64,000 nt of DNA from Eledone cirrhosa (GCA_964016885.1 OZ024743.1:344906001-344970000); one strand, 5' to 3'; shown: positions 1-64,000, counted from the stretch's first letter. Numbers and translations are program-made. Notes: a model not told the origin generated them from the letters alone.

Positions 1-290
1 AAAGTTAACCTCGGCAGGATTTGAACTCTGATCATAAAGGGAGGTAACACTATGCTTCAAAGCATGGCGTCTGACCCTCTACCGATACTGCCAAATAATG
101 ATTTCTACCATAGACACAAAGCCAGCAATTTTGGGGGCGGGGAAAGTCGATTAAATCAACCCCAATGTGCGACTGGTACTTATTTTATCGAACCCGTAAG
201 GATGAAAGGCAAAGTAATCCTAGCCGGATTTGAACACAGACAGTGAGGGGCCGTAACTTTATGCTGTATCTCCCGATACTGCCAACGAGA
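1..290 (-). mobile_element. Two tandem tRNA-derived SINE copies (octopus OK-like)
   Basis: Reverse complement of the A-box TGGCAGTATCGG and B-box GAGTTCAAATCC, with core TTGCCTTTCATCC..GTCGATAAAATAAGTACCAG. Confidence 0.8.
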
Positions 291-558
291 TAAGAATAGC
301 ACATGCCTCCTGTACTTTTATATACTACTATATACCAAACCTATGTATATAGTATGAAAGAAATTATCTTCTTTTCTTAAACTGTACTATTTTTCTATTC
401 CTTTTTCTTTCCCTATCTTTCATTCTACCTTCCGATGAAAGACTAACTTCCGATACGTCAAGACTGTTTTTCTACTAATTAATCTAAAACGTATCATCAT
501 TGTGCTGGGCATTTCTCTCATGTTGATTTTTCTCGTTAATTTCCTCATAGGTAAACAC

Positions 559-644
<86 letters not shown>

Positions 645-715
645 GTATATATATATTAGTTACGTGTGTAACTAATATATATGTATATATATATTAGTTA
701 CGTGTGTAACTAATA

Positions 716-756
<41 letters not shown>

Positions 757-794
757 ATTAAAATACTGGCCGATAATACTTCTTGTTGTTTTAA

Positions 795-836
795 TTGCCC
801 TGATGAGTCCTTAATAGGACGAAACATTATTGGCTA
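795..836 (+). ncRNA. Hammerhead ribozyme motif with degenerate stem III
   Basis: GCC-CTGATGA-GTCCT(TAAT)AGGAC-GAAA-CATTA-TT-GGC, then AATAAA. Confidence 0.65.
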
Positions 837-1077
837 ATAAAGACTTTTGATGTATTGAAGGCTTCTTTGTTTTACTTTCATATATATATGTATATATATA
901 TATTAGTTACGTGTGTAACAACAGTTACAGGCGGCTCTCTGTTCGAATCACTCAATGTTGTTACGAGGTCCGTCTCACGTTAGTTTGTATTCCTGTTAAT
1001 GCGTCTGTAGTGTGCAGGGTGTACACAGAGTAAATACATTGGAAGTTAGTGTTGCAGCATAAGTACAATCTTTATTG

Positions 1078-1167
1078 GCATATTACAATTGTTTCGATAT
1101 TGATCAGTTCGGGGTACAATCAAGATGACCGGGGCGCGACTGATTTTCGACATCTCCTCAGATATGC
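1078..1167 (-). ncRNA. Type I hammerhead ribozyme motif (Penelope-like minimal form)
   Basis: Minus strand: GCATAT-CTGAGGA-long stem II (GATGTCG..ATCAGT / ACTGAT..CAATATC)-GAAA-CAATTG-TA-ATATGC, then AATAAA. Confidence 0.8.
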
Positions 1168-1287
1168 GAGTTTATGTGTGCGAAGACACTGTACGACGTA
1201 CTGTTCGATACTGAAACAATTGTAATATGCCAATAAAGTTTATACACATTTTGCAAAACTGACTTTGATTCCCCCCCCCCCCTCTCT

Positions 1288-1341
<54 letters not shown>

Positions 1342-1413
1342 GTGTGTGTAAAAGAAAGAGTGAGATACGTATGTATATATATTATATGTATCTATCCATA
1401 CTCACATATAGTG

Positions 1414-1475
<62 letters not shown>

Positions 1476-2085
1476 GTGGATATCTATAAATAGCTTTTTT
1501 ATAATGAAATTATACTCCATTTGGTCGGGTTGCCATAAAGTTTTCCTGTTGATCATACCTTATATGGTGTGAAATCAAACCATGGCTGACAACAAAATAT
1601 ATCAACCTCAACAAGTTTCCAATATGGCTGTTCGATGCCATACGTTGAAGCTCGAGATGTCATACATGTATTGGAGAAGGAAAAGAATCAATGTAAGGGC
1701 GACAAACTTGATGAGTTATTTCCCTTCGAAGTACTGAGAAGTATATATTACGGGTATATTGGAAGTTAGAATAGAAATAACACTAAAAAGACATCTGTGG
1801 ATGTGTCTATTACTATAGGTCATTCCGGTTGGGTGAAAGATGAACCAGAAGGTGCGTGTTCCAGAATGCAAGACAATATTTTATGAAATGAAGATAGGTT
1901 GTGAATATTTTCATGTTGGAGTTTAGATACACGTGAAGAATTGGAAACTATCTAGTGTATTCTTTAATGTAGACCTTAGATTTCTCAAGCAGGCTCCAAT
2001 TGATATGGCGCTGTTTCTTTTCTCCATATATATATATTTAAACTCCATATATATATATATATATACAAATCACATATGGACACAT

Positions 2086-2536
2086 AATTGTTTCTAGTTT
2101 TTTGGCACAAGGCCAGCAATTACCCAGTACATTACTGGTACTTTATTTCATCGACCCCCGTAAGGATGAAAAGCAAAGTTAACCTCGGCGGGATTTGAAC
2201 TCAGTTCATAAAGGGACATAACTATGCTAGAAAGTATGGCGTCTGACCCTCTACCGATACTGCCAATTCACCACATAATTGTTTCTACGTTAGGCACAAG
2301 GCCAGCAATTACCCAGTACATTACTGGTACTTTATTTTATCGACCCCGTAAGGATGAAAGGCAAAGTTAACCTCGGCGAGATTTGAACTCAGACCGTAAA
2401 GGGACGTAACTATGCTAGAAAGCCAATTCATCACCTAGTTATTTCTACTTTTGGCACAAGGCCAGCAATTACCCAGTACATTACTGGTACTTTATTTTAT
2501 CGACCCCGTAAGGATGAAAGGCAAAGTTAACCTCGA
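2086..2536 (-). mobile_element. Three head-to-tail SINE copies (2086-2274, 2277-2434, 2438-2536)
   Basis: Repeated AATTGTTTCTAC..GGCACAAGGCCAGCAATTACCCAGTACATTACTGGTAC..GGATGAAAGGCAAAGTTAACCTCG. Confidence 0.88.
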
Positions 2537-2939
2537 TAATGATATATACTCAGACACTGTTACTACAAATACCAAAAGCAACATCTCAAACAGCAGCAGC
2601 ACCCCAGCACTACTACTATAGGTCAGTATTAAATGGACTGTATGGATAGTGAGAAAGTTCCGTGGTAAATGTTCGATTAGTCATTGGTATGCATGAATAT
2701 GTGTCTCTGTATGTGTCTGTGCCTTTGTAAATATTTTTCTACGTATATGTGGTGTGTATATAAATGTATGTGCCTAGGTAAGTGCGTGTCCATGAATAAG
2801 TGATTGTGTCAGTGAGCGAATGTATATGTGTGTAACCAGTAGGTGTTTGTGTTTGTCGATCTATCTGTGTATATGTGAATAGGTGTCACTAAACATGTGA
2901 GTATGCTTCCATGTATGTGTGTAAATGTATATGTATTCA

Positions 2940-2949
2940 AACACGCACA

Positions 2950-2989
<40 letters not shown>

Positions 2990-3480
2990 TACACACAGAG
3001 ACTCACACATACACTCACACATACACTCACACAGACACACAGGAATACACACACGCACACACACATACTCACAGAGACTCACACAGACACACACACACAG
3101 ACACACACACACATGCATACACAGACGCGCGCACACACACACATAGACTCACACAGACACACACTCACGGACACACACACAGGCATACGATACGCACACA
3201 CACACACACACACAGATACACACAGAGACTCACACAGACACACACAGAGACACACACACAGAAACACACACAGACACACACACAGACACACACACAGACA
3301 CACACACACATGCATACACACACGCACACACACACATAGACTCACACAGACACACACTCACGGACACACACACAGGCATACAATACGCACACACACACAC
3401 ATATACACACACATACTCACACAGAGACTCACACAGACTCACACAGAGACTCACACAGAAACACACACACACACATTCAT
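2940..3480. repeat. Compound (CA)n-derived repeat with an internal ~115-bp duplication
   Basis: The block CATAGACTCACACAGACACACACTCACGGACACACACACAGGCATAC occurs at ~3142 and ~3335. Confidence 0.85.
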
Positions 3481-3619
3481 GTATGTATATGTCGAAGTGT
3501 GCGTATTTTTCCTGTTTGTTACCATACGCCCATGTATACGTTGTGTGTACGTATAGGTATGAGTATACAAGTGTGTGTTGATTTACTGTATAGTTACCGA
3601 GAGGACAGAGCATGGAAAA

Positions 3620-3880
3620 ATTTATAAGAGACTCGCTTTGGAGTCATTAGATCCCCGGTTCGATTCCTGTTTATGGCATTATGGGTAATTTCCATTTATC
3701 ATATCCTCGAGTTGATCCATGCCCGGTGAGCTAATCTGGGTAGGTAGAAACTTTTTAAAAGCCCATGGGTTAGATTGTAACTACATTTCAAAGGACCAGA
3801 TTCGTCATACGCTGTCTCAAGCTGAATCTCCCCGAGAAGTACGTTAAAGATAAAGATCTCGGGGGAATTCTCAGTCATTT
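3620..3880 (+). mobile_element. Highly diverged tRNA-headed SINE of another family
   Basis: B-box-like GGTTCGATTCC at ~3657-3667, followed by non-repetitive body; family assignment is tentative. Confidence 0.35.
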
Positions 3881-4273
3881 ACACGTAGATTTCATGAGCA
3901 AGATGTTCCGTTGATCTATGTATGTGTATGTATTGCAGAATCTATGTAGTTGTAGATTATAATATGTACTTGAACTGACACGAAGATATATAGCAATACA
4001 GACTTCAACACGGAATACACGAACGGACACGAACACGCATATATACACACGCACACACAATCAAAAACGCATACACTTTCAAGCACACGAATACAGCACA
4101 TACAAGCGTGCATATAAATACATACAAAATGTTATATATGCACAAACACATCTGAGCACTTATACACATAGATACAACATACAAGCAAGGTATATACAGA
4201 CAAATATAGACACATATACATGGATACACATACACTCCCATATGTACACTCAACCACACACACACACATACAC

Positions 4274-4328
<55 letters not shown>

Positions 4329-4356
4329 TATATATATATAGATATATATATACATA

Positions 4357-4415
<59 letters not shown>

Positions 4416-4422
<7 letters not shown>

Positions 4423-5430
4423 GATATTAAATAAATGGAAACTATGTTTATAAAACCATATTTATTCTATTATATATATTTCAAGGGTACCAACAATTTG
4501 GTACACTCATCAGATAAAATACAAAGTTTGTTTTATAAATATTGGCATAACCAAGAAAAGATACCTTAACGGTTCAAGTTTTTCTTGGATATAATATATT
4601 ATATTATAATATATTATATACTATATTATATAAAATATATTATAATGTAATATGTATGATAAAATATATAACTTCGCTAAATTAACAATATTCTGAAAAC
4701 AATATCAATGTTAGAACAAAATATTTGAATCTACAAATTGTTCTCTTACAACTTGAACTACGTGTTTTTTTATGTAAAATGCAGAATCAACATCCTTCGT
4801 AACTCATATGAGAAATGTAAAGAACTAATAATTGTAACTTATTTCTATTTCTATAATTCTTATATATGCACAATTATTAATCTATATAGATATTTGTATA
4901 CTTACAACCTGTTGTAAGGTAATAAGATAAAATCTACTTAAAACCATAAATCTTCATATAATCTAATTAATTATATATACAATATTATAACTCATAATAT
5001 AGCTAAATAAATTTAAATTCTGGAATCATATTCCACCATTCCCGCAAATTGTTAATTCCTTTTAAATTAACGTAACATCAAGCACTTCTTTCGTTTTTTT
5101 CTTCTTCCTTCTTATACATACATATATCCTAATTATATAAATTCTGCCTAGCGTCTAAAAATAACGTTTTTTCAGCCCTATACCTCTACCTCATTTGCAT
5201 ACTCATCTTAATAATTTGAAATATCTGACTTTTCTTCTCTTTTCCTTCACTATCCAAGAAAAACTTGAACCGTTAAGGTATCTTTTCTTGGTTATGTCAA
5301 TATTTATAAAACAAACTTTGTATTTTATCTGATGAGAGCGTACCAAAGTTTTGGTACCCTTGAAATATATATAATAGAATAAATATGGTTTTATAAATAT
5401 AGTTTCCATTTATTTAATATCATTGAATAT
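4416..5430. repeat. Long inverted repeat (~175-bp arms, 4416-4591 and 5251-5430) around a ~660-bp AT-rich spacer
   Basis: The arms are reverse complements with few mismatches; each contains a hammerhead motif. Confidence 0.9.
5321..5381 (+). ncRNA. Type I hammerhead ribozyme motif (mirror copy on the minus strand at 4463-4521)
   Basis: TATTTTAT-CTGATGA-GAGCGTACCA(AAGTTT)TGGTACCCTT-GAAA-TATATA-TA-ATAGAATA. Confidence 0.75.
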
Positions 5431-5517
5431 TATACTCCAGAAAAACTGTCGAGTGCTCTGAATCAGTTATGAACATTTATATTTGTTGAATTACCAACAC
5501 ATTGAATATCTCTTTAA

Positions 5518-5622
<105 letters not shown>

Positions 5623-6025
5623 TCCTTTTGTCGCTCACATTTCAACCAGGTTGGATGGTCTTTATCTCTCGTCTACGATTTCACAGAACTTATGTTCTTC
5701 GATTTCAGGGACTTGACTCCTTCTTCCTCACTTTTCGTTGCATTACTATTTTTGTTTGTTTGCATGTCTAGCTCGTTTCACCCTATTTTACGTGTCCCAA
5801 TGACTTTCTTTAGCCGTTGCTCGCACCAACCAGAGGTATATGATCTTTGAAGCGATGAAATATCAATGAAGGCTGGAAGATCACTGATGAAAGACTAATT
5901 TTATTCATATGTAACCCATTTGCAACCACGCAGCACGCCATTTTTTCATATATTTATATATTTTCCTCCTCTGTGACCCATCTGTTTCTCTGCTGGAAGA
6001 TTACTGATGAAGGAATAATTTTATT

Positions 6026-6058
<33 letters not shown>

Positions 6059-6062
<4 letters not shown>

Positions 6063-6358
6063 TGAGATGAGCAGAACGAACAAACATTAAACAATCCTTT
6101 AAATAAATTAAAAAATGATTTAAATAACTCATACGAGCTGGTAGTTGGCATTATAGTTGCAGACCGTGGGACTTAGTCCTATAGGATGGAAATAGCTATC
6201 TGATGAACTTTACTTTTCCGTTAGAAATTCCCTGAATTTCTAATCTTTTGTAAAGCGAAACCGCCGGTAATAGCATTATGAACAGGTAGATATTTAAATC
6301 ATTTTTTAATTTATTTAAAGGATTGTTTAATGTTTGTTTGTTCTGCTCATCTCAATTT
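6059..6358. repeat. Inverted repeat (~68-bp arms) enclosing a hammerhead motif
   Basis: AATTGAGATGAGCAGAAC..ATGATTTAAATA versus TATTTAAATCAT..GTTCTGCTCATCTCAATT. Confidence 0.9.
6195..6274 (+). ncRNA. Type I hammerhead ribozyme motif
   Basis: GCTAT-CTGATGA-ACTTTAC..GTAAAGC-GAAA-CCGCCGG-TA-ATAGC; stems I, II and III all pair, apart from an A-C closing pair in stem II. Confidence 0.8.
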
Positions 6359-6460
6359 TTATAGTTCTGGTATCTCAAATTAGTACCTTAGAACAACAAT
6401 TATATTGTAGACACCCTATATATCTCTATTGGTACTTAGTACTCAGAGAGATATTTACCT

Positions 6461-6521
<61 letters not shown>

Positions 6522-6633
6522 TCATAATTTTTTAATTCTTCGGCTCTGTTTAATTACATTGAGTTATACCTTTACTGTCATTTCTATAATACGAAGAGGG
6601 TGTTTAACTCCAACACACTCTAGTATTTCAATT

Positions 6634-6695
<62 letters not shown>

Positions 6696-7253
6696 TGCAA
6701 CTGCGTAAATAGAGAAATCGGCACATATATACAGAACCTCATATATATACATACAAATACACACGCATACACATAGATACATATAGAATTACATATATCC
6801 ATACAACTATGTATTTAGAAACACATACAGTTACACACATACACATACACATACATATACACATACACATACACCAACATTCAAACATTTATATATGCAG
6901 ACACATATAATACATGAACAGCCACATATATTCATACATACATCTACACATAGATTCACTTATAATCACACATATAGATACAACGAAACATACGCATAGA
7001 TATACGACGCTATTTATGTATACATTTAGAGACACATACACATATGCACACATACACATATGCACACATACACATATCCACACATACAAGCGCTTATATA
7101 CATACAAATATATATATTTGTATGTATATATATATGTATATACGCTTCTATGTGTGCATATCTACATGTGTCTCTCTCTGTCTATGCATGTGGCTGTATG
7201 TGTTTGTTTGAATGTATGTGAGTTCGTAGTGTTTATCGATGTGTATGTGTGTT

Positions 7254-7345
<92 letters not shown>

Positions 7346-8242
7346 CACATATGTATTTGTGTGTGTGTGTGTTTGTGCAAACACTCACATACACACCAAT
7401 GAACTTAAACACGCATATATTCAAATATACATACTAACACATACAACCACATTTACTTGTGTATATGTGTATATACATACACGCATACACATATACATAC
7501 ACACAGGTACATACAGAACTATAAACACACACATTCACCCACGTATGTAGGTAGAAGCATACATATCACATACACTTATACATACAACCAATTATATACA
7601 TACGCACACATATATAAACACACATATGTACAAAAATCGATAGTTTGACACACAGAGGATTACTAAGAATGATACAGTGTGATAGAAGATTTATAATGAC
7701 ACACGCACACAAATACACTCACAGAAACACACGGGCACTCTATACACAAGCATACATAGTCACATTAGACAAACACATTTCAACACACACACATACACAC
7801 ACACACACTGCAATACTCCGTTACTCTCATACCTTGACTAACACTACCACACACTTAACCAATTCCTCCACAAGCACCTATTACCACCATACCACCTCCT
7901 ACCACCACCACCACCACCAGCACCTTCACCAGCGCCACTATCCCCACCATAAACACCAGCACCAGCACCAGCACCACCAACACCACCACTACCAGCACCA
8001 CCAACACCACCACTACCAGCACCACCAACACCACCACCACCACCACCGCCACCACCAATCAATATCGTCCCTCCACGTCACCATTACCTCTCAAATATCC
8101 AATTTCAACAGTAACCAAATAGATTTTCATTAATTCGGCCAATGATGTCCAGCAGATTAAAACCACATACGGTCAGCAACAGTGTCCACACTACTCTGTC
8201 GTCTTGGTCACTCAATGTCTTGCTTACATTCTTTCTCACCAC

Positions 8243-9560
8243 CTCTCTCCTTTCACTAACTCTGTCGCTCTCCTCATCTCTATATCTCACCACCCAGCTC
8301 TCCATCTCTCTCTCCTTTCACTCACTCTGTCACTCTCCTTATCTCCACCTCTCTCCTTTCACTCACTCTGTCGCTCTCCTCATCTCTATATCTCTCCTTT
8401 CACTCACTCTGTCGCTCTCCTCATCTCTATATCTCTCCTTTCACTCACTCTGTCTCTCTCCTCATCTCTATATCTCTCCTTTCACTCACTCTGTCTCTCT
8501 CCTCATCTCTATATCTCTCCTTTCACTCACTCTGTCTCTCTCCTCATCTCTATATCTCTCCTTTCACTAACTCTGTCTCTCTCTTCATCTCTACATCTCT
8601 CCTTTCACTCACTCTGTCACTCTCCTCATCTCTATATCTCTCCTTTCACTAACTCTGTCTCTCTCCTCATCTCTACATCTCTCCTTTCACTCACTCTGTC
8701 ACTCTCCTCATCTCTATATCTCTCCTTTCACTAACTCTGTCTCTCTCCTCATCTCTACATCTCTCCTTTCACTCACTCTGTCACTCTCCTCATCTCTATA
8801 TCTCTCCTTTCACTCACTCTGTCTCTCTCCTCATCTCTATATCTCTCCTTTCACTCACTCTGTCACTCTCCTCATCTCTATATCTCTCCTTTCACTCACC
8901 CTGTCTCTCTCCTCATCTCTATATCTCTCCTTTCACTCACTCTGTCGCTCTCCTCATCTCTATATCTCTCCTTTCACTCACTCTGACTCTCTCCTCATCT
9001 CTATATCTCTCCTTTCACTAACTCTGTCTCTCTCCTCATCTCTATATCTCTCCTTTCACTCACTCTGTCACTCTCCTCATCTCTATATCTCTCCTTTCAC
9101 TCACCCCGTCTCTCTCCTCATCTCTATATCTTTCCTTTCACTCACTCTGTCACTCTCCCCATCTCTATATCTCTCCTTTCACTAACTCTGTCTTTCTCCT
9201 CATCTCTATATCTCTCCTTTCACTCACTCTGTCACTCTCCTCATCTCTATATCTCTCCTTTCACTCACTCTGTCTCTCTCCTCATCTCTATATCTCTCCT
9301 TTCACTCACTCTGTCACTCTCCCCATCTCTATATCTCTCCTTTCACTAACTCTGTCTCTCTCCTCATCTCTATATCTCTCCTTTCACTCACTCTGTCACT
9401 CTCGTAATCTCTATATCTCTCCTTTCACTAACTCTGTCTCTCTCCTCATCTCCATATCTCTCCTTTCACTAACTCTGTCTCTCTCCTCATCTCTATATCT
9501 CTCCACCCAGCTCTCCATCTCTCTCCCTTTCACTAACTCTATCACTCTCCTCATCTCAAC
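8243..9560. repeat. 41-bp pyrimidine-rich minisatellite, ~30 copies
   Basis: Unit CTCTCCTTTCACTCACTCTGTCTCTCTCCTCATCTCTATAT; period 41 (e.g. 8401 and 8442). Confidence 0.95.
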
Positions 9561-10620
9561 TCCGCTCACTATATATCTCTCTTTCGCATCATCCTCACTC
9601 GTTGACCGATCGAATTACTTACTTTCCACACCACACATATCTTGACCAATTGTAGCGAGAAGTTGTTACACGACCAATGACCAATGGCGAGTGATCGAGG
9701 ATCAGTGGGAGTGGGTAATATGTTCAACGAAAGACAAACACACTCTCCTTCAACAAATAGAAACGACATTGCATATGTGCTAGCACTTGTGGTAGTGTTG
9801 GTGCTGGTTGTGAAGGGGTGTCTTAATGATGGTGGTGGAGGTAACGATGATGTTGTTGGAGGTGGTGATTGTGGCGGTTGTGTTGGTGAGTTTAATGGTG
9901 GTGGAGGTGGCGATGTTGTTGTTGTTGGTGGTGATTGTCATGGGGTTGCGTTGGTGAGTTTAATGCTGTTGATGGTAACATTGATTGCGTAGGTGGTGGC
10001 TGTGAAGGGGTGTCTTAATAATGGTGGTGGAGGTGGCGATGTTGTTGTTGTTGGTGGTGATTGTCATGGTTGTGTTGGTGAGTTTAATGCTGTTGATGGT
10101 AACATTGGTTGCGTATGTGGTGGCTGTGAAGAGGTGTCGTCATTGTAGTGGTGGTGGTTGTGGTGATGCTGGTTATAGTGGGATACTCGAGCATAATAGT
10201 TGCTGTGGCGATTGTGATGGTTGTGTTTCTAAGCTTGATGTTGGTGGCGGTGGTGTTGGTGAAATATTAGTAGATAATGATTGTGGTGGTTTCGATGGTA
10301 AGCTTGGCGTTGTTGGTGTTTATGGTAGTAGTTATAATGTTGGTGGTTGTTCCGAAAATAGAGGTTGGTGTTGTGATGGTGACAATGATGGTGATGGGAT
10401 GTCTCTGGATAATAGTCGAGGAGGCGATGATTGTGATGGTTATGTTTCTAAGCTAGGCGGAAGTGGTGGCATGTTGGTGGTGCTCCTATGTTGCGGGATA
10501 ATATTTGTGGTGGTGATGAGGTGATGATTGTGGTGGTTGTGTTGGTAAGCCTGATAGCAGTGGTGTTGGTGATGGTTGTGAAAATGGAGAAGGCTGTTGA
10601 TAGTGACGATGGTGGTGGAG

Positions 10621-12780
10621 GGTTATTGGTAGATAATGCTGTTGGTGGAGGGTTATTGGTAGATAATGGTGTTGGTGGAGGGTTATTGGTAGATAATGGT
10701 GTTGGTGGAGGGTTATTGGTAGATAATGCTGTTGGTGGAGGGTTATTGGTGGATAATGCTGTTGGTGGAGGGTTATTGGTAGATAATGGTGTTGGTGGAG
10801 GGTTATTGGTAGATAATGCTGTTGGTGGAGGGTTATTGGTAGATAATGGTGTTGGTGGAGGGTTATTGGTAGATAATGGTGTTGGTGGAGGGTTATTGAT
10901 AGATAATGGTGTTGGTGGAGGGTTATTGGTAGATAATGCTGTTGCTGGAGGGTTATTGGTAGATAATGCTGTTGGTGGAGGGTTATTGGTAGATAATGCT
11001 GTTGGTGGAGGGTTATTGGTAGATAATGGTGTTGGTGGAGGGTTATTGGTAGATAATGCTGTTGGTGGAGGGTTATTGGTAGATAATGGTGTTGGTGGAG
11101 GGTTATTGGTAGATAATGGTGTTGGTGGAGGGTTATTGGTAGATAATGGTGTTGGTGGAGGGTTATTGATAGATAATGGTGTTGGTGGAGGGTTATTGAT
11201 AGATAATGGTGTTGGTGGAGGGTTATTGGTAGATAATGCTGTTGGTGGAGGGTTATTGGTAGATAATGCTGTTGGTGGAGGGTTATTGGTAGATAATGCT
11301 GTTGGTGGAGGGTTATTGGTAGATAATGGTGTTGGTGGAGGGTTATTGGTAGATAATGCTGTTGGTGGAGGGTTATTGGTAGATAATGGTGTTGGTGGAG
11401 GGTTATTGGTAGATAATGGTGTTGGTGGAGGGTTATTGATAGATAATGGTGTTGGTGGAGGGTTATTGGTAGATAATGCTGTTGGTGGAGGGTTATTGGT
11501 AGATAATGCTGTTGGTGGAGGGTTATTGGTAGATAATGCTGTTGGTGGAGGGTTATTGGTAGATAATGGTGTTGGTGGAGGGTTATTGGTAGATAATGCT
11601 GTTGGTGGAGGGTTATTGGTAGATAATGGTGTTGGTGGAGGGTTATTGGTAGATAATGGTGTTGGTGGAGGGTTATTGGTAGATAATGGTGTTGGTGGAG
11701 GGTTATTGATAGATAATGGTGTTGGTGGAGGGTTATTGGTAGATAATGCTGTTGGTGGAGGGTTATTGGTAGATAATGGTGTTGGTGGAGGGTTATTGAT
11801 AGATAATGGTGTTGGTGGAGGGTTATTGGTAGATAATGCTGTTGGTGGAGGGTTATTGGTAGATAATGCTGTTGGTGGAGGGTTATTGGTAGATAATGCT
11901 GTTGGTGGAGGGTTATTGGTAGATAATGGTGTTGGTGGAGGGTTATTGGTAGATAATGCTGTTGGTGGAGGGTTATTGGTAGATAATGGTGTTGGTGGAG
12001 GGTTATTGGTAGATAATGGTGTTGGTGGAGGGTTATTGATAGATAATGGTGTTGGTGGAGGGTTATTGGTAGATAATGCTGTTGGTGGAGGGTTATTGGT
12101 AGATAATGCTGTTGGTGGAGGGTTATTGGTAGATAATGCTGTTGGTGGAGGGTTATTGGTAGATAATGGTGTTGGTGGAGGGTTATTGGTAGATAATGCT
12201 GTTGGTGGAGGGTTATTGGTAGATAATGGTGTTGGTGGAGGGTTATTGGTAGATAATGGTGTTGGTGGAGGGTTATTGGTAGATAATGGTGTTGGTGGAG
12301 GGTTATTGATAGATAATGGTGTTGGTGGAGGGTTATTGGTAGATAATGCTGTTGGTGGAGGGTTATTGGTAGATAATGGTGTTGGTGGAGGGTTATTGAT
12401 AGATAATGGTGTTGGTGGAGGGTTATTGGTAGATAATGCTGTTGGTGGAGGGTTATTGGTAGATAATGCTGTTGGTGGAGGGTTATTGGTAGATAATGCT
12501 GTTGGTGGAGGGTTATTGGTAGATAATGGTGTTGGTGGAGGGTTATTGGTAGATAATGCTGTTGGTGGAGGGTTATTGGTAGATAATGGTGTTGGTGGAG
12601 GGTTATTGGTAGATAATGGTGTTAGTGGAGGGTTATTGGTAGATAATGCTGTTGGTGGAGGGTTATTGGTAGATAATGCTGTTGGTGGAGGGTTATTGGT
12701 AGATAATGCTGTTGGTGGAGGGTTATTGGTAGATAATGGTGTTGGTGGAGGGTTATTGGTAGATAATGGTGTTGGTGGCG
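10621..12780. repeat. 30-bp minisatellite, 72 units, with higher-order structure
   Basis: Unit GGTTATTGGTAGATAATG(C/G)TGTTGGTGGAG; exactly two units per 60-bp line over 36 lines. Confidence 0.97.
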
Positions 12781-13309
12781 ATGATTGTGATGGTAGTTAC
12801 GATGTGTGTTCTGGTAGTGTTGGTGAGGATTCCGAAAATAGTGGAAGATTGTGATGGTAGTAAGATGTTGGTGGATTTTACTTGTGGTGATTGCGATTCT
12901 AAGATAGGTGGCGTTGGTGGTAGCAGGAGCATTGGTTATGGTTTTCATAGTGGTGGTGGAGGAATTTGCTGATGGTTATGGTGGATGATGGTCGTAATGA
13001 TGTTGGGTTTTGGTGGTACTGTTGGTAATAGTCTTCACACTGGTGTTGGTTAATTGTAGTTGTGGTCGTTGTGTTGCTGGTGATGGATGGGGTTAATGTT
13101 TTCGTGGATATGTATGGTTAGTGTTAACATTAATGGTGATGATGGTGGATGGTTATAGATGGTGTGGCTGGGGGAGGTGGCGCTCACGTCACCCGTCACA
13201 CTTGCATTGGATAGCTTATTTGAAATCTGGTGGTGGTTCTCTAGTTTAATAGCAGTATGCTGGTGGTGTTGGTGAGTGTAATGAAAAGTGAGGCGTTGAT
13301 GGCGACGAC

Positions 13310-13346
13310 GACAACGATAATGATGATGATGATGGGGATGATGGTA

Positions 13347-13387
<41 letters not shown>

Positions 13388-13515
13388 GATGATGATGATG
13401 ATAATAAAGATGATGAAGATGATAGAGATGATGATGATGATATTGATGATATATGATGTTGATGATGATGGTAATGATGATGATGATGATGATGATAATG
13501 ATGGTAATGATGTTG
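13310..13515. repeat. (ATG)n microsatellite
   Basis: Direct inspection. Confidence 0.9.
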
Positions 13516-13553
13516 ATAGAAATGGCAGTGGCAGCTGTGGTAGTTATCGATAT

Positions 13554-13741
13554 AATTGTTTCTACTTTAGGCACAAGGCCAGCAAATTACCCAGTGCATT
13601 ACTGGTACTTTATTTTATGGACCCCCGTAAGGATGAAAGGCAAAGTTAACCTCGGCGGGATTTGAACTCAGACTGTAAAGGGACGTAACTATGCTAGAAA
13701 GCATGGCGTCCAACCCTCTACCGATACTGCCAATCCACCAT
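13554..13741 (-). mobile_element. Full-length tRNA-derived SINE copy
   Basis: Complete ~188-bp unit with A and B boxes. Confidence 0.88.
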
Positions 13742-15012
13742 AATGTTGATTGTGCTGCTCCGGAAGCTGTAGGATGTATTACGTCTGTTGTTAGCATTAC
13801 TTCTATTGTCGTTGTTTAACCCTAGGTCAACACTGATCGAGGTGAACTCTGATGGAAAGCGATCCATTCGAGATCATCCGATCGTTTTGTTTGAGCATGA
13901 CTATCTTTCTTTTTTATAAGATGTTAAGGCGTGATTTGTGTAGATGTGGCAACAATATGGATGCAGCCTGAAAGCGATGGTAACATTGATGGTAGAGGTA
14001 GTGTGAGTGATGGAATTCGTAGTGTGAAGGAGATTACCAGTGGTGCTATTAGTATACAGAAGGTTACTTCCAGTGGGTTTGCTTATTAGGAGAAAGGTAG
14101 CAGGGTGGATGAGGCGTGTTTTCTTGCAGAAAGAGAAGATGAAACGTTTATGAGTCTTGTTGTGAAGATGATGCTGTGGTGGGAGTGATTTGGGTTTAGG
14201 TTTTGGTATAGGTGGCGTCGCTGTTGGTGGTGCTGTGGTAGTAGATGTTGGTAGTGGTGGCGTTGGTGATTATAGTGCTGTTGGTGTTGATGATTGTGGT
14301 GTTGCTAATGGAGACGGTGTTGCAGGTGCCGGTGGTTGTGGAGATGGCTGTTTGATGTAATCTGGATGAAAATGGTTGTAATCTATAAAGTTGACGACGA
14401 TGATGATGATGTTGAAGTAGAGGATGGTTGTTATGTTGTAGGTTGGTAGCTACAGGTCAGACTTAATTGAGCTGGCGTTTTTTTTAGGCATTCAATCTAT
14501 TCGCATCCCATAATTTTGTAAATATATAAGACTGCATTGTCCAGTGTGTACTTTACTAAGACAACAGTTTCATTAGAGGACAAATTTACTGCTAAATATA
14601 TTAGGTCGAGATACTACTTGCGGCTTGGGATAATGATCATGATGATGGTAATGATGGACGTATATACACACACATACACATACATACATACACACATACA
14701 CACACACACATACATACATACATATATTCATACATACACACATACAGACATACATATCAGAGGTCGTTTAGCGCAGTGGTTTAGAACGCTCAGTCGAAGT
14801 TTGAGATGTATGGCGTTCGATTCTTCGTAGCGGCTGCTGGCCACTTTTGTCCGTCAATGGACTATTTTACCAAATTTTCTAAGCTATTATTTATGCCAAT
14901 CGACTGTAGTTACAGTTATTTTCTGCGTTTGGGATTTCTACAGTTTCTAAGAATATATATTTATATTTTGGAAGTATGTTGGCTTACTGTAAGCTGCAAC
15001 AACATGTTTCCC

Positions 15013-15312
15013 AAGGTTAACTTTGCCTTTCATCCTTACGAGGTCGATAAAATAAAGTACCAGTAATGCACTGGGTATTTGCTGGCCTTGTGCCTAACGT
15101 AGAAACAATTATTAATTTGAAGGGCGGTGGTTTGGCAGTATCGGTAGAGGGTCGGACGCCATACTTTGACGCATAGAGTTACGGCCCTTGCTATTCTGAG
15201 TTCAAATCCCGCCGAAGTTAACTTTGCCTTTCATCCTTACAGGGTCGATAAAATAAAGTACCAGTAATGCACTGGGGTAATTGCTGGTCTTGTGCCAAAA
15301 GTAGAAACAATT
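15013..15312 (+). mobile_element. Truncated plus full SINE copies in tandem
   Basis: 15013-15110 is the 3' half; 15123-15312 has A-box TGGCAGTATCGG and B-box GAGTTCAAATCC. Confidence 0.88.
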
Positions 15313-16177
15313 ATTAATTTGACCAACAAGTTGTGCATATTGACCCCAAAGAGAGAGGGAAAATGGACTGAGTCGCCCTGGGGGATCGAATTAACACCTG
15401 CCGCATGCTGGACGGTAATGATAACGCAACCATTCGGCATAGAGCAGATGTTAGTTCTATTGACTGTTGAATAGTCAAATCTCTATTGTAGGAGCTTATA
15501 ATAAAGGAACACATTTTGAAAATTCAAATTCGCTCAACACTTCGTAAAACGATTGTTTATTTGTTTATATATATTGGCTGATATATACAACTTTACAATG
15601 ATCTATTAGTCGCCAGTATCGCTTTGATGTGATGGTAACGCAGCCATCCTTCTGTGAAGAAACTAACAGAGAAATAGAGATGCAAACGCGCATACACACA
15701 AACCTCACAAACCTATATACCCATGCCAAACACAAAAGAACCACACAGGCTCAGATGCAAACGCAGGCGCAGAAAGGTAAATGTACCACAAAAAACCCAG
15801 ATGTGGTAAACAAAATATAACCAGAAAGAAAAAGGAACACAGACAAAAAAATAATCATTGATGAGGTACAGACTGTATGACGAAAGAACTTTAACGATCT
15901 AACGAATAACTAACAGTAAAGCTGAAGTGAAAACCAAATAGTGCGTGTGTATTCATTTGCAATAATGGCAATATGACCATCGCCAAACAACAATTTATTT
16001 AAGCAAAAAGTAAACGGAGACAACAAAGCAAAGAACAGAGTTGTAGGAAAATTATTACTTTAATACTTGATATAGTAGGGAAAGAGTCTTTACGTCTCGG
16101 ACACTAGTCCTTCAGCAGAAGATAGAATGAGAAATAAAAGATAAAATAGAAAGATAGAAAGTGTTGAGAAATTGAGA

Positions 16178-16258
<81 letters not shown>

Positions 16259-16849
16259 CTTCCGTTGTATACGACTTTGTTGTTTGCCCTTGCGAGAATT
16301 TAACCTCTGAACAAGTCAAGTTCAGTATTTGATTGACGATGCATTATGTCAGTACTGGGATGTTTTATAAAAGTACCAGTTACACATTTGGGTCAATTAA
16401 ACGAGGAACTAAATAGATAAATAAATAAATAAAAGGTCGAATCTATAAAGTGAGCACAAGTCAAGTACTGTCGCTAATCAAATTATTCTTTAGCATTTTA
16501 AATGAATAAAATCGACAACACCTTTCACCTACGAATTTCTGCCCTTGTGCCTATGAAAGAAAACATTATAACACCATTATGAAACCACACAAGTTGAGGC
16601 GCAGCAGTGCCGCTTGTAGCAGCAGCAGCAGTAGTAGCAATAAAAGCAGCAGTAGCAGCTATAGATTCACCATAATTTATTATCAGTGGAGTGTATGGCG
16701 AGGAAACAGATGGCGTAGCTTTATTAGATTAGCTTCAAATATAAAATATCTCCGGTGATTTATGCCCCGAGGATAATTAACAGGACGTCTCACTGCTAAC
16801 CATTTTCACATCTAGCCATTTGCCATCATCATTTTCAGCATTGTCAACA

Positions 16850-16872
16850 CAACAACAACAACAACAACAACA

Positions 16873-16935
<63 letters not shown>

Positions 16936-16937
16936 TT

Positions 16938-16989
<52 letters not shown>

Positions 16990-17119
16990 GCTACTACTAC
17001 TACTACTACTACTACTACTATTACTACTACTACCACTACCACCACCACCACCTCCACCACTACTACTTCTACTACTACCACCACCACCACCACCACCACC
17101 ACTACTACTACTACTACTG

Positions 17120-17159
<40 letters not shown>

Positions 17160-17308
17160 CATCATCACCTCCACCAATACTACTACTACTACTACCACTA
17201 CCACCACCACCTCCACCACTACTACTACTACTACCACCACCTCCACCACTACTATTTCTACTACTACCACCACCACCACCACCATCACCACCGCCACCAC
17301 TACTACTG

Positions 17309-17342
<34 letters not shown>

Positions 17343-17359
17343 CACTACTACTACTACTG

Positions 17360-17399
<40 letters not shown>

Positions 17400-17588
17400 C
17401 AGCGCCACCACTACTACTACTACTACTGCTACTACTGCTACTACTACTACCACCACCACCACCACCACCACCACTACTACTACTACCACCACCACCACCA
17501 CCACCTCCACCACCACCACCACCACCTCCACCACCGCCACCACCACCACTACTACTACCACCACCACCACCACCACCGCCATCACCTA

Positions 17589-17620
<32 letters not shown>
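16850..17620. repeat. Compound trinucleotide microsatellite (CAA/CTA/CCA)n
   Basis: Direct inspection. Confidence 0.95.
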
Positions 17621-17970
17621 AAGAAATAATAATTGTAATAACATACATTAAAGACAACAACAATAACAGCAATAACAACACCAATAATAATGACATAATA
17701 ATTAGAATTTTAATTATTATTATCATTATCATTATTATTTATTATTATCCTTATCATTATCATCATTATCATTATTATTATTATTAACAGGGATATCACC
17801 GCCACCATTAATAATATCATCATCATCATAACCATCATTCTCATTCTCATCATTTTAGTTAGAAAGTCAAATATTTTTATTCATTTTCAGTATATACTTT
17901 TCAATTTCATCTCTTGCTTTTTTTCACTCATATTACTTTACTTTTCTTATTTTTGCTGCTGTAGCTGCTT

Positions 17971-18125
<155 letters not shown>

Positions 18126-18288
18126 CTTCATTAAAATTTATCATAAATTACAGAAACGTTACCAATGTTGTAATGTGTGCTTTGTGTCTGGAAACACCAC
18201 GAGAACGGTTGATTTAAAATCACACATGGAAATACGCACGTACACACACAAACCAACACACACATACATATATATATAAATATATATG

Positions 18289-18340
<52 letters not shown>

Positions 18341-18720
18341 CGGTAGTCTATATATTTTTATGAATATATATATGAATATATATATATATACATACATACA
18401 CACATATATACATATATATGCATGTATGCGTATATATACATGCACATATATATATGTATATATATGTATATATATAAGTGTGTGTATGTGTGTATTGACG
18501 AATAATATCAACATTATCGCAAAACTACTGCTACACCATGCATCGAACAAAATTCTGGTCATCGGAAAAGTAAAATGTATGAGACTAATGTACTCAGAAT
18601 GTCTGGAAAAGTAGAACCATGAAACTCAGAGTTACGTTTCCAACTGCCTACAAATTATGCCCGCTCGTACGTACACACATACAACAACAACAACAACAAC
18701 AGCACACACACATATATATA

Positions 18721-18757
<37 letters not shown>

Positions 18758-19238
18758 GGGGTAACAGATTATTGTTATAGGTAGTCCACTTAGGTGTAGT
18801 CCAGTTATGGTACTCCTCCGAGTAGTGGATGATATCAACGCTTGGCTAAGTTTGACTCAACAAGGCGTTTCCATAGTGATGTTGCGAGTACGCTGTAATT
18901 TCTATATTGTAAACACTTGGAGTAATGATAAATCAGGAAAGAAGAGTGACACGGTTTGCTATACAAAAAAGGTTTTTAACCTCATTGCTGACAATTGTTT
19001 CTCTGAACTGGTAGGTCTAGAGATCGCTACCCGCTTGTTTTCACGTTATTCGATCACCAATACAAAGTTATAACCAGTCAATTCATCGGAGCTTGTGAGA
19101 ATGAAAGGAATATACAGGCATGGCTACTATATATAGTAGTAATGGCATTCAATCAGAACAATAACAACAATACTAACAATGCTAGCAATAAATTATTTGA
19201 AATAATCACAACATCAATCTATATTTATATCAATCCTG

Positions 19239-19332
<94 letters not shown>

Positions 19333-19378
19333 GTATGTATATATATAAATATATATATTTGTGTATATATACATACAA

Positions 19379-19415
<37 letters not shown>

Positions 19416-19822
19416 AATGGTTAATAGAAATAACGAAACAAACGACACACTACATGGAAGAAATATATTAGTTTAACGCTTGAAATCCAGGAAGAGAGTC
19501 ATAACCTTTCGGTCACTCGTACTTCATCAGAAAATAGAGTTAGAAATAGAAGATAAATAGAAAGAAAAGAATGATAAGAGGAAGGAATGGGGAATTATGA
19601 GGAGAAGATAAACACACGACCGTATTCAGGCATCTTGTATATATATATATATATATATATATAGGTAGATGGTTTATACAGAACCGTTTATATTTCAGTT
19701 TCTCTTGTGTAATGTTAAACGTGCGTCATCCTTTCGGCAAATACTGAAAACAACATTCTTCTTCTTCTTCTTCTTCTTCTTCTTCTTGCTATTATTACCC
19801 CTTCCACGATGGGGTAATAATA

Positions 19823-22800
19823 GACCCAGTCGGTGGTGCTGGACGTGACCGGCAGCGAAGGCAATGCTTTCAGGCTAGTAGCAGTCTACGCCCCAACAGG
19901 TACAGGACGGCCAGATTTCTTCAGGCGTCTAGATACCTTTCTTGGAACGTCCCGCTCTTTAGTGTTAGTTGGCGACTGGAACGGTATCTTGGATGCACGC
20001 TGGGATCGTATGGGGCTAGTGGCTAGGGGAGGAGGGTAAAAGAGCCTCACCAACCTGCTCAGATGTTTTTAACTGTTTGACAGGTAACGACTGGATCACC
20101 CGAATGTGCCAATGAGGACATGGACAAACCGCATCTGGTCATCCAGATCGTATATCGATAGGGTATTCTGCAGAGAAGTAGATAAGGCTAGTATAAGTTG
20201 TCCACAATTTAAAATAGTCGACTACACAGACCACATATTTGTGATCTGTGAGATCGACATAGACAGACTTCATAGACAAGGGCCTTGTTACTGGAAGCTG
20301 AATGCGTCTTTCCCGGCGCGCAAAGCCTACAGAGACCGGATTAGCGTATTAGTTAAGCGGGCGTTGATGGGAGCAGTCGTCAACAATAGGTGGTGGTTCG
20401 CCCTGAAAAGTGCAATTAAAGTAGAGTCGATTAGGTTTAGAAAAGGAGTAGTGAAAGAGGAAAATAGAGTAGAGGGAGAGCTAGTCAGAAAGCTAGAAGA
20501 GGCGTTTAGGACAGGCATCGCAACCGACGTGCTTGCGGCGAGATTGGCACTCGACCAATTCTTCAACGCAAAACACGAAGGCTGCGTTGTCAGAGCTAGA
20601 GCGGATGCTCTGAAACACGAGGGGACAAAAGCCGTCCAATGGGCCCGGGTGGCAGAGGGGCGACGTGGCAACAAAGCCACAATTCGGTCTTTGTCTGACC
20701 AAAACGGGTGGGTGATGCTCGAACCCGAGCGGATGTGTGAAGCTTTTCAGCAGCACTTTGCTGAACTGTTCGGGAGCGGCGGCGGCCCGGATCGGGGCAT
20801 GGACTTCAGTGCATACCTCGACGCATGCCTCGGCTCTCGACGACGGCAGCACAGTGTTGCGAAAAGTCAATGCCAGCCGGTGAAATACGGGAAGCGATGG
20901 CTAACTGCACAAGGGGTAAATGGCCAGGTTTGGATGGTCTGCCCTACGAGCTTTATGCATTTATGCCAGACTTGTTCGGTGACCTCTTGGCAGACATCTA
21001 CTGCAACTGGCAGCAGAACGGGAGTATTCCCAGTTTTGTGAGCCGGGGAGCAGTGGCGCTGCTGAGAAAAGACCCGAACAAGGGGGATGTTATCGATAAT
21101 TTCAGGCACATAACCCTGCTAAACGCAGAGTTCAAGATTTTGACCAAGGTGTTAGCAACGAGGTTGGCGCTTGTCGTTAAGTGTCTGGTGGGAGAGGCGC
21201 AGACATGCGCCATTCCGGACTGATCCATACACGACAACCTCCACCTCATGCGATACATCATAGAGAGGGTGGTTAAGGAACCTGGCACGGGTGGGGCCCT
21301 GATCAACTTGAATCAATCCAAAGCATTCGATAGGGTCGACCATCGGTACCTGGCGGCGGTCCTCGAGGCAGCCGGTTTCGGGCCCGTTTTCAGGGGTTGG
21401 ATGGTAGCAATGTACAGCGACATCTGCTCAGCGACATCTGCTCAGCATCATGCGCTCATCAGTCCGCCAGGGTTGACCCCTCTCGTCCATCTTGTACGTA
21501 TTGGCTCTCGAGCCGTTACTGCACAAACTGGGGGCGATGAGGGGCGTCCCACGCGAACTAGGATGCGGGAAATCCGAGTCGGCTTATGCTGACAACGTCA
21601 CCGTGGTGGTATCTAGTACCAGACAAGTCCAGTTGCTCGGCACCGCTCTCAAGGAATACGAAGCGGTGACAGGAGCAAAGATAAACCAGGAAAAGTCGGT
21701 GCATTTTCAGCTCGGTACCTGGAGAGGCAAGTCCATGCCGTCCGACAGCGTCGTGGGGCGTTGGACGGACGGACCGGTTAAATTGCTCGGGGTCTGGTTC
21801 GGACCGGATCTCCAGATAAAGAAAAACTGGAACGAGGTGACGAGCAGGGTGGCCTCCCTCACCCAGAAATGGGCCGAGAGGAAGCTGTCCCTGAAAGGCC
21901 TGGCGGAGGTGGCGAATGCGTACATCGCATCCGTCATCTGCTACCGCTTCACCGTCGTCCCTTGCTCCAGCCCAACTCTCACCAAAATGGAGCGCCTCCT
22001 CTTCCGCTTTTTGTGGAAAGGACGCGCTTCCATAGTCAGACGATGCATCTTCTGTCAACACCCGTTGCGTGGAGGATTGGGCATGCCATGGCTGATGATG
22101 CGCAAACATGCGCTGAGGCTGCAACATCTCTGGTGCTTCCTTGATGGTGAACAGGTGTAGTCGCCGTTCGCCAGGCACGTTTTCCCACAGCTCGTCTCCT
22201 TGACGGAGCTGCAGTCCTGGGTCAGAAAAAGACCGAGGGATAGCGCTTGGAAACTGGAATGTCTCCAGGCGCTCACTGCCCTCTGCCAGCTGGGCACCAG
22301 TATCGGTGGAACATCCACCTCTGCGGTCTATAGAGGATAGTGGAGGGGAAGAGCGGCGACATTCTCGGAGAGATGCTGGGCGTCGAAGAAGATCAGCTGT
22401 TTGCTCTCTTCCGGAGAACTTTCGCCCGGGCCTTTGGATAACTTCCACAAATCCCTGACCTGGCAGTGCTACCGGGGAGCGCTGCCGGTTCGAGATAAGC
22501 TCTACAGGCACGGAAGTGCCGTCAGCCGAGCCTGTCCAAGATGCGCACAGAGCGACGAAACCGTCGTGCACGCACTCGTTCAGTGCCCGAGCATTGCTGA
22601 CTTGTGGAGCTATGTCGAACAGTTGCTGTCGCGTGTAGGACTGATCCGGTTGTCGACTGAGTCCATTGTGCAGATGGTCTCGCCGTCTTCCTACGAGGAG
22701 GAAGGGCAGGCGGTTTTCATCTGCCTGCTGGCCATGGCGAAAGAGATTGTGTGGTGGACAAGGTTAAAAGGGTTAAAGGCAGACACTTTCCTCTTCGGCG

Positions 22801-23255
22801 AATCCCTAATTAACTTTTTCAAGTTTCACTTGAAGAGGAAAATCAGGTAAGAGAGGCAAGTGCTGCCTTCTAGGAAGTTTGTTGAAAGGTGGGTGAATGT
22901 AGCGAGAATGGTCCGAGTGAACATACGTATATACACTCTGAATATACGTCTGTAGTTTGAAAGATGGAAACATTGAGAGAGGGCGCTTGCCCTGGTGGTC
23001 AGTGTGGCCGTGGTCTTTTGTGTGGTTTTCGCCACGAGTAACCCTCGGGGGTTTCCCCCCTATTGGGAAATTTTTCATTGTTTCAATTTTTATTTTTATT
23101 GTTTATATATATGTTTCTATGTCCTTTTTTTTCTTTTCTTATATAAATAATAAAAATATTTAAACGCACAAAACCCACATCGTACCGTCCTGTACAGTCC
23201 TGTGCCGTCTGTAATGTTTTTCTTGATGTCAGCCCTTGTGGCCAATAAAGAAATC
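19823..23255 (+). mobile_element. 5'-truncated, decayed Tx1/L1-clade LINE (ORF2 pseudogene plus 3'UTR)
   Basis: ORF fragments 19833-22850 are colinear and clearly homologous to ORF2 at 58932-62369 (GDWNGILDARWD, YWKLN, KAFDRVDH, AYADNV, CPRC..ETVVHALVQC), with stops and frameshifts. The 3' end GCCCTTGTGGCCAATAAAGAAATC is followed by (ATT)n. Confidence 0.92.
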
Positions 23256-23270
23256 ATTATTATTATTATT

Positions 23271-23785
23271 CTTTGAGTCTCAGTCATTGATGTTAGTTAA
23301 CTGGAAAGTTTGTTGAAATGAATATCAAGCCACTACCTGCTGCCTCAGATATTCAGGACGTATCGGAGGGTTCTTGCTGTTCCCAGCAAGCATGCCTTTT
23401 GAAGCGTTCCAAAAAAGCGTGGCGGGGCCAATTTTCTTTAACCATCCCTGGAAACCTTTTGAGATAGTACCTAGTGCGCCTATGACAATCGGGACCACTT
23501 TGACTTCATGGCAGTTCCAAATCCTTTTTACCTCCCACTTTAAGTCCTGGTATCGGTTAATTTTCTCCCTCTACTTCTCTTGCACTCTCGTGTCAAATGG
23601 GCAGGCTACATCTACAATCAGGCATGATCTTTTTTCCTTGTCAAAAACCACCAGGTCAGGTCTATTGTGTTCCAGTTTCTTGTCCGTCTGTACCCTAAAA
23701 TCCCACAGCACCTTCACCTGATCCTTTTCTATCACCGACTCTGGCTTATGCTCATACCACTTCTCAGAATGTGGTAAATTGTTTA
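23271..23785 (-). mobile_element. 3' fragment of a second R4/Dong-like RLE element
   Basis: Minus strand reads WYEHKPESVIEKDQVKVLWDFRVQTDKKLEHNRPDLVVFDK...VVPIVIGALG; (TAA)n at both ends. Confidence 0.85.
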
Positions 23786-24178
23786 ATTTTATTATTATTA
23801 TTATTATTATTATTTACTTTTACTATTGCCATCATTATTCTAGTATTAAAACTTGCTATATTTATCAATGTATGGTGTTTTTTTCATGTTTTTTTTTATT
23901 GGTGTTGGGTATAGGTTAGGCTGTGTTTGGACTGTCATCACTTCAATAATGATAATGTGCAAAAGTGGCAGTGAAGATTAATGCGTTTAAACATGAAAGA
24001 TATGAAAAATAAAATAAAAATTAAACCTCGAAACAAAGAAATAAATGAATAAATAAGCAGAATAAAATTTTTTCAAACTGTCTTTTCGCCATATTTATTA
24101 TTTCAATTATATTTTGTTTCTTGATGTTATATTTTCTTATTGATATTCATTATTTCTTTTTCTTTCGAAGCTAATTTT

Positions 24179-24933
<755 letters not shown>

Positions 24934-25116
24934 TAAATATTCAATGAGAAAAAATATCAGCAGCCATAACAGACGGAGGTGACACTACCACATGGAATAT
25001 GTTACGTTATATCGAGTGGGATTGGAGATGGCAGGAGTTTGTTTTATTCAATTGACGTCACTTAACGCTGTCTCTCGAGTAGAGAAGGAGGGAAATGACA
25101 TTTTCAAGTGTATATG

Positions 25117-25168
<52 letters not shown>

Positions 25169-25171
25169 CAT

Positions 25172-25213
<42 letters not shown>

Positions 25214-25406
25214 GCACATACACTATGTAAAAACACACACACTTATCTCTCTCTCTCTCTTTCCCTCTCTGTCTCTCTCATCCCCTCTCCTCCCCTCTCT
25301 CTCTCTATATATATATAAAGAAATAATTAATTAAAAAATAATTCACAAAAATTAAATAACTATCCGCGTTCCTCGTGGTGATGATGGTGATGGTGATATT
25401 ATTAAC

Positions 25407-25770
25407 AGTTTCTACATTTGGCACAAAGCCAGCAAATAAAGGAAAGGGGGAAAGTCGATTACATTGGCCCAAGCGCATTACTGGTACTTTATTTTATATG
25501 ACTTTGTAAGGACGAAAAGCAAAGCTAACCTATAGTGGAATTTCAAATCCTAACGTAAATGGTCGTAACTCCATACTGCGAAGCATGTTGTCCGACTCTT
25601 TATCGGAGATTTATTATTATTAATAATAATAATAATAATTGTTTCTACTTTTGACACAAGGCCAGCAAATACTCAGTACATTACTGGTACTTTATTTTAT
25701 CGACCCCGTAAGGATGAAAGGCAAAGTTAACCTCGACAGGATTTGAACTCAGACCGTAAAGGGACGTAAC
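25407..25770 (-). mobile_element. Diverged SINE (25407-25606) and younger truncated SINE (25638-25770) in (TAA)n
   Basis: Same consensus blocks as the other copies. Confidence 0.8.
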
Positions 25771-25808
<38 letters not shown>

Positions 25809-26592
25809 GGGAAGTAGACGCACGTGGTGCATAGCGTGTTATGGAATCGCTCCCGTAAGTTTTTGATTTTTAGCATATTTAAAACAATTGTGATATAACA
25901 ATTCGTAGTACAAATGGGACATAAAGCGCCAGGTTTAGCTCTCGGGAAATTCGGATCCATAATATCCTGTTATATCGCTCAAATATTCAATTTCGTATTA
26001 TAAATTTTATATTCAAAAAAGAAAATGGTTATAAATGGAAGAAAAACCCCTCTACACTATATAGAACAGCCAAATAACAGCAATTTCACCAACACCACAA
26101 ACTAGATACACCACCTATCCTATCACCCTCCCTGTGTACACTAAATACAACAGCCAGATAACGGCAATTTCACCACCACCACCACCAATCCCAGCATAAT
26201 AATAATAATTACTATTATTGTATCTCAAGTTTTCTCAAAATGTTTAATTCAAATATTAAAGAAATATGTCAACACATATATTAAACCACTCTTTCATTGC
26301 TACCACCACTATTCCCCCACTACCTTCTGTTAACTTAAGAAAGGGGAAGGTGGCGGTATCACTAGACTGACTTAGTGACCCGGTCAAACGTCAACGACTA
26401 TTGCACTGCTCCCCCCTTCCCCACCAAGAATAGAAAAAGACCCAGCACCACCACCGACATAGCCAACAACAATAACAGGCAACTTCAACAAAAATTATAT
26501 TATATTATTAATAATAATTTCATTCTTAAGCAACGCAATGCTCACATTAAGGAACCACTCATGATAATAACAATATAAAAAACAACAAAAAA

Positions 26593-29500
26593 GAAAATCC
26601 CGTGACCAAGAAATACCGGGATGGGGGCCGGCAGGGAATAACCGTGTCTATAGGGGAGGACGACCACTCTAGTTTTGGTTGACACTCGTCCTAGAAGTGG
26701 TAACACGAAATGATTACCCCTTGGCGGTTAAGGATAAAACGCGACAAAATAAAGTAAATGTCAAATGATAAAATCTCATACCGGATCGGTCGTCACTCGG
26801 GTCATAAAGGGCAACGTCCCTCAGAGAGGAACCAGACTGGGGTCGAAAAATCAGCTAATGATTCAAATCTTCGCATCACTTCGCAGCTGGAGACCTCCCA
26901 TAACCGGAATACTCCTACTGTTGGCCCTCCATGCTCACTACTAAGAAATCGAAAGAAAAAGAGAGAAAAATGGTCAAGAGAAGACAATAAAGAAGTCCTT
27001 GAGGCTTTCTACATTTCCATGTACTACCCATCAAATAGATCGAATACAGAACAGACATATATCAACTGGAAAAAGAAACACTCACGAAAACAGAGGCTAT
27101 ATTGACAGTAACAAACTAGTCAATATACGAAGAAATATTGTTAAAAAAATGTTACTAACTGATATAGAAATTGATCAGATCAAGCTATTAGCACAAAGTC
27201 AGCGAAGGGAAAATGAAACATGTGTCAGTGAAAACGGGGTAAATTATAACACTTCGAATCCCAGGTTGGGGCGGAATCCCTGACAACAGAACAAATTAAA
27301 GAAAGGATCGAAAACGTGGAGGGAGTGCATGCTCAAGTTGAAACTCAAAATGAAAACAATGAGATCGTAAATGATAAAGAAATGAATGAGAATAAACTTG
27401 CCAACTTGAAGGATGAAATTATGATCGAATGGATGAAAATGAAAGAGTCTGACATGGCGGAACGAGACACTCTCCATAAGATCCAGAACTCCAAACAGAA
27501 TCAAAAGATAATACACAAGACTAACATAATTATTAAAAACATTATCATCACAAACAAACTAAACATTACTGATTTAAATCATCTCTATTATGCATCGTCT
27601 AAAGTCACCACTCACTTATGTGGAGTGACAATGAAAAACAAAGGAATTCCCACAAGAAATCTACTTGGCAAGAGAACATCAATCGCCAAATAAACCTTCT
27701 CCGATCTGACAGAAATTTTAACAAACTACAAAGTAGGTGAACATGTTAAACAAACTAAACTTAGAAAATTGAAAAGAAAATACAGTATAAAATCAACAAG
27801 TGACATAGACATGCTGATAGAAATAATCAAGCAAAAAGTGTCGGCCAAAGATGCTCGTATAAGGCGCTTTGAAAAACGATCAAGATTTTATAAGAACAAT
27901 AATATGTTCAAAAACAACCAAAGAAACTTCTACAGAAAAATTGGCAAGTCAACAATAACTGCTAAATCAATACCACCCAAGGAGGAAGTGCAAGAATTCT
28001 GGGAAAAGATCTGGTCCGAAGAAAAAGTTCATAATATACATGCCCCATGGATAGACAGACAAATGAAAGATACAGCTCACCTTGAGGAACAAATATGGGA
28101 AAATATAACAGTTGAACAGTTGCGTTTGGCTCTTAGAAAAACCAGCAAATAGAAATCCCCAGGAAAAGACAAAATACCAAATTTTTGGATAAATGCTTTC
28201 ACAGAGTCTCATGAGCTGTTAGCCCAACTTTAAAATGATATAGTTAAGGAGCCAGAAAAGATACCTTCATGGCTAGTTAACGGCATTACATTCCTGCTTC
28301 CGAAGAATGATGAGACAAACAATCCCAAAAATTACAGACCGATAACTTGCTTGACCACAATGTATAACATTTTAACATCAGTCCTAACTGAATATACATA
28401 TGACCACCTGATAACAAATGACCTATTTCCCATTGAGCAGAAAGGGTGTAAAAGAGGCTCATGTGGCTGTAAGGATCAGCTTTTGGTTAACAATATGATA
28501 TTGGAAGATTGTCATAATAGACACAGCAATCTATCAATTGCTTGGATAGATTATAAAAAAGCATTCAATAGTTTGCCACACAGTTGGATTGAAAAATGTT
28601 TTGAGATTTTCAAAATATCTCCCGTTGTCAGGAGGTTCCTGTCATTCAGTATGAGGACCTGGAAAACGACACTACTTTTGAATAGTGAAATAAAATCACT
28701 GGAAGCTGGAGAAGTTAATATTAATTGTGGAATTTTTCAGGGTGACTCTTTATCACCGCTTTTATTCTGCATCGCACTTATACCATTAAGTAAAATGCTC
28801 AATGAAACAAAACATGGATATAAAGTCTATGACAAAACCATTAATCAATTGTTCTACATGGATGACCTGAAACTAATTGCAAAAAATGACGAACAATTGC
28901 AAGGGCTATTATCCGCTGTGGAGCAGTTCAGTGATGACATTAAAATAAAGTTTGGACTAGATACATGCGCCAAATCAACGTTCACCAGAGGAAAGCTGCT
29001 GAAAAGTTCAGACATTAATCTTGATCGGGGGAATGTGATAAAGGAACTTGATCAAGGGGAAACTTACAAATATCTAGATGTTTATGAAGGAGACGGTATC
29101 AAGCCCTCGACAATGAGGGAAAGGATAAGGAAGGAATGTTACCGCAGAGTAAGAGCAATCTTAAGAATATAATTGAATGCAAGGAATAGGATCGATGCCA
29201 TAAACACGCTTGCCATACCAGTAGTAACCTACAGTTACAATGTCATCAACTGGTCAAGCACAGAGATCCGTAGGCTCGATACAAAAATTAGAAAATTCTT
29301 AACCATTCACAAAATGCATCACCCTAAGGCAGATACAGATAGAATATATCTCCCTAGGAAAGAAGGAGGACGTGGGTTAATCCACTTAGATATTGCGTTG
29401 AAAACTGCAACAATTGGATTATCTACATATCTAAGGGAATCACATGATTGGATGATCAAACTCGTTTTGAAACACGAAAGCATCAAAAGATCATACTCCA

Positions 29501-30551
29501 TTACAAAAGATGCACAAAGATACAGTACTGGACTACAAATTTCAGAAGTCCCATTTACTGCTGAAATGGAAAACACAGAAAAAGCAAAGCAGGTAAAAGT
29601 AACTGCAAAGAAATAACTGCTACAGAAACTGGCTAAGAAATGGCAAGAAAAGCCTCTGTATGGAAAATACCCAGAAAGAGCTAACAATCCTGATGTTGAC
29701 AAAACTTTAACCCATCAGTGGTTGGCATCCTCTGGACTGAAATCGGAGACTGAAGGACTGATTATATCAGCACAAGATCAGTGTCTGCCAACAAAAAATT
29801 ACCAAGCCAACATAATAAAAAATGGATGCAATCCATTATGCCGTGTATGTAAAAAACAACCAGAGACCATTGACCATATAATTTCAATGTGCAGTCCTAT
29901 AGCTCCAACCGAATACCTAAACAGGCATGACAGAGCTGCACAATACATACATTGGATAATGTGTAAGCATTTTGACCTGCCCCATCAAAAGAATTGGTGG
30001 GAGCATCAACCACCTCCTATACTTGAAAAAGATCACATCTCAATCTTGTGGAACTTTAGCATCCAAACAGACCGAAAAATAAATGCAAATAGACCTGATA
30101 TAATACTGAAGGACTTTAAAAAGAGGGTATGCCTGCTAATTGATATGTCCGTTCCAATAGACAAGAATATATCTATAAAAACATTTGAAAAATTGAGCAA
30201 GTATAAGGACCTGGAGATAGAAATTGGAAAAATGTGGAAATTGAGAACTAAAACAATACCAGTGGTTGTAGGCGCTCTAGGAATGATACATAAGGGGTCT
30301 AATGATTACTTATCACAAATCACAGGAAAGCCGCGTATAGGAGAAATACAAAAGATAGTACTAATGGGAACTGCCGATATACTAAGGAAGATTCTGTCAA
30401 TATAAGTACATCACAAGTTTAAACACCTAAAGATGCATGTGTGAGTACGTTTGTTCTTTCTTGAACATGACGGACCTTGTTGTCTCTTGAGGTCACTGGT
30501 TGTGACTTGGTGATAACTCGTATGAACATAAAGCAAGATAAATGCAGCTGT
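26593..30551 (+). mobile_element. Near full-length decayed R4/Dong-type RLE non-LTR retrotransposon (single ORF broken by stops and frameshifts)
   Basis: Fragments 26758-30405: KWSRE, EQKGC, AWIDYKKAFNS, GIFQGDSLSP, YMDD, LPRKEGGRGL, CRVC..ETIDHIISMC, RHD, NRPDI..D..P, K.SKY, PVVVGALG. The 3'UTR is followed by TAA/(TAC)n/(TAA)n. The 5' boundary is approximate. Confidence 0.9.
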
Positions 30552-30553
30552 AA

Positions 30554-30606
<53 letters not shown>

Positions 30607-30630
30607 ATAATAATAATAATAATAATAATT

Positions 30631-30818
30631 GGGCGATGGATTGGCTGTATCGGTAGAGGGTTGGACACCATGCTTTGCTGCATAGATTTACGGCCCTTTA
30701 CGGTCTGAGTTCACATCCCGCCGAAGTTAACTTTGCCTTTCATCCTTACGGGGGTCGATAAAACAAAGTACCAGTAATGCACTGAGATAATTGCTGGCTT
30801 TGTGCCAAAAGTAGAAAT
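30631..30818 (+). mobile_element. Full-length SINE copy directly after the Dong-like LINE tail
   Basis: GGGCGATGGATTGGCTGTATCGG..GAGTTCACATCCC..GTGCCAAAAGTAGAAA. Confidence 0.88.
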
Positions 30819-31555
30819 ATTTAGTAGAAATGATTAGTAATCATAATGAAAATAATAATTAGTTTCAAATATAGGCACAAGGTAAGGAATTATGTTGAAG
30901 GTAAAGTTGATAAAATCGACCTAATACTTTACATGTACCAGCTATTTATCTACCTTTTAATGATGAAATACAAAGTTGACATCAGTAGGACCCGAACTCA
31001 GAATGTCGGACCAACCACAGCAAAAAATTTCGTCCGGTACATTAACTATTCTCTCAGTCATCACCTTCTCATATTCGTTTCTAAATTAGGTGACATGCCA
31101 CATATTTGGGTGTGGGTATACGGCTTAATTAAACAAATCGATCTATTATGAAAATCGGAAGGAGGAAAGGCAAATTAGATCTCAGCAGGAAGTGAATGGA
31201 GCACATACACAGCTGGAACAAACGTCACAAACATCTTGTCACCCACTCCAACAAGCCTATCAAATGCTGGTTCACAAAAACAATTTAAGGGGAAAACGAA
31301 AAATACTTTCCCATTGTATTATATATATACACATATATAAATGAACTTCTGTTTAGAAACGATGATAGGAGTTTTAAATGTATGCGAAAGATAGAATATT
31401 CATTAAATTTATTTTTGACGTTAGAAACAGTTTAAATGATAGCGCATATAAGCCCCCTTAACGGAACCAATAGATTTTTCTCTATTTTCCTCGGAGAATA
31501 TATCACCGTGTTGCCAGTATGTTCCGAGAATGTATGTATGTATTTATGTATGTAT

Positions 31556-32180
31556 GTTCTTCTGGTTTTATAATTTCACAACGTTTTACCAAGAGAGAGT
31601 CGGTTTCTAACATAGACACAAGACTCTCTCATTGGAATTTACACAACATCAACTAGGTAGATATGTATGCATGCATGCATGTGTAGATATGGATGTTATT
31701 GTATGTGTGGATGTGTATATTTTGAGTTGCATGTGTGCATGTGTATATGCTTTGTATCTGTACATGTGTATATATGAAGTTATTAGATGCAAAATGTTTG
31801 GAATGTTTTACATATTTTTACTGTTCCATTAATGGATTGTACTTCTAATTTCCTAACTAGTTGTGTTCTTTCTGTTCCTGTGAAGCCTAGCTTCTCAAGA
31901 TTTGTATTGAGGCAGTTACTAACATACCCCAGTGCACCAATAATCACAGGCATACATCTGAAGGTGTAATCAGGGTGGAGTATCTGCAGATTTCTCATCA
32001 GTTCTGCATAAATATTCTCCTTTTCGCTAATCTTTGATATTATATTGGCATCTGCTGGGCAGCTAATTTCCACTACTGTGCATGCTTTCTTCTCCCTGTC
32101 TCATATCATAATATCTCGTCTGTTATGCCTGCATTTTATTGGTGTTTTTACTGGAACATTCCACCAGTACTCTTTCATAT
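31556..32180 (-). mobile_element. 3' fragment of a third RLE-type LINE family (endonuclease C-terminus plus 3'UTR) in (CATA)n
   Basis: Minus strand reads [36 protein letters not shown], stop at 31783; the 3'UTR ends at ...AAACCAGAAGAAC followed by CATA repeats. Confidence 0.8.
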
Positions 32181-32243
32181 TATGTATGTATGTATGTATG
32201 TATGTATGTATGTATGTATGTATTATTATTATTATGTATGTAT

Positions 32244-32278
<35 letters not shown>

Positions 32279-32400
32279 GTTATTAATGTATGTGTGTATA
32301 TATGTGTGAGTGTATGTGTATGTATGTGTGTGTGTATATATGTATGTATGTGTATGTATGTGTGTGTGTATATATATGTGTATATATATATATATGTATA

Positions 32401-32435
<35 letters not shown>

Positions 32436-32458
32436 TTTCCCTTTTTTTTTTATTTTTT

Positions 32459-32524
<66 letters not shown>

Positions 32525-32583
32525 TTTTTTTTTTTTTTTTTTATTGTGCAATGGCCATACTCGATAACGAGGGGGCAGCCATC

Positions 32584-32796
32584 ATGTATGTATATATATA
32601 TGTATGTATGTATGTATATATATATATGTATGTATGTATATATATATGTATGTATGTATATATATATGTATGTATGTATATATATATGTATGTATGTATA
32701 TATGTATGTATGTATATATATATGTATGTATGTATGTATATACATATATATGTATGTATATATATATGTATGTATGTATATATATATGTATGTATG

Positions 32797-32830
<34 letters not shown>

Positions 32831-32944
32831 TGTATATATATATGTATGTATGTATGTATATGCATGTATATGTATGTATATATATATATGTATGTATATA
32901 TATATATGTATGTATATATATATATGTATGTATATATATATATG

Positions 32945-32975
<31 letters not shown>

Positions 32976-33022
32976 GTATGTATGTATATATATGTATGTA
33001 TGTATATATATATGTGTATGTA

Positions 33023-33058
<36 letters not shown>

Positions 33059-33116
33059 TATATATATATATGTATGTATATATATATATGTGTATGTATA
33101 TATATATATATGTATG

Positions 33117-33147
<31 letters not shown>

Positions 33148-34283
33148 ATATATATATGTATGTATGTATATATATATGTATGTATGTATGTATATATATA
33201 TATGTATGTGTATGTATGTATATATATATGTATGTATATATATATATATATATATGTATGTATATATATATATATATATATGTATGTATATATATATATG
33301 TATGTGTATGTATGTATATGTATATATGTATGTGTATGTATGTATATATATATATATGTGTGTGGTATGTATGTATATATATATATATGTGTGTGTATGT
33401 ATGTATATATATATATATATGTGTGTGTATGTATGTATATATATATATATATGTGTGTGTATGTATGTATATATATATATATATGTGTGTGTATGTATGT
33501 ATATATATATATATATGTGTGTGTATGTATGTATATATATATATATATGTGTGTGTATGTATGTATATATATATATATATGTATGTGTATGTATGTATAT
33601 ATATATATATATGTATGTGTATGTATGTATATATATATATATGTATGTGTATGTATGTATATATGTGTATGTGTATGTATGTATGTATGTATATATATAT
33701 ATATATGTATGTGTATGTATGTATATATATGTATGTATGTGTATGTGTATGTGTATGTATGTATATGTATGTGTATGTATGTATATATATATATGTGTAT
33801 GTATGTATATATATATGTATGTGTATGTATGTATATATATGTATGTGTATGTATGTATATATATATATATGTGTATGTGTATGTATGTATATATGTATGT
33901 GTATGTGTATGTATGTATATATATATATGTGTATGTATGTATGTATATATATATATATATGTATGTGTATGTATGTATATATATATGTGTGTATGTGTAT
34001 GTATGTATATATATATATATGTATGTGTATGTATGTATATATATATATATATGTATGTGTATGTATGTATGTGTATATATATATATGTATGTGTATGTAT
34101 GTATATGTATATGTGTATGTATGTATGTATATGCGTATGTATATGTATATATATATATATGTATGTATGTATGTATATACGTATGTATATGTATATATAT
34201 GTATGTATGTATATATGTATGTATATACGTATGTATATGTATATGTATGTATGTATATGCGTATGTATATACGTATGTATATG

Positions 34284-34314
<31 letters not shown>

Positions 34315-34358
34315 GTGTATACGTATGTATATGTATATACGTATGTATATGTATGTAT
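32584..34358. repeat. 1.8-kb (TA)n/(TATG)n/(TG) compound satellite
   Basis: Direct inspection; source of the 600-780 aa pseudo-ORFs. Confidence 0.95.
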
Positions 34359-34966
34359 GTCAGGTCACCAGTTGGTGCTACTGGTAACATGTATCCCAGT
34401 ACAACCTGTCTCACGGTCAGGTCGTTGGTGACTAAACTGGCAACCCCACCAAGGTTTCTTGGTGAGGAGGGTGACTTTGGACATCCTGCAGGACTAAAAA
34501 CAAAACCTGTCAAAGGGCAAAGGAGCTCTTAAGAGTCAATGGCCATCCAAAATCACCGGGAGAGATGACCCCTTAGCCTTTGTCATGGCAGAATTCTAGG
34601 AGAAGGAAAACTCTGATATAACACCTGCAACCCTGATGGTATCCAATGATGTTGACTTGTTCTTCTTTTTGGTAAATATCATCTTGGTTAAGAGAGTGGG
34701 ACTGGCTTTGTGCAGTGCCTTTGCTCACTATAAAAGCTTCACGGCACAGGTATTGCTTTATATCTGGAGATCTCTCTGCACTTGTCGTCACATGGTACCA
34801 TGGGCCCAGCACTATGTGTCAATAATTGTCACAAGTGTAGTGTTTGTACCAGAGTTTTCAAGTCGCTGGCTGGACTAAAAAGTCACACTTGTTCAGCGCA
34901 TCGGTAGGAGTTCTCCTACATGGATATAAAGTAGTGGCCGTACTCGAAAACGAGTTGGCAGCCACT
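34359..34966 (+). mobile_element. Internally deleted (bipartite) RTE-like element: 5' leader plus ORF C-terminus plus 3' stem-loop
   Basis: Leader shared with 35313, 35941 and 36476. The 3' part encodes KSLAGLKSH-like residues and ends TGGCCGTACTCGAAAACGAGTTGGCAGCCA, then (TATG)n. Confidence 0.6.
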
Positions 34967-35312
34967 ATGTATGTATGTATGTATGTATGTATGTATGTAT
35001 GTATGTATGTATGTATGTATGTATGTGTATACGTATGTATGAATGTATGTTCTTATGGTTTTATAATTTCACAAATGTTTAAAACTAGAACGTACATACA
35101 TGCATACATACATACGTACATACATGTGTACACACATATATGTATGTATGTATCCATTTTTGACCGGCCACCTTCCCGGTGGCAAGGTTGTTAAAGAAAA
35201 GAAATTATTATCCCTTGAATCGAAAGAATGTTTTGCAAATTTTGAAGGGGCCCGATATCGCAGCCAGTTGTAGTCTATGAATTAGGATGTACGTATGTTT
35301 GTATGTATGTAT

Positions 35313-36655
35313 GTCAGCTCGTTATTCAGCGCTACTGGTAACATGTAGCCCAGTAAAACCTGTGATTGTTGGGTCATCGGCGACAAATCCGGCAACCCCA
35401 CCAAGCTTGCTTGGTGGAGTTGCCGGATTAGTTGCTTGGTGAGGAGGGTGATTTTAGTCACCCTGCAGGATGAAAAACAAAACCTGCAAAAGGGCGGAGG
35501 AACTCAGGAGATTCAATGGCCATCCAATAAAGTATATTTTTTCGAGGGGGGCGAGAGACTTCATTAAGACATCTCTCTTGGTCTACTTTGATATAAAACC
35601 TGTGACTTCATTTGTATCCAATGATGTAGACCAGCTCTACTTTTTGAGTAAATGCATTCGATGTTCAGAGAGTGGGATAGGTCCCTTGTAAAGCCTTTCC
35701 TTGCTTAAAAAAACTACAAGCACCAGCATCACTTGATATGTGACAGTTTTTTCCGATGCATGGCATTGTTGGAAAGAGGAGATTCCCTAGCAGGACTTAA
35801 ATGCCACGTCTGTGATGCTCATGCGTAAATATCAAGAGATGGGATTACTTAAAATCGAGTTACAACCTTTATGTATGTATGTATGTATGTATGTATGTAT
35901 GTATGTATGTATGTATGTATGTATGTATGTATATGTGTATGTCAGGTCGCTAACGAGTGCTACTGGTAACATGTGATCCAGTACAATCTGTCTCATGGTC
36001 GGGTCGTCGGTGACTAAACCGGCAACCCCACCAAGCTTGCTTAGTGAGGAGGGTGATATTTGGACACCCTGCGGGATGAAATACAAGACCCGGAAAAGGG
36101 AGGAGGAACTCAACAGAGTCAGCGGCCATCCAAATAGCACCATTTTCAGGATATGTTACAGGTTTGTGTGACTGGCCGTAGCCTAAAAATGCAGCAAACT
36201 CTATAATCTGACAAGCGATTGCATTACTCTTAGCAGAGTTTGCAGCCATCATGTATGTATGTATGTATGTATGTATGTATGTATGTATGTATGTATGTAT
36301 GTATGTATGTATGTATGTATGTATGTATGTATGTATGCATGTATGTATGCATGTATGCATGTATGTATGCATGTATGTATGTATGCATGTATGTATGTAT
36401 GTATGTATGTATGTATGTATATATGCATGTATGTATGCATGTATGCATGTATGTATGCATGTATGCTTGTAGATATGTCTTGTATCACGTTGCTCCTGGG
36501 TGCTACCGTATGGCTGGGTTGTCGGCAACGAAAACTGCAAGGCAACTTCACTAAGCTTGGTTGGCGAGGAGGGCGATTTTTGAAACCCTGTGGAATGAAA
36601 AAAGAAAACCAAACAAAGGGTGAAAGAACTCATTGAGAGTCAACGATCATTCAAT
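35313..36655 (+). mobile_element. Three further copies of the same RTE-like leader (35313-35530, 35941-36250, 36476-36655) separated by (TATG)n
   Basis: Shared GTCAG..GCTACTGGTAACATG..GGCAACCCCACCAAGCTTGCTTGGTGAGGAGGGTGA..GAGTCAA.GGCCATCCAA. Confidence 0.7.
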
Positions 36656-36971
36656 AGTGTGTACATATGCATATATACGGCTGTGTGTGGGATTGTTTGC
36701 GCGTGTGTGTGTGCGTCTGCATATAAATTAATAGTATAAAACTTTTAAGTTTTTCTATTTTTTTTTTAAATTCAATTTTATCCTACTTATTTAATTACCT
36801 TGTTTATTTATTTATTTTTGGAAACAAAGCTGCAGTTCATACAATTACCAGTCATCATGTATCTGTTTATCATTGGATTCTAGCTGTTGATATGTAGAGA
36901 GTAGCATCTGTGTAACACAATCACATACTGCTTTGATCTCATTATGAAGATAACTCTTCAAAGACCTACAG

Positions 36972-37871
36972 CTATGGGGAAGCAGTGGCATATACAGACC
37001 TCGGAAGAATATATTTTCTAATCTGTACGCCTGGGGCTTCAGGTTTATCTAACGTCGTTGCCAGTTTTCGGAGTAGAAACTGGCTTGGGCTGATTATTAT
37101 GTGACCAAGCAACCCTTTCAAGGGGGAACACTGCTTACCCAAATCTTGGGAGAGGGCTAGAAATGGTAGCCCAAAAATTGCCTGTTCCACCATCAAGCTG
37201 GTTGAACCTGCGGCTGACGACTGTTCATACAGGCAGGAAAAACAAGAAGAATAATAATAATTTTCGGAACAATTTTCAGAAGAATAGAATTACATTGAAT
37301 GTTAGAACACTTCTGGACAAGGAATCACCCACAAATCCAGAACGCACAACTCCTAGTGTTGGCAGAGAGTTGAGTTAAATTGTGATAGCTGCACTCTCTG
37401 AAACCCCTTTTAGTGGTGAAGCTCATCTATCATAGAAGAGTGCCGGCTATACGTGCTTCTGGAAAAGGGAAACCAATTGGGGAGCAAAGGAAAGAAGGAG
37501 TAGGTTTCCCTGTCCGGACAGAGTTCAGAAAGCAGCTGGAGAAACCACATGGCATTGGTGATCGAATTATGCATCTAACAGTTCCTTTTTCAAGGGGATG
37601 TTTCATGAGTGTTATTACAGTGTATGCCCAAAACCTGGATAGTTGCCAGGAAATAATTATGGATTTTTACCAAGATTGACGAGGGTGTATAACAACGATT
37701 CCACATTGGGACAAGATCTTGGTAGAATGTATAATGACACACCCCATCTGGTAATAATACAGAGGGAGGGAGACAAAACAAAAGCTGGTCTGAAAAGTCA
37801 CCTGTTTGTACATGATGGTGCAATATTTAATGAGGGCATGGCACTCTTCCGACGAGAAGTAACAATCAAAA
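36972..37871 (+). mobile_element. Decayed, internally deleted RTE-clade LINE (5'UTR, APE N-terminus, ORF C-terminus, 3' tail)
   Basis: ITLNVRTLLDK..PERTT..VGREL is the RTE APE start; EGVGF, DRIMHL, VITVYA; then AGLKSHL and a 3' hairpin before ATGTATG. Confidence 0.75.
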
Positions 37872-37904
37872 TGTATGCATGTATGTATATATTTAGTTAT
37901 ATGT

Positions 37905-38004
<100 letters not shown>

Positions 38005-38407
38005 AAAGAGGGAGAGGTTTGGATCCGAGAAAGGGAATAGATAAAGATTTCATTGATTGAAGAATCTACATGAATGAGGTATATATAGGTGTTACGACTC
38101 AAATGAAACATATGTAGACAATATTGAATTAAACACACAAGCAGACATATACACATTTTACGTATCTATCTAGCAACATACAAACATACACACATGTATA
38201 GGTATGTGTGTGCATGTGTGTGCATGTTTGCGTGAGTTTATATGTGTTTAGTATAGCGCACACAACTGATATGCTGAGTACAATTATATATACTCACAAT
38301 ATATATATACGTTAGCACATTAAACACGATTGCGTATAATTAATCATGGTGGGTTATACGCACTCACAAACACACACATATATATATGTATCTATCGTTC
38401 TATGTCT

Positions 38408-38531
<124 letters not shown>

Positions 38532-38539
38532 TATATGCA

Positions 38540-38605
<66 letters not shown>

Positions 38606-39040
38606 AAACGAGAAGTTTCCATGGCAAATATTCGAATTTTATTGCTGGACCTCGGTTGAAAAGTGAGGTATGTGTGTGTGAGTATCTTTGTGTAGGTGTA
38701 AGTATACATACATCATAGTTTCACGTGTATACACCACGCACACACATACACACACATATATATGTATATACACATACATACACTCTCTCTCACACACACA
38801 CACATTCACACAGACACACACATATATATATATATATTTAAAGGAACATACATATGCATTCACAAATAAAGAAAATGAGATGTATTTAGGAAATGGCTAT
38901 TTGAGAGATATAGTATTACATGATAGATAAATATATATACATATATATATGTAAGTAGATTGAAAGACAATTACAATATCATTCAGAATTAGACAAATGA
39001 TGGTATGTGTGTATGTACGTATATATATATGTATGCATAC

Positions 39041-39117
<77 letters not shown>

Positions 39118-39121
39118 TGTC

Positions 39122-39251
<130 letters not shown>

Positions 39252-39264
39252 TAGATATATATAA

Positions 39265-39330
<66 letters not shown>

Positions 39331-41221
39331 TGAGAGAGAGACGGGGAGAGAGCGAGTGAGAAGCAGATAGAGAAAGAGTGAGTGAGTGAGATATATATAT
39401 ATATATATGGGGAGAGAGAGGAGGAGAAGGGAAATTGGCAATGGAAAGAGACTGTGTTATGCTAAAGTGTAGTGATTGCAGCTTTGTGGTGGGTATGTTG
39501 ATGAGGGGAGAAGAAACGGCATGCTCATAAATTGGAATTCAACGTTAGCTTGAGTTACATGTCCTTTTGTAATGAGAGTGTTGGCATGGCGAGACTGGAA
39601 CGCGTCTCTCGTTATAACTTCCTTGACCAGCAGGAAAAGTAAATAGAGGTGGTCAACCACTTCGCTGCTTCACTGCTTTAGACGCATCAAATGAAAGAAG
39701 GTCCGAAGCGTGCGGATTAATGTCCGATAATCAGTCTATTAAGATATAATGGAGAGAAATTAATTGATTTTCTCGCTTTGAATGGCACACCTCGTGGAAC
39801 TCTGCACTGCTTCGTTGTTAAACGATTTTACTTTTATCTTTTTACACCCATCTTCCACCAAAACCCATCCCCATCCGAATTCTTCCATCGATTTCCCCGC
39901 CTTTTCTTCTATGCATCCACCCACATACGCTTACAGAAACACACAACAGCCCTACACCGATACCAACACATACACACCTATGAACATATATATGCACATA
40001 CATCTCCACAGCCATCCTCTACGTCATCATTATCCGCCAAACATAACGAAACTTCGTTTCCTATCAGACTACCACACAAACTCCCCTCCAGCTGACCAAC
40101 CCACCTACCTGAATTCTTCACCACTAAACACTACCTTCCCATCATCATTGAAATACCATCAACATCTCAACCACCTACCTACCTACTTTCCTACCTACAT
40201 ACCAAACTATTTTCTTACCAACCTCACTACCTCCCTATCTATCTATTAACTGACCACTATACCATAACTGCTATTATGGCCATTTGGTAATGGCCTGCCT
40301 ATTTACTGCCAAAACTTTTAAAAGTCCAACTACGATTAAACCGATTGCTTAAATAAAAAGCCCTTCAAACGATTATTGTCAATTAGAAGTTGATTAAGTT
40401 TTTAATTCCCGCTGATGAACGCATGGACGCTTATAAACCGTGATTCGTCTTTGATAACTCGAAGAAAAGCATTGCCAATGCAATTCATTCCATTAAACTA
40501 ACACCAGGACTTTTTACTTTTGAAGTAAAGGCACGTGCAACAAAAGAGAGAACATTTTGATTGCAGGTTTTGATATTAAACAGAAAAACAAACAAACAAA
40601 CAAACAACCAAACAAACAAATATATAACTAAATAAATGAATAAATAAAACCTAAAGTAAAAATATTCACATCATTCAATCAATCATTCTAAAACACGATA
40701 TGTGATTCTGAGGTCACAAAGATCGGATACGATGTCCAATTAGAATAGCATTTATCAAAATCTAATGATAAAATTTGTAGGGACCTTTAATGAATAACAA
40801 AAATTACTAAAAATCGAACAGCAAATGCAAACTAAACGGCCAGCGGAACGTGTATACAAAGTAGACTATAGAAACAAGGTGAACACACAATTTATAGAAC
40901 ACATGAATTGGTTCTGGACAAAAGACCACTCAGACGAATGTTAATGAATGATTTAATTACATCAGCTCAATGATAAAAAGTAACAGAATCATAATCGTCA
41001 TAACCATAGTAATGGTGGTGATTATAATAACAGTGAGAATGATCATAGTAATGACGATCATAATGATGGTGGTCTTAGTAATGGCAATCATAATGATGAT
41101 GATCATAGTGATGGTTATCATAGTGATGATGATGATATTCGTTTTGACGAAGTTAATGAGGAATTTGATGATTATAATGCTGCTGATTATGAATATAATG
41201 ATCATCAAAATAATAATGATG

Positions 41222-41560
41222 ATTTCGAATCTAGGCACAAGGTCGGCAATTTTGGTGGAGGAGCAAGTCGAACAAATCGACCCAACATTTGATCGATACT
41301 TTATTGTTTCGACCGCAGAAGGTTGAACGGTAACGTTAACGTCGGCGGGATTTGAGATCAGAAAGTAGAGGGTTGTAAAGAAATAATTGTTTCTACTTTT
41401 GGCACAAGGCCAGCAATTATCCCAGCGCATTACTGGTGCTTTTCTTTATCGACCCCTTGAGGATGAAAGGCAAAGTTAACCTCGGCGGGATTTGAACTCA
41501 GACCATAAAGGGACGTAACTCTTTGCTGCAAAGCATGGCGTCCGAACCTCTACCAATACC
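41222..41560 (-). mobile_element. Old SINE (41222-41375) followed by a young SINE (41386-41560)
   Basis: Consensus blocks as above. Confidence 0.8.
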
Positions 41561-41644
41561 GCTCCTGTAAAGAAATAATGCAATGCATTTCATCCGAAGC
41601 ACTGATGATTTTATCTATCAGTTGAATGTGATGACGACAATGCG

Positions 41645-41689
<45 letters not shown>

Positions 41690-41691
<2 letters not shown>

Positions 41692-41946
41692 TCAGCTCAA
41701 AAGTGACATAGAGGAGACTGAGGTTAGCTGGACATGCTCACCGACATCCAGAGTTGACATTGCACTCAGTGCTCCTGTGGGAGCCCCTACATGGACACAC
41801 TAGAAGTGGAAGACCAAGGTTAACGTATGTTGATGCCCTAAGGACAGGCACTGGTCTGTTGGAGACGCAGGACATGGCAGCGATAATGAGGGACAGAGAC
41901 CGCTGGAAAGACCGCTGGAGAGAATCTCGGGAATTTTATCCGCCTT

Positions 41947-41948
<2 letters not shown>
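41690..41948 (+). mobile_element. 3' fragment of an RTE/RTEX-type LINE in (TA)n
   Basis: RRLRLAGHAHRHPE..VLLWEPLHGHTRSGRPRLTYVD..MRDRDRW, a typical RTE-group C-terminus. Confidence 0.75.
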
Positions 41949-41978
<30 letters not shown>

Positions 41979-41984
<6 letters not shown>

Positions 41985-42098
41985 GAAAACGTATGACCCC
42001 GACAGCAGAGCTCAAGCCGTTTCGACGGCTATTTCTGGACCGAAATAGCCGTCGAAACGGCTTGAGCTCTGCCGTCGGGGTCATACTTTTTCCTATTT
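41979..42098. repeat. Near-perfect palindrome, 57-bp arms, 6-nt loop
   Basis: AAATAGGAAAACGTATGACCCCGAC..GCTATTTC-TGGACC-GAAATAGC..GTCGGGGTCATACTTTTTCCTATTT. Confidence 0.92.
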
Positions 42099-42172
42099 CC
42101 CACTCTACTACCCTAAGTATTGAGTAGTCTGCTGCGTTATGGTCCATCTGATTCCTTACCACAATTTCTTTG

Positions 42173-42207
<35 letters not shown>

Positions 42208-43733
42208 TGGGGTAGAGATGCAGTTCTGTGCGTCTTGTTTGGTTGTGTTTTTCTTGCTGGCCTGCAGCGTCGCGTACCAAATGCTATTACATTTGTATCT
42301 CCAGCTTGCGGAACAGATCAGAGTACCTTTCTGTTGGGAAGATGCATGTGTGACTATAAGAAAATAAATAATGGACAGGAAAAAAACTATGAGTGCCGCT
42401 TAGCAAAATCAGAGACAAATATATAAAAACTATACCATGAAAAAAATAAACAGTCTGTAAAATGTGCAACATAGCAACGGTAGAAGAATGGGTTACGACA
42501 TCTAGTTGGGTGGCGGAGCTTAATAGAAGAGGTACTACTTCCTACAGAGTTTGTGAGTAAACGATAGAGTGATGGGCTGAAGAAGAAATTCAAGAAGTCA
42601 GTGATTCCAGTCCTATGATTAACGCCAGCAAAACAAAACATTAAAATATATACAACAAAGAAGGGTGCAAAGACAGAGGAACAGATGTACAAATACATAG
42701 GTGCAACAAAACACAGGAACACAATCACATATACACGCAGTAATATTCAGACTTGGATGTATAGACAATAGGATATAAATATATATTAAAAGAAAAGGAA
42801 TCATGTATCTATATGTTCTTGTAGCCATGCATATACATACATCGATGTACTTTAATTGATACAGGTTTAACCATTTACGCACCCTTAACTTCTGATACAG
42901 GCATAGGTATATTGTCATGACATATGCATTTTAAACCCAGCCGAGCCCGTACCTCATTAGATCCTGAAAGCAGCCCAATGAAAATGAGAAAGTGACAAAG
43001 ATACATAGAAAAGAATTGCCACTAGTATTAGATATAAAATTGATATGTCGATAAGGAAAGAATGAAAGGCGAAATTGTCCTTAATGGGATGTGATCTGTG
43101 ATAGTCGGACGGATACCGCAAACATTCTCTCTGAGGCACTAGTGACTCTACCAATTTACCACCTCGATACAATCGTAGACACACATGAATATGTAATTCT
43201 CTTATTGCGGAATCCTTATTTGATATTCTAAAAATTGTGGAACCCACAGCTATCTTTAGCTGACAAACTATTTTAATAAAATATTGAATGAAAGAAAATA
43301 TTTCCTAGAAGGAGAATTTATTTGAAAACAGAATGTTTTCATAAAATCAATTCATTTTAAATATCATTAAAAGACACCGTCTCTCGTGGAACCTTGGTTG
43401 AATAGGGGAGGCACTTTAGGAAACACCGGTTTTTACACATGCAAGACATACAAAACTTATGCAGAAGAAAGCTGCTGCCTCGAACACTCACATATATATT
43501 CACAGAACCACATACTAAAACAATCACGTATAGAGGAAACCCATTAAAACATACATATACGAGTGTATGTACACAAATCTACAATAATATAAACACATGC
43601 ATATACTGATATATTTAAATAGACACAATAAAATATATGGTACAGCATATACATTGATGCAACCCCATGCATTAAAACACCTACACATATACACATACAC
43701 ACACACACGCACACACACGCACATACACATATG

Positions 43734-43768
<35 letters not shown>

Positions 43769-44023
43769 ATATACACCAATACATACATATACATGCCTAA
43801 CTACACATTTATAATGAATGAATAAATACATGCATGTAAGCATACATCACATACATAAAAACACCCTTTCAAACATACACATACACAGGCACACACCCAC
43901 ACGCGCGCGCGCACACACACAAGCAAACGAACAAACACACATATATACATACATACATATATATATATATACATACATACATATATATATATGTATATAT
44001 ATATGTATTATACATACATAAAA

Positions 44024-44079
<56 letters not shown>

Positions 44080-46865
44080 ACATACATCATACATACATAC
44101 ATACATAAACAAAGACCAACGCACATCATCAACTCCAGCAGCGATTCCCACATAGAAACAGACCATATTCCATGCTATTTATATGCCCATTTGCAAATAT
44201 TTACCAGTGCAGCGGCCATCAAAAGCCATGACAGAGCAAAGATATATGCATACATTCACATAAACAATGAAGAAATGGCCATGGGGTGTGCAGCAATCAG
44301 ATTTATGTGATACTCTAGCTGGAAAATGGCCGAACGGGAACAAGATCATGGCAGCGGGAGTTTGATGTATTTCTGCCATTTTATTATAAACCCGTTCTAC
44401 TAAGTCGGCCATGTTCCCTTAAACACAGTTTTAGTATATCATCGAATTTTGCACACACACTTACACCTGGAAGCTACATGTCTCCACTGCTTTTATTATT
44501 TAACAACTACTCTTATCCATACCACCATGAACAACCATCAAACAAGGAGCCTCTACCTACTAGAAATAACAACTAAATCCGAAATCACATATTATTGTTT
44601 AAGAAAATCTCACATAGAATAATTTGATCTTAGCATTTTCAAGCTGCACATCTATGCTGTCCCTACTATTTAATAGCGACGATTTATCATATAACCATCA
44701 CCAACGACACTGAAACAAGGAACACCATTCTACCTACAAAAAATAACAGGCAACTCTCTTTCAAATTACGAAATGACTGCTATAAAAGGAACACTGAATG
44801 ATGTGATACTAGGAAGTTGCACACACCCACTTCTATTGCTTAACAACCATACTACTCTATATCACCATTAGCAATATCGAAATAGTGGACCTTTATCTGC
44901 TAGAAATAACAGCCAAATCTCTCTCAATATACTTATACCCGTCTTGAGAATAAACCTAATTGAATAGTGTGTTTATAGTGCCTCAGTATCGCCCGATTAT
45001 TCATCCCAACCTAATTCTTGGACGGTTTACTCGAAATACAATCTGTCGCTAGTATTCACACTTGCTCTTCAGGAGAGGATAACTTCTAGATGCTCTCCCT
45101 TTCTGTCCCGCTTTCTCCCTCTCTCTATTTCTCTCTCTCTGCCTCTCTCTGTCTCTCTGTGTCTCTCTCTCTACCCCTTTATTTATCCCTCTCTTTTACA
45201 CTCTCTCTCACACACTTTCTCTCTAGGAGGTCATGGGCACAGTTCCTGATGAAAATAAAATACATAAACATGACAGAAATTCTGTGCTCATAGATCATAA
45301 GACTGCTCTACGAATAAAACAAGAAACTGTAACATGATCCACACGTGCCAACCAGGTAGATATGTATGGACTCTTGCAGTGATAGAAAGAACGGCCACAT
45401 TGTTCTCAAATGGGATATGCAATGAAAATCCTTACTTACCATCCAGGTGTAGAGAGGTTCGCATGAATCCATGCAACAATAAATTTATGAGTCTCCAATG
45501 TAGTTCCTTATTTATATTGGACTTGATTACAGTACTTTACAACGTCCATAGGTGTCCTGCACAGCGCTTAGTGATAATAATATAATTAAAAAGCATGCTA
45601 AAACTGCTAGGAAGGCACCAACTCAGAATAAGAACTAACGGCTCCCATTACAATTTGTTGGGCTTTTGTTGTTTTATTTTTAACGGAACTTATGAATGGT
45701 GAAGTATTTGAACGTAACGAATAGGAACACACATTGCAATGCATCTCGTCTATCGTTCTAATAATATTCCACCAATCCCTTAAAGGATGAAAGACAAATG
45801 TGGTCTCAGCAGGGTTTGAACCCAGAATGGAAAAATCCGTAACTAAATACTGTAAGAGATTTTATTCAACGCTCTAAAGATTCTGCTAATTCACCTCCTT
45901 GTCATTAATGAAAATAATAACAATAATAATTTTACTTTCGATTAGAGATCTGATTGATAAAATATGGTCGGAGGCAAAAATAAAAAAAAACATAACATGT
46001 TCTCCATTATTACCATCAGTAACACCATATCACCACCACCGCCACCATCACCACCACCACCACCACCACCACTACCACACCAACACCACCACCACCACTA
46101 CGACCACCACTACGACGACGACCACCAGCATTGCCACCACAACAAACATGGCCACCAAAAACAGAACCACAACCGCGACGCGCGCGATCACTCCCATCAC
46201 CATCAATCCCACCATCACCCCCACCACCATTACCATCTCCCCAACCACCAGAAACAACACTAATACCACTACCACCTCCATCACCACTACAAAAAAAAAA
46301 ACAACCCACCACCATCACTAACAACAACGCTAACACCTCTGTTACTATCACCATCATTACCACTTTCACCTCCATTATCAGCACTTCAAATATTTTCGCT
46401 CTCCTAATCACAGGAGGAAAGCACTAAAAGTTAGAATAGTAAGACATTAATAAAGTGTATAATATCAGTTTAACTATAGCGCTGTGTGCAACGGTGAAAT
46501 TAGAAACCGAATCACCTTGAGTAGATGCAATTGTTGTTTTGCATGTGAGATGAAGTTAAATCATATTGGTGCCAACTGTTGAAATGCCATTACTGAGTTA
46601 GAACATCCTGGGTTTAATTTTGTTACAACCTACACACACATACAATTGTCATTGCCTCCATCATTTCAAGAATTTACACAAAGTCTCTATAGCCAGAACC
46701 ATTACTCTATTACTGTCCATCATCTAACTGTCACCAACACCAACATCAACACCAATATATTCATATCATACAGCACACAGCATTTCCTACTACGCACCGG
46801 GCCAATTTTTTGAGACTACCACCTAGATAATTATCACTACATCATAGTCACTTGACCTATCCATA

Positions 46866-46951
<86 letters not shown>

Positions 46952-47111
46952 ACACATACACACACACACACTCACACACACACTCACACAGAAACATGCA
47001 CACACGCGTGCTGTCTCACACACACATATACGTATATATGTATGTATATAGATTGATACATATATATATATATGTATATATGTATATATGTACATACATA
47101 CATATAGATAC

Positions 47112-47151
<40 letters not shown>

Positions 47152-47457
47152 GTATATATGTACATACATATAGATACATACATATATATATATGTGTATA
47201 TATATATATATATCACAAACAATAACTCATTTAGATTAGATCATCACAGCTTATTTACATCATTATAACTATCTTACGCTTCTTCTTCTTCTTCTTCTTC
47301 TTCTTCTTCTTCTTTATTTCATTTACCTTCATTCTCAGCCACCGTTACCTTTATTCATCTTCGTGAACGCCTGCACGACCATCGCTGTAACAATTTAAAT
47401 AGATCACCGAAACCATTACGAAATGAACTGTCTTTAAAATGCAATTGTGATCGTTAA

Positions 47458-47502
<45 letters not shown>

Positions 47503-47503
47503 A

Positions 47504-47551
<48 letters not shown>

Positions 47552-47668
47552 ATATGATGTCTGTAATAGGTTCGATTCAGTACTCACTCATAACTTTGGG
47601 AAGCAGCTATGATTGGTAGTTGCATACAATGTGTAATAGGTAAAGGGTTAAATACACACACACACTCA

Positions 47669-47707
<39 letters not shown>

Positions 47708-47797
47708 GTATATATACATATATGTATGCATATCAAGCGTTAACCAAATATATCCCTTCCATATACTGTACCAATTGTGTTGTTTTTTCTGTTTACC

Positions 47798-47911
<114 letters not shown>

Positions 47912-48300
47912 ATATAATTGGCCTCTATCAAGTGTCGATGATGATTATTCTAGTATTGGGCCAAAAGAACACCCAGATCATGAAATTCCTGCGAAAATGA
48001 TTGTGTTTTCCACATATACATATACCCTTACAGGGATTCTCATGGAAAGTCTATGTAATACATTGACACTGGATCTCTGCATTATAGGTGTAATCCGTCC
48101 GATGTGATTCCAACAAATTTTCGTATACACCTTTTCAATTACCAGGCTTGGGTTGCTCCGAGACTATGGTAAACGAAACATGTTCTGTAAGTCAGATATT
48201 GGAGAGTGCCAGTGAGGGGATTTTAATGGAGTTCAGTGAATGTGCTGCTGCTGCTAATTGCATTCATTATATACAGTGAGGGATTGGCATTATTGGTATT

Positions 48301-48681
48301 TTGGCAGTATCGGTAGAGGGTCGGACGCCATGCTTTCCAGCATAGTTACGTCCCATTACGATCTGAGTTCAAATCCCGCCGAGGTTGACTTTGCCTTTCA
48401 TCCTTACGGGGTCGATAAAATAAAGTACCAGTAATGCACTGGGTAATTGCTGGCCTTGTGCCTAAAGTAGAAACAATTATTGGTATTATATATATATGGG
48501 AGATTGGCAGTATGGGTAGAGGGACGGACGCCATGTTTTCCAGCATAATTACGTCCCTTTATGGTCTGAGTTCAAATCCCGTCGAGGTTAACTTTGCCTT
48601 TTATTCTTACGGGGTCGATAAAACAAAGTACCAGTAATGCAGTGGGTAATTGCTGGCCTAGTGCCAAAAGTAGAAACAATT
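48301..48681 (+). mobile_element. Two head-to-tail full-length SINE copies
   Basis: 48301-48479 and 48499-48681, each with A box, B box and the AGTAGAAACAATTAT tail. Confidence 0.9.
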
Positions 48682-49806
48682 ATATACAGTACTAGAATGA
48701 TTAGAAATATATATTATTTTCATACAGATTCTTTTTTATTGATGGCTGATTCCTTATGGCGTTGGAATAAATATTCCTTGGCAAATTTTTCGGCTCACTA
48801 CTCTCTGATTTCAAATCCCATCGAGGTAAATTTTGCCTTTTATGATTTCAACGTCCATTACCGGGCTATATTCTTTCTCTCTCTCGATCTCCCTCTCTTC
48901 CCTCTCTATTTATGGAAGTAGTTGGCTGTTCTTACACCCGGCGAAGGACTGAAACTAGTTATCGTGGACTTGGAAAAATCGGGGTAGTTCATCGAATTCG
49001 CATTTAGACAGACTTCGATAGAATGCTCCATAGGGATTGTGTAAGCTGCTTATATACTCAGGTAAGTTGGTAGCAGGAACCAAATAATCGAGATATGCAG
49101 TCAAGGTAGACAAGACCAAAACTCCGAATTGAAATCTAAATGTATCTTTACACCCAACGAAAAAAATCAGGGATTGAATTAACGATATATTTAAACTGAA
49201 ATTGCAGGGCAAAATTATTGTTGTTGTCGTTGTTGTTGTTGGTGATGGTAATAAGTAAAAGAGAAAGGTAAAGAAAGTACCTTATTGGCGATGCTGATGT
49301 GAACACAATGATGGTTATTATGATGAGTATGTTAGTGTTGGTGATGTTTATGACGATAATGATGATGATAATGAAGATGGTGGTGATTGTGATGTTAGAA
49401 GTCGTGGTGTTGTTGTTGGTGGTGATGATAATGATGGTGGTAGTATTTGTAGAGGTAGCGTTGCTGAGGGTTGATATGGTTTCTGTGATGATGGTGGGTG
49501 AAGTTGTGGTGATGATAATGAAGATGATATTGATACTATGGAGATGATGTTGAAAAAAATTCAATTCATTAATGATGTCTATTTTCGTTTGCAATTAGAA
49601 AAAAAATTGATTTCTCTATTCCATTAATACAAATATTTGTAAATACATACATGCATACATACATACATATTTGTATACATATTTGTATACATACATGCAT
49701 ATATATATATATACATACATACACATAAATACATATATACATACACACATATACACGTTTGTAAGTATCTGAGATGTATGTATGTGTTTATGTATGTCTC
49801 TCTGTC

Positions 49807-49932
<126 letters not shown>

Positions 49933-50087
49933 AATACCCCCTCCGCTTCCGTGGTATTTTTTTCAGGGTTATAAGGGGCTTAGTTCTGTTTCTTGACCGT
50001 TGTATCACGTGACTGACTCCCCCTCCGCCTTTTGGGATTCTATCTCACATTTTATAGACGTGTTCTTGAGGCTAGTAAAATGAGGTA

Positions 50088-50178
50088 TCCTCTTGATAAG
50101 TCGGCAGACCTCACAAAGGCTCTATATCTCTATGATGTATTGTTTTTTGATTATGCCACGAAACTACGTAGTCGAGGA
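50088..50178 (+). ncRNA. Decayed hammerhead motif (core TTGATAA instead of CTGATGA)
   Basis: TCCTC-TTGATAA-GTCGGCA..TGCCAC-GAAA-CTACGTAG-TC-GAGGA. Confidence 0.55.
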
Positions 50179-50422
50179 ATCTAGAAGCAGTTAAGGTATG
50201 ATACATCTTATTACTAATTATATCTAAATGTTTCTTCTCTCTTCATAATCTACTTTTAGCTCTGATACTGGTTCAGTCTAATCCATTTGGATTGGTTTGT
50301 CTCAGTTATTCATAGAGCAACATCGGTTAAGGTTGGCACCATTAACTCAAGGATGGATGTGGATATATTCATGTATATGTGTGTGTCCGCATGTATCTGT
50401 GTGTTTCTCAATATATATATAT

Positions 50423-50457
<35 letters not shown>

Positions 50458-50462
50458 CATGT

Positions 50463-50607
50463 AATTGTTTCTACTTTTTGGCACTAGGCCAGCAATTATC
50501 ACAGTGTATTACTGGTACTTTATTTATCGACTCCGTAAGGATGAAAGGCAAAGTTAACCTCGGCGGGATTTTAACTCAATCCGTAAAGGGACGTAACTGT
50601 GCTGCAA
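50463..50607 (-). mobile_element. 5'-truncated SINE copy
   Basis: Consensus match. Confidence 0.82.
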
Positions 50608-51067
50608 ACGAAATCATCGGACGAACAGGAGATCTCCAATCATTCTGTCACTCACTCAATGCTTTAATTAAGCCAGCATCATTAGGATAGCAACCGAAAA
50701 GGAAAGCAGAGTGCACTTACAGTGTCATGTGACAGTGAAAGGGGGCTAGCTAGTATTCCCTATTTTTAAGGAACACGATGGTCATTTTTACAAATTGAAA
50801 AATGTAAAGAACTAGTCATGGAAGCACTCAACCAGGCCTTCAGTATAGAAAGTAAAGACAAAATTGCAAACAATTAATAAAAATCGAGATATAAAACAGA
50901 GTAAAGTGTTCAACTTACAGTTTGTATGCGACTTATCCTGCGAGTTGAAATAATGATATTGAAATGAAGTTATCGGAAGAACCCGTGTATTTCCGATCGT
51001 TCTGTCACTCACTAAATGCTTTATTAAAAGCCAGCATCTCTGTTTACACACACAGTAATGTTTACAC

Positions 51068-51517
51068 TGCAGTAATTTTGGGAGCTGTACTTTTGTGATC
51101 CTTTCTAACAATTCTCGTAAGAGTCTGACGGTCCCTATCTGAAAGTTTTGGTTTTCTTCCGGAGTTTTGTTTCGACGAGGAGGTTTTTCCCTCTTTCTTA
51201 AAGTTTGTCATTATTTTCGAGACAGTACTTCTTCATACAGCAAACATTTCGGCTGTTTTCGTTACGCTAGTGCCTGCCATACGAGCACCAACAGTTTGAC
51301 CTCTTTGAAAGTCCGATAGATCTGTCAATTTAATGAATTGTAATTACCTTTTCTGATGATATCTGAAAAGAAACAGCAATTTTAACAAAACATATTAAGC
51401 AACACTAATAATAAATAAAAAAAACAAAAAAATAAACAAGCTTTTGGCGGTTTTATAGATATTTCAATATTATGATGCAATGATGCTAGGTGTTTCCATT
51501 ATTTTGTCCAACCCCTG
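51068..51517 (-). mobile_element. Tc1/mariner DNA transposon 5' fragment (TIR plus transposase N-terminal HTH, pseudogene)
   Basis: TA followed by CAGGGGTTGGACAAAATAATGGAAACACCT at 51517-51488; minus-strand DLSDFQRGQTVGARMAGTSVTKTAEMFAV*RSTVSKIM..SGRKPKLSDRDRQTLTRIVRK. No second TIR seen. Confidence 0.85.
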
Positions 51518-51531
51518 TATATATATATATA

Positions 51532-51664
<133 letters not shown>

Positions 51665-51773
51665 AGGTATATATATATATAATCAAAGATTAGTATGGTT
51701 CGTTGATTACTCAACGAATACAATTTTACAATAGATTAGAAGCACTTAATAAGAGGTTTTCCTGGAGTTTTTA

Positions 51774-52122
51774 ATATTATTCAAAATGTTAACAAATAAA
51801 AAATATTCTCATAATCAAAATATATACTTTATTATACATATTTCAAAGGTACTATGGTGTTTAAGTACGTTTTCATGAGACAAAAATATATGATTTGATA
51901 TGCGACATACGGCTACGGTTTTGATTATTCAATTCCAGTATTGGCAGTACTGCCAATACTGGAATTTAATAATCAAAACCGTAGCCGTATGTCGCATTTC
52001 AAATCATATATTTTGTCTGATGAAAACGTATTTAAACACCATAGTACCTTTGAAATATGTATAATAAAGTATATATTTTGATTATGAGATTGTCTTTCAT
52101 TTGTTAACATTTTGAATAATAT
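51774..52122. repeat. Spacerless palindrome with ~175-bp arms
   Basis: Centre GGCAGT|ACTGCC at 51948/51949; the arms pair out to ATATTATTCAAAATG / CATTTTGAATAATAT. Confidence 0.92.
52009..52071 (+). ncRNA. Type I hammerhead ribozyme motif, same family as 5321-5381
   Basis: TATTTTGT-CTGATGA-AAACGTATT..AGTACCTTT-GAAA-TATGTA-TA-ATAAAGTA. Confidence 0.65.
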
Positions 52123-52156
52123 ATATATATATAAATATATGTATGTGTGTATGTAT

Positions 52157-52365
52157 GTTCTTCTGGTTTTATAATTTCACAAATTTTTCCCAATAGAGAG
52201 AGAGTCGGTTTCTAACATAGTAACAAGACTCTCTCATTAGAATTTACACAACATCAACTAGGTAGATTATGTATGCATGCATGTGTAGATATGGATGTTA
52301 TTGTATGTGTGGATGTGTGCATGTGTATATGCTTTGTATCTGTACATGTGTATATGCAGTATGTA
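52157..52365 (-). mobile_element. 3'UTR-only copy of the RLE family at 31556-32180
   Basis: Closely matches 31556-31780 with the same 3' junction; flanked by (TATG)n. Confidence 0.8.
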
Positions 52366-52737
52366 TATGTATGTATGTACGTATGTATGTATGTATGTAT
52401 GTATGTATGTATGTATGTATGTATGTATGTATGTATGTATGTATGTATGTATGTATGTATGTATGTATGTATGTATGTATGTATGTATGTATGTATAGAG
52501 TTTGCGGTAGTGAGAGCGGGGAGCCCAGGGAGATATGATGCCTATTCAAAAAATTCAGCAAATTTCAATAATATTAAGACACCATAATGGGGGTTAAACC
52601 TCAAATTAGGGCTCCCCGGAGCACCAACCCCTATTCACAAAACTTTTGAATTGATATTTTGAAAAAAATTATTTACAAGTAACAAAATAAGAATAAGATT
52701 TAATAATGTAATTTTGATTTGATATATTACAAAAAAT

Positions 52738-52791
52738 AATTGTTTCTACTTTTGGCACAAGGCCAGCAATTAACCAGTGTATTACTGGTAC
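52738..52791 (-). mobile_element. SINE 3' fragment with flanking direct repeat TATATTACAAAAAATAAT
   Basis: Tail match; TATATTACAAAAAATAAT occurs at ~52722-52739 and ~52792-52809, consistent with a target-site duplication. Confidence 0.75.
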
Positions 52792-52993
52792 TATATTACA
52801 AAAAATAATGTTTTCCAATTGTTCATGCATTACATTTTACATCGAGTATTATTGAAATGCAGAGTTTTTCTCCATAAATTAAAAATCAATCATAATTTTC
52901 TTACAAAAAAAAAATGTGTGAAACGCGGCTTATATATTTATATATTTAAGAGAGAGATAAAGAGAGAGAATGAGAGAGAGAGAGAGAGAGAGT

Positions 52994-53051
<58 letters not shown>

Positions 53052-53867
53052 GAGAGAGACTGTGACAGAGAGAGAGAGGAGAGATATGCAGATGAACATA
53101 TGTAAATATATTAAAGAATTGGCAGAACCGTTAGAACGTCTGATAAAAAGCTTCGCCGAGGTCAACTTAATTTTTCATCTTTCCGGGTTAATAAAAAAAT
53201 GTAGCATGCACATACGTGTGTGTGTGTGTGTAGCATGCATATACGAGTGTGTAGCATACACATACGTGTGGGTGTAGCATGCACATATGTGTGTGTGCGC
53301 GCGTGTGTTTCTGCATATGTCTGTGCCTTTATATTTTGTTTCTACTCCCCAAGTATGCTAATGCACTTGTTTTTTCTTATCAGCATGACCCAACCAAAGA
53401 GCAACAACATCTGTTACAACATACAACTTACCGTCAACATTCTTACAAAACAAATGCTAAAATAAAATAGATGCATATACATGTCAGCTCAGTATTTACG
53501 GTTGCGGTAATGAGTACGTATATTAACAAATAAACATATAGGACTATAAAACAACAGAAATTAATTAGAAGATGGAAATACTCCGCCTGAGAGAGGATGT
53601 CACGAGGTAGTGTAAGTGGTAGAGGTTAATTAACAGACACATCTAATGATAGGAAGCAAGAGATTGAGTATGTGAGTAAGTGAGTACTTGTGCGAGAGAA
53701 AGTAAGAGAGAAAGATAATTACATTACTCACACTTCTATATAAACAAAGGTGGAAATAAAAGATAAAATAGAGAAAATAATGTGTAATTAAATCGTTATA
53801 CATATAATTATTGGTATGAGACCGTGTGAATATATACATATATATATATATACATATATATGTATAT

Positions 53868-53954
<87 letters not shown>

Positions 53955-53998
53955 ATTATATATATGTATATATAAATATATATATATTTATATATATG

Positions 53999-54045
<47 letters not shown>

Positions 54046-54140
54046 TTATATATATATGTGTATTTGGGGGATGCATACATGTATATGTGTATCTGTGTTT
54101 GTGTGTATAGGAATATATATATGCACATGTCTATATATAC

Positions 54141-54200
<60 letters not shown>

Positions 54201-54226
54201 GTACATACATATATATACGTATATAA

Positions 54227-54276
<50 letters not shown>

Positions 54277-54577
54277 TGTGCGCGTGAGTGTGTCTGTGTC
54301 TATGTGTATGTGTGATTTATTTGTATATAAATACACAATACAAATCAAAATATAAATAACTAAAATGCAGAAAAATCAATATCTAAACAGATCAATAATA
54401 TAAATCAATCAATAACTAAAACAGCTTGATGTTGTCAATAACATATCAAAGTATACAGGATGTGTTTTACATTATCTCAGTAAATTAATGACATCAACTT
54501 GAAAGACTGATAATGTTCATATTTATATATGTGTATATGTATGAATGTATGTATGAATATATGTATGAATGTATATA

Positions 54578-54665
<88 letters not shown>

Positions 54666-54707
54666 CACACATGTATATATATATACAAGTGTGTATGTAT
54701 GTATGTA

Positions 54708-54828
<121 letters not shown>

Positions 54829-54866
54829 TAGATAGATAGATAGATGGAGATAGAGAGAGAGAGATG

Positions 54867-54947
<81 letters not shown>

Positions 54948-55542
54948 GGAGAATAATGAGATAAACTCAACGCAAGAATAGCTGTTAAAACAGCAAAATG
55001 CTGTCAATCACAGCGTCGGATCAAACTTACCTCAAAGGACAGGATACTGCGGCTAGACGTGTGTTGGTAGGCCAACACCTTTGGTGCGCTCAAGTCATAG
55101 GAAAGGAGCAAATGAAGAAAATGAACGTGACATGATCATACAAGACGACAGAAACAAATCTCAGGGCTACCTATTCGATCGAGTCTCACAGCCAGAAATA
55201 AATCAGAAAGACGTGAGTTGGAATGGTTACTATAACAACCCAGTGCATACGCATACCTCTTCCAAAACACATAGGAGAAGAATCTCAAATTGTTCGTTGG
55301 TTTTCTTTTGGACTGTTTAAGCTACCCATCTGAAAAGAGGGTAATAGCCCTGAAATATCATGCTAAAATACACTGGGTAAAGCATTACACTAGTTTTTGT
55401 TTTGTTTTATTGATCATCATTTGCCCTCCGTATTTTCTACTACATTGTGACGGCTTTAAACAACTTATCGGTCATATATGACACACACACATGCATACAC
55501 ACACACATGCACACACATATATATATATATATGTATATATAT

Positions 55543-55619
<77 letters not shown>

Positions 55620-55692
55620 TGTATCTCGGAATCAATCGGGAGTAACCACAGTAAGAAAGGTACTCAATGCATAGCAGAGTATACATATTTAA

Positions 55693-55795
55693 TATAGAAA
55701 TGGATTCTACAGAACTAGAACTATTTCATTCGACGGAAATCATCAGAATTTCCTTCGAATGAAACAGTTCTAGTTCTGTAGAAGCCATTTCTATA
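55693..55795. repeat. Near-perfect hairpin, ~48-bp arms
   Basis: TATAGAAATGGATTCTACAGAACTAGAAC..GGAAAT-CATCAGA-ATTTCC..GTTCTAGTTCTGTAGAAGCCATTTCTATA. Confidence 0.9.
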
Positions 55796-56676
55796 TATTA
55801 TATATTATATATTTATATATAAAATAAGGATTTAGATCGATATTCAGTTATTTCTATCTTGTTGTTTACAATTTGCTCAACAAATTCATTTGGAGCACAC
55901 GCATTGGATTAATTGTAAGGCAACATTCCCAACCAGGAGCCTAAGCTATGGAAGCAGTGTACGTATTGTATTGGATAATTAAAATATGAAAACACTAAAG
56001 TACTCAAAATTTCATTAATCGAAGTGGCCAGTATCACCCTAGATTAGCACACAAAAATCTAGCAGAGTACAAAAGTTTTCGTCTAAGATGATACAGTACA
56101 GTTTCAAATTCTGTGCAGAATCCGCTGATCATCGATTAATAATAAATCCATAACCAGCAAACTCCGGACAAAGGAATTCTCATCAGCCAGCAGTCGCTTG
56201 AGGGGATTTCAAAAATGTTTAAGTCGGTGCCGATATCCTACGTGTGGCATTAACTATTAGTTGGTCAGAAAAGGACAGCAGCAGTGACAGACAGGCTGCG
56301 GTTGGCGGTAATGCTTAATATAGCAGCATGACGTCACCAGTATGGTGCACTCAACTATAATTAAAGAAACAAAATATGTATGTGTGTGTATTAGCGTTTG
56401 TGTTTTCTAGGTATCTGTATGTCAGTGTGTGTTAGTGCAACATTGGTATATGCTTACGTGTGCGTTTTTTCAATATGCTGGTCAGCATGATTTGCTATGT
56501 ATGCGTGTCCGATAGAACGATACAATGTATGATGCAAACCAGAGTCCCTTAGAAAAAAATTGACGTGTTTGTCATAAGAATATACTTGATTCTGGGTTTG
56601 CTTATTCAGGACCAATATGGGTTTACAAAAGAATAACATCATATCATATCGTATCATATCATATCATATCATATCA

Positions 56677-56728
<52 letters not shown>

Positions 56729-56729
<1 letters not shown>

Positions 56730-56748
56730 GTGGCTAATAAAGAAACAT
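56729..56748 (+). mobile_element. Extremely 5'-truncated Tx1 3' tail (~20 bp) within (ATCT)n
   Basis: TGTGGCTAATAAAGAAACAT matches the 3' termini of both Tx1 copies (GTGGCAAATAAAAGAAACAT; TGTGGCCAATAAAGAAATC) and has the same junction into ATCT. Confidence 0.7.
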
Positions 56749-56764
56749 ATCTATCTATCTATTT

Positions 56765-56840
<76 letters not shown>

Positions 56841-57058
56841 CGATGGACACATGTGCTGAGCTCGCTCGGTAAGTTTTTGTTTAAATTCATACGGAAATTG
56901 TAAACTGTAAACTTTCATTTTTGTACCATTTTGTAGAGGGACTGCCAGGTCAAATTTTGATCTGGTCGGTCTCTCAAAATATTCTGCGCCTTTAGGCGAA
57001 ATAGTATTGTGAACATTTTATCTTTCGAAAAACTTCGAAAAACCCTATTTTGAGAAAA

Positions 57059-57235
57059 ATGGCTGAAGCATCTTCACCATCAATCAAAGAAGGAAAGGGG
57101 AAGTCATACTCACAGCTTCCTCCTGCCACTGTCACAGCAGCAGATGCCAAAGGCAGAGGTCAGAGAGAGGAAGAATTGTCTTCACCTGTTGACCGACCAC
57201 TAGATGTAGCCACAACTACACAAGAATTTGAAAAC

Positions 57236-57266
<31 letters not shown>

Positions 57267-58907
57267 GCAACAATAAAGACAACAAAAACAACAACAACAC
57301 AAACGTCACAAGTATCCACACACGAAACGAGAAAGACAACAACAACAACAAAGATGAAAACAACTCAAACGACGAGAAACAAAACAATACTAATATCCAA
57401 AACGAAAACAAAATATCTTTTGCACAAACGGCTAAATTATCAGTCGCGTATGTGCTTGAAGATATTTCAAAAGCAAAAGAAATGCTGGAAAAAGCCAAGA
57501 AATATGTGTCTTTTGGCGAAAACGGTTCGTTTTCTATACATTCACCTCCGGAGCTAAAAAGACAGACGGAATTACGAACTGTCGTATTCCGAACAATTTT
57601 AAATAAAACAAAGAAACCAGCGCAACCATCTCAAGCGGAAATTCAGTTAGTCTTGAAAGACGCGATGAGAGACATCACTTTCATACAAAAGGATAAACTC
57701 TATGGGAGTTTATCCATATTGATGAAAGACGAATTGGCGGCAAAAAAATACTCTGTGTCGCCAATTCGGTCCACACACTACACCTTCTTCCCCACCTACA
57801 TGGGTAAAAAAACCCAGAGGATATGGATAACCACCATCACCCCAAACATAAACTACTGGTGGTTACTAACCGGTTTCCTCAATTTAGACGAGGACAACCT
57901 CATCTCAATAAGGAAGGCATCCGGCGACGCGTTCAGTGGAACGAGCCTCGAAGTTCTGACCCAAATAAGGCCAGAACGCATCGCCCAAATCCCTGAGCGC
58001 GTCATGCTGGATGACCGTACCCACCTCAACATTATTGTGGAGGGTAGGCGTCCCTCCTGTTACCTCTGTGGCAATAGAGGTCACCTGAGGGCTGCCTGTC
58101 CCCAGCTCACACAGAAAAAAACACTGCTACCAACACCAACACCACCCCAACTACAACAACAAAAACAACCACAACAACAACAAAAACCAACAACCCCACC
58201 ACCACCACAACAACAACAACAAACACGTGAAAAAATAACACAGAATACTGTCCCACCCAATCCCTCCCCACCCAAAGCAAATACAAAAACACGCACACCG
58301 CAAACACTACCAGAAAACATACCCCTCCCACCCAACAAGGAAGACGAACCTCTTTCGTCGCAAGACGAAAAAGATCCCTTCCAACAAGTAAAAAGAAAGA
58401 AGAGGAGACGCACCACAGACACACATGTTAACTTTAACCCCCCCCCCCCAAGAGAACACAAACTACACACAAACCACCCCTCCCTGTCACACAACACTAA
58501 CTGCTACACAAAAAAAGACCTTACAATACACATACATGAACACAGACAACAAAGAATTACGGAAAACAATTTCAGCAAACCCTTCGGTCCAAACTGAAGG
58601 GCCAAACTTTATAACTGCTGTGGGACTACCTCATTTGAAAATGATAAAAGTCCCAATGCACTTGTACAAAACACTGAAAATAAATTTCACGGAGGACGTG
58701 GGCCCCCCCTGCGCCAAACCAATCAACCGCGTCCTCCTAAAAAATGCCACCCCCCCACCCCACCCAGACACCCACTCAACGACAAACACCCCAACCCCAC
58801 AACACACCGATGCCCCTTCACTTCCACAAACCACCACCCCACCCAACAACCCATCCCCAACCAGCATGGAAATTGAGCGGCCCGTTTCCCGGGACGCAGA
58901 GAGGTAA
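57059..58907 (+). CDS. Tx1-type ORF1 (gag-like nucleic-acid-binding protein), probable 1-nt frameshift in the C12 run at 58438-58449
   Basis: ATG at 57059 (MAEASSPS); zinc knuckle CYLCGNRGHLRAAC (CX2CX4HX4C); poly-N and poly-Q/P tracts. The reading continues in the +1 frame (58425-58907), which stops just before ORF2. Confidence 0.8.
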
Positions 58908-58931
58908 GTGCCTTTTCTCTTTACCACCAAC

Positions 58932-61900
58932 ATGGCTGTGCTAAGAGTAGGGTGTCTAAATGCGCGTGGCCTGGGCTCGTCTTGGAAGCAAGCAATGCTT
59001 CTAAATGACCTCAGGTCACAATCTATAAATGTGATGGTTATCTGCCAGGCCCGGATCAGCAGCATGCGGCAGCTAGCCCCCACCTTTGACGACTTTGAGA
59101 TGCACGCATCTCTCTGTCAGCCCGGAGGTGGGGGTGGGGTTGTCGTTCTGCTGCAAAAACATATGGGCCTTGCAACACAGATAGTTCACTTGGACCCAGG
59201 GGGTCGACTGGTGGTGCTGGACCTTGGCAGTGGTGAAGGTAGAGCCTTTAGGCTGATAGCCGCATATGCCCCTTTTGGGACAGAGCGGCCCGACTTTTTC
59301 CAGCGTCTGGAGTCTTTTCTAGGGACGTCCCGTTCCCTGCTTTTAGTGGGGGATTGGAATGGTATCCTGGATGCACGTTGGGACTATGCAGGGGCATGTC
59401 CCGATAGAGAGGGGTGCAACAGCCTCAAGGGGTTACTCGGCCGATTTGACCTGGCCGATAGATTTCGACTAGATTTTCCGACGGTGCCAACCTGGTCTTG
59501 GTCAAATCGCAGCGGATCATCTAGATCGTACCTAGATAGATTTTTAGTTAGAAATAAGGACAGGGACTTTTTAAGTTGTCCAGAAATGCTCATGGTTGGC
59601 TATTCAGACCACAAGTTGGTGACCTGCATGGTCAATCTTGATAGAACGCATAGACAGGGCCCCGGTTACTGGAAGCTCAACTTGTCCTTGCCGGCAAGTA
59701 GAGCCTACAGGAATCGGATTAGTACGTTAGTTAAGGAACGGTTGACTGGAGCGATCGTCAACAGCAGGTGGTGGGTATCTCTAAAGAGAGAGATTAGAGT
59801 AGTCTCGATTGAATTTAGTAAGGTTCTAGCTGCGGATAGGAATAGGAAGGAAAGGGAGCTAATAGATAGAGTAGAAGAGGCAATTAGAAGCGGCGACGTG
59901 GCCAGAGTGCTAGCGTCGAGAACGGCTTTGAGCCAGTTTTTCGACGCGAAGCACGAAGGTTGCGTTGTCCGAAGTAAAATACGTGCTCTAGGGAACGAGG
60001 GGACCAAAGCTGTTAGCTGGGCCCGCGTGACAGAGGCCAACAGTGGAACTAAATCCACCATCCGGTCTTTGCGAGACCTGGATGGACGGGCGATTCTTGA
60101 GCCTAAGCAGATGTGTGAGGCCTTTCAAAGGCACTTTGCCCGACTGTTCGGGAGGGGCGGGGAGCCGGTTGGGAACGTGGACTTCGGTCCATACCTCGAC
60201 GGCCTGCCGCGCCTCTCGGACAGGGAGGCGAAGTCCTGCGAGGAGCCGATTTCGGCCGCTGAGATAGAGGACGTGCTGAGCCAATGCGGCAAACGCAAAT
60301 CCCCGGGTCTCGATGGTCTTCCTTACGAATTATATCTAGCTATGCCGGACTTGTTCCCCGATCTCCTCGAGGCGGTCTACTGCAACTGGCAACAGAACGG
60401 GAGAATTACCTGTACTGTGACCAAGGGCGTAGTCACGCTAGTGAGGAAGGACGAGAACAAGGGGGACGAAATAAGTAACTTCAGGCCCATAACTCGAGAG
60501 TCACAGCATACAGGCAAGGTGTAGGAAGAGATGGCAGCCTTGTCGATGGGACCTGGCGGCGATTTGAACGGCTGCGAGAGGTATCCGTTCACCTTGGACC
60601 CTATAGCAGATGCGGCTCTGTGACATAGCAGGTGGATCCAGCCCCTGAAAACGGGTTCGAAGGCCTGCCGCCGCTAGCACCGCATCCAGGTAACCATGGT
60701 CGACCCTGATAGGGTCGACCATGGTTACCTGGATGCGGTGCTAGCGGCGGCAGGCTTCGAACCCGTTTTCAGGGGCTGGATCACTGCTATGCACAGCAGC
60801 CGCATCTGCTCTAGGGTCAAGGTGAACGGCTACCTCTCGCAGCCGTTCAAAATCGCGCGGTCCATCCGACAAGGGTGCCCTCTCTCCTCCCTTCTGTATG
60901 TGTTGACTCTCGAGCCACTACTGCGGAAGTTGGAGTTGTTGCAGGGCATCCCTTTGGAACCGGGATTGCGGAAAGCGGTGTCAGCCTACGCCGATGACGT
61001 GACAGTAATGGTGTCGACGGCCTCCGAAATCGAGGCGGTCGGCACCTTACTGGAGGAGTACGAAAAGTTCACAGGGGCTAAGCTGAACCGGGACAAGTCG
61101 ATCGGTTTGCAACTCGGCACGTGGAGGGGCAGACCGATGCCCTCCGATGGCGTCGTCGGACGCTGGACGGAGGGCCCGGTGAAGTTGCTCGGGGTCTGGT
61201 TCGGACCGGACCTCCAGGTGGAGAAAAACTGGGCGGAGGTTACGAACAGGGTGTTTGCACTGACCCAGAAGTGGGCCAGTTGCAAACTATCCCTGAAAGG
61301 TCGGGCGGAGGTGGCGAACACTTATATAGCGTCCGTCATCTACTACCGCCTGACCGTAGTGCCCTGCCCAAGGGAAACCCTCACCGAGATGGAGCGCGCG
61401 CTCTTCCAATTCCTTTGGAAGAGGCGGGCTCCCATGGTGAGGAGATCCATCTGCTGTCAACACCCTTCGAAAGGAGGGCTGGGGATGCCGTGGCTAATGA
61501 TGCGTAAACACGCATTAAGGCTACGGCACCTCTACGTATTCCTCACCGGACAACCGGTGTGGGCCTCGTTTGTGAGACGAACCTTTCCCAGACTCGTCTC
61601 ACTCACCGAGCTGCAATCTTGGGTCAAGCAAAGACCGAGAAAACTGGGCGCCTGGCACACTGAGTGTGCCCAGGCGCTCACCGCCCTCTGGCAGGCGGAT
61701 CCGGTTATCAGTGGAGACTCCACCGCAACATTCTATAGAGGGCTGGTACGCAGCAGGTGCGACGACGCCCTCGGAGAAGCCCTAGACATGGAGGAGGACG
61801 AACTGGCCAGCCTGTTCGGTAGGACATTCAGCCCGGGACCTATGGACAACTTCCAGAAGTCCCTGGCCTGGCAGTGCTACCGAGGGGCTTTACCCGTTCG

Positions 61901-62369
61901 AGAAAGGCTCTACAGACACGGGCGCCCGGGTAGGGACCCCGCCAAAAAGATCTGTCCCAGATGCGTGTGCGACGAGGAAACCGTTGCACACGCATTGGTA
62001 CACTGTTCGGGCGTAGCCGATCTGTGGGGCTATGTCGAACAACTGCTGTCAAGGGTGGGACCGATCCGGTTGACCACCGAGACTATTGTAATGATCAAGC
62101 CGCCTCCCCCCTTCAAAGATGAAGCAGAGGTGGTGTTTCTGTGCGTAATAGCCATAGCGAAAGAGGTTGTATGGTGGACGCGTCTGAAAGGACTGAGGTC
62201 AGGCACCTTTCTCTCTGGCCAACAACTGGTCCGTTTCTTCCGATATCATTTCGGAAGAAGGATCAGGATGGAGAGAGAGGTGCTGCACCCCAGCCGTTTT
62301 TATGAAAGGTGGGTGAAAGTGGCGAGAATGGCCCGTGTGAATGGGCCTTCTCTTTACATAAGCCTGTAG
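58932..62369 (+). CDS. Tx1-type ORF2 (apurinic-like endonuclease, reverse transcriptase, zf-RVT), interrupted by an inverted segment at 60494-60707
   Basis: APE motifs CLNARGL, GDWNG, SYLDRF, SDHK; PGYWKLN; KSPGLDG; RT motifs QGCPLS and YADD; C-terminal CPRC..ETVAHALVHC. Both halves (58908-60524 and 60696-62369) are in the same frame. Confidence 0.9.
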
Positions 62370-62633
62370 GTGGAAAAGAGGACGGAACGAGGGAGCACCC
62401 CCTCTCTGTGCTCCTGAGGAAAAGGGTTGCACACTTTTTTCGGGGGTGTGTGCAACCCCCCAAGGCGCCTCCTCTCTATTGAGGATTTTGTTAAAAATTT
62501 TATTTTTTGTTATATCTTATTTTATTTTTATATTTTGTTATTGCCTCCTCCTTATTGAGGACGCCTTTTTGTGTAAACTCCCCTCTTTGTACTTGTCCCA
62601 CTTTTGATGCCCTAGTGGCAAATAAAAGAAACA

Positions 62634-62697
<64 letters not shown>

Positions 62698-62771
62698 GAT
62701 CTATTGATCGATCGATCTACTATTGACATACAAATGCACACACATCTATATATTTATTTTTCCATTTTTAG

Positions 62772-62792
62772 AGCATTGCTGATTTCTTTCAG
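62772..62792 (+). other. Candidate 21-nt micro-exon of an unknown host gene
   Basis: Pyrimidine-rich tract ending TTTTTAG|AGCATTGCTGATTTCTTTCAG|GTATGG; frame-preserving (SIADFFQ in frame 0). Confidence 0.25.
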
Positions 62793-63554
62793 GTATGGTA
62801 AAATTAACTTAATTTGGTCATCATGCGTTCTGAAAAAGTAACAACATAATTGTGATTAATTATGAAATATATTGCTTATAATAAATCATAATGTGCATTT
62901 TCATATCACAATACATATACAAATGATAGATATGTGACTGCCGATTAGTTGGTAATCCGTAATCGGCCAATACGCTTAGCGAGGTACAACGATTAACAAT
63001 ACTGGTGTATTAATATACCACTGATATATAAGTTCACCTTGCTTGGCAAAGTAAATCTTAAGCTCGTTGTGAATTGATAATCAACAGGTACGAAGGGTGT
63101 AGATAATCGGGAATCAATTCAATATGTACGTTCCAAACTGTATGGTTCTGGTTTTCACTGATCATATATATATTATCGCGTAGCAAGGAAAAATTACGAT
63201 CATTGTTTGACTGAAGTCCTTGAAATAGTCACATCGAAATTGCCTTGATTAACTCTAAAAATGAGATCATCCCGTCTTGTGATCATAAAATGTTTCGATT
63301 GTTCGACATTCGATCTGAGTTAATTGCAATGCCCTCTCCTAGTCTCGGCTTTAATTCTGATCTCTGTAAAAGCCCCACGCCTAACTGTTATGTTCGTTTG
63401 TCGTATACATTATGATTCCTTGCTTCTTTGGTCCCATTAAATAGACATTATTTTTATCTTTATTCTATATTTTTCATCTTCCTTTTTTTGTCTTTAGTTT
63501 TATATTTCTTTTAGTAACCTTAATCTGTTTAATCACTGTTCATTAATGTAATCC

Positions 63555-63594
63555 ACTGGGTAATTGCTGGCCTTGTGCCTAAAGTAGAAACAAT
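63555..63594 (+). mobile_element. SINE 3' tail fragment
   Basis: CACTGGGTAATTGCTGGCCTTGTGCCTAAAGTAGAAACAATT. Confidence 0.75.
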
Positions 63595-63715
63595 TAATTA
63601 GATTCTAAGTGGAGTCAACTTCCTTTAATATGTGGTCGTGGCTAGTTCATCATGACATTTAAACTAATATGCGCAACTGAAGGTAATGTCCTGTTAATTT
63701 TAATTTAATTTTATA

Positions 63716-63783
63716 GTACCTGATGAACTCGTTTTCAGGAACGTATTGCACGTTCGTATGTAACCTTGCGAAACATGTTGGTC
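63716..63783 (+). ncRNA. Degenerate hammerhead-like motif
   Basis: CTGATGA..(GAACGT/ACGTTC hairpin)..GAAA-CATG-TT-GGT, then AATAAA; stems I and II are imperfect. Confidence 0.4.
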
Positions 63784-64000
63784 AAATAAATGTCTGACGC
63801 GTTAAGAATACCACTAATCCACTACCCTCAATTAGTACTTTATTTTATTGGACCTGAATGCCAAAATATATCTTCGAGGTATTTGAATGCAGAGTGCATA
63901 CACTCGGAACGAATACCACAATATATTGTGTCCAATGCATTTACCAGTGTAAACTCAGCCGAAGAAGAAGATGAATTTACAACTCTTCAGCTCAAATCCC

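What the first reader, a model, noticed from the sequence alone, without database searches (positions are those of the whole stretch)
56678..62700. Possibly active Tx1-clade LINE that appears specific for (ATCT)n/(GATA)n
Seen: a full-length element flanked on both sides by (ATCT)n, and a separate 20-bp 3'-tail insertion (56729-56748) in the same tract with the same junction (..AGAAACAT|ATCT). Apart from one homopolymer frameshift and one inverted patch, both ORFs are open. Known: Tx1-clade elements are often sequence-specific, including microsatellite-specific families such as Kibi (TC)n and Koshi (TTC)n. Inference: a GATA-repeat-targeting family whose APE domain would be a candidate tetranucleotide-repeat-specific nickase.
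Basis: partly seen in the sequence, partly recalled or inferred. Interest (0 to 1): 0.75.

Follow-up and report, generated by a model that had tools for sequence, protein, structure and literature searches.

The report
LINE family targeting GATA microsatellites
This is a broken copy of a young, abundant jumping-gene family in a likely octopus genome whose copies sit at the short word TATCT, mostly inside GATA repeats and always facing one way, likely because their enzyme cuts there; a close sister family sits in ATT repeats instead, which would allow a direct test of how such elements choose a target.

Summary
The targeting claim holds for the family; the activity claim fails for this copy. 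Window 56841-62634 is a full-length Tx1-type LINE. Its 3' 20-mer has 2,583 exact genome matches, 2,199 followed by ATCT. In 92 consecutive copies none faced the other way; 52 of 77 5'-truncated copies had TATCT at the 5' junction (background 4.6%). Eleven unique target duplications (shuffled mean 0.19) start at the element's end with no added tail, so ATCT is target, not only tail. The target is a short T^ATCT motif: 4 of those 11 sites are not arrays, and 10 of 92 copies sit in AT runs. This copy has an ORF1 frameshift, a catalytic Glu-to-Gln change in the endonuclease, and 212 bp of RT replaced by an inverted patch (likely a consensus artefact). Two of 20 siblings have both ORFs whole. The 19-bp mini-insert comes from a sister subfamily. 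A 67%-identical sister lineage uses (ATT)n. Microsatellite-targeting Tx1, including tetranucleotide targets, is published; I found no paper on this target; Repbase/Dfam unchecked. This scan already reported the same lineage on other DNA.

The parts
56678..56729 (+). (ATCT)13, upstream part of the target tract, preceded by (CATAT)n
56730..56748 (+). 19-bp 3' terminus of a sister subfamily ('B'), an extremely 5'-truncated insertion; CT at 56728-56729 is shared with the subfamily's upstream bases
   Evidence: exact match to an end motif with 4,040 genome matches; 30 loci show it as an element end; a 20-bp equivalent of this element's own subfamily with a 17-nt duplication (1 mismatch) is L161
56749..56840 (+). 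(ATCT)n 5' flank of the full-length copy; the last bases may be an element-carried leader; the duplication cannot be read inside a pure repeat
   Evidence: leaders between duplication and element start in L093, L146, L157, L173
56841..57058 (+). 5' UTR
   Evidence: common start of full-length copies; 210 exact matches of the 5' 19-mer
57059..58907 (+). ORF1 (616-617 aa in whole siblings), CCHC zinc knuckle at aa 333-349; frameshift at the C run 58438-58449
   Evidence: zf-CCHC 17.8-18.2 bits, below Pfam's cut-off of 20.8
58932..59651 (+). APE-type endonuclease domain of ORF2; Glu39 reads Gln here (codon 59046-59048)
   Evidence: model of sibling L099 pLDDT 95, best match human L1 endonuclease TM 0.83
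60496..60707 (-). 212-bp patch replacing 212 bp of native RT; inverted copy of 60711-60915 with traces of the native sequence, likely a consensus artefact
60708..62369 (+). rest of ORF2: RT with YADD at 60987-60998, C-terminal zinc finger
62370..62634 (+). 3' UTR with AATAAA near the end, no poly(A) tail
   Evidence: none of 92 copies is followed by an A run
62635..62694 (+). (ATCT)15 3' flank, beginning at the insertion point
19788..23255 (+). 5'-truncated copy of the (ATT)n sister lineage in the same window, followed by (ATT)5
   Evidence: 80-81% DNA identity to L224 and L221

Best explanation
This is a broken full-length copy of a young Tx1-type LINE lineage whose copies lie at T^ATCT in one orientation with 11-17 bp target duplications, likely because the ORF2 endonuclease nicks the GATA strand there and the freed end primes reverse transcription of the element RNA. 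Shown: junction sequence, orientation, duplications, domain content, several subfamilies sharing the target. Inferred: bottom-strand nick at 5'-AGAT^AG-3' (or one base over, since the T can come from element or target); second nick 11-17 bp away; priming likely helped by pairing of the primer with AUCU read through from the donor's own flank, since no copy shows poly(A); (ATCT)n arrays and earlier copies' tails are hit most because they offer the word many times, which stacks copies head to tail.
For: 2,199 of 2,583 exact 3' ends are followed by ATCT, reversed-pattern control 0; chance of ATCT at a position 0.46-0.61%. First 92 of the 100 listed C1 matches: ATCT 80, ATAT 10, ATTT 1, ACCT 1; opposite orientation 0 of 92. 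Of 89 usable copies, 77 truncated: 45 have two or more units within 30 nt of the 5' junction (background 0.4% and 1.3%), 52 have TATCT within 25 nt (background 4.6%). Strict unique duplications in 11 of 89, shuffled mean 0.19, maximum 2 in 1,000; 9 start ATCT, 2 ATAT; the base before is T in 11, CT in 9; none has extra repeat units between element end and duplication. A more abundant microsatellite choice exists nearby: in window 1-56500 AT runs cover about 3,000 bp and ATCT runs 56 bp. ATCT-ending rows form one clade (98/96, 14 rows) apart from ATT-ending rows (97/94). 17 of 89 copies have another family member's 3' end within 70 nt upstream. Endonuclease-set targeting is published for Tx1L (PMC1950540 passages) and SART1/TRAS1 (PMC7265360 introduction).
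Against: 25 of 77 truncated copies lack TATCT at the mapped 5' junction; 4 lie in AT runs, 1 (L051) is interrupted by other DNA, several have near-words (CATCT, AATCT), but about a dozen are unexplained, some with ATCT runs at the 3' end. Only 49 of 92 3' flanks hold two or more units. The ATCT at the 5' end of full-length copies (29 of 30; 89 of 104 minus-strand matches) is not independent evidence, because ATCT-like leaders lie between duplication and element start in L093, L146, L157, L173. The endonuclease hairpin loop differs little between ATCT and ATT lineages. No biochemical or RNA data.
Confidence: 0.7

Rival explanations
1. Primer-pairing selection: the endonuclease is only loosely specific and the site is chosen by pairing between the nicked DNA end and an AUCU-containing RNA 3' end, as proposed for RTE-clade elements.
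For: No poly(A) in 92 copies; near-words ATAT, ATTT and ACCT are used; hairpin loops of ATCT and ATT lineages differ at few positions; PMC6007223 (abstract) links duplication starts to 3' microsatellite-like ends in RTE elements.
Against: CT stands before the duplication in 9 of 11 unique sites, including lone sites, on the side of the nick that the RNA cannot pair with; most copies end in AT, not CT. The two routes are not exclusive.
Confidence: 0.22
2. No targeting: (ATCT)n is an element-encoded tail that seeds microsatellites, and 5' ATCT comes from leaders or neighbouring copies.
For: Leaders with ATCT-like bases on full-length copies; some copies have 3' ATCT runs and an unrelated 5' flank (L119, L121, L135).
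Against: In 11 of 11 unique duplications no tail units are added; truncated copies, which carry no leader, have 5' TATCT in 52 of 77; L102 and L031/L111 have no ATCT at all after the end.
Confidence: 0.05
3. Random insertion followed by selective retention or by recombination that piles copies into GATA tracts.
For: Head-to-tail stacks are common (17 of 89).
Against: One orientation and one phase in 92 of 92, base-exact junctions, duplications, and the same pattern in the youngest copies.
Confidence: 0.03

Closest known systems
Crocodilian Tx1 families in (TTCC)n/(TTTC)n (Tx1-1_Crp, Tx1-5_Crp, Tx1-6_Crp, Tx1-1_Gav, Tx1-2/3/5/8_AMi; PMC4494074, section 15 and passages read)
   Same: APE-type Tx1 LINE preferring a tetranucleotide microsatellite
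Kibi (TC)n and Koshi (TTC)n of teleost fish (as cited in PMC4494074 passages; the original 2004 paper is not held)
   Same: Microsatellite-specific Tx1 LINEs
   Different: Different repeat; named fish proteins here are only 32-37% identical in the RT region and form a separate branch; whether those proteins are Kibi or Koshi is not known
L1-Tx1 families of Octopus vulgaris (PMC13282606, parts 1-2 of 3 and its one supplement searched)
   Same: 13 recently active L1-Tx1 families, 421 insertions, in an octopus genome; this family or a relative may be among the consensus sequences
   Different: No target preference is reported in the parts read; the library on Zenodo could not be compared
Xenopus Tx1L and human L1 endonucleases (PMC1950540 passages; PDB 1vyb, 2v0r, 2v0s)
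   Same: Same fold (TM 0.80-0.83) and catalytic residues; Tx1L endonuclease is sequence-specific in vitro
   Different: Target here is a repeat word; 19% identity to L1 endonuclease
RTE-clade LINEs/SINEs with 3' microsatellite-like ends (PMC6007223, abstract)
   Same: No poly(A); duplication start matches the repeat at the 3' end
   Different: Different clade; here no tail units are added at unique sites

Membership tests
APE-type non-LTR retrotransposon (L1 group) | ORF2 with APE endonuclease, RT and C-terminal zinc finger | tested here: met
   Pfam Exo_endo_phos, RVT_1, zf-RVT; human L1 ORF2p best PDB match E 5e-48; fold match
APE-type non-LTR retrotransposon (L1 group) | 5' truncation, fixed 3' end, target site duplication | tested here: met
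   77 of 89 truncated; 11 strict duplications against shuffled mean 0.19
Tx1 clade | RT phylogeny: groups with Tx1 rather than L1 | tested here: inconclusive
   A Takifugu protein whose cluster is named 'Transposon TX1 uncharacterized 149 kDa protein ORF 2' scores 217 bits on 381 aa against 167 bits for human L1 ORF2p on the whole protein (different databases); the tree held no L1, Tx1L, Kibi or Koshi reference and was midpoint-rooted
Tx1 clade | ORF1 with a CCHC zinc knuckle (recalled as typical, not from a call) | tested here: met
   CX2CX4HX4C at aa 333-349, Pfam E 0.003, below curated cut-off
Target-specific Tx1 family (criterion of PMC4494074: target in more than 20% of flanks) | One sequence type in over 20% of flanks | tested here: met
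   85% of 3' flanks genome-wide; 58-68% of truncated 5' flanks
Kibi / Koshi / crocodilian (TTCC)n-(TTTC)n group | Target (TC)n, (TTC)n, (TTCC)n or (TTTC)n | tested here: not met
   0 of 92 3' flanks begin with these
Kibi / Koshi / crocodilian (TTCC)n-(TTTC)n group | Phylogenetic membership of that branch | not testable with these tools
   No labelled reference sequences available
Sequence-specific APE nickase | Isolated endonuclease nicks the target selectively | not testable with these tools
   Needs a nicking assay
Currently active LINE | Whole ORFs, identical or polymorphic copies, transcripts | tested here: inconclusive
   This copy: not met. Family: both ORFs whole in 2 of 20, ORF2 open over its length in 7 of 20; closest pair of 17 differs at 17 of 5,594 sites, median 0.8%, none identical
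Catalogued Repbase/Dfam family | Match to a library entry | not testable with these tools
   No such library on hand

The most novel reading that the evidence does not exclude
Octopods carry a recent, still-mobile radiation of Tx1 LINEs in which sister lineages switched between (ATCT)n and (ATT)n through a few endonuclease residues outside the classic hairpin loop (candidates among about 40 fixed differences: F115 vs T beside the YAP motif, the loop at 58-66, S194 vs I, G223 vs S), giving a natural matched pair of repeat-specific nickases for reading and reprogramming APE target choice.
Probability: 0.3. Interest if true: 0.7.

Novelty: new member of a known kind. Interest (0 to 1): 0.45.

Why it matters
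How APE-type LINE endonucleases gain and change sequence specificity is open: loop grafting between L1 and Tx1L did not transfer specificity in a modular way (PMC1950540 passages). Two young lineages in one genome, 67% identical in ORF2 and 58-60% in the endonuclease, with different repeat targets and whole natural copies, make that question directly testable and may yield a nickase or insertion tool for GATA repeats. It also means GATA microsatellite loci in this genome are insertion hot spots, which bears on marker design and on assembly of these regions.

Tried and rejected
Reading the duplication of the window copy or of the mini-insert: impossible inside a pure repeat. A lenient duplication test (one mismatch) gave 31 of 89 against a shuffled mean of 7.4, maximum 14; I rely on the strict test. 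Three of 92 copies were dropped before 5' counts (L048, L190: junction outside the fetched DNA; L166: inverted 5' piece). The forward count (168) counts overlapping matches and was not used. Using full-length 5' flanks as proof of targeting was rejected because of carried leaders. No RNA holder listed. Raw reads X22 laid only spuriously (35 reads); X6 and X9 gave one contig each; none used. Contigs of X1 and X4 cover the 3' junction into ATCT, but the runs are coded and one may be the window's own source, so this is weak. A programmed frameshift at the C run was rejected: its length varies from 5 to 14 among copies. An earlier count gave the endonuclease change as E38Q at 59023; the right place is codon 39 at 59046-59048. 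Literature searches found no paper on an ATCT/GATA-targeting Tx1; the library lacks most subscription journals and Repbase Reports; supplements of PMC4494074 were not available and its Fig. 3, which lists targets of other Tx1 families, is not held, so an ATCT family could be listed there. Search of earlier findings by sequence gave nothing; by words and place it did.

Full report
Observation. The sequence shows (ATCT)n at 56678-56729, 56749-56760, 56768-56839 and 62635-62694, a 19-bp insert at 56730-56748 and an element from 56841 to 62634. ORF1 starts at 57059 and shifts frame at a 12-C run; ORF2 (58932-62369) has APE, RT and zf-RVT domains. The window lies on contig C4 of a 3.0-Gb genome. 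The closest named protein is from Argonauta hians, 66% identical in the RT region, so the host is likely an octopod (inference).

This copy is broken. I fetched 20 of the 40 listed near-identical 5' ends. All 19 that span the region align to the window except over 60496-60707. There the window holds 212 bp, exactly the length of the native segment in L099, but the patch is an 86%-identical reverse complement of the following DNA with many small gaps. It removes about 70 codons of RT including most of DQSKAFD, and adds a stop. The patch scores 62 against the native segment, the pure inverted arm 29, and 300 randomly edited controls at most 53: it is a blend of both, which points to a consensus-calling artefact (inference; not checked on reads of this locus). 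Contig depth in run X1 falls about tenfold over the patch, so it is not a family feature. Codon 39 of ORF2 is CAG; 18 of 18 siblings holding the motif have GAG; it aligns with L1 endonuclease residue 43, whose catalytic role is recalled, not read.

The family is large and young. The 3' 20-mer has 2,583 exact matches, shared by subfamilies from 83% to 99% identical; the 5' 19-mer has 210. Of the 20 siblings, L095 and L099 have both ORFs whole (617/616 and 1,145 aa), and ORF2 is open over its length in 7. Among 17 full-length copies, the closest pair differs at 17 of 5,594 sites, the median is 0.8%, none is identical; these were chosen for likeness to the window, and assembly errors add to the distances. 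At the rate quoted in PMC13282606 (0.0036 per site per million years, another species) this means roughly the last million years (inference). Present activity is possible, not shown.

Target or tail. Genome-wide 2,199 of 2,583 ends are followed by ATCT. I then took the first 92 of the 100 listed matches on C1 with up to 6.4 kb upstream. 3' flanks: ATCT 80, ATAT 10, ATTT 1, ACCT 1; none in the opposite orientation; none with an A run; 49 hold two or more units, 31 one, 12 none. After dropping three copies with unreadable 5' junctions, 77 are truncated: 45 have two or more units within 30 nt upstream (background 0.4% in the window, 1.3% in distal flanks) and 52 have TATCT within 25 nt (4.6%). 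Exact duplications with non-repeat bases occur in 11 of 89, against 0.19 on average and 2 at most in 1,000 shuffles. They are 11-22 nt long, 11-17 after removing bases shared with the element; 9 start with ATCT and 2 with ATAT; the preceding bases are CT in 9 and AT in 2. Each starts right at the element's last base, so no tail was added. Four (L059, L123, L173, L189) are lone words, not arrays. Against: 25 of 77 truncated copies lack 5' TATCT, about half of them unexplained. The 5' ATCT of full-length copies (29 of 30; 89 of 104 minus-strand matches) is partly carried by the element: in L093, L146, L157 and L173, 11-20 ATCT-like bases lie between duplication and conserved start, which suggests transcription starting in the donor's upstream repeat (inference).

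The mini-insert. It matches the end of a sister subfamily with 4,040 matches; 25 of its first 30 loci continue with ATCT, 2 with ATAT, 3 with CTCT. It is therefore an independent event by a related element. L161 is a like case of 20 bp.

Sister lineage with another target. Following a lead from earlier notes of this scan, I searched the genome with the Argonauta protein. All 30 loci fetched of 66 matches end in (ATT)n and are about 67% identical to L099 ORF2. Their end motif has 6,659 matches; 27 of the first 30 continue with ATTATT, none of the printed rows with ATCT; of 10 copies whose alignment ends within 1.5 kb, 5 have ATT repeats upstream and 2 TTC repeats, a weaker test than for the ATCT family. 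One truncated copy lies in this window at about 19788-23255. In a tree of 260 aa of RT, 14 ATCT-ending rows form a clade (98/96) beside 2 ATT-ending rows (97/94), the Argonauta protein and one unnamed protein; rows over 95% alike were merged and rows with stops left out. The endonucleases are 58-60% identical; about 40 positions are fixed differently between 8 ATCT and 5 ATT sequences, few of them in the hairpin loop. Kin share residues, so this list gives candidates only.

Mechanism. From established LINE biology (target-primed reverse transcription) and the duplications: the endonuclease likely nicks the GATA strand at AGAT^AG, or one base over; the 3' end primes cDNA synthesis at the fixed RNA position just after AATAAA; a second nick 11-17 bp away gives the duplication. 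With no poly(A) in any copy, pairing with read-through AUCU likely helps priming. The conserved CT before the nick, which the RNA cannot pair with, favours a real share for the endonuclease. The model of L099 aa 1-240 (pLDDT 95) matches human L1 endonuclease best (TM 0.83). Endonuclease-set specificity is shown for Tx1L (PMC1950540, passages) and SART1/TRAS1 (PMC7265360, abstract and introduction); RNA-tail influence is proposed for RTE elements (PMC6007223, abstract).

Comparison with what is known. PMC4494074 (passages and section 15) names Kibi (TC)n, Koshi (TTC)n and crocodilian families in (TTCC)n/(TTTC)n; its text has no GATA or ATCT, its figures and supplements were not visible. PMC4640811 (passages) confirms that microsatellite targeting recurs in several clades. 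PMC13282606 (parts 1-2 of 3, supplement searched) counts 13 recently active L1-Tx1 families in Octopus vulgaris with no targets given. PMC10294476 (passages) adds none. Nine searches found no report of this target. Tx1 membership is likely but was not tested against labelled references. Earlier notes of this scan describe the same lineage at other places of this genome and in another genome; they are not independent support.

Verdict. Real, well-supported preference for T^ATCT, mostly in GATA arrays; a new target word within a known kind; this copy is dead as assembled, the family is young and perhaps still mobile. The value lies in the ATCT/ATT sister pair. Interest 0.45.

Noticed in passing
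   Followed up: no
window 19788-19830; L174 5' junction: Fold-back palindromes at 5' junctions of truncated copies: the target repeat and nearby bases reappear inverted before the element begins, possibly second-strand template switching.
   Followed up: no
window 10613-12778: 30-bp repeat, 72 copies, 97% alike; open without stops in two frames (plus strand GGGLLVDNGV-like, minus strand PPTPLSTNNP-like): possibly a mucin-like exon or a coding-neutral minisatellite.
   Followed up: partly
window 8309-9504: 41-bp minisatellite, 29 copies, 94% alike.
   Followed up: no
window about 27800-30400: Another, distant non-LTR element (20% identity to this ORF2; open frames of 312 and 262 aa at 28234 and 29617), clade not determined.
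   Followed up: partly
window 39215-39250 and 54826-54845: Two short (AGAT)n tracts on the other strand, not noted as carrying an element of this family: possible unoccupied targets.
   Followed up: no
L133, L134 (G000:C1:45.73-45.74 Mb): Two copies inserted in a satellite of about 29 bp whose unit holds ATCT words.
   Followed up: no
L169, L173, L191: Three insertions of two subfamilies at the same site (ACT^ATCTGTAACAC) of one dispersed repeat: a recurrent non-microsatellite target.
   Followed up: no
P0003-P0066: A large group of unnamed relatives at 46-54% RT identity forms the next branch outside the octopod elements; their targets are unknown.
   Followed up: no
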